DNA of 41,969 bases from Oligoflexus sp. (GTDB lineage Bacteria; Bdellovibrionota_B; Oligoflexia; Oligoflexales; Oligoflexaceae): positions 1 through 41,969 of the forward strand of contig JBGSTX010000124.1 of the NCBI GenBank assembly GCA_041736305.1. Direction: 5' to 3'. The position numbers and the translations under genes are program-made. The stretch's first letter is position 1. Each line of letters begins with the position of its first letter. This document shows positions 1 to 41,969 of this stretch, one piece after another. The notes under the pieces were generated by a model. The model saw nothing but the letters and a program-made list of their open reading frames with translations. It had not been told where the DNA came from and searched no databases.

Positions 1-1
1 C

Positions 2-298
2 GGCGAGAAAAAGCGCAATGAGATACTGCAGATGGCCGTGCTTTCGCCTCGGCTCGCCTTACTCGATGAAACCGATTCAGGTCTCGACGTCGACTCGCTG
101 CGGATCGTTGCCGAGGGCGTCAATAAGCTGAAGAGTGAAGACAATGCGATCGTCATGATCACGCACTATCCGCGCATTCTCAACTACATCAAACCTGATG
201 TTGTCCATGTTCTTGCGGGAGGACGAATTGTTAAGTCCGGCGATCTCTCACTGGCACTTGCCATCGAAGAGCGCGGCTATGACTGGCTCTTGAACTGA
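2..298 (+). CDS. sufC: Fe-S cluster assembly ATPase SufC (5' partial)
   Basis: Open frame from the window edge: [47 protein letters not shown], typical of the SufC C-terminus; directly upstream of sufD. Confidence 0.96.
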
Positions 299-301
299 AA
301 G

Positions 302-1609
302 GTGACCTTCGACATGCAGGCTCATATGCAAGAAGTTTTTCAGCGCCTTAAAAGTTCATCCTGGACTCCTGCGTGGGTTCGGGAAACGCGCGAACGCGCC
401 TTTCAGGATTTTCAGGCCTTAGGCTGGCCTACGCGCCAAGATGAAAATTGGAAATACACCAGTACGAAAGCTCTCGCCGAGACTGCCTTCGCGTGGAATG
501 AGCTCCCACAGGAAGCCGGATCACCAGTAGCGGCTAAGCTTGAAGAGTTTTTTCTGGAAGGGGCTTATGTCCTCGTGTTCGTCAATGGACGCCTTTCAGC
601 TGGTCTCTCTCGCCTTCCTGAGAGCGAGGGCGTGAGATTTGCCCCTCTCGAGGAAGCTCTTGAACATCCATCGCCTCGGGTGCGTGACTTCCTTACGCCC
701 GCAGTAGCAGGCAGCATGGAGGCTTTGAATCTGGCTTTTTTCAATAGCGGCTATCTTCTCCATCTCGAGCCTGGAGTGAAGATTGAAAAGCCCTTTCAGA
801 TTCTCTACGTGAATTCAAATAAGCAGGCGGAAGATGCAGCAGAATTGATCTGCCCTCGGAGCCTTATTCTCCTGGAAGAAAACGCCGAAGCAACCGTCGT
901 GGAAAGCTACTTCAGCTACCTTGAGGGACATTTCACCAACAGTGTGACCCGAGCCTATGCAGGGAAGAACGCCCAGCTTCGAATGAGTCTAGAAAAAGTC
1001 TTGAGCTCGCAGTCTCAGCATCTAAGCCAAACTTTTTGCGAGCTGGAACGCGATGCCCGCGTTCACACCTTCACTCTCAATTTGGGTGGCCGCCTATCGA
1101 GGACAGAGCAGTCCTTTAAGCTGCTCGGTGAGGGCTCTTATGCGCAATTCGATGGTCTTTACATCGGGCGCGGACAGTCTCATATCGACAATCATACCGA
1201 AGTACAGCACATTGCAGCGCACACGAAGAGTTCTCAAGTTTTCAAGGGTATACTCCATGATAAAAGTCGCGCTGTGTTCGATGGGCGCATCAATATAGTA
1301 AAAAATGCCCAAGGCTCTGCCGCGCAACAGCTGAACAAGAATCTCTTGATGAGTGAAACGGCCGAAATAGACACCAAGCCTCAGCTGCAGATCGATGCAG
1401 ACGATGTTCGCTGCTCGCACGGTGCGACGGTAGGTCGTCTCGATCGCGATGAGCTCTTCTACTTGCAGAGTCGTGGCATACCACGTGCAGAAGGCGAAAT
1501 AATGCTTTCGAAAGCCTTTGTTCGCGACGTGATCAGCCGCATCAATAAGAGCCCGATCGAGCAGCGCCTAGAACGTCTGCTCGTCCAATACGGTGGGATG
1601 GAAGTTTGA
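302..1609 (+). CDS. sufD: Fe-S cluster assembly protein SufD
   Basis: PTRQDENWKYT, FKGILHDKSRAVFDGRI, AEIDTKPQLQIDADDVRCSHGATVG, LFYLQSRGI motifs. Confidence 0.95.
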   Translation: MTFDMQAHMQEVFQRLKSSSWTPAWVRETRERAFQDFQALGWPTRQDENWKYTSTKALAETAFAWNELPQEAGSPVAAKLEEFFLEGAYVLVFVNGRLSAGLSRLPESEGVRFAPLEEALEHPSPRVRDFLTPAVAGSMEALNLAFFNSGYLLHLEPGVKIEKPFQILYVNSNKQAEDAAELICPRSLILLEENAEATVVESYFSYLEGHFTNSVTRAYAGKNAQLRMSLEKVLSSQSQHLSQTFCELERDARVHTFTLNLGGRLSRTEQSFKLLGEGSYAQFDGLYIGRGQSHIDNHTEVQHIAAHTKSSQVFKGILHDKSRAVFDGRINIVKNAQGSAAQQLNKNLLMSETAEIDTKPQLQIDADDVRCSHGATVGRLDRDELFYLQSRGIPRAEGEIMLSKAFVRDVISRINKSPIEQRLERLLVQYGGMEV

Positions 1610-1647
1610 TGGTCAAGCCAGCAGGACAAGAGGGAAAGGAGTCTTTC

Positions 1648-2208
1648 ATGGACGTTAAGATGATGATACAGCCGACTCCTAACCCATATGCAAAAAAGAT
1701 AATCTGTAACTATGATGTAAAGAGCATAGGCAAGGTTACGTTTAGCCAGCCGGAGGACTGTGCCCACATCCCTTTGGCGAAAGCCCTCTTCGAAATTCCG
1801 AGTGTAACGCAGGTGCACTTTTTCGAGAATGCGATCACCCTGACCCAAGATGGGTCTGTCTCTTGGGATGAGATCCTCGAAGTGGCCCGCAGACTTATCA
1901 AAGCTCTCTTGGCCGAGCATAATCCCGATTTCGCTTCACCCGAGGAAATGCGCCGCTCCGATATGTCGCCTGAGTTGAAGCAGATTGAGGAGATTCTCGA
2001 TCGGACGATTCGACCTGCCTTGCAGAGCGACGGGGGAGATTTGCAGATACTAGCTCTTGAAGGCAATTTTCTGACGATTCGTTACGAAGGTGCCTGTGGG
2101 ACCTGTCCCAGCTCGGTCACCGGAACTTTGTCCGCTATGCAGAGTATTCTTAGAGAGGAATTTAATCCTGAAATCGAGATCATCCCGATCCAAGAAGATC
2201 TCTCGTAA
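1648..2208 (+). CDS. Nfu/NifU-family Fe-S carrier (Nfu_N plus NifU C-terminal domain)
   Basis: IQPTPNP N-terminus; IRPALQSDGGD and GACGTCPSS (CxxC); AAGGAG RBS before ATG 1648 (ORF track starts at 1606). Confidence 0.9.
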   Translation: MDVKMMIQPTPNPYAKKIICNYDVKSIGKVTFSQPEDCAHIPLAKALFEIPSVTQVHFFENAITLTQDGSVSWDEILEVARRLIKALLAEHNPDFASPEEMRRSDMSPELKQIEEILDRTIRPALQSDGGDLQILALEGNFLTIRYEGACGTCPSSVTGTLSAMQSILREEFNPEIEIIPIQEDLS

Positions 2209-2220
2209 AGGCTTGCGATG

Positions 2221-2241
2221 AGCCGTCTCGTCGAGGCGGCT
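2221..2241. terminator. Hairpin between convergent genes, possible terminator
   Basis: agccgtctc/gaggcggct 9-bp stem with one G-U pair; no clear U tract. Confidence 0.45.
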
Positions 2242-2242
2242 G

Positions 2243-2614
2243 CTATAGCAAGCGAAAGGCCCAGCGGAAAAAGGCCTGCACCAGAGTCAGCATGATGGCT
2301 CCTACGATAGCCCCCAGCCAGCTTACCCGAAACCCCGATACAAGCGCCGCTGTCAGCTTCAGCATAGCCCCATTTAAGACCAGCCAAAAGATGCCTAAAG
2401 TCACCATGGTAAGTGGTAAAGTAAGGACCGTAAGCAGAGGCAAGAGAAGAGCGTTGACCAAGGCGAGGAGGAGCGCTGCGACCAAAGCTGTACCGAAGCC
2501 ATCGATGATCATCCCGGGGATGAGCCGGGAGGTGACGATGAGAGCTGCGGCGTTGATAAGCCAGGTCACGAGGCCTTGTATCAGGTAAATTTCTTGCTGA
2601 TTGCGTATAGGCAT
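2243..2614 (-). CDS. YvlD/DUF360-type 4-TM membrane protein (phage holin family annotation)
   Basis: WLINAAAL..ALVNALLLPLLTVLTLPLTMVTLGIFWLVLNG pattern; four hydrophobic segments; GAGGAG RBS before ATG 2614. Confidence 0.85.
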   Translation of the reverse strand: MPIRNQQEIYLIQGLVTWLINAAALIVTSRLIPGMIIDGFGTALVAALLLALVNALLLPLLTVLTLPLTMVTLGIFWLVLNGAMLKLTAALVSGFRVSWLGAIVGAIMLTLVQAFFRWAFRLL

Positions 2615-2703
2615 CGATACTGCTCCTCTCGCCAAGAACCATGCATCAGTTTACCGCATTGTGGGTTCAGCGAGCGAGAAGAGAGAAGATGAAGGGAAAA
2701 AAC

Positions 2704-2889
2704 TTAGGAAAAAATCGCTGGTAGGAGAAAAGCTAGGGTGGCGAGAAAAGTAAAACCAATCCACATTCCGAAAACTGCCAGGGCTTGTTGCTTCTGCATG
2801 CGCTCGTGGGTTTCAGCAAACTGCTCAATCAAGCTGACTTCGTAAACGGCGCGACTACGGCTGGCCAAATAGGTGACCTTGGAGTTCAT
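2704..2889 (-). CDS. Small hypothetical membrane protein
   Basis: 61 aa, one C-terminal TM segment, GAGG upstream of ATG, fills an intergenic gap. Confidence 0.6.
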   Translation of the reverse strand: MNSKVTYLASRSRAVYEVSLIEQFAETHERMQKQQALAVFGMWIGFTFLATLAFLLPAIFS

Positions 2890-3116
2890 AGGATGCCTCG
2901 GATATTTGTTTTCTTGACGTGGCTGTCGTAACAGCGGGCAGAAGCTAAGTCAAATTATTTTTGGACCTCTGGAAAAAGCGGCTAAAAAATCCAAAGGTGC
3001 TCGTAAGATAGGAGGGGGTTCCAGCGCCTTTTTGCTTTGCAAAAATTGCGGTGCCACGTATCTTAAGCGATCAACCATCTATTGGCCCCCTGAGGGCGCG
3101 TGAAACCGAGTAGATC

Positions 3117-5180
3117 ATGACTCATTCCCCTCCTTTGGCACCTCGACGAAGATTCAGGCGCAAGTCGCCCCAGCATTTGCCGGATCCCTGGCAATGGCTT
3201 GAAAATGCAGAAGGCGTGCAGACGCGAAAGTATTTAAAGGAAGAAAACGCCTACTATGAGGCGATGATGCAGCCCCATATCGCCCTTAAAGAAGAAATCT
3301 TTGAGGAGCTGAAGGGTCGAGTGGCTGAAGATGATAGCAGCATCCCCGAACGCGATGGGGACTACTGGTACTACGTACGTTTTGAAAAGGGGCAGCAATA
3401 TCCCCTCTACTGCCGGAAGCTTGGGGATCTTGATGCTCCCGAAGAAATCTATCTAAATCACAACGACATCGCGGCCCAGCACGAGTTTTGCGAACTAGGT
3501 TTTGTCGATGTCAGTCCCGATCACAAATATCTGGCCTATTGCGTCGATACTGATGGAGACGAGAGTTACACGATCTTCCTCAAAAACTTGACGAATGGGG
3601 AGCTCCTCGACCGCACCATCGACCATGCTTCATCCTGCTTTGAATGGAAAAATTCCGAGGGCTTCTTCTATGTGCTCCTCGACGATAAAGATCGACCTAG
3701 TTGCGTTAAATACCACCTGCTCGGTCATCCCCTGACCGAGGACAAAACGATATATCAGGAATCGGATCCCAGCTTTTTCGTAGGGCTGGATGGATCTGAG
3801 AGTGACGCGTATATCTTCATTGTCTGCCACGCTTATGATTCCTCCGAAACATACGCTCACGCTATCAACGCCCCGGACCTGCGTTTTCAGTTGATTGAGC
3901 CGCGAAGACCGCAGCATGAATATGATGTGACTCACCACGGCGGATCTTTCTTGATCCTGACGAATCACCAAGCTGACAACTTCCGTCTAGTAAGCGTTTC
4001 GGTGCACGCGCCTCGAGCCGAGAACTGGCACTCGCTGGTGGAACATGATCCAGAGATCTTGCTAGAAGGGCTTGTCGCCTACGAAAATTACATTGTGGTC
4101 GCTGAGAGACGGCGAGGCAAACCTCGGCTCAGAATCTTACCCAAAGGAGCCAAAGAGCCTCTCTTTATAGAATATGAAGAAGAAGCCTACGAGCTATCTA
4201 TAGCGGTAGGAAGAGATTATCGCTCAGAAAGTTTTCGCTACTGGTACTCCTCTCCACGCGAACCGCAGACTCTCTATGAGTATTCGCTCGCTGATCAGTC
4301 GAAGACTATGCTGAAGCAAAGGGCCGTACCTGACCCTAAATTTTCTCCCGATAACTACGAGATAAAACGCATCTGGTCACCCTCTCGCGATGGGCAAAGC
4401 ATACCCGTGACCCTTATTTATCGGAAAGAACTGAAGCGCGACCAAGTCCAGCCGATGGTCTTGCACGGCTATGGATCCTATGGAGAAATTCTCGACTGCG
4501 ACTTCAGCAGTTATCGCTTGAGCTTGGTCGACCGAGGCTTCATATATGCGATGGCCCATATCCGAGGCGGAATGGATCTCGGGCGTCATTGGTACCTACA
4601 GGGTAAACTCTCCTACAAATGGAACAGCTTCAACGATTTCATTGATGTCACCGAATATCTCATTCAAGAGGGCTGGACTAGCAAAAAGCAGATCATCGCG
4701 GAAGGGTCTAGCGCCGGCGGGATGCTGATGGGTGTGATCGCCAATGAACGGCCCGAGCTTTATCTCGGCATTGTGGCTTCTGTACCTTTTATCGATGTTC
4801 TCAATACAATGCTCGACCCCGAGCTTCCTCTGACAACCCTCGAATACAACGAGTGGGGTCATCCAGACGAACCGGAAGCCTATGCTCTCATCAAGAGTTA
4901 TGCTCCCTACGAAAATGTTCGCCCTCAGGCTTATCCCCACCTCCTTGTAGTCGCGAGCCTTCACGACAAACGGGTAATGTATTGGGAAGCAGCCAAGTGG
5001 GTAGCAAAGTTACGTGTAACGAAAACCGACCAGAATCTTCTGCTTTTGAAGGTAGATCTCAAGACAGGCCATGGTGGAGCTTCAGGTCGATATGATTCTC
5101 TGCGCGAGCTCGCCGAAGAACTTTGTTTCATGATCATGCTGAAGAAAAATTTTATAGAAGATGCAATTAAGAAAGAATAA
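3117..5180 (+). CDS. ptrB: Oligopeptidase B (S9A prolyl oligopeptidase family)
   Basis: DPWQWLE, GYGSYG, AHIRGG, catalytic GSSAGG, HDKRV, GHGGASGRYD; 687 aa. Confidence 0.93.
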   Translation: MTHSPPLAPRRRFRRKSPQHLPDPWQWLENAEGVQTRKYLKEENAYYEAMMQPHIALKEEIFEELKGRVAEDDSSIPERDGDYWYYVRFEKGQQYPLYCRKLGDLDAPEEIYLNHNDIAAQHEFCELGFVDVSPDHKYLAYCVDTDGDESYTIFLKNLTNGELLDRTIDHASSCFEWKNSEGFFYVLLDDKDRPSCVKYHLLGHPLTEDKTIYQESDPSFFVGLDGSESDAYIFIVCHAYDSSETYAHAINAPDLRFQLIEPRRPQHEYDVTHHGGSFLILTNHQADNFRLVSVSVHAPRAENWHSLVEHDPEILLEGLVAYENYIVVAERRRGKPRLRILPKGAKEPLFIEYEEEAYELSIAVGRDYRSESFRYWYSSPREPQTLYEYSLADQSKTMLKQRAVPDPKFSPDNYEIKRIWSPSRDGQSIPVTLIYRKELKRDQVQPMVLHGYGSYGEILDCDFSSYRLSLVDRGFIYAMAHIRGGMDLGRHWYLQGKLSYKWNSFNDFIDVTEYLIQEGWTSKKQIIAEGSSAGGMLMGVIANERPELYLGIVASVPFIDVLNTMLDPELPLTTLEYNEWGHPDEPEAYALIKSYAPYENVRPQAYPHLLVVASLHDKRVMYWEAAKWVAKLRVTKTDQNLLLLKVDLKTGHGGASGRYDSLRELAEELCFMIMLKKNFIEDAIKKE

Positions 5181-5186
5181 AGATGG

Positions 5187-5210
5187 GCCGTGCTTTTATA
5201 ATGGCACGGC
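5187..5210. terminator. Hairpin between convergent genes
   Basis: gccgtgc/gcacggc stem just after the ptrB stop and before the opposite-strand stop. Confidence 0.5.
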
Positions 5211-5218
5211 TATTGATT

Positions 5219-5584
5219 TCAGCGCTTGACAGTCAAATCAGACACAAAATAGATCTGATCAAAAGTCCGATTGAGGGCTTTGCTATGAAAATTGTGCATT
5301 GACTGGGCATTCTCAAAAGAAACGAGGTCACCTTTTTTTACATCAGTTTTATTGGTGGCCAGCCACTGGCTACCTTTTCCGTGAGCAAACTGCACATAGG
5401 TGTAGCTCGCGACCTCGATGGTATCGAGGACTTTTCCAGTCATGCTCGACGCTTCACCCAACATTTCGTTCGTATATTGCTTGGTAGCACCAAAAGCCGA
5501 GCTATTATCAGAAGCGGGAGCAGCCAAACCCAGGCTCGTGACGCTAGACATTACCATTAGAGATGCGATTAAAAGCTTCATCAA
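5219..5584 (-). CDS. Secreted NrfJ-related small protein (probable OB-fold)
   Basis: Signal peptide; GKVLDTIEVASYTYV..WLA..MHNFHSKALNRTFDQIYF resembles NrfJ-related proteins. Confidence 0.7.
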   Translation of the reverse strand: MMKLLIASLMVMSSVTSLGLAAPASDNSSAFGATKQYTNEMLGEASSMTGKVLDTIEVASYTYVQFAHGKGSQWLATNKTDVKKGDLVSFENAQSMHNFHSKALNRTFDQIYFVSDLTVKR

Positions 5585-5814
5585 AACCTCCCAAAAAACC
5601 CACTAAGGCTGAGCTATTCTACTGAAAAAATCTAAACTCGACCACTAATCGCAGGAGGCTTTTCTTTTATGCGAAAAAAATAACATTTACAAGTTTGAAG
5701 GATATAACCACAATCGGCCTGAGTTAGGGACTTGACTGCTCCAAAAAAAGCGTTTCGCCCACGCTGCAGTTGGTCCCCCAAATAAATTCATTCTGGTCAT
5801 CAAAGGGGATCACC

Positions 5815-7419
5815 ATGACATGGAAATGGCCGCGCATTGCCTTATTTTGCCTTCTCACCTGTTTTAACCACGGATGTGGCACACCTTCGACGGAAATGAC
5901 CACCTTACAATCTGACGATGATAACTATTCAATTCAAACTTTTCGATTTAAGAGTTTTGATGGTGCCGAACTCGCTGCCAAGATTTTTCAACCCAAGCCC
6001 GGTCTCTTCTCAGGCCCAAGACCTACCGTAATTTTCGCCAATTCCTGGGGTCTTAGCGAGTCGGAATACGACGGCCCGGCCCGACGCCTAGCAAAACTTG
6101 GTTATATTGCTCTAAGCTATGCAACGCGTGGCTTCAGTACGTCCGACGACGAGGTGAACGTCGGCGGTTCCAGCGACATACGTGATGTTAGTGCCTTAGT
6201 TGATTGGCTTGAAGATAACACTGAAGCTGATATTCAGAATCTTGCCATGGGTGGACTCTCCTATGGCGCCGGCATCGCGCTCCTAGCTGCTGCCCAAGAA
6301 CCGCGCCTCAAAACAGTGTTCGCCATTAGTGGTTGGGGAAATCTAGAGCAGGCTCTGTATGGGCAAGACACTATGCGAAGTACCTGGACCAAGCTTTTGG
6401 TGGGCTCGGGCCAGTTAGTAGGTCGCATAGGACAGGAAGTTCGTGAAAATCTCATGCGACTGCGGCGAAATGTAGATGTAGATAAAGTTCGGGCATGGGC
6501 GGCTGAACGCTCACCGATCACCTATATCGATCAAATAAATGCGCGTCAGGTGCCTATTTTCCTTGCGAACAGCTATCAGGACAACCTCTTTCCGCCCAAT
6601 CAGATGCGTAGCTTCTATGAGAAATTAAGCGGACCTAAAGTTTTCTATTTAGATCGTGGGATTCACGCAAGCTCGGCCTTTCCTGGAAACTTTGGTTTGC
6701 CGAACGATATTTGGGATGAAACAATTCGTTGGTTAGACTATTGGCTTAGGGATATAAATACTGGCGTGGCCAATAAAGCTCCCATTAATTTCCGTATCGG
6801 TAAGCAGTCGGAGCTCTACGGAACCTTTCCTGCCATGTATGACAAAAAAGTCGATCTCATTCTCAAACCGCTCAACGAGAACTCGAATAAAAACGACAAG
6901 TCCGAGGCTGAGATCGCAGCCAGCTTAGCTATTTCGGGTGGTTTGGACTCCGGAGCCACCAGTGGTGCTCCGCTTTTAGGCGAAAGCTTAGAAGGAATAT
7001 TCGGCCAGGCAATCAAGAAACATATCAAGCGGATTGATATGCGTTATGCGGCGGTCTACGAGAGCCCTGTCTTGAAAAATGGGGGGCGAATACGTGGATC
7101 GCCCAAAGTTACGCTCTATCTAGACCCACATCCTTCTCCCCTGCAGTTAGTAGCCTACCTTTATGACGTAGATACTAAGGGGGTTGGAACCTTAGTGTGT
7201 CATGGGGTCTTCAGTAGGCGTGAAGGTCAGAACGATGCGAGTAAAGTCGAACTTGATCTGGCTATTGCGGCCTACACGGTTGCGAAGGGACATAAGCTGG
7301 TCGTCGCTATGGATACTCTCGACCCACTGTATGAAAATCCCAGCAGTAACCAGTACAGACTGTCTCTAAAACGTGCAGACCCTGAAGCGACGTCTATCGA
7401 GATTCCACTCCTGCCTTAA
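5815..7419 (+). CDS. CocE/NonD (S15) family alpha/beta hydrolase, probable lipoprotein
   Basis: SYATRGFSTS, nucleophile motif GLSYGAG, C-terminal GSPKV..LVAYLYDVD (PepX_C-like); hydrophobic N-terminus with Cys. Confidence 0.85.
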   Translation: MTWKWPRIALFCLLTCFNHGCGTPSTEMTTLQSDDDNYSIQTFRFKSFDGAELAAKIFQPKPGLFSGPRPTVIFANSWGLSESEYDGPARRLAKLGYIALSYATRGFSTSDDEVNVGGSSDIRDVSALVDWLEDNTEADIQNLAMGGLSYGAGIALLAAAQEPRLKTVFAISGWGNLEQALYGQDTMRSTWTKLLVGSGQLVGRIGQEVRENLMRLRRNVDVDKVRAWAAERSPITYIDQINARQVPIFLANSYQDNLFPPNQMRSFYEKLSGPKVFYLDRGIHASSAFPGNFGLPNDIWDETIRWLDYWLRDINTGVANKAPINFRIGKQSELYGTFPAMYDKKVDLILKPLNENSNKNDKSEAEIAASLAISGGLDSGATSGAPLLGESLEGIFGQAIKKHIKRIDMRYAAVYESPVLKNGGRIRGSPKVTLYLDPHPSPLQLVAYLYDVDTKGVGTLVCHGVFSRREGQNDASKVELDLAIAAYTVAKGHKLVVAMDTLDPLYENPSSNQYRLSLKRADPEATSIEIPLLP

Positions 7420-7429
7420 AAGGTCTTTC

Positions 7430-7453
7430 CGCTGTGTGCCTTGGCACACAGCG
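7430..7453. promoter_or_regulatory. Perfect inverted repeat: terminator hairpin or enhancer-binding site
   Basis: cgctgtgtgcc-tt-ggcacacagcg; no U tract; contains TGT-N10-ACA; 80-100 bp upstream of a sigma54 motif. Confidence 0.45.
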
Positions 7454-7497
7454 TTCACGCCGGTTATTTTCGCTTCGCATTACCACTACGCCAAAAT

Positions 7498-7523
7498 AAA
7501 CAAGGACGAGCGGATCCTTGTTT
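7498..7523. terminator. Hairpin, possible bidirectional terminator
   Basis: aaacaagga-N8-tccttgttt flanked by A/T-rich sequence, between convergent genes. Confidence 0.45.
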
Positions 7524-7530
7524 TGAAAAA

Positions 7531-7546
7531 CGGCACCTCTTTTGCA
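7531..7546 (+). promoter_or_regulatory. Putative sigma54 (-24/-12) promoter
   Basis: CGGCACCTCTTTTGCA matches YGGCAC-N5-TTGCW with exact GG-N10-GC spacing. Confidence 0.6.
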
Positions 7547-7555
7547 GATATAAGA

Positions 7556-7735
7556 GCAGAGGGCGCAATAGCCCAGCCTCGAAGGAAGGGGTCCTGTGAA
7601 CTAGTCCGTTGTGTGATCTTGGATGTCTTACCCAATATCTTCCGTAATCCAACCACACAATTTCCGCCTAAGAAACCTCACAGCATGCAGCGGACTGGCA
7701 AACCCCATTTCTTTCTTCTTCGACTTCTGCCTCTT
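7556..7735 (+). ncRNA. Candidate structured non-coding RNA, about 180 nt, family not recognised
   Basis: Six nested complementary segments starting at the predicted sigma54 start site; no convincing ORF. Confidence 0.4.
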
Positions 7736-7753
7736 GCTTCTCTCTCAGATATG

Positions 7754-8506
7754 CTACCAGACATACCCTACATATAGACTAATGCCGTAATCCACTTCCC
7801 AAGCTTCCGCCTTAAGATTTTGTTCATTATTGAGACGTCGCAGTTCTCCGCCGGCCATTGAAAACTCACCTTTGGAATCAACCTTAGATGCCGAAAAAGG
7901 CATATAAAGATTCAGCCAGTCCAAGCCCGTTGTCCATGATCCGAACTGCCACTGGTTACCCATAGATAGTGATAGAAGGAACTGGTCGGTTGAACCCTTG
8001 TAGCTAAAAAGCTCATCTTCCGGACCACCCATATTCACCATTTCTTTGTCCTTGACCCGCAACTGGCTCCAACCGGTAGCAATCGCCATAAAGAGCGAGT
8101 TACCCATGAAAAATTTGCCTTGGATCAATAAGGTATCAATCTCCATCTCATCGAAATTTGCAAGATTCTTTGCGCTGAATCTCGCAAATCTTGCTTCGAG
8201 CAGTTTGTTCTCATCCTGATGAATACCAACTCGAAGATCGAGACCTAAGCCCTTGCGATAGCCAGTTCCAATTTGCACGGAACCGGCGTTGGTGATGCGT
8301 TCAGTTGCACTTCGATCATTATCAGAAGAATTCTCTGACGAATCTTCGAGCTCGTTGTCCGATTCATCGATGTCCGCGTCAGTACCACTTTCCTCTTTGG
8401 GTTTTGGCTGAGAACCTGGCACGGAGGCCTCTGCTGCGAAAGCAGCCGAATGTAGGGAGAGACAGCTGATAAAGGCCTGAAGGAGAGGTTTCCATCCTTG
8501 ACGCAT
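7754..8506 (-). CDS. Putative outer-membrane beta-barrel protein
   Basis: Signal peptide, acidic linker, alternating beta strands, C-terminal YGISLYVGYVW beta-signal; GAGGA RBS before ATG 8506. Confidence 0.7.
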   Translation of the reverse strand: MRQGWKPLLQAFISCLSLHSAAFAAEASVPGSQPKPKEESGTDADIDESDNELEDSSENSSDNDRSATERITNAGSVQIGTGYRKGLGLDLRVGIHQDENKLLEARFARFSAKNLANFDEMEIDTLLIQGKFFMGNSLFMAIATGWSQLRVKDKEMVNMGGPEDELFSYKGSTDQFLLSLSMGNQWQFGSWTTGLDWLNLYMPFSASKVDSKGEFSMAGGELRRLNNEQNLKAEAWEVDYGISLYVGYVW

Positions 8507-8703
8507 CGACCATGTTCCTCTTGTTGAAAGGCATTGTTTGCGTATTGTGACAAGCCAAAGGCCAGATGACAATGTTTTTAACAAGTCACGTCGTGAAATC
8601 CCCCTTCTGCAGAAGCGTGCCTCAGTATGCGAACAGGGGGGAGGGCATTAATTTAATGCGAAGTGCTAGACGCTTTCAGCTGAGAGCGGACCAGGAGATA
8701 GGC

Positions 8704-8982
8704 TCAGGACTGGGGGCTCTTGAAGAGATACCAGCAGCCCATCGCGATGAACAGCGGACCGACTATGTATCGCATCGTCTCGGGCTTCACGTACTCTCCC
8801 AACACCTTTCCCGCGAAAACACCTATGGCTCCAGCCAGGGAGAGAGCTGCGATAACAGCCAATAGAATACTCAAGGTACTTTTGGATTGGGAAGATGCAG
8901 CAAAGGCTGCAAATTGTGTCTTGTCGCCTAACTCAGCCAAAAAAATAGTTACGAAAGTCGTAATAAACACCTTAAAGTCCAT
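8704..8982 (-). CDS. TMEM165/GDT1 (UPF0016) family Mn/Ca transporter, single-repeat form
   Basis: IFLAELGDKTQ signature, three TM helices, 92 aa. Confidence 0.9.
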   Translation of the reverse strand: MDFKVFITTFVTIFLAELGDKTQFAAFAASSQSKSTLSILLAVIAALSLAGAIGVFAGKVLGEYVKPETMRYIVGPLFIAMGCWYLFKSPQS

Positions 8983-9113
8983 TCGAATCCTCATACATAT
9001 GATTTGTGAGCCTTAGGACAATCAAATTGACTGGCCTATTGTTGTGTTTAAGCTTATACTTAATAAAACCCATGGTTCTTTGAAAGCTATCTGTGAGGCA
9101 TTTCAGGTCGACA

Positions 9114-9377
9114 ATGACACATAAACCGCGTCTGCAGTCCTGCATCCTAGCAGCCCTAGTTCTATTTATCAGTACGCTCGCTGTGAGAAAAGGAGCGTTT
9201 CCTGATGAATTACTAGCCAAGCCCTATCCGCACATTGAACTTTTTCCTGAAAATATCATGAAACCCTACGATTCTTTCGACTTCCCTTGGATCGAAGAAC
9301 CTGCGGAATTTTTACCATCGAATTTCCAGTACATACTGAAGCCCTTTTTCACGCAAAGCTTCCCAGAAATTTGCTGA
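9114..9377 (+). CDS. Small hypothetical exported or membrane-anchored protein
   Basis: N-terminal hydrophobic segment; fills an intergenic gap; no recognised motif. Confidence 0.5.
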   Translation: MTHKPRLQSCILAALVLFISTLAVRKGAFPDELLAKPYPHIELFPENIMKPYDSFDFPWIEEPAEFLPSNFQYILKPFFTQSFPEIC

Positions 9378-9560
9378 AAATCAGCCTTCGGACCGGTCGC
9401 CTCTTACTTGGCACTGAAGAAGTTCTTGGGGTCGAGACTATCTTTCCTTTGCCAGCTTCTGCTATATCCCGCTTAGTACAAATTTAGCGGATGCACGCAA
9501 ATGCAGCTCATCGCTCCGACATCTTAGGAGCCAAGATCCGCAAGTCGGGAGGAGAACTCT

Positions 9561-10397
9561 ATGCAAAAGGATACCGAAGCTTTAAAAAAAGACCTACTCG
9601 CTATTGAAGGCTCACTGGAACAAGGCCGTTCGCAGGCCCTCCAGGAAGGTGCTGATGTGATCAAAGCGATCGTCAAAGGTCTCGACGAGGGTCACCTTCG
9701 AGTGTGTAGCTTCGACAAGGGTCAATGGACAACTCATGCCTGGGTGAAGACCGCGATCCTTATGTATTTCCGCCTCATGGAAATGGAAGCCTACGAAGTG
9801 GGTCCGTTCGTTTACTATGACAAAATCCCTCTCAAGCGTAATTACCAAGATTTAAAGGTGCGGGTCGTTCCTCCCGCGACAGCTCGCTTCGGCAGTTTTA
9901 TGGAGCCAGGCGTCGTACTCATGCCTTCCTATGTAAATATCGGGGCTTTTGTTGGCAAAAACACGATGGTCGACACCTGGGCCACGGTTGGGTCCTGTGC
10001 TCAGATTGGGGCTAATGTTCATCTCTCAGGTGGGGTGGGAATCGGTGGAGTCCTCGAACCCGCTCATGCTAAGCCTGTCATCGTTGGCTCGGGATCCTTT
10101 CTCGGCTCACGCTCTATCGTCGTCGAAGGCGTAGAAATAGGCGAAGAGGCTGTGTTAGCGGCAAATGTGACTCTCACGGCCTCAACCCCCATCATCGACA
10201 CGCGCGACGGCAAGTGGGTGGAAAGCAAAGGTAGCATCCCACCCCGCGCGGTTGTCGTTCCCGGTACCAAGGAAAAAGTGGTTGCAGGTGGTAAGATGCA
10301 CACAGCCTGCGCCTATATCATAGGCAATCGCAAAGCTTCCACGGATCTCAAAACTTCTCTCAACGAAGTCCTGAGGGAATTTGCGGTATCGGTCTAG
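9561..10397 (+). CDS. dapD: Tetrahydrodipicolinate N-succinyltransferase
   Basis: WVKTAILMYF, DKIPLK, RVVPPATARFG, LMPSYVNIGA, MVDTWATVGSCAQIG, HLSGGVGIGGVLEP. Confidence 0.97.
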   Translation: MQKDTEALKKDLLAIEGSLEQGRSQALQEGADVIKAIVKGLDEGHLRVCSFDKGQWTTHAWVKTAILMYFRLMEMEAYEVGPFVYYDKIPLKRNYQDLKVRVVPPATARFGSFMEPGVVLMPSYVNIGAFVGKNTMVDTWATVGSCAQIGANVHLSGGVGIGGVLEPAHAKPVIVGSGSFLGSRSIVVEGVEIGEEAVLAANVTLTASTPIIDTRDGKWVESKGSIPPRAVVVPGTKEKVVAGGKMHTACAYIIGNRKASTDLKTSLNEVLREFAVSV

Positions 10398-10437
10398 AAC
10401 CGGAGCTCTTAGGCTCTGACGCGTGAGGAAATTGCAC

Positions 10438-10764
10438 ATGCCGAAGGTCAAGTTTCACCCGAGCCAAAATACCGCCGAAGTCGAAGCGAATACTAAACTC
10501 CTCCTCAGCGGTCGCAAAGCGGCTGTGGATATACGCTTTGGCTGTGCCGCTTGCCGCTGCGGTACCTGCGCTGTTAAAGTTCTGGAAGGCGCTCAGAATC
10601 TTTCGGCTCCAAAGAAAGATGAAGAAGGGCTCCTGCAAAAGCTTAAGCTGCCTCTCGACGGAACTGTGCGCCTCGCCTGCGAAGCTAGAGTCAACGGAGA
10701 TTGCTCAATTGACCTTAGTTTCCAGGATGATTACACGCCGCATATTGGATTTGACGAAGATTGA
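10438..10764 (+). CDS. [2Fe-2S] ferredoxin
   Basis: C-x4-C-x2-C (CAACRCGTC) plus RLAC. Confidence 0.9.
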   Translation: MPKVKFHPSQNTAEVEANTKLLLSGRKAAVDIRFGCAACRCGTCAVKVLEGAQNLSAPKKDEEGLLQKLKLPLDGTVRLACEARVNGDCSIDLSFQDDYTPHIGFDED

Positions 10765-10790
10765 GACTTCTAGGACTGAGGAGCTTCGCC

Positions 10791-11834
10791 ATGATATCTA
10801 TTGAAAACACCCGCATTAGTGAATTCATCCCGCTACCTTCTCCAGCTGAACTTAAGGGCCGGCTCAAAGCCTCTAATGAGCAGCTGTCAAGAGTTGCTTA
10901 TCATCGAGACGAGCTGAGAAAAATGCTCTCAGGTGTCGATAAGCGTCTGCTGTGCATCGTCGGTCCCTGCTCCATTCACGACGTGAAAGCCGGTCAGATT
11001 TACGCTGAACGTTTAGCCAAGCTCCATCGAGAGCTGCGCGATCGTTTATTTATCGTTATGCGGGTCTACTTTGAAAAACCAAGGACGACGATTGGGTGGA
11101 AAGGTCTTATCAATGATCCCCACCTGGATGGAAGCCACGACGTGCGCACCGGACTATCAACCGCACGCGAATTCCTGCTCCAAGTCGCAAGTCTGGATAT
11201 ACCTGCAGCGACCGAATTTCTCGATCCCATAGTCCCTCAGTATATTGCGGACCTCATAAGTTGGGTCGCCATAGGCGCTCGGACTACAGAGAGCCAGACT
11301 CATCGCGAGATGGCGAGTGGCCTATCGATGCCGGTGGGCTTCAAAAATGCTACGGACGGGAGTCTGCAAGTAGCGCTCGATGGAATGACCTCGGCGAGGC
11401 ACCCCCACCACTTCCTCGGAATCGACCAGGACGGCATGACGTCTGTGATTAAAACCAAGGGGAATCCGGACGTTCATGCTATTCTGCGCGGCGGCGCCAG
11501 TGGTCCTAATTACAGTCCCGACCATATTAAGGATTGCCTGGGCCGCCTCAATGCTGAGGCGCGTCAGCGCCTTCTGCTCGTTGACTGCAGCCACGGAAAC
11601 TCAGGCAAAGATTATCGCCGTCAGCCGATCGTGTTTCACGAGGTACTTAAGCAATTCCAGAAGGGGGAAGAGGGAATTCTGGGTATGATGCTCGAAAGTC
11701 ACCTGAACGAAGGGAAGCAGGACCCGAAAGCGAGCCCGCTACAGGAGGGGGTTTCGATTACAGATGGCTGCATTTCCTGGGAACAGACCGAGAATCTTTT
11801 GCGCGAAAGCTGGAAGGCTTTAGGTTCCCGATGA
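10791..11834 (+). CDS. aroG: DAHP synthase, class I-alpha (AroF/G/H type)
   Basis: GPCSIHD, MRVYFEKPRTTIGWKGLINDP, IGARTTESQTHRE, DCSHGNS, SITDGCI; GAGGAG RBS; isozyme assignment uncertain. Confidence 0.93.
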   Translation: MISIENTRISEFIPLPSPAELKGRLKASNEQLSRVAYHRDELRKMLSGVDKRLLCIVGPCSIHDVKAGQIYAERLAKLHRELRDRLFIVMRVYFEKPRTTIGWKGLINDPHLDGSHDVRTGLSTAREFLLQVASLDIPAATEFLDPIVPQYIADLISWVAIGARTTESQTHREMASGLSMPVGFKNATDGSLQVALDGMTSARHPHHFLGIDQDGMTSVIKTKGNPDVHAILRGGASGPNYSPDHIKDCLGRLNAEARQRLLLVDCSHGNSGKDYRRQPIVFHEVLKQFQKGEEGILGMMLESHLNEGKQDPKASPLQEGVSITDGCISWEQTENLLRESWKALGSR

Positions 11835-12641
11835 CTTGTAAATAAAGCGGGTGAGTTCGACGAACTCGTCGGGTCTTATCGAGTCTGGCCTCCGGTTGAG
11901 ATCAAGAGGACAGTTGGCCAGCTTTTCTTCACTGAGAAACTGCTTAATCGCATTGCGCAACTTTTTCCGCCTTTGGGTGAAAGATGCACGCGTCACCGTT
12001 TCAACCTTTTGCAGGAGCTCCTCCGGCAGAAGCGGGTTCCGAGCCTTCAGTATGACCAATGCGCTATCTACTTTTGGGATCGGCGTAAAGCAAGTCCTCT
12101 CAACTTTACACTCAAGATTGACCTGTGCGCGCAGCTGCGTGTAAACGGACAAACTCCCGTAATCTTTAGTACCCACCGCTCCAGCTAGGCGCGACGCAAA
12201 CTCCAGCTGCACCAGAAACTCAACACCTTTGAGAGCTTGAATATGTGGTAAAACCCAGAGGACGATGGGCGATGATACAGCGTAAGGGATGTTCCCAACC
12301 ACCGCCGTCGGCTCGCTCGATTTTTCGAGCCAGGCCTGCAAGTCGAAATCAAGGATATCCTGGTGCACTAGCTCCAAGGTTCCCGGGTATTCGGATCGTC
12401 TCTGCTGATAGGCATCTGTAAGTTTTTCGACGAAGCGCTCGTCTTTCTCGACAGCTGTTACCTTCCAAGGATTTTCTAGCAATGCTCTGGTTAAGATCCC
12501 ACCTCCCGGACCTATTTCGAGGACGCGGGTGATATGCCATTCTTTGAGACGCTCTACTACTTTTCGAACAGGCCACTCGGTTTTAAGAAACACTTGGCTC
12601 AGAGATTTTTTCTGTCGCAATCGATTCTGCTCGTGTGCCAT
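11820..12641 (-). CDS. rsmA: 16S rRNA dimethyladenosine transferase
   Basis: KKSLSQVFL, VLEIGPGGG, GNIPY, YGSLSV, PKVDSA, FTQRRKKLRN. Confidence 0.95.
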   Translation of the reverse strand: MAHEQNRLRQKKSLSQVFLKTEWPVRKVVERLKEWHITRVLEIGPGGGILTRALLENPWKVTAVEKDERFVEKLTDAYQQRRSEYPGTLELVHQDILDFDLQAWLEKSSEPTAVVGNIPYAVSSPIVLWVLPHIQALKGVEFLVQLEFASRLAGAVGTKDYGSLSVYTQLRAQVNLECKVERTCFTPIPKVDSALVILKARNPLLPEELLQKVETVTRASFTQRRKKLRNAIKQFLSEEKLANCPLDLNRRPDSIRPDEFVELTRFIYKSSGT

Positions 12642-12656
12642 GAACGTATAACTCCC

Positions 12657-13685
12657 CTATGAGCTGGTAAACTGATAACGCGAAAACGCATCCCAATCGA
12701 GTCGAGAAAAGACTCCTGGATCCTTCGCCTTAGCCAGTTGATGAAAGCCCAGTGCTGCAATCATAGCGGCATTATCGGAACAGTAGCGCAGCTGGGGAAA
12801 GTAGGTTGGAACACGAAGGTGCTTGTCGGCTAGCTCCCGAAAACGCAGATTGGCTGCAACTCCACCCGCTATCAGAAGACTCCGGACCTCGGGATGGGCT
12901 TGCACTATGAGGGCGAGCTTACGGATCAATTGTCCGAGGGCCTCTTCTTGAAACGCCGCGCAAAGATCCTGGAGGGTTTCTTCGCTCAGGGAGCCAGGGT
13001 ACCTTTGACGTAAGTTTACCATATAGGTTTTTAAACCAGAATAGCTAAAAACCAGCTTATTCTTCTGCTCCATCATGCGAGGCATGGCGAAGGAATCTGG
13101 CTTACCACCTCGGGCTAAACGCTCTATCGCCGGCCCTCCGGGATAAGCTAGTCCAAAGAGTTTCGCAACTTTATCGAAGGATTCACCGCAGGCATCGTCG
13201 ATGCTATACGCCAGAAGCTCAAAGCTAGTCGCTTCCCTCATGAGATACACGTTGGTGTGGCCTCCTGACACCACCAAAGCTATCGATGGATAGAGAGTCT
13301 CAGGATCGGCATCAATGCCGAGCATGGCACCATGAACATGGGCCTCGACGTGATTTACTGGAATAAGAGGCTTGGCGCTGGCGAGCGCTAGGCCCTTGGC
13401 ATAGGAGATCCCGACCAGGAGGGCTCCGATAAGGCCTGGGCCTTGCGTGACAGCAATTGCATCGACGGCATCGAGACCAAAGCCGGCCTTTTCGAGAGCT
13501 TCGTCTACTACCTTGTCGATGAGCTGCAGGTGGGCACGCGCAGCGATTTCGGGAACCACGCCCCCAAATTTTTGATGCAGATCAATCTGAGTGGCGATGA
13601 TCGAACTGTGAACGATCCGCCCATCTTCAACCAATGCAGCAGCTGTCTCGTCACAGCTCGATTCGATACCTAGAACTAATGTCAT
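12657..13685 (-). CDS. tsaD: tRNA threonylcarbamoyltransferase TsaD
   Basis: LGIESSCDETAAA, GGVVPEIAARAH, HVEAH, VSGGHT, GESFDKVA, DNAAMIA. Confidence 0.97.
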   Translation of the reverse strand: MTLVLGIESSCDETAAALVEDGRIVHSSIIATQIDLHQKFGGVVPEIAARAHLQLIDKVVDEALEKAGFGLDAVDAIAVTQGPGLIGALLVGISYAKGLALASAKPLIPVNHVEAHVHGAMLGIDADPETLYPSIALVVSGGHTNVYLMREATSFELLAYSIDDACGESFDKVAKLFGLAYPGGPAIERLARGGKPDSFAMPRMMEQKNKLVFSYSGLKTYMVNLRQRYPGSLSEETLQDLCAAFQEEALGQLIRKLALIVQAHPEVRSLLIAGGVAANLRFRELADKHLRVPTYFPQLRYCSDNAAMIAALGFHQLAKAKDPGVFSRLDWDAFSRYQFTSS

Positions 13686-13694
13686 AAATTCCTA

Positions 13695-14525
13695 TCAGAG
13701 CTTACTCAGTTTAGCTTTAGCCTGCTTAGCCTCATCGGTGCTGGCGTATTTTGTTACCAGCTCCTGATAATAGATCTTCGCTGTTTCAAGATCCCCGAGC
13801 TCTTTGAAACAATCCCCAAGGCGCAGTGTCGACTGAGCCATATGCTCTTTAGGTTTAGTTTCCTGGAACTCAGCGAAGCGGAGCGCCGCATCTCGGATCT
13901 GTCCAGCTTTGAAGTAGCTTTCGGCCAGCATATAGAGGCCCTCCTGCTTTTCCTTCTTAGACTTGAGGTCGTCAACGACTTTGCTGCCCTCTTCGGCGAT
14001 CACTTTATACTTTTTCTTGTCAAAAGCACTCTTCAAATCATCGTAAGACTTGATGGAAGCCGAAGATTTCTTTGGAGCTTTCTCTTTCTTTTCGGGCTTT
14101 TTTGCCTCGATCGCTTTATCGATAGCCGCAAGTATCTTGTTTTGGTTTTCCTCGAGGGCTTCTAGACGAGAATTGAAGTCGCTGAGAGTCTTGGCAATGC
14201 TGCCTTCTTTCTCTGGATCCTCACCAGGCATTTGTCCTGTTGTTACACCGACCTTAAGAGCATCGATGTCGCCTTTAACCCTTTGAATTTCGACCGCGAA
14301 CTTGTCGAGGCGGGTGCCTATCGAAGCTTCCTGGCGACTGCTCTGGTTGGTGATTTCTTTGCCGAGGTTGCTACTCTGCCCTTCGAGTTGGACCACTCGA
14401 GTCTGGAGGCTGAATATATCGTCCCGGAATTGCTGCTCTTCGGCAGGCGTTACGCAAGCTACCAACGAAAGAAGACCCGCCAGACTGATAAGCCTGGCGA
14501 GCAGTGAGGAGCGAATGAGAATCAT
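13695..14525 (-). CDS. CpoB/YbgF-like lipoprotein (coiled coil plus TPR)
   Basis: Lipobox LVAC, N-terminal coiled coil, C-terminal TPRs (YMLAESYF, LRLGDCFKELG, AKIYYQELVTKY). Confidence 0.75.
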   Translation of the reverse strand: MILIRSSLLARLISLAGLLSLVACVTPAEEQQFRDDIFSLQTRVVQLEGQSSNLGKEITNQSSRQEASIGTRLDKFAVEIQRVKGDIDALKVGVTTGQMPGEDPEKEGSIAKTLSDFNSRLEALEENQNKILAAIDKAIEAKKPEKKEKAPKKSSASIKSYDDLKSAFDKKKYKVIAEEGSKVVDDLKSKKEKQEGLYMLAESYFKAGQIRDAALRFAEFQETKPKEHMAQSTLRLGDCFKELGDLETAKIYYQELVTKYASTDEAKQAKAKLSKL

Positions 14526-14529
14526 TTTT

Positions 14530-14997
14530 TTAGGCCCTTTGCTTCTTCTTAAGAGTCTCGAGACGTTTATTTATTATAACAAGACGCCTAAAAAACAAAT
14601 TAGCCTCTTTGGTCCAGCTGTCATAGTAAGGCGCCGGGACCATGTGGGTCACCGTCAAGAGCCGTAAATCTTCTTTCCAAGCAAGCAGAAGACCTAAGTC
14701 TTTCTGGAAATTACCAAGATGACCTAGCAGCTCTTTATCGTTAGCTCCTTTAAGAGGCTTCTTGCCCCAAGTGACCGTCTCGCCGTCCCCATCTTCGGCC
14801 AGCAGTTTATCCAGCGGAGTCGAAGCTCGCGCTTTGACATTTGCTACGCCATTAACTAAGTCCTTTTCTTGCCATAGCTGTTCTTGACCTTGGAGGTCTT
14901 CTGCTTTTGCGGTATCCTCCGATCTCATTTTCGATGAGTCCTGAGGCAAGTTCTCGCTCAATTCGGATAGAGATTCCTTGTTTCGATTTTCTGACAT
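14530..14997 (-). CDS. Hypothetical protein
   Basis: 155 aa from ATG 14997 with AAGG upstream; stop 4 nt before the cpoB-like start. Confidence 0.7.
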   Translation of the reverse strand: MSENRNKESLSELSENLPQDSSKMRSEDTAKAEDLQGQEQLWQEKDLVNGVANVKARASTPLDKLLAEDGDGETVTWGKKPLKGANDKELLGHLGNFQKDLGLLLAWKEDLRLLTVTHMVPAPYYDSWTKEANLFFRRLVIINKRLETLKKKQRA

Positions 14998-15028
14998 AGT
15001 TATACCTTTTAGGTGGCTCTGTCTGTTT

Positions 15029-15055
15029 ATATCGGTTAAATTCAAAAAAAAATTA
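15029..15055 (-). promoter_or_regulatory. Putative sigma28 (FliA) promoter
   Basis: Minus strand TAAT-N15-ACCGATAT versus consensus TAAA-N15-GCCGATAA, about 30 nt before ATG 14997. Confidence 0.45.
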
Positions 15056-15101
15056 GCTGCTTAAACCAGCGGACGACGTGATAAGAGACAAAGAAGAACA
15101 T

Positions 15102-16979
15102 ATGAGTACACCAAAAACTGAAGCCGAAACCGTCCATCACGACGCTCCTAAGGACTTCGATCTTTCATCGGAAGCCGAAGTCTCCCTCCATAGTGAAGAA
15201 ATTGCCGCCGACCTCGTCGATTCTCCTGCTGTGCAAGAATTGCCTAGCGATATCGTAATAGAAGACGACGATGAAGAGATCCCTAAGGTTCTTGATGAAG
15301 AGCTGCTTGGCGCTGAAACTTTCGAAGAACTCAATCTCGCTCCTGCTCTTTTAGAAGCCATCAAGAAATTAGGCTGGACCAAGCCGACTCTCATTCAGGG
15401 GCTTGCTCTTCCCCTTACGACCCAGGGCCAAGACCTGGCGGGCTTTTCTCAAACTGGAACGGGGAAGACCGGAGTCTTCCTGATTACGATCGCTCACCAG
15501 CTTCTGAAATTGCGTGAAACTGGGGGCGAGACCAGTCTTCACCCCAAAGCCATGATTCTCGCACCGACGCGTGAACTCGCTGTCCAGATAAGTCACGATG
15601 CTGAAGCCCTTTTCAACCTGCTCGACATCTCGAGTATGGCTGTCTTCGGCGGAGTGGATTATGAAAAGCAGGCGCAGCGGATACGCAGCGGAGTTGATGT
15701 CATCGTCGCAACTCCAGGCCGTCTCAAGGACTACTTTCAAAAGAAGGTGTTTTCGACCAAGGATTGCAGCCTCTTTATCTGCGATGAAGCGGATCGCATG
15801 CTGGATATGGGATTCATAGAGGATGTTGAGTTCTTTCTTAGCACCTTAAGCCCCGAGACACAGAAACTCTTGTTTTCTGCTACGACTAACGAGCAGGTCA
15901 AGGAATTGGCTTTCGAGTACCTGGAGAATCCCAAGTACATTTCTGTCAATCCAGAGGTGATAACCCCTGAGCGCATTGAGCAACATGCCGTCATTTGCGA
16001 TTCGACTGAAAAGCTGCAGGTGATGCTCGGACTGATGCGCGACCATGCTCCCGTATGTTCGATCGTGTTCACCAATACCAAAATTGTCGCCGAATGGCTT
16101 CATTACAAGCTGATCGGTAACGGTATTGAAGCTGACCTCATCACCGGTGACCTCCCACAGAAGAAGCGTATCGACTTGATCCATCGCATCAAGGCAGGCG
16201 AAGTCAAAGCGCTTATCGCGACCGACGTCGCAAGTCGCGGCTTGCACATTGCTAGCATCTCGCACGTCTACAACTTCGACCTTCCCGACGAAGCAGCTAA
16301 CTACGTGCATAGGATCGGCCGAACGGCGAGAGCGGGGGCTTTTGGCTCTGCTTATTCGTTGATTTGTGAGGACTATGGTCACAACCTGCTCACGATCCAG
16401 CAGTATCTCGGAGAGAACGTCCCTATCAAGATAGCAAGGTTTCCTGAAGACTATCTGCAGATCGAAGACAAGGCTGGCAATCCTTATAAAGATCAAAACT
16501 TTAAGGGTTACAGTATGAAGGAAGAAGACTCGTCGAAGTCAGGAAGGCGTCAAGGCCAGGGCCAAGGGAAGCCAAGATCGGCACCACAAACTGCATCCGA
16601 TGGTCCACGTTTGGAAGCACGCTCAGACCGTACACGGACTCAAGGTGACGAAAAAGATAGGGATAGAGACAAGGGTGGCGATGGCAAAAGTAGAAGCAAG
16701 AGCAATCGCGACAGAAATCCGAAGGCTGGCCGTCCCGATGCATTGGCAGTAAAGGGTAAAGTGAAATCCCCCCCGAAAGCACAGACAGGTGCAGGGCCAA
16801 GTGCCGATCAGCAGTCTGAGCGGCAGCATGGTCGAAACAAACATAAAAAGCCGAGTATTCAGACAGGTCAAGTTCCGACCAGAATCATTGCTCCTAAAAA
16901 GCCAGAGGTGGTTCCAAACACTCTGGTCGGACTTTTCAAAAAGATTCTTGCAGCTATTTTCCCTTGGCGGAAAAAATAA
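15102..16979 (+). CDS. rhlB: DEAD-box RNA helicase, RhlB-like, with long N- and C-terminal extensions
   Basis: Q motif, SQTGTGKT, APTRELAVQI, DEADRMLDMGF, SAT, HRIGRTARAG..SLICEDY; alternative GTG start at 15078. Confidence 0.85.
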   Translation: MSTPKTEAETVHHDAPKDFDLSSEAEVSLHSEEIAADLVDSPAVQELPSDIVIEDDDEEIPKVLDEELLGAETFEELNLAPALLEAIKKLGWTKPTLIQGLALPLTTQGQDLAGFSQTGTGKTGVFLITIAHQLLKLRETGGETSLHPKAMILAPTRELAVQISHDAEALFNLLDISSMAVFGGVDYEKQAQRIRSGVDVIVATPGRLKDYFQKKVFSTKDCSLFICDEADRMLDMGFIEDVEFFLSTLSPETQKLLFSATTNEQVKELAFEYLENPKYISVNPEVITPERIEQHAVICDSTEKLQVMLGLMRDHAPVCSIVFTNTKIVAEWLHYKLIGNGIEADLITGDLPQKKRIDLIHRIKAGEVKALIATDVASRGLHIASISHVYNFDLPDEAANYVHRIGRTARAGAFGSAYSLICEDYGHNLLTIQQYLGENVPIKIARFPEDYLQIEDKAGNPYKDQNFKGYSMKEEDSSKSGRRQGQGQGKPRSAPQTASDGPRLEARSDRTRTQGDEKDRDRDKGGDGKSRSKSNRDRNPKAGRPDALAVKGKVKSPPKAQTGAGPSADQQSERQHGRNKHKKPSIQTGQVPTRIIAPKKPEVVPNTLVGLFKKILAAIFPWRKK

Positions 16980-17874
16980 GTTCCCACGACTTTTCTCGAC
17001 GCAACCAAGCCTCGCTCAAGCGAGGCTTTTCTCTTTGTAAACTGAGCAGGAGAGCGCTCTGCTCAATCAGGATTTTCTCCCAGAATTCGAGACGATCTCC
17101 GCTCATTTCCGCTAGGCGTTCAGAGACGAGCTCTGGTGAACCCGCGTGCAGAGTGCACCAGGCTGCTCCATGTCCTGCAAGCAGACTCCGTTTGAAAGTA
17201 CGGGCTTCTTGAGAACGAAGCTCGCCGATAACAAGCCGATCGGGACGCAGTCGCAGCAGCTCGTCGAAAATTGCATTCAGATCGAAGGCTCCCCTTCCAG
17301 AGAGATCTCGGCTTTGCGCGCAGAGTCGGATCCAAAAAGGTGAGAGGCGGGGAATTTCTGGGAGCTGCTCCAGTATTGCTACTCGTTCATCTGCAGCCAA
17401 CTCTTTGAGAAGGGCAATTAGCAGCGAAGTCTTTCCTGATCCAGTCGGCCCACTGATAAGCAAAGGACGAGGCAGTCGAAGCAGCTGAAGAATGGTTTCA
17501 CCTGCTTCAGACCCGACGAAATCTCTAAACTTCAGTAGATCTAATCGATGTCTTCGGAGGCTGAGAAGGGGTCCATCTCTTGCGACAGGAGGCAGCAGGG
17601 CGTGCCAGCGTATATGCAGCTGCTGATCTTCCCCCTCCTTGAGGCTTATGAGGCCACCGGCAGCAGGCTGCAAAGGATCGAGACGCATGTTTTGACTGAA
17701 TGCCAAAGTTTGCAGAGAAATCCGCATTTCCTCATCCGAGGTAAACGGCGATTCCATGCACCTTGAAGGTCCGCCAATAGTCTGAAGACTGTGGCAACCA
17801 TTGATGAGTATTTCATCGAGATTGTTGTCCTGAAAGGCTGCATTGAGCCAGGCAGGGCTGAGAACTTTGTTCAT
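16954..17874 (-). CDS. CpaF/TadA (VirB11-like) secretion ATPase
   Basis: EILING, RWHALLPPVARDGPLLSLRR, Walker A GPTGSGKT, LRLRPDRLVIGELR, GH..TLHA His box. Confidence 0.85.
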   Translation of the reverse strand: MNKVLSPAWLNAAFQDNNLDEILINGCHSLQTIGGPSRCMESPFTSDEEMRISLQTLAFSQNMRLDPLQPAAGGLISLKEGEDQQLHIRWHALLPPVARDGPLLSLRRHRLDLLKFRDFVGSEAGETILQLLRLPRPLLISGPTGSGKTSLLIALLKELAADERVAILEQLPEIPRLSPFWIRLCAQSRDLSGRGAFDLNAIFDELLRLRPDRLVIGELRSQEARTFKRSLLAGHGAAWCTLHAGSPELVSERLAEMSGDRLEFWEKILIEQSALLLSLQREKPRLSEAWLRREKSWELIFSAKGK

Positions 17875-17899
17875 GAAAATGCTTGCACCCTATTCTTAG

Positions 17900-17942
17900 A
17901 AAAAGTCGACGGAGGTCCGGGGACCTCACATCGATCTTTTTT
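17900..17942 (-). terminator. Intrinsic terminator-like hairpin after smg
   Basis: Minus strand tcgatg-t-gaggtc-cccg-gacctc-cgtcga followed by cttttt; T run on the plus side as well. Confidence 0.6.
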
Positions 17943-17976
17943 ATATGAAAAGGGGGGGGTGAGAAAAAGAGCTGGA

Positions 17977-18489
17977 TCAGCAGACCAAACCGGGGACACA
18001 GGATTGGAAAATATCCAGGAAGTCGCCTTCAGAAGTACCTGGAAGGACTGATATGAAAATTTCGGCTAGAAGATTCGAAACTTCTTCATCATCCCAGTCC
18101 CGCGTATCGATCACGCGCGCGCCTTCAAGCATGCGTTCGATGATATCATTCGAGATGACTCCTTTGTGTCGACAGAGCTCGATCTTCGACCAAATGCGAT
18201 CCGAGAAACATATCCTTTCCATCGGATGCGATACGCGTAAGCCATCTCCCTGACTTTGCAACATGGCTAAGGATTCGCTCACTGTTCCTGAATTGACAGC
18301 TCTCTCGATCCAGACACAGGCTGCTTCGATATCGCCGTCGTCAAATCCAGCTTCGCGCAGCTCTTCCTTAACGTAGCGTTCTGTTAGCTGCAGCTCGTCG
18401 TATCCGAATATGACTAGCTCAGCCATAGCTCGAACTACCGGCCACCACGATGGCTCCGAAGTGAAACCTTGCACGCCCACTCCCCCCAA
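17977..18489 (-). CDS. smg: Smg/DUF494 family protein
   Basis: EELREAGFDDGDIEAACVWI and LRVSHPMER..GVISNDIIERMLE resemble Smg; canonical position after dprA; start codon uncertain. Confidence 0.75.
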   Translation of the reverse strand: MGGVGVQGFTSEPSWWPVVRAMAELVIFGYDELQLTERYVKEELREAGFDDGDIEAACVWIERAVNSGTVSESLAMLQSQGDGLRVSHPMERICFSDRIWSKIELCRHKGVISNDIIERMLEGARVIDTRDWDDEEVSNLLAEIFISVLPGTSEGDFLDIFQSCVPGLVC

Positions 18490-18635
18490 AGGAAGATGTC
18501 CTGAGGGTCTCGATCGCTCAAGATACTCCGGACTATAACGATGTTTGTTGAAATGCTCTATTTATAGACTAAGGCTTTATCCCTCATAAATCAAAATAAA
18601 CTTGTCACCCAGCTCAAGCGGCTCATCATTTTTAG

Positions 18636-19571
18636 TCAGGCCGAGCGCACGGAGTAATTCAAAAAATCCTCTGAAGATTCAAAAGGAATAGCGCCTTCCT
18701 CGATCAAAAGTTGAGAGCCGGTGGCTCGAACATCGCCATCAGGATGTACAAGCACGAAAACTTCCCGCCCTTGATCGATGGCACAGACGGCTGAAACCTT
18801 AGCCCCCGAACGTTCTCCCGCTTGCATAACAAGCAGCTGTTTGGCCATTCCTGAAATGATGCGATTACGCACCGGAAAATCAAATGGACGAGCGGGGTAG
18901 TCCCAGAGCCTCTCACTCACAAACAAGGCCCCTGCCGCCTGCAATTCGGCGAACTCATTCTGATGATAGCGAGGATAGAACTGAGCCAGACCACCAGCAA
19001 ATACAACAACTGTTGGAGCAGGCCTAAAACCGCTGTCTAAAACTCCGAGGTGGCCCGCCATATCACAGCCCAAGGCACCGCCGCTGACGACTAGCTGTCC
19101 TCGTCGCGCAATTTTTAGAGCAAGTTCATGCGTCTGCGCCAGGGCATAGGCCGAAGCCTTCCGTGAACCTACGATCGCTATAGCGTCGCGTTCGAAAAGT
19201 TCAATGCTACCCAGGGCTGTGATCAGATTGGGCGGATCCGAAATATTGCGAAGAAGAGATGGATAAGAGCTGTGATAGAAGTCTATAAGCATAGCCCCCT
19301 GACTCGCGACCTTTTGCACTTGCTCGTATACGAGCGTCGCGAGGGCGGTGAGACTGAGTTGCTTTTCTATCACCGTGCGCATCCAAGGCATTGATGCGAG
19401 TGAAGGATCCCAACGCTGTTCTATGTAATTTTGGAAGTCCGTGAGTTGCCAGAACTCGAGCTCTTTGCTGACTTCCGTCTGCGACAGCTGGCGGGGAAGG
19501 GCGAGCCAGGAATAGGTCCATTGCGAGACTACATGAGAAAATAGCGCGTCAACGCGGGGATTACAATGCAT
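18636..19571 (-). CDS. dprA: DNA-processing protein DprA
   Basis: YPSLLRNISDPP, AIVGSRKAS, VVSGGALGCD, FPVRNRIISG, GREVF, LIEEGA. Confidence 0.93.
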   Translation of the reverse strand: MHCNPRVDALFSHVVSQWTYSWLALPRQLSQTEVSKELEFWQLTDFQNYIEQRWDPSLASMPWMRTVIEKQLSLTALATLVYEQVQKVASQGAMLIDFYHSSYPSLLRNISDPPNLITALGSIELFERDAIAIVGSRKASAYALAQTHELALKIARRGQLVVSGGALGCDMAGHLGVLDSGFRPAPTVVVFAGGLAQFYPRYHQNEFAELQAAGALFVSERLWDYPARPFDFPVRNRIISGMAKQLLVMQAGERSGAKVSAVCAIDQGREVFVLVHPDGDVRATGSQLLIEEGAIPFESSEDFLNYSVRSA

Positions 19572-19676
19572 AAAAATCGCCTCCTTCTCTTCTGAGAAAG
19601 CGATCTTAGGTGCAGAGCATGCAGGTAGTATAGGGACATGGATGGGAGCTGAGAGACATTCTCGAACTAGGTGAAC

Positions 19677-21062
19677 TCAGCGCGCCACGCGATCACCGAG
19701 TCGTACCTCGAAGGAATCAGAAAGTATATAGGCCAGTGCCGCCGCTCCTGAAGCATCAAGCACATAAATTTTCGCTACTTTGTGATCCGTGTCTGGCAAT
19801 TTATCCTTTAAGGAGTGGGGAGCGGAAGTTTTTACGTTCTGGACGAGCTCATAGCTCGCACCCTCTTGCAGCTTAGCAGCCGATTGATCAATAAAGACCA
19901 TCCCGCCTCGGCCACCTATCTCCATAAAGGGTTCAGTAAAGGCCACGACCTCTTGCTCGGCTCCTTTTTGGACCTCGGAGATCGAGACTGGCACCGATCT
20001 CTTCACAGATCGATAGGGAATCACGAGATCGCCCGGTTGGATGCCGAGACGTGTGAAACCTACACGCGCTTTGTAAATGGATTCTTCTTTTGACTTAACT
20101 TGGAGGTGTCCTATGAGTTCATAGCGACGTCCGACGTAGCGACCACCGTTGGGTTGGTAAATTTTTGAAATCTCTCTAACTACTGAAAAAGTACCGCCTT
20201 CTCTGAGACCTTCGTCCTCCTCTTCGATGATTACTTCATCGCCAGAACTGAGGAGTATAGAACCTGCCGAACCGCCGATCACCGTGCCGAAAGTGGGGAA
20301 CTCATCTTCCACAATAAAAGCCGGAATTATGACGCGCGTAGGCTGAGCCCCGCGGCCTCTGCCTGCATCAAGAAACATGTCGTCGATTACAGGTACTTTT
20401 TCGAGCTCATCGGGCCCAATGACTGGTATGACCCCGTCGACACTCGTGCGCATCAGGATGCCGTCAATGTTTTCCGTGAGCAGTTCTTTCTCGACGATAT
20501 CGCCCTTGTTGACCGGAACGATATCGTCTTCAGTAACCACCCGCAAGTAGGGAGGGCTATTTTCGTCACCAGCATAGAAGTGAAGTTTCATACCTGGGTA
20601 GACGAAGTGCGGATTGGCGATAGTAGGGTTTATCGCCCAAAGCTTCGGCCAGTAGTTACCTTCGTCGAGCAACTGATCACAAATATCGAAGAGATTATCA
20701 CCCTCCTGAATATCGTATTGCTCAGGTGCTTCCCCCATCGCCAAATTTCGTAGGGTGCCTGGTAAGGGAGGGGCCCCGGCGAAAATATTGGGCTCGAGGA
20801 CCTTTTTAATTTTTGAACGAACGTCGACCGATTGCGCATCGCTCATGTCGCCAAGTAAGCTAGGGGCACTCGCTGGAGAGCCGGTATCCGTAGCTGGAAT
20901 TGCTAGGTTTTGAGCGGGAGGAGCAATAGGAGCCTTTTGCTGATCCAGCTCCGAGCCCATCTTCTCTAATTCTTCGAGCGAAGGCCCATTATCTTGCCCG
21001 AGCAGAATGCTCGAGCAAAGAAATAAGCCACTCATTAAACTAGCCCGAAGGAACTTTACCAT
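19677..21062 (-). CDS. Exported LysM peptidoglycan-binding protein
   Basis: Signal peptide; YDIQEGDNLFDI..WPKLWAINPTIANPHFVYPGMKL LysM domain; typical dprA neighbour. Confidence 0.88.
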   Translation of the reverse strand: MVKFLRASLMSGLFLCSSILLGQDNGPSLEELEKMGSELDQQKAPIAPPAQNLAIPATDTGSPASAPSLLGDMSDAQSVDVRSKIKKVLEPNIFAGAPPLPGTLRNLAMGEAPEQYDIQEGDNLFDICDQLLDEGNYWPKLWAINPTIANPHFVYPGMKLHFYAGDENSPPYLRVVTEDDIVPVNKGDIVEKELLTENIDGILMRTSVDGVIPVIGPDELEKVPVIDDMFLDAGRGRGAQPTRVIIPAFIVEDEFPTFGTVIGGSAGSILLSSGDEVIIEEEDEGLREGGTFSVVREISKIYQPNGGRYVGRRYELIGHLQVKSKEESIYKARVGFTRLGIQPGDLVIPYRSVKRSVPVSISEVQKGAEQEVVAFTEPFMEIGGRGGMVFIDQSAAKLQEGASYELVQNVKTSAPHSLKDKLPDTDHKVAKIYVLDASGAAALAYILSDSFEVRLGDRVAR

Positions 21063-21928
21063 TAGAGCTTCTCTCTCATCCTAGCTACTTCCATTCTCGC
21101 CATTTCTCCTAGATCCTGACTAGCGAATTCTTCCATGAGTTGGGAAAACTGCTCGAGTGCGCGCTTGCTCAAACCGCGTGTTTGATCGATTTTTGCTTGA
21201 TAATAGCGGGCATGGGCTACCCAAAGGTTTTCGGGGTGCTTCTCGCGCAAATTTTTGAAACTTTGCTCAGCCAGCTGAAATTCCTTAAGATAATACCAGC
21301 TAAGCCCGATCCAGTAGAGATGACTCCCTTCAGTGAGGCTATCGTCAAAACCATCACCGACCTCATTGAACAGAACGATAGCCTGACCATACTGAGCAGC
21401 ATTGAATTTTTCTTGAGCCTTTTGCAGAAGGCGCTTGTAAGTGGCCAGGTCTTTACTTCTATCCTGTGCTGCCTCCTTGGGGGCCTGCGCCGCAGCGGGT
21501 TCGGCAGGGGGTTCTACGCTAGCTTCTTCCTCGTCTTTCGCAGGAATCTCCGAGCGTACTGCCGAAACCTTCTTTTTAGATTTCCCGCCTTTCAACTCAT
21601 CGGGGATAATTCCTAGCAAGAGCCCCTTCTCAATCAGCTTCATCCGCTCTTTCTGCTGGATAGACTGATTCTCCAACTCATCGACGCGCGCCCAGAGACG
21701 AGCAAGTTTTAATTCGAGCTCATTGCCGTTCGGAGTCGTAGACGGACTTGGCAACGCAGGGCTTACTGCCGTATGGGGTACGATAGCTGGGTCGGATTCC
21801 CTAGCAGAGGCATCAACGGGAGCAGACTCTGCGCCGGCAGATGCATTTGAGAATAAGTGCTGACAAGCTGAAAGTGCCCATGAGCAGGCTATAAGAAATA
21901 GGGCGATCCGCAAAGCTTTGCTCCTCAT
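21062..21928 (-). CDS. YbgF-like TPR lipoprotein
   Basis: Lipobox LSAC, short coiled coil, C-terminal TPRs (LYWIGLSWYY); ORF track start 22018 overlaps the PilZ gene, so ATG 21928 is preferred. Confidence 0.75.
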   Translation of the reverse strand: MRSKALRIALFLIACSWALSACQHLFSNASAGAESAPVDASARESDPAIVPHTAVSPALPSPSTTPNGNELELKLARLWARVDELENQSIQQKERMKLIEKGLLLGIIPDELKGGKSKKKVSAVRSEIPAKDEEEASVEPPAEPAAAQAPKEAAQDRSKDLATYKRLLQKAQEKFNAAQYGQAIVLFNEVGDGFDDSLTEGSHLYWIGLSWYYLKEFQLAEQSFKNLREKHPENLWVAHARYYQAKIDQTRGLSKRALEQFSQLMEEFASQDLGEMARMEVARMREKL

Positions 21929-21932
21929 CGAC

Positions 21933-22718
21933 TTAAATTGCCTCGGCCACGCTGAGCTGACGAAGATAGTTGCGGATTTGAATTTTACGCTCGTCACTGA
22001 GCTCTGCAAACTCCACACCTATCCGAAAATCCATCTGATAGCGCTCGCTGTCGTCAGCGTCTACCAGCCGGTTCTTGATGCGTCTTTTCCATCGAATAGC
22101 TGCCTGAACCGCTAGCGGGTTTTGCATCGGCAAGTGTAAATTTGCCTGAGTATCTAGGTTCACATTATCCAGCGCGTTGATAAATGAAGGAAAATGGCTC
22201 GAAAGACAGATGCCACCCGCACTGATATCGACCAAAGGAATCCATCCAGCCATCGAGCGATAAACTTCAAAGAAGGGGGCCGCACCGGTATCGTTAGCTT
22301 CTGGCTGCCAAACGCTAAAGCTCATATAAGCCATGAATGCCGGGCTGACCTTAAAGCGCGAATTTTGTCGTCTCTCTATACTCGTCAACATGACCGGCAG
22401 CTGGCACGTAATGGTATCGCCAACTTTCTCAAGAACCTCCGTGATAAACATCACCATAGTCGGCATACCCATCACTTCGATCTTGATCGGTCCATTGAGA
22501 CTCAGTTTTTCCAGGCCAAAGACCGAAATCTTATCGAAGCTCACCGTCCCTGACCTTTCTACTGTGATAGCGGCGAACGTAGCTCGGATGCCTAGCTTGA
22601 TATTTTCTTTGGTGCGAATGATGACTTGCATCCGCCCTTCGCACATCTTGGTGAGAATCCTGGCAATGCGCTGGGGGTTGGTTATTTTTGAGGTGGTATC
22701 AGGATTCGGCTGAGTCAC
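21933..22718 (-). CDS. PilZ-domain c-di-GMP receptor (YcgR-like architecture)
   Basis: ERRQNSRF (RxxxR), VDISAGG (DxSxxG) and C-terminal IGVEF..IRNYL. Confidence 0.88.
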   Translation of the reverse strand: MTQPNPDTTSKITNPQRIARILTKMCEGRMQVIIRTKENIKLGIRATFAAITVERSGTVSFDKISVFGLEKLSLNGPIKIEVMGMPTMVMFITEVLEKVGDTITCQLPVMLTSIERRQNSRFKVSPAFMAYMSFSVWQPEANDTGAAPFFEVYRSMAGWIPLVDISAGGICLSSHFPSFINALDNVNLDTQANLHLPMQNPLAVQAAIRWKRRIKNRLVDADDSERYQMDFRIGVEFAELSDERKIQIRNYLRQLSVAEAI

Positions 22719-23014
22719 TCAGGTTTCCTTCAATGGTTTCAGCTGATCGTGAGACCTGACGCTGTCTCATATTGAATTACGCGCATTGCTACTCAGTATA
22801 AGTTTAGCCTCCATCTTACGAATAGTCCACGATAGCACTGGGCACCCTGATCGATGTGGCCTGGAAAACTGTAAAATATTGATATATATCTGGCTCAATA
22901 TCGCTATCTAACCTGGAATTGTCAGGTAAAAACTGAGACGATAAGCGAAAGGAACTGGATAGGGCTCATTCATCGAACTCTTTTTTCCAGGCTCGCGGTT
23001 GGAGTTGCAAGAGT

Positions 23015-23611
23015 ATGCGTTTTTTGCTTTTTAAACAAATCTTCTGCTTTGTCCTAAGCTGGCTCTTCTGCGACTTGGCTAAGGGAGCTGCTAGCGAAGA
23101 TAAGGATCGCTTTCAAGGCGAGACTATCCCTAGCGAGTATCTCGATGATTATATCTTTGTGCTGGCTAACCAGGACGTTCCTATCGGTCCTAGCACTATC
23201 GAATTGAAGAGAGGAGAGGCGGGCTATGGGATTGACTACCACCACCATCTAGCAGAAGACTGGATAGTAGGTGTCGGTTATCGCCTTAAGTCGATGACTC
23301 GGAAATCGGGAAAAACTCTGTCTTTCATGAGCTTTACAAATCACACCCAGCGCGTCTTCAGGCTCTTTCACCCGCTCTATCTACTTATGGGGACAGAATG
23401 GAGTTACCTCATGCCGACTTTAGAGACGAGCATCCCCCCGATCAAGGACCCTGAATACGAAACTGAAATCGCTGTTGGTTTAAACGGCGCTCTTTGGTGG
23501 TATCTCTCCCCCCGAGTGCTCTTGGAGTTACGCACGACCCGCTGGCGAGGAACCAAAACCAACCGGCTGCACGGCTGGCAGTCTGATATTGGGCTAGGTT
23601 ACGCATTCTAG
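23015..23611 (+). CDS. Putative small outer-membrane beta-barrel protein
   Basis: Signal peptide, about 8 amphipathic strands, C-terminal IGLGYAF. Confidence 0.7.
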   Translation: MRFLLFKQIFCFVLSWLFCDLAKGAASEDKDRFQGETIPSEYLDDYIFVLANQDVPIGPSTIELKRGEAGYGIDYHHHLAEDWIVGVGYRLKSMTRKSGKTLSFMSFTNHTQRVFRLFHPLYLLMGTEWSYLMPTLETSIPPIKDPEYETEIAVGLNGALWWYLSPRVLLELRTTRWRGTKTNRLHGWQSDIGLGYAF

Positions 23612-23620
23612 AGACACCCT

Positions 23621-24613
23621 TTACTTGGGCGAATCTGGGCACTGGGCGAGTCGGACATCGGCTAGCCAGCCGAAGACGCGGCTAGCCCAGAGCCTTTGCA
23701 GACCATAGGCTCCACCGTAGACGGTTTTTTCCTTCATCTTGTTCATAACCATGATACTTCTCGTCACTATCGTATCTTTATGAACCATAATCCGTTCTGA
23801 ATGCGAAGGAGTTTGGCCACTGGCCGTGCCCATAAAGATATCGTTTTGATTACTGCTGGTCAGACAATCAGAAGCCGCTTCACAGTAACCAGTAGAGGTA
23901 TCCTTCAGCTCGAACTCGTTTATGAATTCTAGGTACGCACTCCAGGCTAGGCTACCTGGAATGTAGCCGGATACCACCAGCCGCTCTGGGCACAGATCAA
24001 AGCGTTTCAGAAGCTCCCGCGTTTCCGTTCGAGTGAACTGATACCAATGATCAACTTTTTGGGCATTCTGGGGCATCGATAAATTGATGAGCAGAATCTG
24101 CTTCCTGTCGAGCTCGAGCAGGGCATAGCTCATTCCACCATCCATCCCAATCGGCCAAGCCTTTTGCCCTGCAGAGTCGCCCTGAGCAAGTTTCACCGGT
24201 AATCCAACCGCTACAGCCTGATACTGCGTTTCCTGAGTATCTTTAAAATAGGCCACCTGATCGGCATCCCACTCGTAGCCCTCTAGCGCTCCGTAGCTCA
24301 GTATATTGATATCCGATTCGCTGGGACTTCCCCGCCGCGCGAGAAGCTCCTGAAAGACGATTATATCAGGACGAGATACGCGCAGTTGCTCGTCGATCAG
24401 TTCCAGTCGTTCACGCCTAAAAAGCCAGTCACCCTTCCAATTGCGATTTGTCATAGTCGACGGTATGCGCTGATTGAAAAGGTTCAGGTTGAGAACCGAA
24501 AAACTGCGCCCATCATAGCGCCCAGCCGGCTGAAAACCGAAGATCACGCAAGAATTCATGAGTGAGACGATCGCGCTTAAGCAGCCTAGGCGCCAGAGCT
24601 TCTTTTTCATCAT
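23621..24613 (-). CDS. Endonuclease/exonuclease/phosphatase-fold lipoprotein, divergent
   Basis: Lipobox-like MNSC; SVLNLNL and RPDIIVFQEL match the EEP N-terminal motifs. Confidence 0.65.
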   Translation of the reverse strand: MMKKKLWRLGCLSAIVSLMNSCVIFGFQPAGRYDGRSFSVLNLNLFNQRIPSTMTNRNWKGDWLFRRERLELIDEQLRVSRPDIIVFQELLARRGSPSESDINILSYGALEGYEWDADQVAYFKDTQETQYQAVAVGLPVKLAQGDSAGQKAWPIGMDGGMSYALLELDRKQILLINLSMPQNAQKVDHWYQFTRTETRELLKRFDLCPERLVVSGYIPGSLAWSAYLEFINEFELKDTSTGYCEAASDCLTSSNQNDIFMGTASGQTPSHSERIMVHKDTIVTRSIMVMNKMKEKTVYGGAYGLQRLWASRVFGWLADVRLAQCPDSPK

Positions 24614-25774
24614 TCAGCAGCCAAGATAGCGAGAAATAACCAATCGTTGGATTTCGCTGGTACCCTCTCCAATGCGAAGCAGAGCCGCGTCACGATAATG
24701 TCGCTCGATAGGGTACTCTTTCATAAGTCCATATCCACCAAAAGTCTGCTGACCTTCACGCGCACAGTATTCTGCAACTTCAGAACAGTAGAGCTTGGCC
24801 ATCGCAGCATGCTTTTGAAAAGGCTTCTGAGTCTGCTTGAGCCAGGCGGCTTTATAGAGGAGCCCTTCTGCAGCTTCAATGCGCGTTGCCATTTCAGCTA
24901 ATTTGAAAGCTACAGCTTGATGCTTTGCAATGGGCACACCGAAGGTTTGGCGCTCTTTTGCGTATTTGAGAGTGAGTTCCAGGGCTCCCTTGGCGAGACC
25001 CAAGCCCATAGCACCGATGGAAAGACGTCCGTTGTCGAGCGTCTCCATCATGATTTTGAAACCCTCACCTTTCTTACCTAACAAGGCGGATCCGGGAACT
25101 CGCACCTGATCGAAATAAAGTTCACCTGTATTAGAGGAACGCCACATCATCTTACCGTGCATTTCCTTACGGGTAAGACCTGGTGCATCGGCAGGCACAA
25201 TGAAACAGCTGAGTTCGCTCCGGCCATCCGCTCGCTTACCCGTCACCGCCTGCACCGTGATACCTTCCGTGATGCGCGCCGCGCTGTTGGTTATCCAGAT
25301 TTTTGATCCACTGATGACCCACTCGTCCCGGCTCTTATCGTAGATAGCCTTCGTTTGGCTCGCTTGTGCGTCGCTGCCCGCTTCGGCTTCGGTAAGACCA
25401 AAGGCCCAGAGTCCGCGCCCTGAGCAGAGCGAAGGCAAATATTTTTTCTTCTGCTCTTCGGTTCCGTAGTAGTAAAGGGGACCAATCCCGAGGCTGTTAT
25501 GCGCTGCAATAGTTGCAGCTTGAGAGCCATCGATACGTGCCAGTTCTTCGACAGCGACTACGTAGGCCAGATAATCGAGACCTTGGCCGCCATAGGCGCT
25601 AGGAAGAAAAGTCCCAAACAATCCAAGCTCACCCATTTTTGCGGTAAGTTCGTAGGAGAACTCTTCTCTCTCATCCAGGTCATGAGCTCGAGGTGCAATT
25701 TCCTTTTCGGCAAAGCTACGCACTGTTTCACGGAGCATGCCCAGTTCGTCGGTATCTTGAAAAGAATAACTCAT
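24614..25774 (-). CDS. Acyl-CoA dehydrogenase
   Basis: AFGLTEAEAGSDA, GSKIWITN, GRLSIGA, FGGYG, YRDA..IGEGTSEIQR. Confidence 0.95.
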   Translation of the reverse strand: MSYSFQDTDELGMLRETVRSFAEKEIAPRAHDLDEREEFSYELTAKMGELGLFGTFLPSAYGGQGLDYLAYVVAVEELARIDGSQAATIAAHNSLGIGPLYYYGTEEQKKKYLPSLCSGRGLWAFGLTEAEAGSDAQASQTKAIYDKSRDEWVISGSKIWITNSAARITEGITVQAVTGKRADGRSELSCFIVPADAPGLTRKEMHGKMMWRSSNTGELYFDQVRVPGSALLGKKGEGFKIMMETLDNGRLSIGAMGLGLAKGALELTLKYAKERQTFGVPIAKHQAVAFKLAEMATRIEAAEGLLYKAAWLKQTQKPFQKHAAMAKLYCSEVAEYCAREGQQTFGGYGLMKEYPIERHYRDAALLRIGEGTSEIQRLVISRYLGC

Positions 25775-25812
25775 TGAATGTTTCCCCCTTGGATTATTTG
25801 TGGACTAAGACT

Positions 25813-26994
25813 TCAACCGTCTTCACGAATATCATCCCGCGTTCGCCCTTCACGACCAGTGTCGCCGAGAAGGATGCCCTTGTAAGAGCGCCAGCGTCTT
25901 TCGTTGATACGGCCTTCGGAGAGTGCCTGGAGCACGGCACAGGATGGTTCGTCAATATGCCGGCACTCACGAAACTTGCAGTGAGGCATCAGTGAACGGA
26001 TCTCAATGAAGCAGTAGCCAAGCTCGATGGCAGTCCGCTCGCTCAAAACGAAACTTCGAATGCCCGGCGTATCAATTACCGAACCACCGCGACCGAGCTT
26101 GATCATGCTCGCGTAGGTGGTCGTATGCCGACCCTTGTAGAAGATCTCTGAATTAGGCTCGACTTCCTGCTCTATCTCTGGCCGGAACAGATTGACCAGT
26201 GACGACTTACCAACGCCTGAGTGGCCGCTGAGGATCGTAACTTTGCCGTCGAGCAATTCATGCAGCTCTTTGATCTCTGGCGAACGCCAGTTTTGAAACT
26301 CGACTTTAAGACTGATGGTTTTATAACCAAGCCCTCGATAGGTCTCAAGCTCCTTAGCGCAGCGCTCGCGGAATTCCTCGGTCTCGTTCTCAAGAAGGTC
26401 CTCTTTGTTGAGGACGATGATGGCCGGAATACCTTGCTCCTCTGCGAGCACTAGATAGCGATCGATGAGGCCCCATTTGACGAGAGGCGCCTGGTAGCTC
26501 GCGACGATGAGGAGCTGATCGACATTGCTCGCGAGAACGTGCTCGCGATCTTTTACGGCTGGATCACGCCGAGCTATCTGACTCTTTCGTGGCGATAAAT
26601 GCTCGATAACGCAGCAGGGAAGATCTGTACCCAGATCAGCTTCCCGCTCGTCAGTAGGTCTGCACAAGACGCGGTCCCCAACGGCTATCGTGTTGCGCTC
26701 ACCACGGCGGCTTTGGAGATGACGGCGCGCTACTGTCGCAAGCCAGACATCTCGGGTGTCTACATCACCGATTTGGCGTTCGGGAGATACAAAAGCATAT
26801 CGCTTGTGAACTTCGACCACGCGAGCCGGAAACCATTCAGACCGCTCTTCAGCAAAAATCCATTTGTCTTCCGCCAATTCAAACTGGGCGTCCTCGGCCT
26901 TATGTTTCCTGCGCTTGTCTCGACCCCGGCGAATCTTATCGAAGTTAACCGTCGTATCGGAGTCCTTATCCCCCTGATATTTCCACTTGCCCAT
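25813..26994 (-). CDS. rsgA: Ribosome small subunit-dependent GTPase A
   Basis: AVGDRV, SNVDQ, LNKED, GHSGVGKSSL, GRHTTT, DTPG, CKFRECRHIDEPSC zinc finger. Confidence 0.95.
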   Translation of the reverse strand: MGKWKYQGDKDSDTTVNFDKIRRGRDKRRKHKAEDAQFELAEDKWIFAEERSEWFPARVVEVHKRYAFVSPERQIGDVDTRDVWLATVARRHLQSRRGERNTIAVGDRVLCRPTDEREADLGTDLPCCVIEHLSPRKSQIARRDPAVKDREHVLASNVDQLLIVASYQAPLVKWGLIDRYLVLAEEQGIPAIIVLNKEDLLENETEEFRERCAKELETYRGLGYKTISLKVEFQNWRSPEIKELHELLDGKVTILSGHSGVGKSSLVNLFRPEIEQEVEPNSEIFYKGRHTTTYASMIKLGRGGSVIDTPGIRSFVLSERTAIELGYCFIEIRSLMPHCKFRECRHIDEPSCAVLQALSEGRINERRWRSYKGILLGDTGREGRTRDDIREDG

Positions 26995-29464
26995 GGCGAT
27001 CTTTATCCCTGCTGGTCGTCTTAAAAATGCGTTCGATGCTGCGGAGGGCATCCGCGGAGAGTAGGCGTTGCGAATTTTGAGCTAGTACGCCTACTCTTTC
27101 ATCAATGCGAAAGGACTTGTCGTCGACCGTGATCAATAAGCCTTTACGTTTAAGGAGCTGTATATGTTTTTGAATAAAAGTTTTTTCTACGATCTCAGGG
27201 TTATTGAGACCACTGAGAATTGCGAGCCTCTGCGCCATGCGATGACACTGCTGGAGAAACTCGTCGTTATCAACGAGACCGATTTGACTATGTTTAGCCA
27301 AAAGAACGGCGGTAATGATAAAGCGATCGAAAGTGAAACCTAGGGCCTGCGAGAGGATATCGAGAGCCACCGATTGATCTGACTGGCTCAAAGGCCGGTG
27401 GTAGAAGTCGTAACCGACCTTGCGCAAGAGCCCCAATTCAGCCATGGCATCGGCGTACTGTTGGACTACGTCTTCGATCTGTGACTCTTCCCAGCTTAGT
27501 GTCAATTCCTCACGAAGGATTCCATAGATTTCTGCGCAACCTCGTCGAAGGGAAAGCATATCAATCTGTTCGTGCTGCTGGAAAAAACGGGCTATCAGCG
27601 AAGGCAGAGCAAAGAGATGAATAACATTGTTGCGGTAATAGGATATCAACGCGCTGTCGATGTCATTGAGATAAACCACATCTCCAGCGGCATGATGAAA
27701 AGTTGAGAATATTCGAAGCTTTTCCACAGCAGCAAAAATCTCATCAGGATCCTCAACTACCACCTGAACATTAGGATGGTAGGGTAGTTTTTTATGCAGC
27801 AGGACCATCTGCTGAAGAAAAATAGCCAACTCATCTTTAGGCAGAGCTTTCTGCCAAGCTGAAAGAAGACCAACACCGACAAAGGAGACTGGATTGAGAA
27901 CCGCCGTCTGGTTCATGCGCCGTGCAATAAGGTGAGAAAGTTCGTGGACCTCTTGACTAAGCCAATCCGGACGCTCGTCATCGCTCTCTCGCCAGCCTGG
28001 TTGAGTGCTGTCGAGGAATTCTTCGAGAATAATGGGCTCGCCGTAGGAGACGTAGGCCTTGCCGTAATTAGCGCGCAAGAGTTTGCGTGCTTGAAGCAGC
28101 TGCAGCGCCGATTCTTTTTTCTTGGTCCCCCCGCTGAGCTCCTTGAGATAGCTCTTCACTTCCATGACCTTGTCATAACCCAAGTAGATGGGAACAATGG
28201 CGATGGGTCGAGTCGAGTTTCGCAAATAACTCTTCACCACCATGGAGAGCATACCGGTCTTCAAGGGCAGCAAACGGCCACTGCGACTTCGCCCGCCTTC
28301 GGGAAAGAAAGAAATCGGATAGCCATGAGTCAAGAGATAGTGAATGTACTCTTCGACAACGGCCGTATAGAGACGATTGCCTTGAAAAGAGCGTCGAATG
28401 AAAAAGGCTCCGCCGCGACGAATAAGCCAGCCCGCTGGAAAAAAATTCAGATTGATGCCGGCTGCCGTGTGAGGTGTGGGAAGCCCACTTTTATAGACGG
28501 TATAGTTAGCGAGCAGATAATCCAAATGGCTTCGATGCGTCGCGACATAGACGATTTCATAGTTTTGGGCAGCAAGCCGAGTCACGTTCTCAACATTGAT
28601 AATATCGACGCCTGAGAAAAGCTTGGTCCACAGCTTGCCTAGGAGGATCTCAAACATCCGCACCATGGAATAGGTTTGGTCAGCTGAAAGCTCGCGCACA
28701 TAGCTCCGGGCACGATTCTCAAGGGCCCTCATCACATCGACCTGACCCTTCGCTTCTTTTTCAATCTCGAGCCGCACCGGCCTGCCATTTGCCACGCGCG
28801 TGATGACCTGCTCCCGAACATAGAGCTTTTGGCCTAAGACTGTGTTGCGAACGCGGCGAAAGTGAATGCGGAGTATGCGCCGAATTTTGCGAGCAGCAAG
28901 ATCAGCGTCTTTCTCAGTGGCAAGGATATTGTCGACTTCGAAAGGTTTAGCGAAGTAAACGTTGTTGTTGCGTCCCTGGGCGAAAACTATGAAGAGCTTT
29001 TGGAGCCAGCCGGCGTCCTCTTCGTCGTTGAATATCAGTTTAAAAATTGAAGGCTCTTCGTTGCCAGGATCCTTGCCCCAAAAAGGTGAGACGGGAACGA
29101 TCAGCGCCTTCTGTCCGGTTTGTACCTGCACCTGCCGCACAAGATGCAAGAGAACTTGGCTGGGCCTGAGGCGACGAATGCGTTTAATGGGTCCGGTCTT
29201 TTCCAAAAAAAGACAGACCGCACGCCGCTTTCGATTGAAGTCGAGACCGAGATCGGGCTGAGGTAGTCCATGAACACGGCAATTCACAAGCAGTACCAGG
29301 TAGTCGATGATCGAGCGTTTCGGCAAGACATAGATCACAGGATCTTGGCCAAGTCCTAGATGCTCTTTTAAAGACTCCGGGTGCGCTTTGGTGTGAACCC
29401 ACAATAGGACGGGACGCAGCAGATAGGACAAAGCCAGATGTCCGAGACGTATCAGTGCTTTCAT
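26966..29464 (-). CDS. plsB: Glycerol-3-phosphate 1-O-acyltransferase PlsB
   Basis: HRSHLD (HxxxxD), AAGINLNF, GAFFIRRSF, FFPEGGRSRSGRLL; 832 aa. Confidence 0.93.
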   Translation of the reverse strand: MKALIRLGHLALSYLLRPVLLWVHTKAHPESLKEHLGLGQDPVIYVLPKRSIIDYLVLLVNCRVHGLPQPDLGLDFNRKRRAVCLFLEKTGPIKRIRRLRPSQVLLHLVRQVQVQTGQKALIVPVSPFWGKDPGNEEPSIFKLIFNDEEDAGWLQKLFIVFAQGRNNNVYFAKPFEVDNILATEKDADLAARKIRRILRIHFRRVRNTVLGQKLYVREQVITRVANGRPVRLEIEKEAKGQVDVMRALENRARSYVRELSADQTYSMVRMFEILLGKLWTKLFSGVDIINVENVTRLAAQNYEIVYVATHRSHLDYLLANYTVYKSGLPTPHTAAGINLNFFPAGWLIRRGGAFFIRRSFQGNRLYTAVVEEYIHYLLTHGYPISFFPEGGRSRSGRLLPLKTGMLSMVVKSYLRNSTRPIAIVPIYLGYDKVMEVKSYLKELSGGTKKKESALQLLQARKLLRANYGKAYVSYGEPIILEEFLDSTQPGWRESDDERPDWLSQEVHELSHLIARRMNQTAVLNPVSFVGVGLLSAWQKALPKDELAIFLQQMVLLHKKLPYHPNVQVVVEDPDEIFAAVEKLRIFSTFHHAAGDVVYLNDIDSALISYYRNNVIHLFALPSLIARFFQQHEQIDMLSLRRGCAEIYGILREELTLSWEESQIEDVVQQYADAMAELGLLRKVGYDFYHRPLSQSDQSVALDILSQALGFTFDRFIITAVLLAKHSQIGLVDNDEFLQQCHRMAQRLAILSGLNNPEIVEKTFIQKHIQLLKRKGLLITVDDKSFRIDERVGVLAQNSQRLLSADALRSIERIFKTTSRDKDRHGQVEISGG

Positions 29465-30318
29465 AGCTCGCCCAGCTCCAGATTATCAATCAGGCGCACC
29501 GAGCCGAGATAAGCAGCAACGAGAATCACAGCAGGCTTTTCTAGCTGATCGGGACTTTGTATTAAATCATCTCGGTAGCGAATCTCGGCGTACTCTAGCC
29601 TAAATCCCGCCGACTTCGCGAGCTCGCGCGTAAAGATTTCGAGCAGCTTGGCCTTTAGCTTTTCGCCTTTCTTATAGGCGACGTTCACAAGCTGCATAGC
29701 CCGGTATATTTGGATTGCCTCACTTCGCTCAGCGGAATTTAATCGAAGGTTGCGGCTACTCATAGCCAGACCGTCCTTCTCCCTTAGAGTGGCGATGCCT
29801 TCTATCGAGATATCGAAAAACAGATCAAGCACCATTTTCTTGATCAGTTGGTACTGTTGATAGTCTTTCTTGCCGAAGAGGGCGACGTGCGGCTGAACGA
29901 GATGGAAAAGCTTGGCGACAACAGTCAGCACACCCTGGAAGTGACCGGGGCGATAATGTCCGCAGAGTATCTCGGACATGCCTTCATTAAAAATATAGGT
30001 CTGATAGCCGGCTGGATACATGTCCGCGGCATTAGGGATGAATAAAGCATCAACCTTCGCCGCCTCCAATTTGGCGCTATCACCCTGCAGCATGCGGGGA
30101 TAGCTGGCGAAATCTTCCTTAGGCCCGAATTGCAGAGGATTGACGAATATACTCACGATGACGCGGTCGCAAAGTTCTTTAGCTCTCTTTACCAGGGCAA
30201 GGTGTCCGTCGTGAAGCGCTCCCATAGTCGGAACAAAAGCTATTTTTTGGCGCTCAGAGCGCCATTGTGAACAGGTTTTGCGGACCTCTTCGGGCGCGAT
30301 AATAGTCGTGATCGGCAC
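29461..30318 (-). CDS. panC: Pantoate--beta-alanine ligase
   Basis: FVPTMGALHDGH, SIFVNPLQF, RPGHFQGV, FGKKDYQQ, DGLAMSSRN, RLIDN. Confidence 0.97.
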   Translation of the reverse strand: MPITTIIAPEEVRKTCSQWRSERQKIAFVPTMGALHDGHLALVKRAKELCDRVIVSIFVNPLQFGPKEDFASYPRMLQGDSAKLEAAKVDALFIPNAADMYPAGYQTYIFNEGMSEILCGHYRPGHFQGVLTVVAKLFHLVQPHVALFGKKDYQQYQLIKKMVLDLFFDISIEGIATLREKDGLAMSSRNLRLNSAERSEAIQIYRAMQLVNVAYKKGEKLKAKLLEIFTRELAKSAGFRLEYAEIRYRDDLIQSPDQLEKPAVILVAAYLGSVRLIDNLELGEL

Positions 30319-30439
30319 GCGGTTCCTCTCAGCATAATGCCAAATGAAAGGGGCTCAAGAAAGTCTTGCTAGTATTACACTTTCTGAAAGAAGAGAGCAA
30401 ATGCTGGGGGAGGTGTGGAAGCGAGGGCTTAGCGGTCAG

Positions 30440-30590
30440 GAAAGATAGGTGGGGAGTCCTTTATAATCGCCATCTTGGCAATTCGGCTCTTCCTAAGCCT
30501 TGCACGTGGTTCGTCCGAACCTTTTCGGCTCCGTGGGGATCTTTATTCCAGATCCCTTCCTTGTCAATCCCATGAAGCAAGCTTCATACC
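30440..30590 (-). ncRNA. Candidate CsrB/RsmZ-like multi-GGA structured RNA (ends uncertain)
   Basis: 8 GGA motifs within 114 nt on the minus strand, three of them in hairpin loops; downstream of a sigma28-like motif; no credible ORF. Confidence 0.5.
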
Positions 30591-30591
30591 T
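30576..30591 (-). promoter_or_regulatory. Possible sigma54 promoter
   Basis: Minus strand AGGTATGAAGCTTGCT with GG-N10-GC and TTGCT; also forms a hairpin, so may be coincidental. Confidence 0.3.
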
Positions 30592-30594
30592 TAT

Positions 30595-30621
30595 CTTTCG
30601 GTAGGACTGGCCGGAACTTTA
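30595..30621 (-). promoter_or_regulatory. Putative sigma28 (FliA) promoter
   Basis: Minus strand TAAAGTTC-N11-ACCGAAAG versus consensus TAAAGTTT-N11-GCCGATAA. Confidence 0.55.
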
Positions 30622-30689
30622 GCGAGAAGTCTCTCGCCACAGAAGAACGGAGCCGAAAATAATTTGGCAGGACTTTAAAAATGGGATCT

Positions 30690-31664
30690 TTAGCGAAGAG
30701 CTTTCGGTGCTTCACGCTTCTTGGCAATCTCTACGTCTGAACCAGCAAAAGTAAAGCGCTTAGGCTCACCTTTTTTAACGTTAGCGCCGACGCGCTGTCC
30801 TTTGAAGTAAACTTCGACAGCTGCAGCGTTCTCCACATAGAGTTTGAGCTGCTCTTGGAATCCATAATGGTAGGTCTGTACCGTGAGTTTCTCAGTGCTC
30901 GGCTTTTCTTGATCCCGACCGACGGTGACTTCTACTGGCTCGAGGACTCGCATTTCTACGCTGAAAGTTCCCGCAGCATCTCGAATGGGAGGATTGCTCG
31001 CCACGGCAGCTCCTGCCACGACGCTGGTTGCTACGGTCTTTTCATTAACTTTTTCAGCAAGTTGTTGGACTGGACCCGTCGTAGGCGTATAGGTTTCTTC
31101 GACCTCTTGCACCGGTTCGGACCTTGGGATACTCGCTCGACTGTCCTGCTTCTCATTATAGGACCTGAGAAAGCTACTGCCGAGAACTAGGACGAGAAGG
31201 CCTGCGGCTATCAGAGCCAAGGGTTTGGTTTGCAAATAATGATGAGGGGCGAGCGATTTAAAGCGGCCTTTCCACTCATTGGGCTGAATTAACAAAACGC
31301 CCTTTTTCAGCTGCTGAAGCCGGCGCTCATCACGGCCGACCGCTAACTCTTCCGACGCTTTGCTCTGCACTATCAGACGTTCAAAACCCTCGAGGTATTC
31401 CGCGGGATTTTTACCATAGGCTTTGCATAGGTTGCGAATGAAACCACGGCCGAACATGGTTCCAGGCAAGAGGTTGATGCGTTCAGACTCCATCGCTTCG
31501 ATGAAGGGAGCTGAGATGCGCGTGGACATCGCCACACGCTCGATCGAAAAGCCAGCGGATTCACGGGCAGCCTTCATCATGGAGCCGAAAGTCTCACGCA
31601 CGACGGGAGTCGCACTCTGATCCTGCTGATTCGCTTCGTTCTGCTCGTTATCGGTCTTGATCAC
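30690..31664 (-). CDS. rodZ: RodZ-like HTH membrane protein
   Basis: FGSMMKAARE..TRIS..AMESE..LPGTMFGRGFIRNLCKAYG (HTH_25), one TM segment, C-terminal DUF4115-like region. Confidence 0.8.
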   Translation of the reverse strand: MIKTDNEQNEANQQDQSATPVVRETFGSMMKAARESAGFSIERVAMSTRISAPFIEAMESERINLLPGTMFGRGFIRNLCKAYGKNPAEYLEGFERLIVQSKASEELAVGRDERRLQQLKKGVLLIQPNEWKGRFKSLAPHHYLQTKPLALIAAGLLVLVLGSSFLRSYNEKQDSRASIPRSEPVQEVEETYTPTTGPVQQLAEKVNEKTVATSVVAGAAVASNPPIRDAAGTFSVEMRVLEPVEVTVGRDQEKPSTEKLTVQTYHYGFQEQLKLYVENAAAVEVYFKGQRVGANVKKGEPKRFTFAGSDVEIAKKREAPKALR

Positions 31665-31807
31665 GTCTTGCCCCCTTTGCTAAAGGCGGCGATGGAGCCG
31701 CCTTTGAGCCCCAGGCCTTCCCTCTACAAGTTAACCATATTAAGCTGGATTTAAGAACTAGATTCTAACGACGCAATCGAGTTCCCAGAAACCAAGGGAG
31801 GCTTCGC

Positions 31808-32671
31808 GTGAATCATCGCCCTCGTCGAATTATTGCTCTTTTCGTTAGTTTAACTTTAATGACAACTATGCCGGGTTGTCAAACTCTGAAGGATCGAGGT
31901 CAGGAACAAGAGAGGCAGGCAGAACTTCTCACGACGCAGAAAACTCTAGTTGTAAATTTCATTAATCAGGGCCAACCAAATATGGCTCTCAAGGAATTAC
32001 GTTCGCTCATCACCCAGCATCCGCAGGATGCCGACTTCAAGAACCTCATGGGCCTATGCTACTTATCTTTGCAAAATCCCAAAATGGCCCTAAAGTCTTT
32101 CGAAGACTCATACCGATTGGAGGCACGCGCCCCGGTTGCCTTGAATATCAGCTCCGCTTATATCGAGACGAAGCAGTACCCGCTAGCACTCAAGACTCTA
32201 CGCAATTTACTCGCTTCGCCTCTCGGCAAAAACTACCAGCATCCGGAGCGGATCCATCACAATATCGCCCTCGTAGCTGAGCGGATGAATAAGGCCAAGC
32301 TTGCGGAAAAGCACTACCAACTGGCTCTTCAGGAGAACCCGACCTACTACCTATCGCTTATGCGTCTCGGTCAGCTCTACGAACGGAGCAAGCGACCAAA
32401 TGAGGCTCAGCAGCAGTTCTATCGCGCTCGCGAAGCCTGCTTGAGGTGCTTCGATCCTATTTACGCTCTGGTTTCCCAGCAGCTGGGTCGTGGGCAGGGT
32501 CCATCGGCCGTCGCTCTTATCCAAGATTACCTCGGCAACAAAGAAGTCGAGGCAGCCGACCGCAACAAAGCCCGAAAGCTTCTTAGCCAAGCTCAGAGCA
32601 CTGGCGCTGGTAGTGTGCTGTCGATTGGCAAACGCCCGGCCGCCAAGGGCACTCCCTTACCTCTTCGCTGA
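31808..32671 (+). CDS. TPR lipoprotein, PilF/PilW/Tgl-like pilotin
   Basis: Lipobox MPGC, tandem TPRs, YQHPE..HNIA motif; adjacent to rodZ. Confidence 0.65.
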   Translation: MNHRPRRIIALFVSLTLMTTMPGCQTLKDRGQEQERQAELLTTQKTLVVNFINQGQPNMALKELRSLITQHPQDADFKNLMGLCYLSLQNPKMALKSFEDSYRLEARAPVALNISSAYIETKQYPLALKTLRNLLASPLGKNYQHPERIHHNIALVAERMNKAKLAEKHYQLALQENPTYYLSLMRLGQLYERSKRPNEAQQQFYRAREACLRCFDPIYALVSQQLGRGQGPSAVALIQDYLGNKEVEAADRNKARKLLSQAQSTGAGSVLSIGKRPAAKGTPLPLR

Positions 32672-32760
32672 GCAGCTCTGGGCATAAATGGATCTGTTCC
32701 ATTTCTGAGAAGCGATAGACAATAGGGAAGTACAGTCACGACCGAGAAAGGGCCACGCGC

Positions 32761-34068
32761 ATGAGTCGCTCAGGCATCTGTTTATTTCTAGCGTTCTTGT
32801 CTCTCGCATTGCCCTTGAAGGCTGCTACACCCGAAGATCCGAAGGATAATAGCGAAAATCGTTACAAATCCCTGGAAACTCTCGCACGCGGACTTTTCTA
32901 TCTTGAAAACCTCTACGTCGACCCCAGCAAGGTTAAGCCCGACGATCTCGTCTACAATGCACTCAAAGGCATCGTCTCGACTCTCGACCCCCACACGATG
33001 GTGATGCCGCGTCGTGCTTTTGATCAGTTGACTTCGGACACGCAGGGAAAATTCGGTGGCGTCGGCATTATCGTCTCGACTGAGCGCGGGAAGATGATCG
33101 TCGTATCGCCCATCGAAGACACTCCTGCGCATCGTGCCGGGATCAAGTCAGGTGACGAAGTTACGGCGATAGACGGCGTTCTTGTTGAGCAGATTAAGGG
33201 TACCGATGCCTCAGAAATGATGCGGGGCAAGCCAGACACTAAGATCACACTCACTATCAAACGCAAGGGCGAAGCCAAACCCATTCAGTTCACGATTGTC
33301 CGCGAGATCATCAAGGTCAAATCCGTCCGATCCGCCGATCTCGGAAACCGGATGATCTACACCAGGATCTCGAGCTTTCAAGACAACACTTCCGATGAGC
33401 TCAAAGACATCATCGAGAAAAACTCCAAAGACATCGGGGGTCTCATCCTGGATCTACGCGACAATCCCGGCGGTCTACTTGATCAGGCCGTGCAGGTTGC
33501 CGACCTTTTCATCGAATCAGGCGTTATCGTTTCTACGGTGGGCCGCACGGCTAAGGATGTTGAACGAGAATTCGCTCACAAAAAAGGCACTTTCAACAAC
33601 TTACCGTTGGTAGTACTGATCAATGGTGGCAGCGCCAGCGCTTCCGAAATCGTCGCCGGTGCCCTGCAAGATCATGAGCGCGCACTCATCTTGGGTACCA
33701 CCTCCTTCGGCAAAGGTTCCGTGCAAACCTTGGTCTCACTGCCCGACCATTCGGGCCTCAAGATCACAGTCGCACGTTACTACACACCCAAAGACCGCTC
33801 AATTCAGGCGAAAGGCATCGTACCTGATATGTATGTTGCTGCTGAAGCAGCTGTCGCCAAAATTGAAAACACTCGTAAAGAATCAGATTTGAAGGGACAT
33901 ATCGAAAGCGCCGACCTCTCAGAACTTGCTAAAAGTTCTGGAGTCCGCTCTGAAATCGAACAGTGGGATGAGCTCATGAAAGGTGACTATCAACTTGTGT
34001 CGGCCTATGCCTTCCTTCGCAGCATGCGATTTTTCGGAGGCAAGACTGCGCTGCCGACAAAGTCGTAA
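32761..34068 (+). CDS. ctpA: Carboxy-terminal processing protease (S41A)
   Basis: LDPH, FGGVGI PDZ domain, LDLRDNPGGLL, SASASEIVAGALQD, FGKGSVQ. Confidence 0.94.
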   Translation: MSRSGICLFLAFLSLALPLKAATPEDPKDNSENRYKSLETLARGLFYLENLYVDPSKVKPDDLVYNALKGIVSTLDPHTMVMPRRAFDQLTSDTQGKFGGVGIIVSTERGKMIVVSPIEDTPAHRAGIKSGDEVTAIDGVLVEQIKGTDASEMMRGKPDTKITLTIKRKGEAKPIQFTIVREIIKVKSVRSADLGNRMIYTRISSFQDNTSDELKDIIEKNSKDIGGLILDLRDNPGGLLDQAVQVADLFIESGVIVSTVGRTAKDVEREFAHKKGTFNNLPLVVLINGGSASASEIVAGALQDHERALILGTTSFGKGSVQTLVSLPDHSGLKITVARYYTPKDRSIQAKGIVPDMYVAAEAAVAKIENTRKESDLKGHIESADLSELAKSSGVRSEIEQWDELMKGDYQLVSAYAFLRSMRFFGGKTALPTKS

Positions 34069-34365
34069 TCATGCAGTATAACTGTCGTAGTTCTTAAAAG
34101 TGATGACGCGGTTGCCTTGAAAGCTGGTGGCAAGAAAACGCCGATGACGCGACATGCAAAAGCGCTGATAATTCAAGTAGGCTTTTTCATTGTCGAAGAC
34201 TTTGATGATTTTCTTGCACTCAGCACAAACCATCATCGGATTATTCTTTGCATGCAAATTTATAGTTCGTTTGCAGCATTCAAGCAATTGAGGGGCTTCC
34301 TCGGTGCCCTCCAGAGGTAGCTGACTAGGCTCGCAATTGAATTCGGTATTCTCAAAGATATTCAT
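34069..34365 (-). CDS. Small Cys-rich hypothetical protein
   Basis: 98 aa, AAGGAG RBS, CC..CxxC..C motifs. Confidence 0.75.
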   Translation of the reverse strand: MNIFENTEFNCEPSQLPLEGTEEAPQLLECCKRTINLHAKNNPMMVCAECKKIIKVFDNEKAYLNYQRFCMSRHRRFLATSFQGNRVITFKNYDSYTA

Positions 34366-34465
34366 GCTGCCAACTCCTTGATTAGGCTGTGTTTCCCGGG
34401 TTATTCATCTTACGCACTTTACTGATCGATGGCAAGTTATCCCCGTCTTTGACGCAGCTCAGAAC

Positions 34466-35131
34466 TTACTTTCCCAATCCCCGCGGTCCAAATATCTCTA
34501 GAAAATGCTGCAAGAAACGCTCTTCGACGTGGGCACGATTAATCGAGGTCTTCAGCAGAGTTTCCATCGAGCAGACGGACCTCTCACGGATGCCGCAGGG
34601 TACTATAGTCTGGAACAGATCGAGAGAGTTGCTAATATTGAGAGCTAGGCCGTGTAAGCTTACGCGCTCAGAAACTCGTACGCCTACGGCACAGATCTTA
34701 GCGAGGCCAACCCAAACGCCAGGATGTAGCTTATCACTATAGGCGTCTATCCCAAAGTCCTGCAAGGTGAGGATAACCGCCTCCAGAAGATTTTCGACGT
34801 ACGCTTTAGGTGCTAATCGCATGCGGCTGAGCGGCAGGATCGGATAGACGACGAGTTGCCCAGGCATATGAATTGTCGCTTCTCCGCCACGTTCACTATG
34901 GACCAACTCAATCCCTAAAGCTTCCAGTTCCTCGGGCGCTTTAAGCACAAAGGCAGGGTCACTGTGCTTGCCAAGGGTGATAACGGCTCTGTGTTCAAGC
35001 ATTATAAGGACTGCGTTTCGCTCTTCCTTTACAACGCGTCGATGCCAGTATTTCTGGATCTCCCAGCCTTCGAGGTAAGAGACCGTGCCTAGTGAAATCA
35101 GGTCGAGCGCTTCAGAATCTGCAACTGACAT
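34466..35131 (-). CDS. lipB: Lipoyl(octanoyl) transferase
   Basis: LEHRAVITLG, RGGEATIHMPGQLVVYPI, KICAVG, HGLALN, IVPCG. Confidence 0.95.
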   Translation of the reverse strand: MSVADSEALDLISLGTVSYLEGWEIQKYWHRRVVKEERNAVLIMLEHRAVITLGKHSDPAFVLKAPEELEALGIELVHSERGGEATIHMPGQLVVYPILPLSRMRLAPKAYVENLLEAVILTLQDFGIDAYSDKLHPGVWVGLAKICAVGVRVSERVSLHGLALNISNSLDLFQTIVPCGIRERSVCSMETLLKTSINRAHVEERFLQHFLEIFGPRGLGK

Positions 35132-35754
35132 AAGTACTCCAAAGCCTCGATTCGATACATAGCTTCGTCGGGATCCTTGCCCCAGGCGTAGACGCCGTGG
35201 CCCGCCAGTACCAAGATCTTCAGCTCCGTATTGAGTTCCGATCCTATTTCTCTGCCGAGCTTGAGCATATCTTGGGTGTTGGCTTTCACGGGTATCTCAA
35301 TCGCCGTATCGTGCGTCTTGAGTCCGAATACTTTGAGCATTTCATTATCACGGAGAGTCATCGGTTCTTCGAGGAGAGCTACGCTGTGCGGAGGATGCAC
35401 ATGGAGCACAGCGCGGGCGCTAGCATCGCGGCGGTATATCGCGCAGTGGAGGGCCGTTTCATCAGAGGGTTTGCGAAAAGAGGGCTTGATCGCCTCAGCG
35501 CTCACAAGATCGATTGGCAAAAAATCCCGCAGCGTCAAGGCTCCCTTGTGAAGTCCACTGGCGCTTACCCACACCGATCCACGCGGATCGCGAACCGAAA
35601 AGTTACCGCCGGTCCCAGGGTGCCAATGTCGTCCAAAACTAAGCTGAACCAGATCTAAAGTCCGTTTAAGGTAATGCAGAGTCAGCGGTGAAGGCACAGG
35701 AAAGGGTGCCTCACGCTCTCGTACATGTTCTATTCCTTGGCTGGGTTTGAGCAC
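35098..35754 (-). CDS. mtnB: Methylthioribulose-1-phosphate dehydratase
   Basis: WHPGTGGNFSVR, SGLHKG, KPSDETALH, LHVH, EMLK, NTQD, GHGVYAWG. Confidence 0.88.
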   Translation of the reverse strand: MLKPSQGIEHVREREAPFPVPSPLTLHYLKRTLDLVQLSFGRHWHPGTGGNFSVRDPRGSVWVSASGLHKGALTLRDFLPIDLVSAEAIKPSFRKPSDETALHCAIYRRDASARAVLHVHPPHSVALLEEPMTLRDNEMLKVFGLKTHDTAIEIPVKANTQDMLKLGREIGSELNTELKILVLAGHGVYAWGKDPDEAMYRIEALEYLCQLQILKRST

Positions 35755-35756
35755 TG

Positions 35757-36383
35757 CTACACTCCGAAGAGATGGGGATCACCGGCGCCGAGGCGAACCA
35801 CGACGGGCTCATCTTCAGTAAAGTCGATAACGGTTGAATCCAGTCCGGCTAATTCTTCACCCAGATCGAGTAAAAGGTCGAGGCCGTGACCAAACTCTTC
35901 AAAGATCTGATAGCCCATCTTGGGCTGCTCGCCACTGCTGAGAAGAGGGACTGAAGTCGTAGCAATCGGCTTACCCCAGCGAGTAACCAGATCGCGAACG
36001 AGAGGGCTCAGAGGTATGCGAACGCCGACTACAGGCCGCTTGTCTTTGATCTGACGGGGCAAGGATCGATGTCGCTTCAAGATGACCGTATAGGGACCTG
36101 GCCAGCACTTTTTAAGCACGCGGTACTGGTTATTGTCAATGTTCCCGACCGTAGCGGCCATAGAAATGTCGGCACATATGAGTGAAAAGGGCTGGTCTCT
36201 CGGGTGAGTCGGCTTAAGGCGGCGAATGCGCTCGAGGCCCTTGACGCTTCTGGCGTCGCAGCCAAGCGCCCAATTGACATCCATGGGATAACCCAAGACA
36301 CCATCGTTCTCAAGGATTTGACAAGCCTTGAGCATATGGCGCTCAGATGTCGGATTGATAAAGGTATAAAGGTGTTCACTCAT
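35757..36383 (-). CDS. Sua5/YrdC/YciO family protein (YciO-like)
   Basis: YPMDVNWALGC, PFSLIC, PGPYTVIL, VGVRIP, STVIDFT..RLGAGD. Confidence 0.88.
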   Translation of the reverse strand: MSEHLYTFINPTSERHMLKACQILENDGVLGYPMDVNWALGCDARSVKGLERIRRLKPTHPRDQPFSLICADISMAATVGNIDNNQYRVLKKCWPGPYTVILKRHRSLPRQIKDKRPVVGVRIPLSPLVRDLVTRWGKPIATTSVPLLSSGEQPKMGYQIFEEFGHGLDLLLDLGEELAGLDSTVIDFTEDEPVVVRLGAGDPHLFGV

Positions 36384-36390
36384 AGTTCGC

Positions 36391-37461
36391 TCAGCGCGAT
36401 ATCCCCCGCTCTAGGCGACTCTGGTCGAACTTGCGAACTTCGTCAATCGCGAGCTTGACGGCATCGGGCGGTGTATGAGGCTGCAAACCATGACCCACGT
36501 TGAATATATGAGCGCGCGCCTGTAGTCCGGCTTCGCAGATATCGCGAACCTGCTGGCGGAGAACAGCTTCGGGTGCGAGCAAAGACTGCGGATCGAGATT
36601 ACCCTGCACACTTACACTAAGCCCTAGATTGCTTATCAATGAAATCGCGCGGGAAAGACGGGAGCGCCAGTCTATAGCGAGTACATCGCCTCGGAATCCA
36701 TTCAGTTCAAAAATAATTTCTAGACTCTGGCCTGGGTAATAGATGATCGGTCCATCCCAACGATTCTTGACGCGTTCTATCGTGCGATTCACAGCGGGAA
36801 AGATAAAGTCGCGATAATCGGTCGTAGTCAGTTGGTTAGCCCATGTATCAAAAAGCATGAGACAGTCTGCACCTGCTTTGACCTGCATGAGTAGATAATC
36901 GCTCGTTACCTCGACCAGAAGATCGAGCAAGCCTCGAAAGGTCTGGGGATCCGTCAGTCGGAGTTTTTTCACCTCGGTGAAAGTCTTGCTGCCGGAGCCT
37001 TCGATCATATAGCTCGCGACTGTGAAAGGCGCGCCTGCAAAACCGATCATGGTCTGATCGGGGCGAAGACTTTTTTTAGTTTCGACGATGGCCTGCCCGA
37101 CATAGCCTAAATCTTTTTCAGCATCGGCATGCTTGAGCCGCTTGAGATCGGCAGCTGATCGAACGGGATGACTGAGCTGGGGACCATGCCCTTTGTCGAA
37201 GGTGAGGTCCTGCCCCATTCCGATGCAAGGGATCAGGATGTCCGAGAAAATGATCGCGGCATCGACATCATATCGGCGCAAAGGCTGCAGCGTCACCTCG
37301 GAAGCGAGCTTCGGGTTCTGGCACAGTTCAACAAATTCAAGTTTACGCCTTATTTCCATGTATTCTGGCAGGTAGCGCCCTGCCTGCCTTAAAAACCAGA
37401 TAGGTGTCCGATTCGACTTTCTTCCCAGGGCGGCATCAACCAGAGTTTTCCCGCTCACCAA
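36391..37461 (-). CDS. hemE: Uroporphyrinogen decarboxylase
   Basis: PIWFLRQAGRYLPEY, DAAIIFSDIL, IGFAGAPFT, QGNLDP, IFNVGHG. Confidence 0.97.
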   Translation of the reverse strand: MVSGKTLVDAALGRKSNRTPIWFLRQAGRYLPEYMEIRRKLEFVELCQNPKLASEVTLQPLRRYDVDAAIIFSDILIPCIGMGQDLTFDKGHGPQLSHPVRSAADLKRLKHADAEKDLGYVGQAIVETKKSLRPDQTMIGFAGAPFTVASYMIEGSGSKTFTEVKKLRLTDPQTFRGLLDLLVEVTSDYLLMQVKAGADCLMLFDTWANQLTTTDYRDFIFPAVNRTIERVKNRWDGPIIYYPGQSLEIIFELNGFRGDVLAIDWRSRLSRAISLISNLGLSVSVQGNLDPQSLLAPEAVLRQQVRDICEAGLQARAHIFNVGHGLQPHTPPDAVKLAIDEVRKFDQSRLERGISR

Positions 37462-37651
37462 TCCCTCTCCTTTGCACTAGCAAATAATCCTTGTGTTCAC
37501 GGCGCCGCCTCAGCTAGGCGGTGCTGGTGAACTAGACAGGCCCAGCTTACCATGAGACAATTAAAGAGCAGAGTCACATTTCCAGCAGTCTCTTCTTCCG
37601 GCCATTCGCGCCGAGACTTATGCTTTTGCGTCCTTTTTGATGGAGGCCTAC

Positions 37652-38518
37652 ATGGCCGAGCTTCACACAGCTCCTGCCAATCTATCCGAACTCGGACGAC
37701 TGCAGCGCTTGGGCCGCAAGCTCGACTCTTGGGAAGTGCTGCTTGAAAATCACGGCCGCAGCGCCGGCGTATCAGACCGTGATCTGCAGCGACGGAGAAA
37801 GAGGGTCAGTGATCTACGCCAACGCTGGGAGCTCTTGCAAATGCGGCTTCAAACCAGCGAAGCCAGCGAAGGATACCGCTCTTCAGGGGGCCTTCCGCCC
37901 CTCGATCTGTGCAGCCATGAAGAACAGATCCTCTGCGAGCAGTATCTCGATGCTCAATATAAGATAAATCAGCAGCTCGTTCTCCAGCTCGAAAAGATTA
38001 TGCGTTGGGTTGATCAAGCGACTCAGGGGCAAAAGCCTGGCTGGCGAACCAAGATGCGCTTGGCAAAAATCCGCCGTTACCTCGTTGAACTAGACGACGA
38101 GCGCCAGCGCCTCGACCCACATCGGGCGAAGCAGTCCTACAACTGGGAAAAGCTTGCCGACGGACTACTCCTCTATCGCGATCCACACGTTGAGGTTAGC
38201 GATACTCGGCTTGCGTTTGAGAAAGTTGTGCGTCTCACGAGTCAAGTGGCTGCACTCCAGAACCAGATTCACGAATTGCAGAGCAAAACGCAGCGCATGG
38301 AACAGTGGCTGAAACAGGCGCATAAACGCCTCAAGGGCACTCGCCCACCGGCGCCGCCCTTGGCTGAGGATTTGCGTCTGATTGCTCACAAAATCGATCT
38401 CTTGGGCCTCGAAGACCTCAATCGATCTAAATCACGCATAGCCCTTGCTCGTCGCTATCTTGAGAAGTATCTCGATCGCGAGGCTCCCATCTCGCTGGAT
38501 GAAGAGGACGAACTATGA
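37652..38518 (+). CDS. Hypothetical alpha-helical/coiled-coil protein
   Basis: GGAGG RBS before ATG 37652; L/E/Q/R-rich heptads; no TM segment or signal peptide. Confidence 0.75.
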   Translation: MAELHTAPANLSELGRLQRLGRKLDSWEVLLENHGRSAGVSDRDLQRRRKRVSDLRQRWELLQMRLQTSEASEGYRSSGGLPPLDLCSHEEQILCEQYLDAQYKINQQLVLQLEKIMRWVDQATQGQKPGWRTKMRLAKIRRYLVELDDERQRLDPHRAKQSYNWEKLADGLLLYRDPHVEVSDTRLAFEKVVRLTSQVAALQNQIHELQSKTQRMEQWLKQAHKRLKGTRPPAPPLAEDLRLIAHKIDLLGLEDLNRSKSRIALARRYLEKYLDREAPISLDEEDEL

Positions 38519-39423
38519 TGGTGCTGGAACGGCTGGACAGTGAAATCGACCGCTGGGAACAGGAACTCGCAGCGATCGAGCAGCGCGGGGAGACGGGGCC
38601 TAAGCGTCAGGTTCAGATCCTGAGCAGCAAAATGCAGGAGCTCCGCAATCAGACCAAGCAGATTGAGAACCTCGTCGAGCATGCGCGAGTAGCCGAAGCT
38701 ACTGAAATGACCGTAGCCCCTCAGCTCCGGGCGATCATGTTTTGGGCCCGAGAGTTCTCGGACCGAGTTGAGGACTTCGCACTGCGCTACAGCGATTATC
38801 TCGGCAAACTCCTCTGGCTCAATCTCTTACGGGGCCGGCTTTTCGGTAGCAAAAAACCCTTCCAACTTGATATTGCCGAAAATGATATCACGACGATGCT
38901 GAGCCGCAAGCAGAGCCTTGAACAAAGCGAGCAAATGCTCCAGCAGGAGCTAGAGATCGCAAAACACCGCGAATATGAACTTCGCAAAAGCTACGACACC
39001 TTCCATTATGAAGAGGCCAGCCGCCAAGCTGCCCAGAGCTTTGCCTCATCCACCTATTCTAGCCAGAAGGCAACGCTTGAAGCCTTTGGGTGCCTGCTGC
39101 GCACCATGGCCGTTCATTCAGCCCAGGAGAGCGGGCAGGTCAAAAAGATACAAAAGCTGACGGTGACCTTCACGAAGCGCTCCCAGAGCTTGATGGAAGA
39201 TTGTTCTGAGCTTTTGCGGCAGGGCGCGAGTGCCCAGGGTTCGCAGCGTCGCCGCACTGTCCGCCTCATGCATCAGTCCCTCCGCGAGATGCAGCGCCTC
39301 GAGTCGGAAATAGACACGAGTCTAACTGTGCTCAGTCCCGGCGCCCGTAATCGGCAGCCTTCATTGATAGTGAAAAAGACGGGAAAACAAGCTACAACCA
39401 GTCGGCTTTCCTTGTCCGAATAA
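38515..39423 (+). CDS. Hypothetical coiled-coil protein
   Basis: ATGA overlap with the upstream gene; long heptad segments. Confidence 0.75.
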   Translation: MMVLERLDSEIDRWEQELAAIEQRGETGPKRQVQILSSKMQELRNQTKQIENLVEHARVAEATEMTVAPQLRAIMFWAREFSDRVEDFALRYSDYLGKLLWLNLLRGRLFGSKKPFQLDIAENDITTMLSRKQSLEQSEQMLQQELEIAKHREYELRKSYDTFHYEEASRQAAQSFASSTYSSQKATLEAFGCLLRTMAVHSAQESGQVKKIQKLTVTFTKRSQSLMEDCSELLRQGASAQGSQRRRTVRLMHQSLREMQRLESEIDTSLTVLSPGARNRQPSLIVKKTGKQATTSRLSLSE

Positions 39424-39439
39424 AGCACGGAGTAAAACG

Positions 39440-40591
39440 ATGGACCATGTCAGACCCTTAACCGCACTTAGCGAAGATGAAAAATTGTTCCAAGGTGAAA
39501 TCGAACGTTTCGCCTACCAAGTCATAAAGCCTCTTGTGATGTCGATGGATGAAACCGAGACCATGGACCCTGGCCTTATCAAAAAGATGTTTGATGCGGG
39601 TCTGATGGGCATCGAGCTGCCTGAGCAGTTCGGTGGATCGGAAGGTAGTTTTTTCATGGCCATACTCGCTATTGAAGCGCTCAGTAAGGTCGATCCGTCC
39701 GTCGGCGTTTTGGTCGACGTGCAGAATACGCTCGTCAACAATATCTTCCTCCGCTGGGCGAATCCGGCTCAGAAAGCCAAGTTTCTGCCTCAGCTAGCGA
39801 GTAAAAGACTGGGTAGCTACTGCCTCACAGAGCCTAACTCAGGTTCAGATGCTTTTGCCTTGAAGGCGAGGGCTTTCGACGAAGGCGGCCACTGGCGACT
39901 CGAAGGCAAGAAAATCTTCATCACCAATGCGAAAGAAGCTGAGATTTTCATCGTCTTCGCCAATGCCAATCCTGAGCAGGGCTACAAGGGCATTACAGCA
40001 TTTATCGTCGAGAAAGGTACGCCTGGATTCGCGATAGGCAAAAAGGAAGTGAAGCTCGGAATTCGTGCTTCTTCCACCTGCGAGGTCCTCCTAGAGAACG
40101 TTAAAGTTCCTAAGGAAAATCTCCTGGGCGAATATGGCAAGGGCTACAAGATTGCAATTGAGACTCTCAACGAAGGCCGCATCGGTATCGCAGCACAGAT
40201 GCTTGGTCTGGCTCAGGGCGCGTTCGATGGGGCGATGAAGTATGCGGGTGAGCGGGAGCAATTCGGCAAGCCACTTCGCGATTTCCAGGTCATGCAGCAT
40301 CAGATCGCAGAGATGGCAACTGAAATCGAAGCGGCCCGCCTGATGGTCTACAACGCTGCGCGCCTGAAAGACGCTGGCCTACCCTTCCTCAAAGAAGCAG
40401 CGATGGCCAAATACTATGTTTCGGATATCGCCGAACGGGTCGCCTCACGCGCTTTGGAAGTTTACGGCGGCTATGGCTTCATAAAGGAATTTCCAGCTGA
40501 GAAATTCTACCGCGATGCGAAGATCGGCAAGCTCTACGAAGGTACTTCGAACATGCAGCTTCAGACTATTTTCAAGTGTCTAGCTGACTGA
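39440..40591 (+). CDS. Acyl-CoA dehydrogenase (short/branched-chain type)
   Basis: VDVQNTLVN, YCLTEPNSGSDAF, KLGIRASSTC, LNEGRIGIAAQMLG, YRDAKIGKLYEGTSN. Confidence 0.95.
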   Translation: MDHVRPLTALSEDEKLFQGEIERFAYQVIKPLVMSMDETETMDPGLIKKMFDAGLMGIELPEQFGGSEGSFFMAILAIEALSKVDPSVGVLVDVQNTLVNNIFLRWANPAQKAKFLPQLASKRLGSYCLTEPNSGSDAFALKARAFDEGGHWRLEGKKIFITNAKEAEIFIVFANANPEQGYKGITAFIVEKGTPGFAIGKKEVKLGIRASSTCEVLLENVKVPKENLLGEYGKGYKIAIETLNEGRIGIAAQMLGLAQGAFDGAMKYAGEREQFGKPLRDFQVMQHQIAEMATEIEAARLMVYNAARLKDAGLPFLKEAAMAKYYVSDIAERVASRALEVYGGYGFIKEFPAEKFYRDAKIGKLYEGTSNMQLQTIFKCLAD

Positions 40592-40614
40592 GATCCCACT
40601 TCCAGATACGAAGG

Positions 40615-40645
40615 GGAGCGGACTCGACCGCTCCTTTTGTTTTTT
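40615..40645 (+). terminator. Rho-independent terminator
   Basis: ggagcgg-actcga-ccgctcc followed by ttttgtttttt. Confidence 0.85.
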
Positions 40646-40676
40646 CCGTCTATCTCCGGTCTTAAGGAGTCCGCCC

Positions 40677-41687
40677 ATGCTCCGCTTTAGCCTAGTTCTC
40701 CATCTAGCTCTGGCTAGCTTTTCCTTCAAAAATGTCTATGCTGAGACCTCCGCAGAGCGTCGGTTGGATATCGAGGATGCGCTCAGAAACAGCATGTGTG
40801 CAAAGACCGAGCGAGAGGCTGCAGTGAAACCGCTTCGGCTCTGGCAGGCAGGTATCTACGATGCACAAATGGAAGCTAGCTGGATCGAGGCTGAGGAAGC
40901 TATTGATCCAGCCGAACTCGAGCAAGCGGCTCAGGAGCAGGCAGCGACTCTAAACCATGGCGGCTATGCTTACGGATTCTGCGGGAAGCAGCATGCTTGG
41001 ATCCTTAGCAGCCCGGCCTCAGGCCCCGTATTGGAAAAGAAGGCTGGAAATATCCTCATCCTTAATTCTTCGCGACTAGCCCAGGCCTGCCAGCGCCTTG
41101 ATGTCGACGCAGCCGGAGCCCAAAGTGGCCAATCGCGGGTAATCCTAGCGGGAAAAAAGCCCCAGGAGGAGGCGATGCAGATCAATGCTGGTCTTTTAAA
41201 TGCCGGAACCTTATCTGTCACCTGTCACCCACCTGAGCCTCAAAAAAGAGGGCCTGAGCTCTGGGCTCTGATGCCAGTAGGCGAATGGGAGCACGTTGAA
41301 CTTCCCCATGTGGACCTTCTAGAAGCTGAGAATTTTAAGAGTTTAAGGGCCTGGCTCCAAACGCTGCGCAAAGATCTGAATCTGCGTCCTTTGCAGCAAG
41401 ACCACGCTCTTCTTGCTCGCTTTGCGAAAGACTTACTCAGCCACAGTTCGATACGTCATCCACGCCCTCTCATAAAAAAGCAGGCGGAAGAGTTAAAAAA
41501 GTCGCGAGGGCATTGGCTGGGTGAGAATAGAGTCAAAGGCAGCCGCATAAGTGAAATGGCCTGGCTTCTGTGGCACTCTCCGCAGCATCGAAGGCTCCTT
41601 CTCAATCCTAAGGCCAACGCCATCGGTCTCAATATTTCACAAAAAACACCAGAGAAACTGCTTGTCATGGTCATCGCAAGAATCTAG
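40677..41687 (+). CDS. Secreted protein with C-terminal CAP/SCP-like domain
   Basis: Signal peptide; LRKDLNLRPL, GEN, WHSPQHRRLLLNP..IGL CAP motifs. Confidence 0.72.
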   Translation: MLRFSLVLHLALASFSFKNVYAETSAERRLDIEDALRNSMCAKTEREAAVKPLRLWQAGIYDAQMEASWIEAEEAIDPAELEQAAQEQAATLNHGGYAYGFCGKQHAWILSSPASGPVLEKKAGNILILNSSRLAQACQRLDVDAAGAQSGQSRVILAGKKPQEEAMQINAGLLNAGTLSVTCHPPEPQKRGPELWALMPVGEWEHVELPHVDLLEAENFKSLRAWLQTLRKDLNLRPLQQDHALLARFAKDLLSHSSIRHPRPLIKKQAEELKKSRGHWLGENRVKGSRISEMAWLLWHSPQHRRLLLNPKANAIGLNISQKTPEKLLVMVIARI

Positions 41688-41729
41688 CATCGCTGTCGCC
41701 ATTGACATGTGATGTTGACTGAGGTCGCT

Positions 41730-41969
41730 ATGAGCTTGAGAGAGCAGCTTCTTAAATCCGGTTTAGCTAGTAAGCAGCAAGCCAAAAAAGCCGACAGGGA
41801 AGCTAAAAAGCGTCAGCATGAAGCCTTGCTTGCTAAGCGGGAAGGCGAAGCCGAAGCCCAGGATCGTATTTCTAAAGAAATTGCTGATCAGGTGCTGGCC
41901 CAGCAGGAAGCCGATCGCGAGCGAAACAGACAGCTAGAAGAAGAGCGTCGCTCGCGCGAGGGCGGGGCC
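41730..41969 (+). CDS. DUF2058 (YaiL-like) protein, 3' partial
   Basis: MSLREQLLKSGLASKQQAKK..DRERNRQ; GAGG RBS; runs off the window end and is absent from the ORF track. Confidence 0.8.
   Translation, partial: MSLREQLLKSGLASKQQAKKADREAKKRQHEALLAKREGEAEAQDRISKEIADQVLAQQEADRERNRQLEEERRSREGGA

Follow-up and report, generated by a model that had tools for sequence, protein, structure and literature searches.

The window, by which we mean the whole stretch of 41,969 nucleotides from Oligoflexus sp. analyzed here, holds an intergenic gap at 7420-7753 between two convergent genes, namely a plus-strand gene for an S15 peptidase and a minus-strand, OMP-like ORF of 276 aa (Table 1). An initial annotation of this DNA had placed a candidate sigma-54-dependent structured RNA of about 180 nt in this gap between convergent genes, and the gap itself is confirmed. 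The peptidase gene is the constant neighbor, lying directly 5′ of the element in all nine sequences that carry either of its two types (see below). The downstream gene is OMP-like and on the minus strand in the window's own genome (G000), L174 and G009. In L172 its place is taken by a plus-strand ATP-grasp gene, and in G003 by a plus-strand dapD about 430 nt away. Such a varying downstream neighbor speaks against a leader or antisense role tied to any one neighbor. A dapD gene is also near the element in the window, where two minus-strand genes stand between them.

Table 1. Features of the element and its surroundings in the window, with the changes carried by the strain variant X2.
Feature	Coordinates	Strand	Description
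S15-family X-Pro dipeptidyl-peptidase gene	5770-7419	+	PF02129 at 1.4e-26, PF08530
Upstream non-coding segment	7420-7530		111 nt; X2: 6 substitutions
Perfect palindrome	7430-7453	+	CGCTGTGTGCC-TT-GGCACACAGCG; 11 nt past the peptidase stop codon
Second hairpin	7498-7524	+	AAACAAGGA-N8-TCCTTGTTT, then a T-run; from the inverted-repeat listing; directly upstream of the promoter
Promoter and RNA	7531-7720		190 nt; X2: 1 substitution (7565, P0 loop)
Probable sigma-54-type −24/−12 promoter	7531-7546	+	CGGCACCTCTTTTGCA; GG 7532-33, GC 7544-45, 10 nt between; TTGCA 7542-46
Predicted RNA	7557-7716	+	~160 nt; start from promoter geometry, end from U-rich tail and edge of the conserved block
P0, predicted 5′ hairpin	7561-7574	+	GGGC-GCAATA-GCCC (7561-7564/7571-7574); from MFE structures
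P1, predicted 5′ arm	7581-7592	+	GGGGT (7588-7592) and purine extension GAAGGAA (7581-7587); MFE pairing with 7702-7715
P2, predicted 5′ arm	7601-7615	+	CTAGTCCGTTGTGTG; 15-bp stem with 7684-7698
Pyrimidine-rich loop clamped by P2	7616-7683	+	68 nt; TCTTGG, CTTACCC, CTTCC, AATCCAACC
P2, predicted 3′ arm	7684-7698	+	CATGCAGCGGACTGG
P1, predicted 3′ arm and tail	7702-7720	+	ACCCC (7702-7706) and U-rich tail ATTTCTTTCTTCTT (7707-7720)
Downstream non-coding segment	7721-7753		33 nt; X2: 3 substitutions and insertion
276-aa ORF, convergent, OMP-like	7754-8584	−	Without a Pfam family
dapD	9561-10397		Near the element in the window

Two hairpins precede the element in the window. The first, the perfect palindrome, is most likely the terminator hairpin of the peptidase gene and lies outside the RNA. 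G009 and L172 have a near-identical palindrome in the corresponding position, and L174 has there a different, unrelated canonical terminator. More generally, TGT-N10-ACA palindromes are found right after the peptidase stop codon in G000, G009 and L172, 97-149 nt upstream of the −24 element, where they occupy the place expected of a peptidase terminator. Activator sites of sigma-54 promoters lie about 80-150 bp upstream; none of these palindromes recurs in the second element type. The second hairpin, which runs into a T-run, is possibly an insulating terminator.

The proposal of an RNA gene had started from a near-consensus −24/−12 motif at 7531-7546, and CGGCACCTCTTTTGCA is indeed found there. 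The sigma-54 consensus is TGGCAC-N5-TTGCW, with GG at −24 and GC at −12, 10 nt apart; the window's motif departs from it by a single mismatch, C for T at −26. GGC-N7-TTGCA is invariant across the nine aligned elements, and its flanks vary. The bare motif by itself is no more than chance expectation and is not significant, GGCAC-N5-TTGC having 32 occurrences in the 5.02-Mb genome where base counts predict about 38. With up to one mismatch allowed, TGGCAC-N5-TTGCW matches have a density of 58.6 per Mb outside versus 14.5 per Mb inside crude ORFs (47 versus 61 hits), and most of the intergenic ones lie 30-120 nt ahead of a gene start. This fourfold intergenic density implies that about three in four such intergenic matches are real; the window's site is absent from that intergenic list, since the crude gene calling masked it under a spurious 134-aa ORF. 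The genome has rpoN (on contig C114, PF04552 at 220.7 bits) and 23 matches to PF00158, the family of enhancer-binding proteins, of which 15 reach at least 168 bits; none of the PF00158 matches falls on the window's contig. A sigma-70 promoter scan yielded none at the right place for the RNA, and no upstream activator site common to both element types was found. On the basis of the motif and its conservation, we regard 7531-7546 as a probable sigma-54 (RpoN)-dependent promoter.

The element escapes simple similarity searches: a blastn search with 7420-7760 in 60 relatives yielded no more than two matches, both spurious and 32-36 nt long, and homologs were found via the synteny of the flanking genes. 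Three syntenic relatives, namely G009 and the metagenome loci L174 and L172, carry an element of the window's type just past the orthologous S15 peptidase gene. G009 is of the same genus and another species, with a peptidase 60% identical and a 276-aa protein 42% identical to those of the window, the latter likewise convergent. The gap in G009 displays the same layout: a palindrome past the stop codon, then CGGCAT-N5-TTGCA behind 'CAAAAAC', and, 53 nt further on, CTAGCCCGTTGCGCG, which pairs with GCGCAACGGGCTGG. The peptidases of L174 and L172 are 84% and 57% identical to that of the window, and L172 retains the window-type element with no convergent OMP-like gene beside it. The window's type is thus known from only four sequences and one close strain (X2, see below). 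A covariance model of promoter and RNA built from six sequences (R1) was run on the 42 metagenome loci recovered by a peptidase C-terminal alignment scan, and it matched three (E <=1), each directly past the peptidase gene: L174, L172 and L173. R1 finds a single copy in 6 of the 22 genomes of the family and 6 of the 95 of the order, these six being all of one genus and also the model's own training sequences; the element is single-copy per genome. As far as we searched, it appears to be confined to part of one uncultured genus.

The RNA is predicted to start about 11 nt past the −12 C, at about 7557, with both ends uncertain by several nt. Folding was compared with that of dinucleotide shuffles, and only the plus strand does better: for 7556-7740 it has z = −2.23 (matched by 4 of 200 shuffles), versus z = −0.50 for the minus strand (57 of 200 as good). 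For 7557-7720 the values are −2.22 sense and 0.08 antisense. The sense strand has z between −2.2 and −6.0 in all nine elements, and the antisense strand is weaker in eight of them.

The long-range helix is P2, in which CTAGTCCGTTGTGTG pairs with CATGCAGCGGACTGG. The helix counts given here come from a MAFFT alignment of the four window-type sequences that was not fitted to any structure, and in it P2 is paired in 98.3% of cells, versus 34-44% for slid controls. Three of its pairs show double-sided changes, all of them U-A to C-G and all from one sequence, G009, and four further pairs show one-sided changes between wobble and Watson-Crick. The four G-U pairs of the window's P2 would be A-C mismatches on the other strand, and the plus strand is therefore the folded one. 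P1 is paired in 75% of cells in the window's register (7588-7592/7702-7706) and is present in every window-type sequence as a G-run/C-run or a shifted pairing: CAAAGGGG/CCCCUUUG in L174, GGGA/UCCC in G009 and AAGGC/GCCUU in L172. P0 has counterparts in L172, L174 and G009, with 83% of cells paired. The loop that P2 clamps holds the best-conserved unpaired motifs among the relatives, namely TCTTGG, CTTACC, CTTCC and AATCCAACC, and is a candidate target-binding region, a role suggested by its composition and conservation.

The initial annotation had drawn a fold with six nested complementarities and a crossing ctgtga/tcacag pair, every one of which is present at its quoted coordinates. Comparison with the relatives retains part of it. 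The ctagtccg/cggactgg helix survives as part of the 15-bp P2, and ggggt/acccc as the G-run/C-run pairing of P1; ttggat/atccaa is possible, with 83% of cells paired. The other four, the proposed pseudoknot among them, are not conserved. The ttgtgtg/cacacaa helix is paired in 71% of cells, and where the partner would be L174 reads CATAAAT; 7609-7615 pairs instead with 7684-7690, which continues the long stem. The pseudoknot pair reaches 50% of cells. The two outer stems (gcagag/ttctgc and tcgaag/cttcga) rely on 7718-7730, a stretch for which neither G009 nor L174 has a counterpart; there the long stem is followed within about 20 nt by the stop of the convergent gene.

Intrinsic terminators have a short G+C-rich stem with a loop of 3-8 nt, followed by a T-run. 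A scan for them over 7000-8200 found one site only, at 8169-8188, and no canonical one at the end of the RNA, which likewise lacks one in L174 and G009. The U-rich tail after P1 is possibly a non-canonical terminator. These features bear on a reading in which the hairpins are mere termination or 3′-end structures of the converging genes, with the sigma-54 motif either non-functional or giving antisense or interfering transcription into the OMP-like gene. The element does abut the convergent gene, whose stop codon lies 18-55 nt past the long stem in G000, L174 and G009, and the lack of a canonical terminator of its own in the window's type would permit antisense transcription into 7754-8584. 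However, P2 encloses 68 nt in the window and 68-90 nt across the elements, and this loop is conserved in sequence, unlike that of an intrinsic terminator. The G-U pairs tie the stem to the plus strand, L172 of the window's type and G003 of the second type have no convergent OMP-like gene to terminate, the promoter core is invariant in all nine sequences, and separate terminator-like hairpins for the peptidase gene already stand upstream at 7430-7453 and 7498-7524. We consider this reading improbable.

The extent of the element is delimited by X2, a contig from a run of a different study that carries a 97%-identical variant of the locus, with 13 substitutions and one 4-nt insertion across 7350-7850. 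These changes are distributed unevenly (Table 1). Promoter and RNA have 1 change in 190 nt, versus 9 and the indel in the 144 flanking non-coding nt (Fisher p = 0.0028); against everything else in 7350-7850 the contrast is p = 0.022. The upstream changes include both loop bases of the 7430-7453 palindrome, and the downstream ones are at 7721, 7736 and 7743, with the insertion behind 7744. At the level of sequence, 7531-7720 is under stronger constraint than the neighboring intergenic DNA. The 3′ edge of the constrained block falls at about 7720, right after the U-rich tract ATTTCTTTCTTCTT, and on this ground we set the RNA at about 7557 to about 7716. A 3′ end near 7707-7720 is likelier than one at 7730-7740, and the earlier estimate of 180 nt is accordingly shortened to about 160 nt.

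Past the peptidase ortholog of five further sequences (L173, G003, G010, G005 and G011) we uncovered a second element type with a sigma-54 motif and a similar stem. Its order is TTTGGCCTYC-N3-TTGCAATAG; a 5′ hairpin; a 10-bp stem GTCTGCTGYG/CRCAGCAGAC whose loop holds CCTTTCCCCCAGCTTCC; an inner hairpin; and a 3′ hairpin, with T-runs of 7-8 after the RNA in three of the five. The promoter of this type lies about 25 nt past the peptidase stop codon, with no terminator between, and in G003 the element likewise has no convergent OMP-like gene. The two types share the position 3′ of the peptidase gene (9/9), the orientation and the invariant GGC-N7-TTGCA. Their promoter-to-stem distances are 55 nt in the window's type versus 47 nt in the second (counted by hand), and two of the 11 positions in their stem arms have diverged, in a compensatory manner (AGUCCGUUGUG/…CAGCGGACU versus AGUCUGCUGUG/…CAGCAGACA). 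In a pooled, R1-fitted alignment of the nine sequences, all 90 cells of the 10-bp core are paired and four of its pairs carry double-sided changes, and its covariation score is reached by none of 500 shuffles; this pooled covariation rests on a model-fitted alignment and has no independent backing from promoter-less models. Plain MAFFT alignments of six sequences give the same core pairs.

The promoter-less models do not cross-detect. R2, built from the second type only (effective sequence number 1.23), scores 1.7 bits (E 0.59) on the true place in the window; R3, built from the window's type only, scores 2.1 bits (E 1.2) on the true place in L032; and with default filters neither gives a cross-hit. 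The second type is therefore a probable but unproven homolog of the window's type, and we judge the window by its own four sequences and X2.

The arrangement of the second type also invites a cis-acting interpretation, in which the element would be the 3′ UTR of the peptidase mRNA, acting in stability control, or an ancestral sigma-54-driven leader of the dapD region. It is in favor of this that the element lies directly past the peptidase gene in 9/9, that in the second type the promoter follows the peptidase stop codon without an intervening terminator, and that dapD is on the same strand about 430 nt downstream in G003 and is near in the window too. Yet in the window two minus-strand genes come before dapD and two hairpins part the peptidase gene from the element; T-runs of 7-8 follow the second-type RNA in 3/5 sequences; and the element has its own conserved promoter. 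An alignment of the second-type region from RNA to dapD with the region upstream of the window's dapD displayed no usable similarity. We give the cis-acting interpretation little credence.

The conserved block might also be maintained for its DNA, as it would be if regulators of the neighboring genes bound there, with the fold being incidental. Four sequences and one strain separate selection on DNA from selection on RNA only incompletely, which leaves this account some room, but compensatory and wobble-preserving changes in arms 70-90 nt apart are not expected of protein-binding DNA, and folding shows a strand asymmetry; we rate it as highly improbable.

Coding potential fares worst. Across the nine sequences, no ORF keeps its start, frame or length: ATG 7623 is missing in L174, as is the start of the minus-strand ORF 7464-7658; an 8-nt indel between the window and G009 shifts the reading frame; the one ATG that the second type shares reads ACG in L173, and in G005 a stop comes 7 codons behind it; and the longest candidate, the 134-aa ORF 7373-7777, has no Pfam match. 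The 55-aa ORF from ATG 7623 and the 7464-7658 ORF, which the initial annotation had named as alternative products, are thus both unconserved. That a small protein or dual-function RNA is made from any of these three ORFs we can hardly credit, even though candidates do exist in the window and the ATG 7623 frame, as read from the alignment, is in register with a G009 ORF over about 12 codons with many third-position differences, since each of the nine sequences has ORF starts, lengths and frames of its own.

Considering the above, this gap likely holds a genuine gene for a non-coding RNA with a sigma-54 promoter in front, as judged from comparative sequence evidence. The core of the original proposal, a novel sigma-54-dependent sRNA, is thus favored by the conserved promoter core, the covarying stem with its three compensatory changes among syntenic relatives, the want of a conserved ORF and the footprint of purifying selection, whereas its structural details have largely been replaced.

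The RNA belongs to no family that we could recognize, as had been surmised. Rfam 15, which includes Pxr, Qrr, GlmY/GlmZ, 6S, SRP and the riboswitches, gave no match at gathering scores across the whole window, none at E <=10 within 7300-7900 and none at E <=1 in five related loci. The remark that its size is 6S-like finds no echo, as nothing about it is otherwise 6S-like, and 6S-like, ribozyme and riboswitch readings were set aside as lacking Rfam support. The element is probably a new sRNA family of a familiar kind, 'not described' being judged here against Rfam 15.

We posit the following mode of action. Transcription would be started near 7557 by the sigma-54 form of RNA polymerase, with one of about 15 enhancer-binding proteins as its activator, and the transcript would end at the U-rich tract past P1 (about 7707-7720). 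The RNA would then act in trans and independently of Hfq, with its exposed C/U-rich loop pairing with purine-rich ribosome-binding regions of target mRNAs and thereby lowering their translation. Hfq itself has no match in the 92.7%-complete genome. The entire statement, namely a structured sRNA gene of about 160 nt that is driven by sigma-54 and acts in trans without Hfq via its C/U-rich loop, strikes us as somewhat favored. Its final component, the trans-acting anti-Shine-Dalgarno mechanism taken alone, is a tentative suggestion that draws on loop composition, conservation and analogy with other sRNAs.

Duplex energies were computed for the 68-nt loop and a 38-nt part against 4267 crude translation-start regions, and nothing stood out beyond shuffled controls. 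The best real duplex has −33.6 kcal/mol, versus −30.7 to −38.2 in eight shuffled seeds; the mean is −16.5 kcal/mol for start regions versus −15.3 kcal/mol for gene interiors; and the neighboring genes fall at percentiles 0.08-0.98. The calculation, made with duplexfold, builds unrealistically long duplexes, and we rejected this approach as uninformative. Protein-sponge RNAs carry GGA or A-rich motifs, and the window's RNA, read by eye, is enriched in neither. CsrA is present in the genome, but a CsrA-sponge reading was discarded, as only three GGA were counted by eye over about 165 nt, close to the chance level.

A bolder version of the same idea, which we offer as speculative and rather unlikely, is a genus-restricted, Hfq-independent riboregulator with two diverged forms at the locus, whose long clamp helix, an unusual design, would present a pyrimidine-rich loop of 70-90 nt either as an anti-Shine-Dalgarno decoy for multiple mRNAs or as a sponge for a C/U-binding protein. 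If true, it would couple an environmental signal to translation via sigma-54 and one of about 15 enhancer-binding proteins. It would also mean that the two forms have diverged beyond recognition by covariance models while keeping promoter, position and clamp, so that the sRNA would have turned over very fast while its regulatory input stayed fixed.

To our knowledge, sigma-54-dependent sRNAs are few and come nearly all from cultured Proteobacteria and Myxococcus, and each one that we know of sits at a key decision point, be it quorum sensing, cell-envelope synthesis, carbon/nitrogen control or development. They include GlmY/GlmZ of Enterobacteriaceae, Qrr of Vibrio, CrcZ/CrcY of Pseudomonas and Azotobacter and NrsZ of P. 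aeruginosa (PMC3045617, PMC10162802, PMC6292655, PMC4253122). Like the window's element, these are stand-alone sRNA genes behind a −24/−12 promoter, theirs being activated by a dedicated enhancer-binding protein; unlike them, the window's element has neither an Rfam match nor an Hfq match in its genome. The closest in kind is Pxr of myxobacteria, which the initial annotation had cited as precedent. Its description bears this out, presenting an intergenic sRNA of multiple stem-loops with an apparent upstream sigma-54 promoter in bacteria without a detected Hfq homolog, and with the enhancer-binding-protein gene nla19 adjoining pxr (PMC5568312). The sigma-54 motif, several stems and the lack of an Hfq match are thus common to both. 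The window differs in its lack of an Rfam match and of a PF00158 match on the contig, versus nla19 beside pxr, and in architecture: Pxr has three stem-loops of about 100 nt in total, whereas the window has a long clamp helix around a 68-nt loop. NcS25 of Burkholderia was considered as a further sigma-54-dependent precedent and dropped, as its paper reports no sigma-54 motif upstream of ncS25.

A sigma-54-driven sRNA in this organism would be no new principle, and this one is known from its sequence alone. Nevertheless, the known range of this regulatory design would be extended by a new, structurally distinct family from an uncultured hot-spring lineage in which no Hfq is detectable, and one branch of the organism's sigma-54 regulon would gain a point of access. 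The syntenic locus, with its two diverged forms, would further be a useful case for how fast the body of an sRNA can evolve under a conserved promoter.

In its genomic placement, the element recalls sRNA genes that sit at the 3′ end of a protein gene and have their own promoter, such as MicL in cutC and DapZ after dapB. As in these, the promoter lies just past the stop codon of a conserved upstream gene, most closely in the second type with its spacing of about 25 nt and no terminator between; the window differs in the two hairpins that part gene and promoter, and the sigma factor differs as well.

The placement of a promoter immediately 3′ of the S15 peptidase gene may predate the RNA element. 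This is suggested by G014, a genome of another genus of the same family (locus L039), and by G018 (L034): in the former, the sigma-54-like motif TGGCCTGGGACTTGCT lies directly 3′ of the peptidase orthologue, at the equivalent position, and precedes AGGAGG and a small ORF whose ~54-aa product would be His-rich and lipoprotein-like, and in the latter a similar small basic lipoprotein ORF stands behind the peptidase orthologue, without a clear GG-N10-GC. Within the genus of the window's genome, five species with larger genomes (G008, G004, G002, G006 and G007; L027-L031) have peptidase orthologues that are 48-50% identical. Since a conserved convergent gene directly follows these orthologues and no RNA element was found at these five loci, the locus appears to have been lost or replaced in this group.

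A near-identical palindrome with a TGT-N10-ACA pattern follows the peptidase stop codon in the window's genome (G000), its congener G009 and the metagenome locus L172, and is probably the terminator of the peptidase gene; at the corresponding spot, the metagenome locus L174 has a canonical terminator unrelated to it. Its distance to the sigma-54 motif downstream, 97-149 nt, is however one at which activator sites occur as well.

The 276-aa protein encoded at 7754-8584 of the window has no Pfam family, and its closest Atlas clusters are unnamed, with the closest named ones being OMP beta-barrel, OmpA-like and DUF3575 (at 0.94). It displays a signal-peptide-like N-terminus, an acidic linker rich in Ser/Asp/Glu and a C-terminal ...GYVW, has weak homologues in 25 of 41 related genomes, and is probably a small outer-membrane beta-barrel.

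At five loci (L032, L033, L037, L038 and L173), a conserved block, TGACAGRATACTGGAGGATACAGTG ... CATATGTCA, is seen ~70-110 nt 3′ of the second-type RNA, between its terminator and dapD. An alignment with the sequence preceding dapD in the window showed no usable similarity; the block may be a dapD promoter, a dapD operator or another element.

Elsewhere in G000, eight intergenic sigma-54 consensus matches have no ORF start on the same strand within 1 kb by crude gene calls. These could be further orphan promoters, possibly of other sRNAs, or gene-calling artefacts.

Features at the peptidase locus and intergenic sigma-54 matches on contigs (C) of G000
Feature	Position	Strand	Remark
Palindrome GCTGTGTGC-N2-5-GCACACAGC	window 7430-7453		3′ of peptidase stop codon
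Same	L007 about 2603-2626	minus	as above
Same	L172 2423-2447		as above
276-aa protein gene	window 7754-8584	minus	no Pfam family
Sigma-54 match	C128:4264	+	≤1 mismatch
Sigma-54 match	C186:11927	+	≤1 mismatch
Sigma-54 match	C219:25089	+	≤1 mismatch
Sigma-54 match	C232:18987	-	≤1 mismatch
Sigma-54 match	C59:8551	-	≤1 mismatch
Sigma-54 match	C79:34464	+	≤1 mismatch
Sigma-54 match	C98:36190	-	≤1 mismatch
Sigma-54 match	C143:317	-	≤1 mismatch

Follow-up and report, generated by a model that had tools for sequence, protein, structure and literature searches.

A predicted sigma-28-driven structured RNA of flagellated Oligoflexales: a candidate decoy of a flagellin leader

The described systems closest to the locus presented here are the CsrB/CsrC and RsmX/Y/Z sponges of Gammaproteobacteria, the CsrA-bound leaders of the flagellin genes flaA of Campylobacter jejuni and hag of Bacillus subtilis, and the small RNAs under late flagellar promoters. 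With the CsrB/Rsm sponges, our predicted RNA shares the layout of a non-coding RNA with hairpin loops, A(N)GGA-type loops in many of its members and a csrA gene in the genome. It differs from them in that two exposed loops rather than many are conserved and in its compact core, which is predicted to be clamped by long-range helices. Moreover, it has a sigma-28 type promoter instead of being dependent on GacA/UvrY, its GGA motifs are neither enriched nor invariant, it matches no Rfam family, and its host encodes FliW, the presence of which is reported in a review to be anti-correlated with BarA-UvrY (PMC7652899).

The dual-function flaA leader of C. jejuni is reported to titrate CsrA through two adjacent GGA loops that lie 21 nt apart; the same source reports that CsrA requires GGA and gives 18 nt as the distance at which two sites best suit a CsrA dimer (Dugar et al. 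2016, PMC4894983). The RNA described here has in common with the flaA and hag leaders a sigma-28/sigma-D promoter, two neighboring loops ~18-21 nt apart of which the second is SD-like, and its occurrence in genomes with FliW, CsrA and flagellin. In contrast to these leaders, it is followed by no coding sequence, presents pentaloops with a free second position instead of GGA hexaloops, and carries the two hairpins inside a larger covarying fold. The sigma-28 sRNAs of E. coli, UhpU among them, form a FliA-dependent class. A late-class flagellar promoter and an expected flagellar feedback are features that our RNA shares with them and with CJnc170 (FlmR) of C. jejuni, as the latter are described in PMC11187230. 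However, base pairing is the established or presumed mode of action of those RNAs, whereas no long conserved single-stranded seed is present here; there is also no sequence or Rfam relation to them, and the RNA is limited to Oligoflexales. The pan RNA motif of Rfam is located upstream of pantothenate genes, and our RNA shares a position 5' of panC with it, but did not match it at E-values up to 10. In being single-copy, conserved and ~150-190 nt long, the RNA furthermore recalls 6S RNA; this identity was rejected, as the RNAalifold fold is multi-branched instead of a rod with a central bubble and the 6S RNA of the genome is found on another contig.

The RNA was found in a stretch of 41,969 nt from Oligoflexus sp. 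(the window; contig JBGSTX010000124.1). It resides in a gap of 371 nt (30319-30689) between a rodZ-like gene and panC, which agrees in size and place with the intergenic region singled out by the earlier note. The RodZ-like gene (30690-31664, minus strand, 324 aa) lies 5' of the RNA; Pfam detected HTH_25 alone (E = 8e-15) and no other RodZ domain in it. On the other side, panC (pantoate-beta-alanine ligase; 29461-30318, minus strand; Pantoate_ligase, E = 9e-100) is followed by plsB (26966-29464; GPAT_C and Acyltransferase). A scan for tRNA and tmRNA found none. Ahead of panC, a conserved block resembling -35 and -10 elements (TTGCTC, 17 nt, TAATAC; 30372-30400, minus strand) is present in 13 of 13 intergenic regions of the genus. 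It also forms the second BLAST block, scores under the threshold of the consensus scan, and is probably the own promoter of panC.

A sigma-28 (FliA) type promoter is predicted at 30595-30621 on the minus strand, with the -35 element TAAAGTT at 30621-30615 and the -10 element ACCGAAAG at 30602-30595, read against letters that we take to be the FliA consensus. Such a promoter had been proposed directly upstream of the RNA, and the comparison with relatives bears this out: among 34 loci, which represent several families, 32 have the same boxes with identical spacing ahead of the RNA, and by this conserved spacing the predicted promoter is beyond chance. Employing a relaxed regular expression with spacer controls on 30 flagellin genes from five genomes other than that of the window, we observed the same motif and spacer ahead of nine genes, compared to 0-2 when the spacer was changed and 0-3 when the reverse strand was read. 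A strict expression gave no match 5' of the eight flagellin-type genes of the window's own genome. This genome contains 52 sigma-28-type motif sites (15-31 for the controls), and it encodes fliA together with csrA and fliW, so that all three genes for which the earlier note had proposed a check are in place. Of these 52 sites, 20 were taken as a sample and the first ten downstream ORFs were searched with Pfam, which yielded one T2SSE ATPase, one OmpA-family protein, one weak cytochrome match and seven ORFs without a family, a result with no bearing on the promoter call in either direction.

The structured sRNA itself is predicted to span ~150 nt on the minus strand (30438-30590). Model R1 matches 30435-30593 with 143.5 bits, and model R2, which was built from a shorter core alignment, covers the core at 30446-30563. 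We infer that this region is transcribed and place its two ends as follows. Since the distance from the promoter center to the start is reported as 18-22 bp for FliA promoters of E. coli (10.1101/188474), the 5' end would be expected at 30586-30590. At the other side, the conserved core stops near 30438 and is followed by a spacer that is C-rich and G-poor by base counts (30401-30437, minus strand); over the first 60 nt 3' of the RNA, the window shows 23 C and 8 G, and the counts for the 14 Oligoflexus loci are 15-25 C and 4-12 G. A consensus scan of the window returned no intrinsic terminator, in line with the earlier note, which had seen no clear one. A Rho-dependent stop within the C-rich spacer is possible. 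On neither strand does any reading frame span the core uninterrupted in each of the 13 genus members, and a coding reading was thus rejected.

A homolog of the RodZ-like gene adjoins the RNA at 26 of 26 loci and shares its strand at 25 of them. The gene on the other side is less constant, as panC is present 3' of the RNA at 21 of the 26 loci and missing at four; at one locus the RNA is inverted between rodZ and panC. In one congener the rodZ flank is intact while the RNA and its promoter are both gone, which represents a clean loss. Judging from the four loci without panC, the inversion and this clean loss, the RNA is a gene of its own. In one relative a terminator ahead of the sigma-28 promoter parts rodZ from it, and in another a terminator is found 13 nt past the end of the RNA. 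An independent, sigma-28-driven structured RNA is therefore highly likely at this locus on comparative grounds. The sigma-28-driven small RNA of the earlier note thus stands, with a conserved promoter, a covarying fold (see below), a place kept where panC is missing or inverted, and loss along with flagella.

The RNA was detected in 73 of 95 Oligoflexales genomes, with one copy in each, and in none of 36 genomes from the remainder of the phylum. Oligoflexus tunisiensis also carries it, with a match of 99.5 bits. All 73 carriers encode flagellin, and none of the 14 flagellin-less genomes contains the RNA; it thus tracks the flagellum. With respect to csrA, 72 of the 73 carriers encode it, four flagellin-less genomes retain csrA and have no RNA, and eight flagellated, csrA-positive genomes gave no RNA match. 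Loss of the RNA coincides with the joint loss of flagellin, FliW and CsrA. Because these three are lost together, the phylogenetic profile points to a flagellar role and not to CsrA specifically. The RNA constitutes a single-copy, lineage-specific family in most flagellated Oligoflexales.

The fold was assessed on a MAFFT alignment of sequences chosen by model R1, a selection that leans toward structure; on it, pairing reaches 93.8% over 27 base pairs, and both sides have changed in 21 of these. None of 500 shuffles reached the observed value, and controls with slid positions were 37-56% paired. Five helices are backed by covariation. The helix coordinates given here were counted by hand on a sequence ruler and may be off by one base; all features lie on the minus strand. 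The 5'-terminal hairpin P1 (30572-30587) was obtained by RNAalifold from 13 genus members and is variable or missing outside the family of the genus. It is followed by P3 (gggatct...agatccc; 30536-30556), in which six of six pairs show changes on both sides and the loop is not conserved, and by P5 (ggttc-GGAc-gaacc; 30508-30521), which varies in length and sequence and in other families is missing or replaced by longer hairpins. P6 (30485-30499) has five pairs, four of them changed on both sides and 98.9% paired overall, and carries the pentaloop AGGAA at 30494-30490. P7 (30465-30483) has eight pairs that are 98.1% paired and the pentaloop AAGAU at 30476-30472; conservation within the RNA is highest here, the apical stem being nearly invariant. 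The three hairpins that the earlier note had drawn correspond to P3, P5 and P6, of which P3 and P6 covary. Judged by covariation, P3, P6 and P7 are beyond chance.

Two long-range helices connect the halves of the RNA. In P4, CTCC at 30456-30453 pairs with GGAG at 30532-30529 (four of four pairs changed on both sides, 98.1% paired), and in P2, CCT at 30449-30447 pairs with AGG at 30561-30559 (two of four pairs changed on both sides, 84.5% paired). By covariation, their pyrimidine-rich 3' strands lie at 30446-30456, and the helices would clamp the G-rich 5' half onto this C/U-rich 3' segment. The short junction stretches are strongly conserved, with conserved unpaired runs of 3-5 nt. As judged from the alignment, the loops of P6 and P7 appear to be the sole conserved elements that are exposed. 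Their consensus is A-N-G-A-N in P6 and A-N-G-A-G closed by C-G pairs in P7. The loop centers lie 18 nt apart in the window, a spacing equal to that quoted as best for a CsrA dimer, and the two hairpins abut in 53 of 53 aligned homologs.

We compared the RNA to flagellin leaders. One flagellin orthologue per genome is preceded by a sigma-28 promoter in six genomes from three families. The 5' hairpin of its leader presents the loops ACGAA, ACGAU, AUGAU, AUGAU, AUGAA and AUGAC, and is free of GGA in all six genomes. A second, short hairpin presents AGGAG (the SD) in six of six genomes and appears in the minimum-energy fold of one of the six leaders only. We propose that the P6 and P7 loops copy the two hairpin loops of this sigma-28 flagellin mRNA leader in the same genomes. 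P6 reads C-AGGA(U/A)-G in 35 of 66 homologs, which would fit such a copy. As its own promoter is of the sigma-28 (FliA) type, the RNA would be produced with flagellin at a late stage of flagellar assembly. It would act as a decoy of the leader and bind the leader's own factor, most likely one CsrA dimer. Titration of CsrA would in turn relieve or tune, next to FliW, the repression that acts on flagellin and further late flagellar mRNAs. We assign a probability of roughly 0.4 to the proposal that the two A-N-G-A-N hairpins copy the flagellin leader and titrate its regulator, probably CsrA, and of 0.35-0.4 to a flagellin-leader decoy that acts through CsrA. A narrower link to CsrA, through one dimer-sized site of two loops, is plausible.

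Measured against the described leaders, the RNA shows the two loops at a distance of ~18-21 nt, while GGA occurs in both loops in 19 of 66 homologs and in neither in 21. Taken singly, GGA is kept in the loop of P6 in 12 of 13 genus members and 37 of 66 homologs and in that of P7 in 27 of 66, its first G being conserved in neither loop; in the window itself, P6 alone of these two loops contains GGA. A second site overlapping a downstream SD, as in those leaders, is not found, with no frame open in the 13 genus members. No co-variation was observed in six genomes between the free position of the P6 and P7 loops and the leader loops of the same genome. The AGGAG of the leader is kept also in genomes in which the sRNA loops have lost GGA, and being present in six of six genomes including these, it indicates that the sRNA loops do not track this candidate site.

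The strongest alternative, to which we give clearly less weight than to the decoy acting through CsrA, is a sigma-28 structured RNA of the flagellar regulon with a partner other than CsrA. This partner might be a different RNA-binding protein, a ligand, or the anti-SD of the ribosome, which the SD-like loop of P7 would contact. In that case, the similarity to the leader would stem from a common non-CsrA factor or from descent from a duplication of a flagellin promoter and leader. Several observations fit such a partner: the loop consensus is A-N-G-A-N rather than GGA, the first hairpin of the leader is GGA-free in all six genomes, the RNA follows flagellin and not csrA in four genomes, and, by eye, the sRNA and one flagellin leader are similar in the bases next to the promoter. 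The near-invariant P7 and the conserved junctions also resemble what is seen in RNAs that adopt a particular tertiary structure or carry a specific site for a protein; together with the long-range helices, these junctions suggest a fold more elaborate than a simple two-loop decoy needs. However, no candidate partner can be named, 72 of 73 carriers encode csrA, and CsrA is the only factor that described cases, which come from other phyla, place on the paired hairpin loops of flagellin leaders.

A place among the base-pairing sRNAs of the late flagellar class, comparable to the FliA-dependent sRNAs of Campylobacter and E. coli, is somewhat less probable still; an exposed seed would then serve to repress or activate mRNAs. 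Flagellar synthesis is known to be tuned by FliA-dependent sRNAs (PMC11187230), the sigma-28 promoter and the flagellar linkage fit such a role, and the C/U-rich 3' segment might pair with SD regions. Against this, the alignment contains no conserved single-stranded run of at least 7 nt, and the C/U-rich segment is locked in P2 and P4.

The earlier note had favored a full CsrB/RsmZ-like sponge that offers many GGA motifs to several CsrA dimers, and we consider this very improbable. Its count was right: eight GGA lie on the minus strand within 30457-30570 (starts at 30570, 30560, 30555, 30549, 30532, 30516, 30493 and 30459), three of them in hairpin loops and all within 114 nt, at a density ~4.6-fold that of the whole window. 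Moreover, the genome encodes csrA, and P6 matches the repeat type of such sponges in many members. However, 2000 dinucleotide-preserving shuffles predict 5.5 ± 1.4 GGA (P = 0.07), and 67 homologs contain 380 GGA compared to 341 expected (mean z 0.36), so that neither the window nor the homologs show enrichment over local composition. Among the hairpin loops of the earlier note, only P6 has a GGA that is widely kept; those of P3 and P5 are not conserved even inside the genus. The motifs caaGGA and cacGGA, listed there for their ANGGA context, supply the 5' sides of P2 and P4, the two covarying long-range helices. At most two conserved exposed sites are left. Rfam returned no match for the whole window at the gathering score, and in 30250-30750 at E-values up to 10 only a chance match to a viral element on the plus strand; the Rfam scan that had been suggested thus gave no family on the RNA strand. 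With GGA unenriched and mostly paired or unconserved, 21 of 66 homologs lacking it in the conserved loops and no Rfam match, the multi-site sponge is not supported.

Equally improbable is that the RNA acts in cis, as a leader or riboswitch of the panC-plsB operon (the fallback of the earlier note, which had included rsgA) or as an element of the rodZ 3' UTR: the shared strand, panC downstream at 21 of 26 and rodZ upstream at 25 of 26 loci, and the lack of a terminator in the window would agree with it, but the RNA has its own conserved sigma-28 promoter, parted from rodZ by a terminator in relatives, four loci are without panC downstream and one is inverted, panC is preceded by a separate promoter-like block, the RNA is lost with flagella where rodZ is retained, and neither the pan motif nor other Rfam cis-regulators matched.

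In the literature searched, FliA-dependent sRNAs were found for Campylobacter and enterobacterial cases only, and no prior description of a small RNA for the genus Oligoflexus was found. Regardless of CsrA, the RNA represents a new, well-supported family of structured RNAs with 73 genomes and no Rfam relative, from a barely studied phylum and with the late flagellar class as its regulatory address. With regard to CsrA, the two modes of control are thought to be exclusive, with sRNA sponges in Gammaproteobacteria and the FliW protein elsewhere. A sigma-28 RNA that resembles a flagellin leader, in genomes with both FliW and CsrA, makes this exclusivity directly testable. Should the decoy reading hold, the RNA might add an RNA arm to the partner switch of flagellin, FliW and CsrA. 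A CsrA antagonist of the sRNA type would then be known for the first time from a lineage that has FliW, with a CsrA that accepts A-N-G-A loops without a full GGA, an outcome that we regard as rather unlikely at present.

The RNA lies in a 371-nt gap (30319-30689, minus strand) between a RodZ-like gene (30690-31664, minus strand), in which HTH_25 was the only domain detected, and panC (29461-30318, minus strand), which is followed by plsB. A scan for tRNA and tmRNA genes found none, and the gap folds moderately better than its shuffles (z = -2.4). The promoter boxes, TAAAGTT ... ACCGAAAG (30621-30595, minus strand), were located by sequence and regular expression; boxes and spacing agree with the FliA/sigma-D consensus of TAAA, 15 nt and an 8-mer with a CGA core. 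The two-box expression matched 33 of 34 loci, 32 at identical spacing and one with a single additional base, while an N masks a box position in the remaining locus. The FliA-like promoter proposed in the earlier note therefore holds, with the same boxes and a spacing constant in 32 of 34 loci, and fliA itself is present in the genome. For an internal test we employed 30 flagellin genes from five genomes of three families: nine upstream regions matched with the 15-nt spacer, other spacers gave 0-2 and the reverse complement 0-3 matches. The strict motif occurs 52 times in the window's genome vs 15-31 times for other spacings and scrambled controls; none of the ORFs behind ten such sites is recognisably flagellar, a test that says little on the promoter. 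Among these ORFs are genes for a T2SSE/PilB-type ATPase and for an OmpA-family protein; seven are without a Pfam family. The ~30 sites above the spacing-control prediction (C10:7087, C49:5686 and 7170, C81:10700 and others) may represent an unexplored FliA regulon. Since E. coli FliA promoters start transcription 18-22 bp from the promoter centre, according to 10.1101/188474, the 5' end is predicted by analogy at ~30586-30590, in agreement with the 30587 suggested earlier. Directly before the -35 box, a 6-bp hairpin without a T-run (30622-30637, minus strand) occupies the position of the rodZ terminator of relatives.

The predicted fold was evaluated on 53 sequences collected with R1, a covariance model from 13 genus sequences, and this alignment, hence biased towards structure, contains 27 pairs in five helices with 93.8% of cells paired. 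Changes on both sides were observed in 21 of the 27 pairs, the covariation values were reached by none of 500 shuffles, and sliding the 3' partner by 1-3 columns left 37-56% paired. Counted by hand on the sequence ruler, the minus-strand helices of the window are the 5' hairpin P1 (30587-30572), the long-range helices P2 (AGG 30561-30559 with CCT 30449-30447) and P4 (GGAG 30532-30529 with CTCC 30456-30453), the hairpin P3 (30556-30536), the variable hairpin P5 (30521-30508), and P6 (30499-30485, loop AGGAA) and P7 (30483-30465, loop AAGAU). P4 alternates between GGAG/CUCC and GAAG/CUUC among homologues. Among exposed elements, conservation is limited to the pentaloops of P6 (A-N-G-A-N) and P7 (A-N-G-A-G), whose centres are 18 nt apart. 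Over the whole RNA, conservation is highest in P7, including its stem. A coding reading was rejected, as no reading frame crosses the core uninterrupted in every one of the 13 genus members, and so was identity with 6S RNA, which sits on another contig of this genome.

When 61 relatives were searched at the DNA level, matches to the gap came from 12 of 13 same-genus genomes and from none of 47 others. Within the genus, ~130-280 nt of the gap show 69-78% DNA identity, and identity between the flanking proteins is only 35-51% for the RodZ-like protein (full-length matches) and 58-68% for PanC. The 13 intergenic regions (368-494 nt) share the promoter boxes, a ~155-nt core and a -35/-10-like block before panC, the latter two separated by a variable C-rich spacer. 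R1 yielded exactly one match per genome in all 22 genomes of the family, one each in 67 of the order's 95 genomes and none in 36 other genomes of the class; R2, a model of the RNA core from 53 sequences, recovered six of the 28 remaining genomes of the order. In total, 73 of 95 genomes of the order carry the RNA, always as a single copy, and none of the 36 from the rest of the phylum does. When one genome from each of 185,579 species was scanned with an exact IUPAC pattern, 34 stretches were returned, nearly all labelled Oligoflexus, Oligoflexales or allied groups of Bdellovibrionota, and 33 were confirmed by R2. The Rfam scan suggested earlier gave no match at the gathering score, nor at E up to 10 on the RNA strand; judging from the sequence, the RNA is a new family without an Rfam match.

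Within the order, csrA was found in 84, a FliA-family sigma factor in 90 and flagellin in 81 of the 95 genomes. Flagellin accompanies the RNA in 73/73 carriers and the RNA is absent from 14/14 flagellin-less genomes, counts that include non-independent kin, with about six lineages of loss, of which two lie inside genera. This distribution ties the RNA to the flagellum and fits its promoter type. Ten of the 14 flagellin-less genomes also lack csrA (fliW was absent in all five tested of these ten), and four (G065, G066, G039 and G048) keep csrA in the absence of flagellin and RNA; the sole carrier without a csrA match is a 66%-complete genome. The profile is compatible with a link to CsrA and cannot prove one. 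R1 and R2 did not find the RNA in eight flagellated, csrA-positive genomes, some of them incomplete, where divergence beyond the models is possible. All 14 flagellin-less genomes (G024, G025, G029, G039, G040, G042, G043, G048, G049, G053, G060, G063, G065 and G066) keep a full-length FliA-family sigma factor, which must drive something other than flagella there. The window's genome (G000) encodes both csrA (G000:C291:3621-3770) and fliW (contig C345), on different contigs of a fragmented assembly. A flagellin-N-domain gene (G000:C291:2704-3084), probably for a hook-associated protein, is found a short way upstream of this csrA. Several flagellin paralogues show, by eye, a sigma-54-typical TGG-N9-TGC box in place of the sigma-28 motif (upstream of G000:C129:2636, L179, L174, L192 and L187), and the 7-11 flagellin genes per genome seem to be split between two sigma classes.

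We compared the leader of one flagellin orthologue each from the window's genome and five others, covering three families. This orthologue has a sigma-28 promoter in all six genomes, and the 5' hairpin of its leader carries the loops ACGAA, ACGAU, AUGAU, AUGAU, AUGAA and AUGAC. A short hairpin directly before the start codon would present AGGAG in six of six leaders; the minimum-energy fold contains the 5' hairpin in five leaders and this Shine-Dalgarno hairpin in only one. These loop types are those of P6 and P7, in the same order. According to PMC4894983, the C. jejuni flaA leader is both repressed by CsrA and titrates it, alongside FliW, and its two GGA loops lie 21 nt apart, near the 18-nt optimum of a CsrA dimer; the P6 and P7 loops are spaced by 18 nt. 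In B. subtilis, CsrA represses hag at the Shine-Dalgarno sequence (PMC7652899). The shared loop types and these precedents therefore make a decoy acting through CsrA the best reading, which we tentatively predict by analogy with a probability of about 0.35-0.4. Such an RNA would be made by flagellin's sigma factor, present a single dimer-sized copy of the site bound in the leader, and thereby take CsrA, or another binder of these loops, off late flagellar messengers.

Several observations count against a decoy. Position two of the loop varies freely in P6 as well as in P7, and a third of the family is without GGA there, in contrast to the AGGAG of the flagellin Shine-Dalgarno hairpin, which is kept in six of six genomes. 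Moreover, across the six genomes compared, the sRNA loops showed no co-variation with their flagellin counterparts, and the long-range clamp and conserved junction bases appear to exceed the needs of a two-loop decoy. That the RNA works with a partner other than CsrA is conceivable, if rather unlikely; action by base pairing is unlikely, since conserved unpaired stretches are at most about 5 nt long.

A classical multi-site CsrA sponge, as put forward in the earlier note, is very improbable. The eight GGA triplets in 30457-30570 (minus strand) and the three quoted hairpins are indeed present. The number of GGAs is unremarkable: shuffling the 114 nt with dinucleotides preserved gives 5.5 ± 1.4 (P(8 or more) = 0.07), and 67 homologues together have 380 vs 341 expected; the region is merely G- and A-rich on the minus strand. 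Through the P2 and P4 pairing, caaGGA and cacGGA are strands of covarying helices. The GGAs of the P3 and P5 loops are unconserved, even within the genus, and among 66 parsed homologues (one of the 67 was unparsable) GGA occurs in the P6 loop in 37, the P7 loop in 27, both in 19 and neither in 21.

The fallback, a leader of the panC-plsB-rsgA operon, fared no better. In a context survey of 26 loci, the RodZ-like gene always adjoins the RNA and a same-strand panC lies 3' of it in 21; four have another gene downstream, and in one (L036; G016:C12, RNA at 27895-28050) RNA and promoter are inverted between rodZ and panC, apparently because the RNA gene by itself was inverted locally. In G063, whose three congeners carry the RNA, RNA and promoter are gone, with an intact rodZ flank and an equally intact conserved segment downstream. 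A consensus scan found no intrinsic terminator in the gap, in line with the earlier note. A hairpin with a T-run closes rodZ ahead of the promoter in several relatives (by eye; also L040), L048 has a terminator-like hairpin 13 nt beyond the RNA, and a stricter script detected a strong hairpin with a T-run within 130 nt downstream at 12 of 67 loci. In Oligoflexus, the first 60 nt downstream are C-rich and G-poor (23 C vs 8 G in the window), which suggests that termination may be Rho-dependent there. Variable context, the loss in G063 and the termination evidence therefore argue against a panC leader, and we consider any cis-acting element highly unlikely. The -35/-10-like block TTGCTC, 17 nt, TAATAC, with TG before the latter (30372-30400, minus strand, ~55 nt before panC), is kept in 13/13 Oligoflexus gaps (L004-L015 and the window), scores under the threshold of the consensus promoter scan and is probably panC's own promoter. 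In one genus (L043, L044, L046 and the G063 locus L158) the gap is without panC; a short conserved segment precedes the next gene downstream of the RNA, which resembles plsB, as judged by eye from its N-terminal translation and not from Pfam.

A library search, supplementary files being outside its scope, found no paper on a small RNA of the genus Oligoflexus, and the literature it returned on CsrA, FliW and sigma-28 and on FliA-dependent sRNAs was from Campylobacter, Helicobacter, Bacillus and enterobacteria only. Neither FliA-dependent sRNAs nor RNA antagonists of CsrA are new as kinds; if the decoy reading is true, the RNA would be a new combination of the two.
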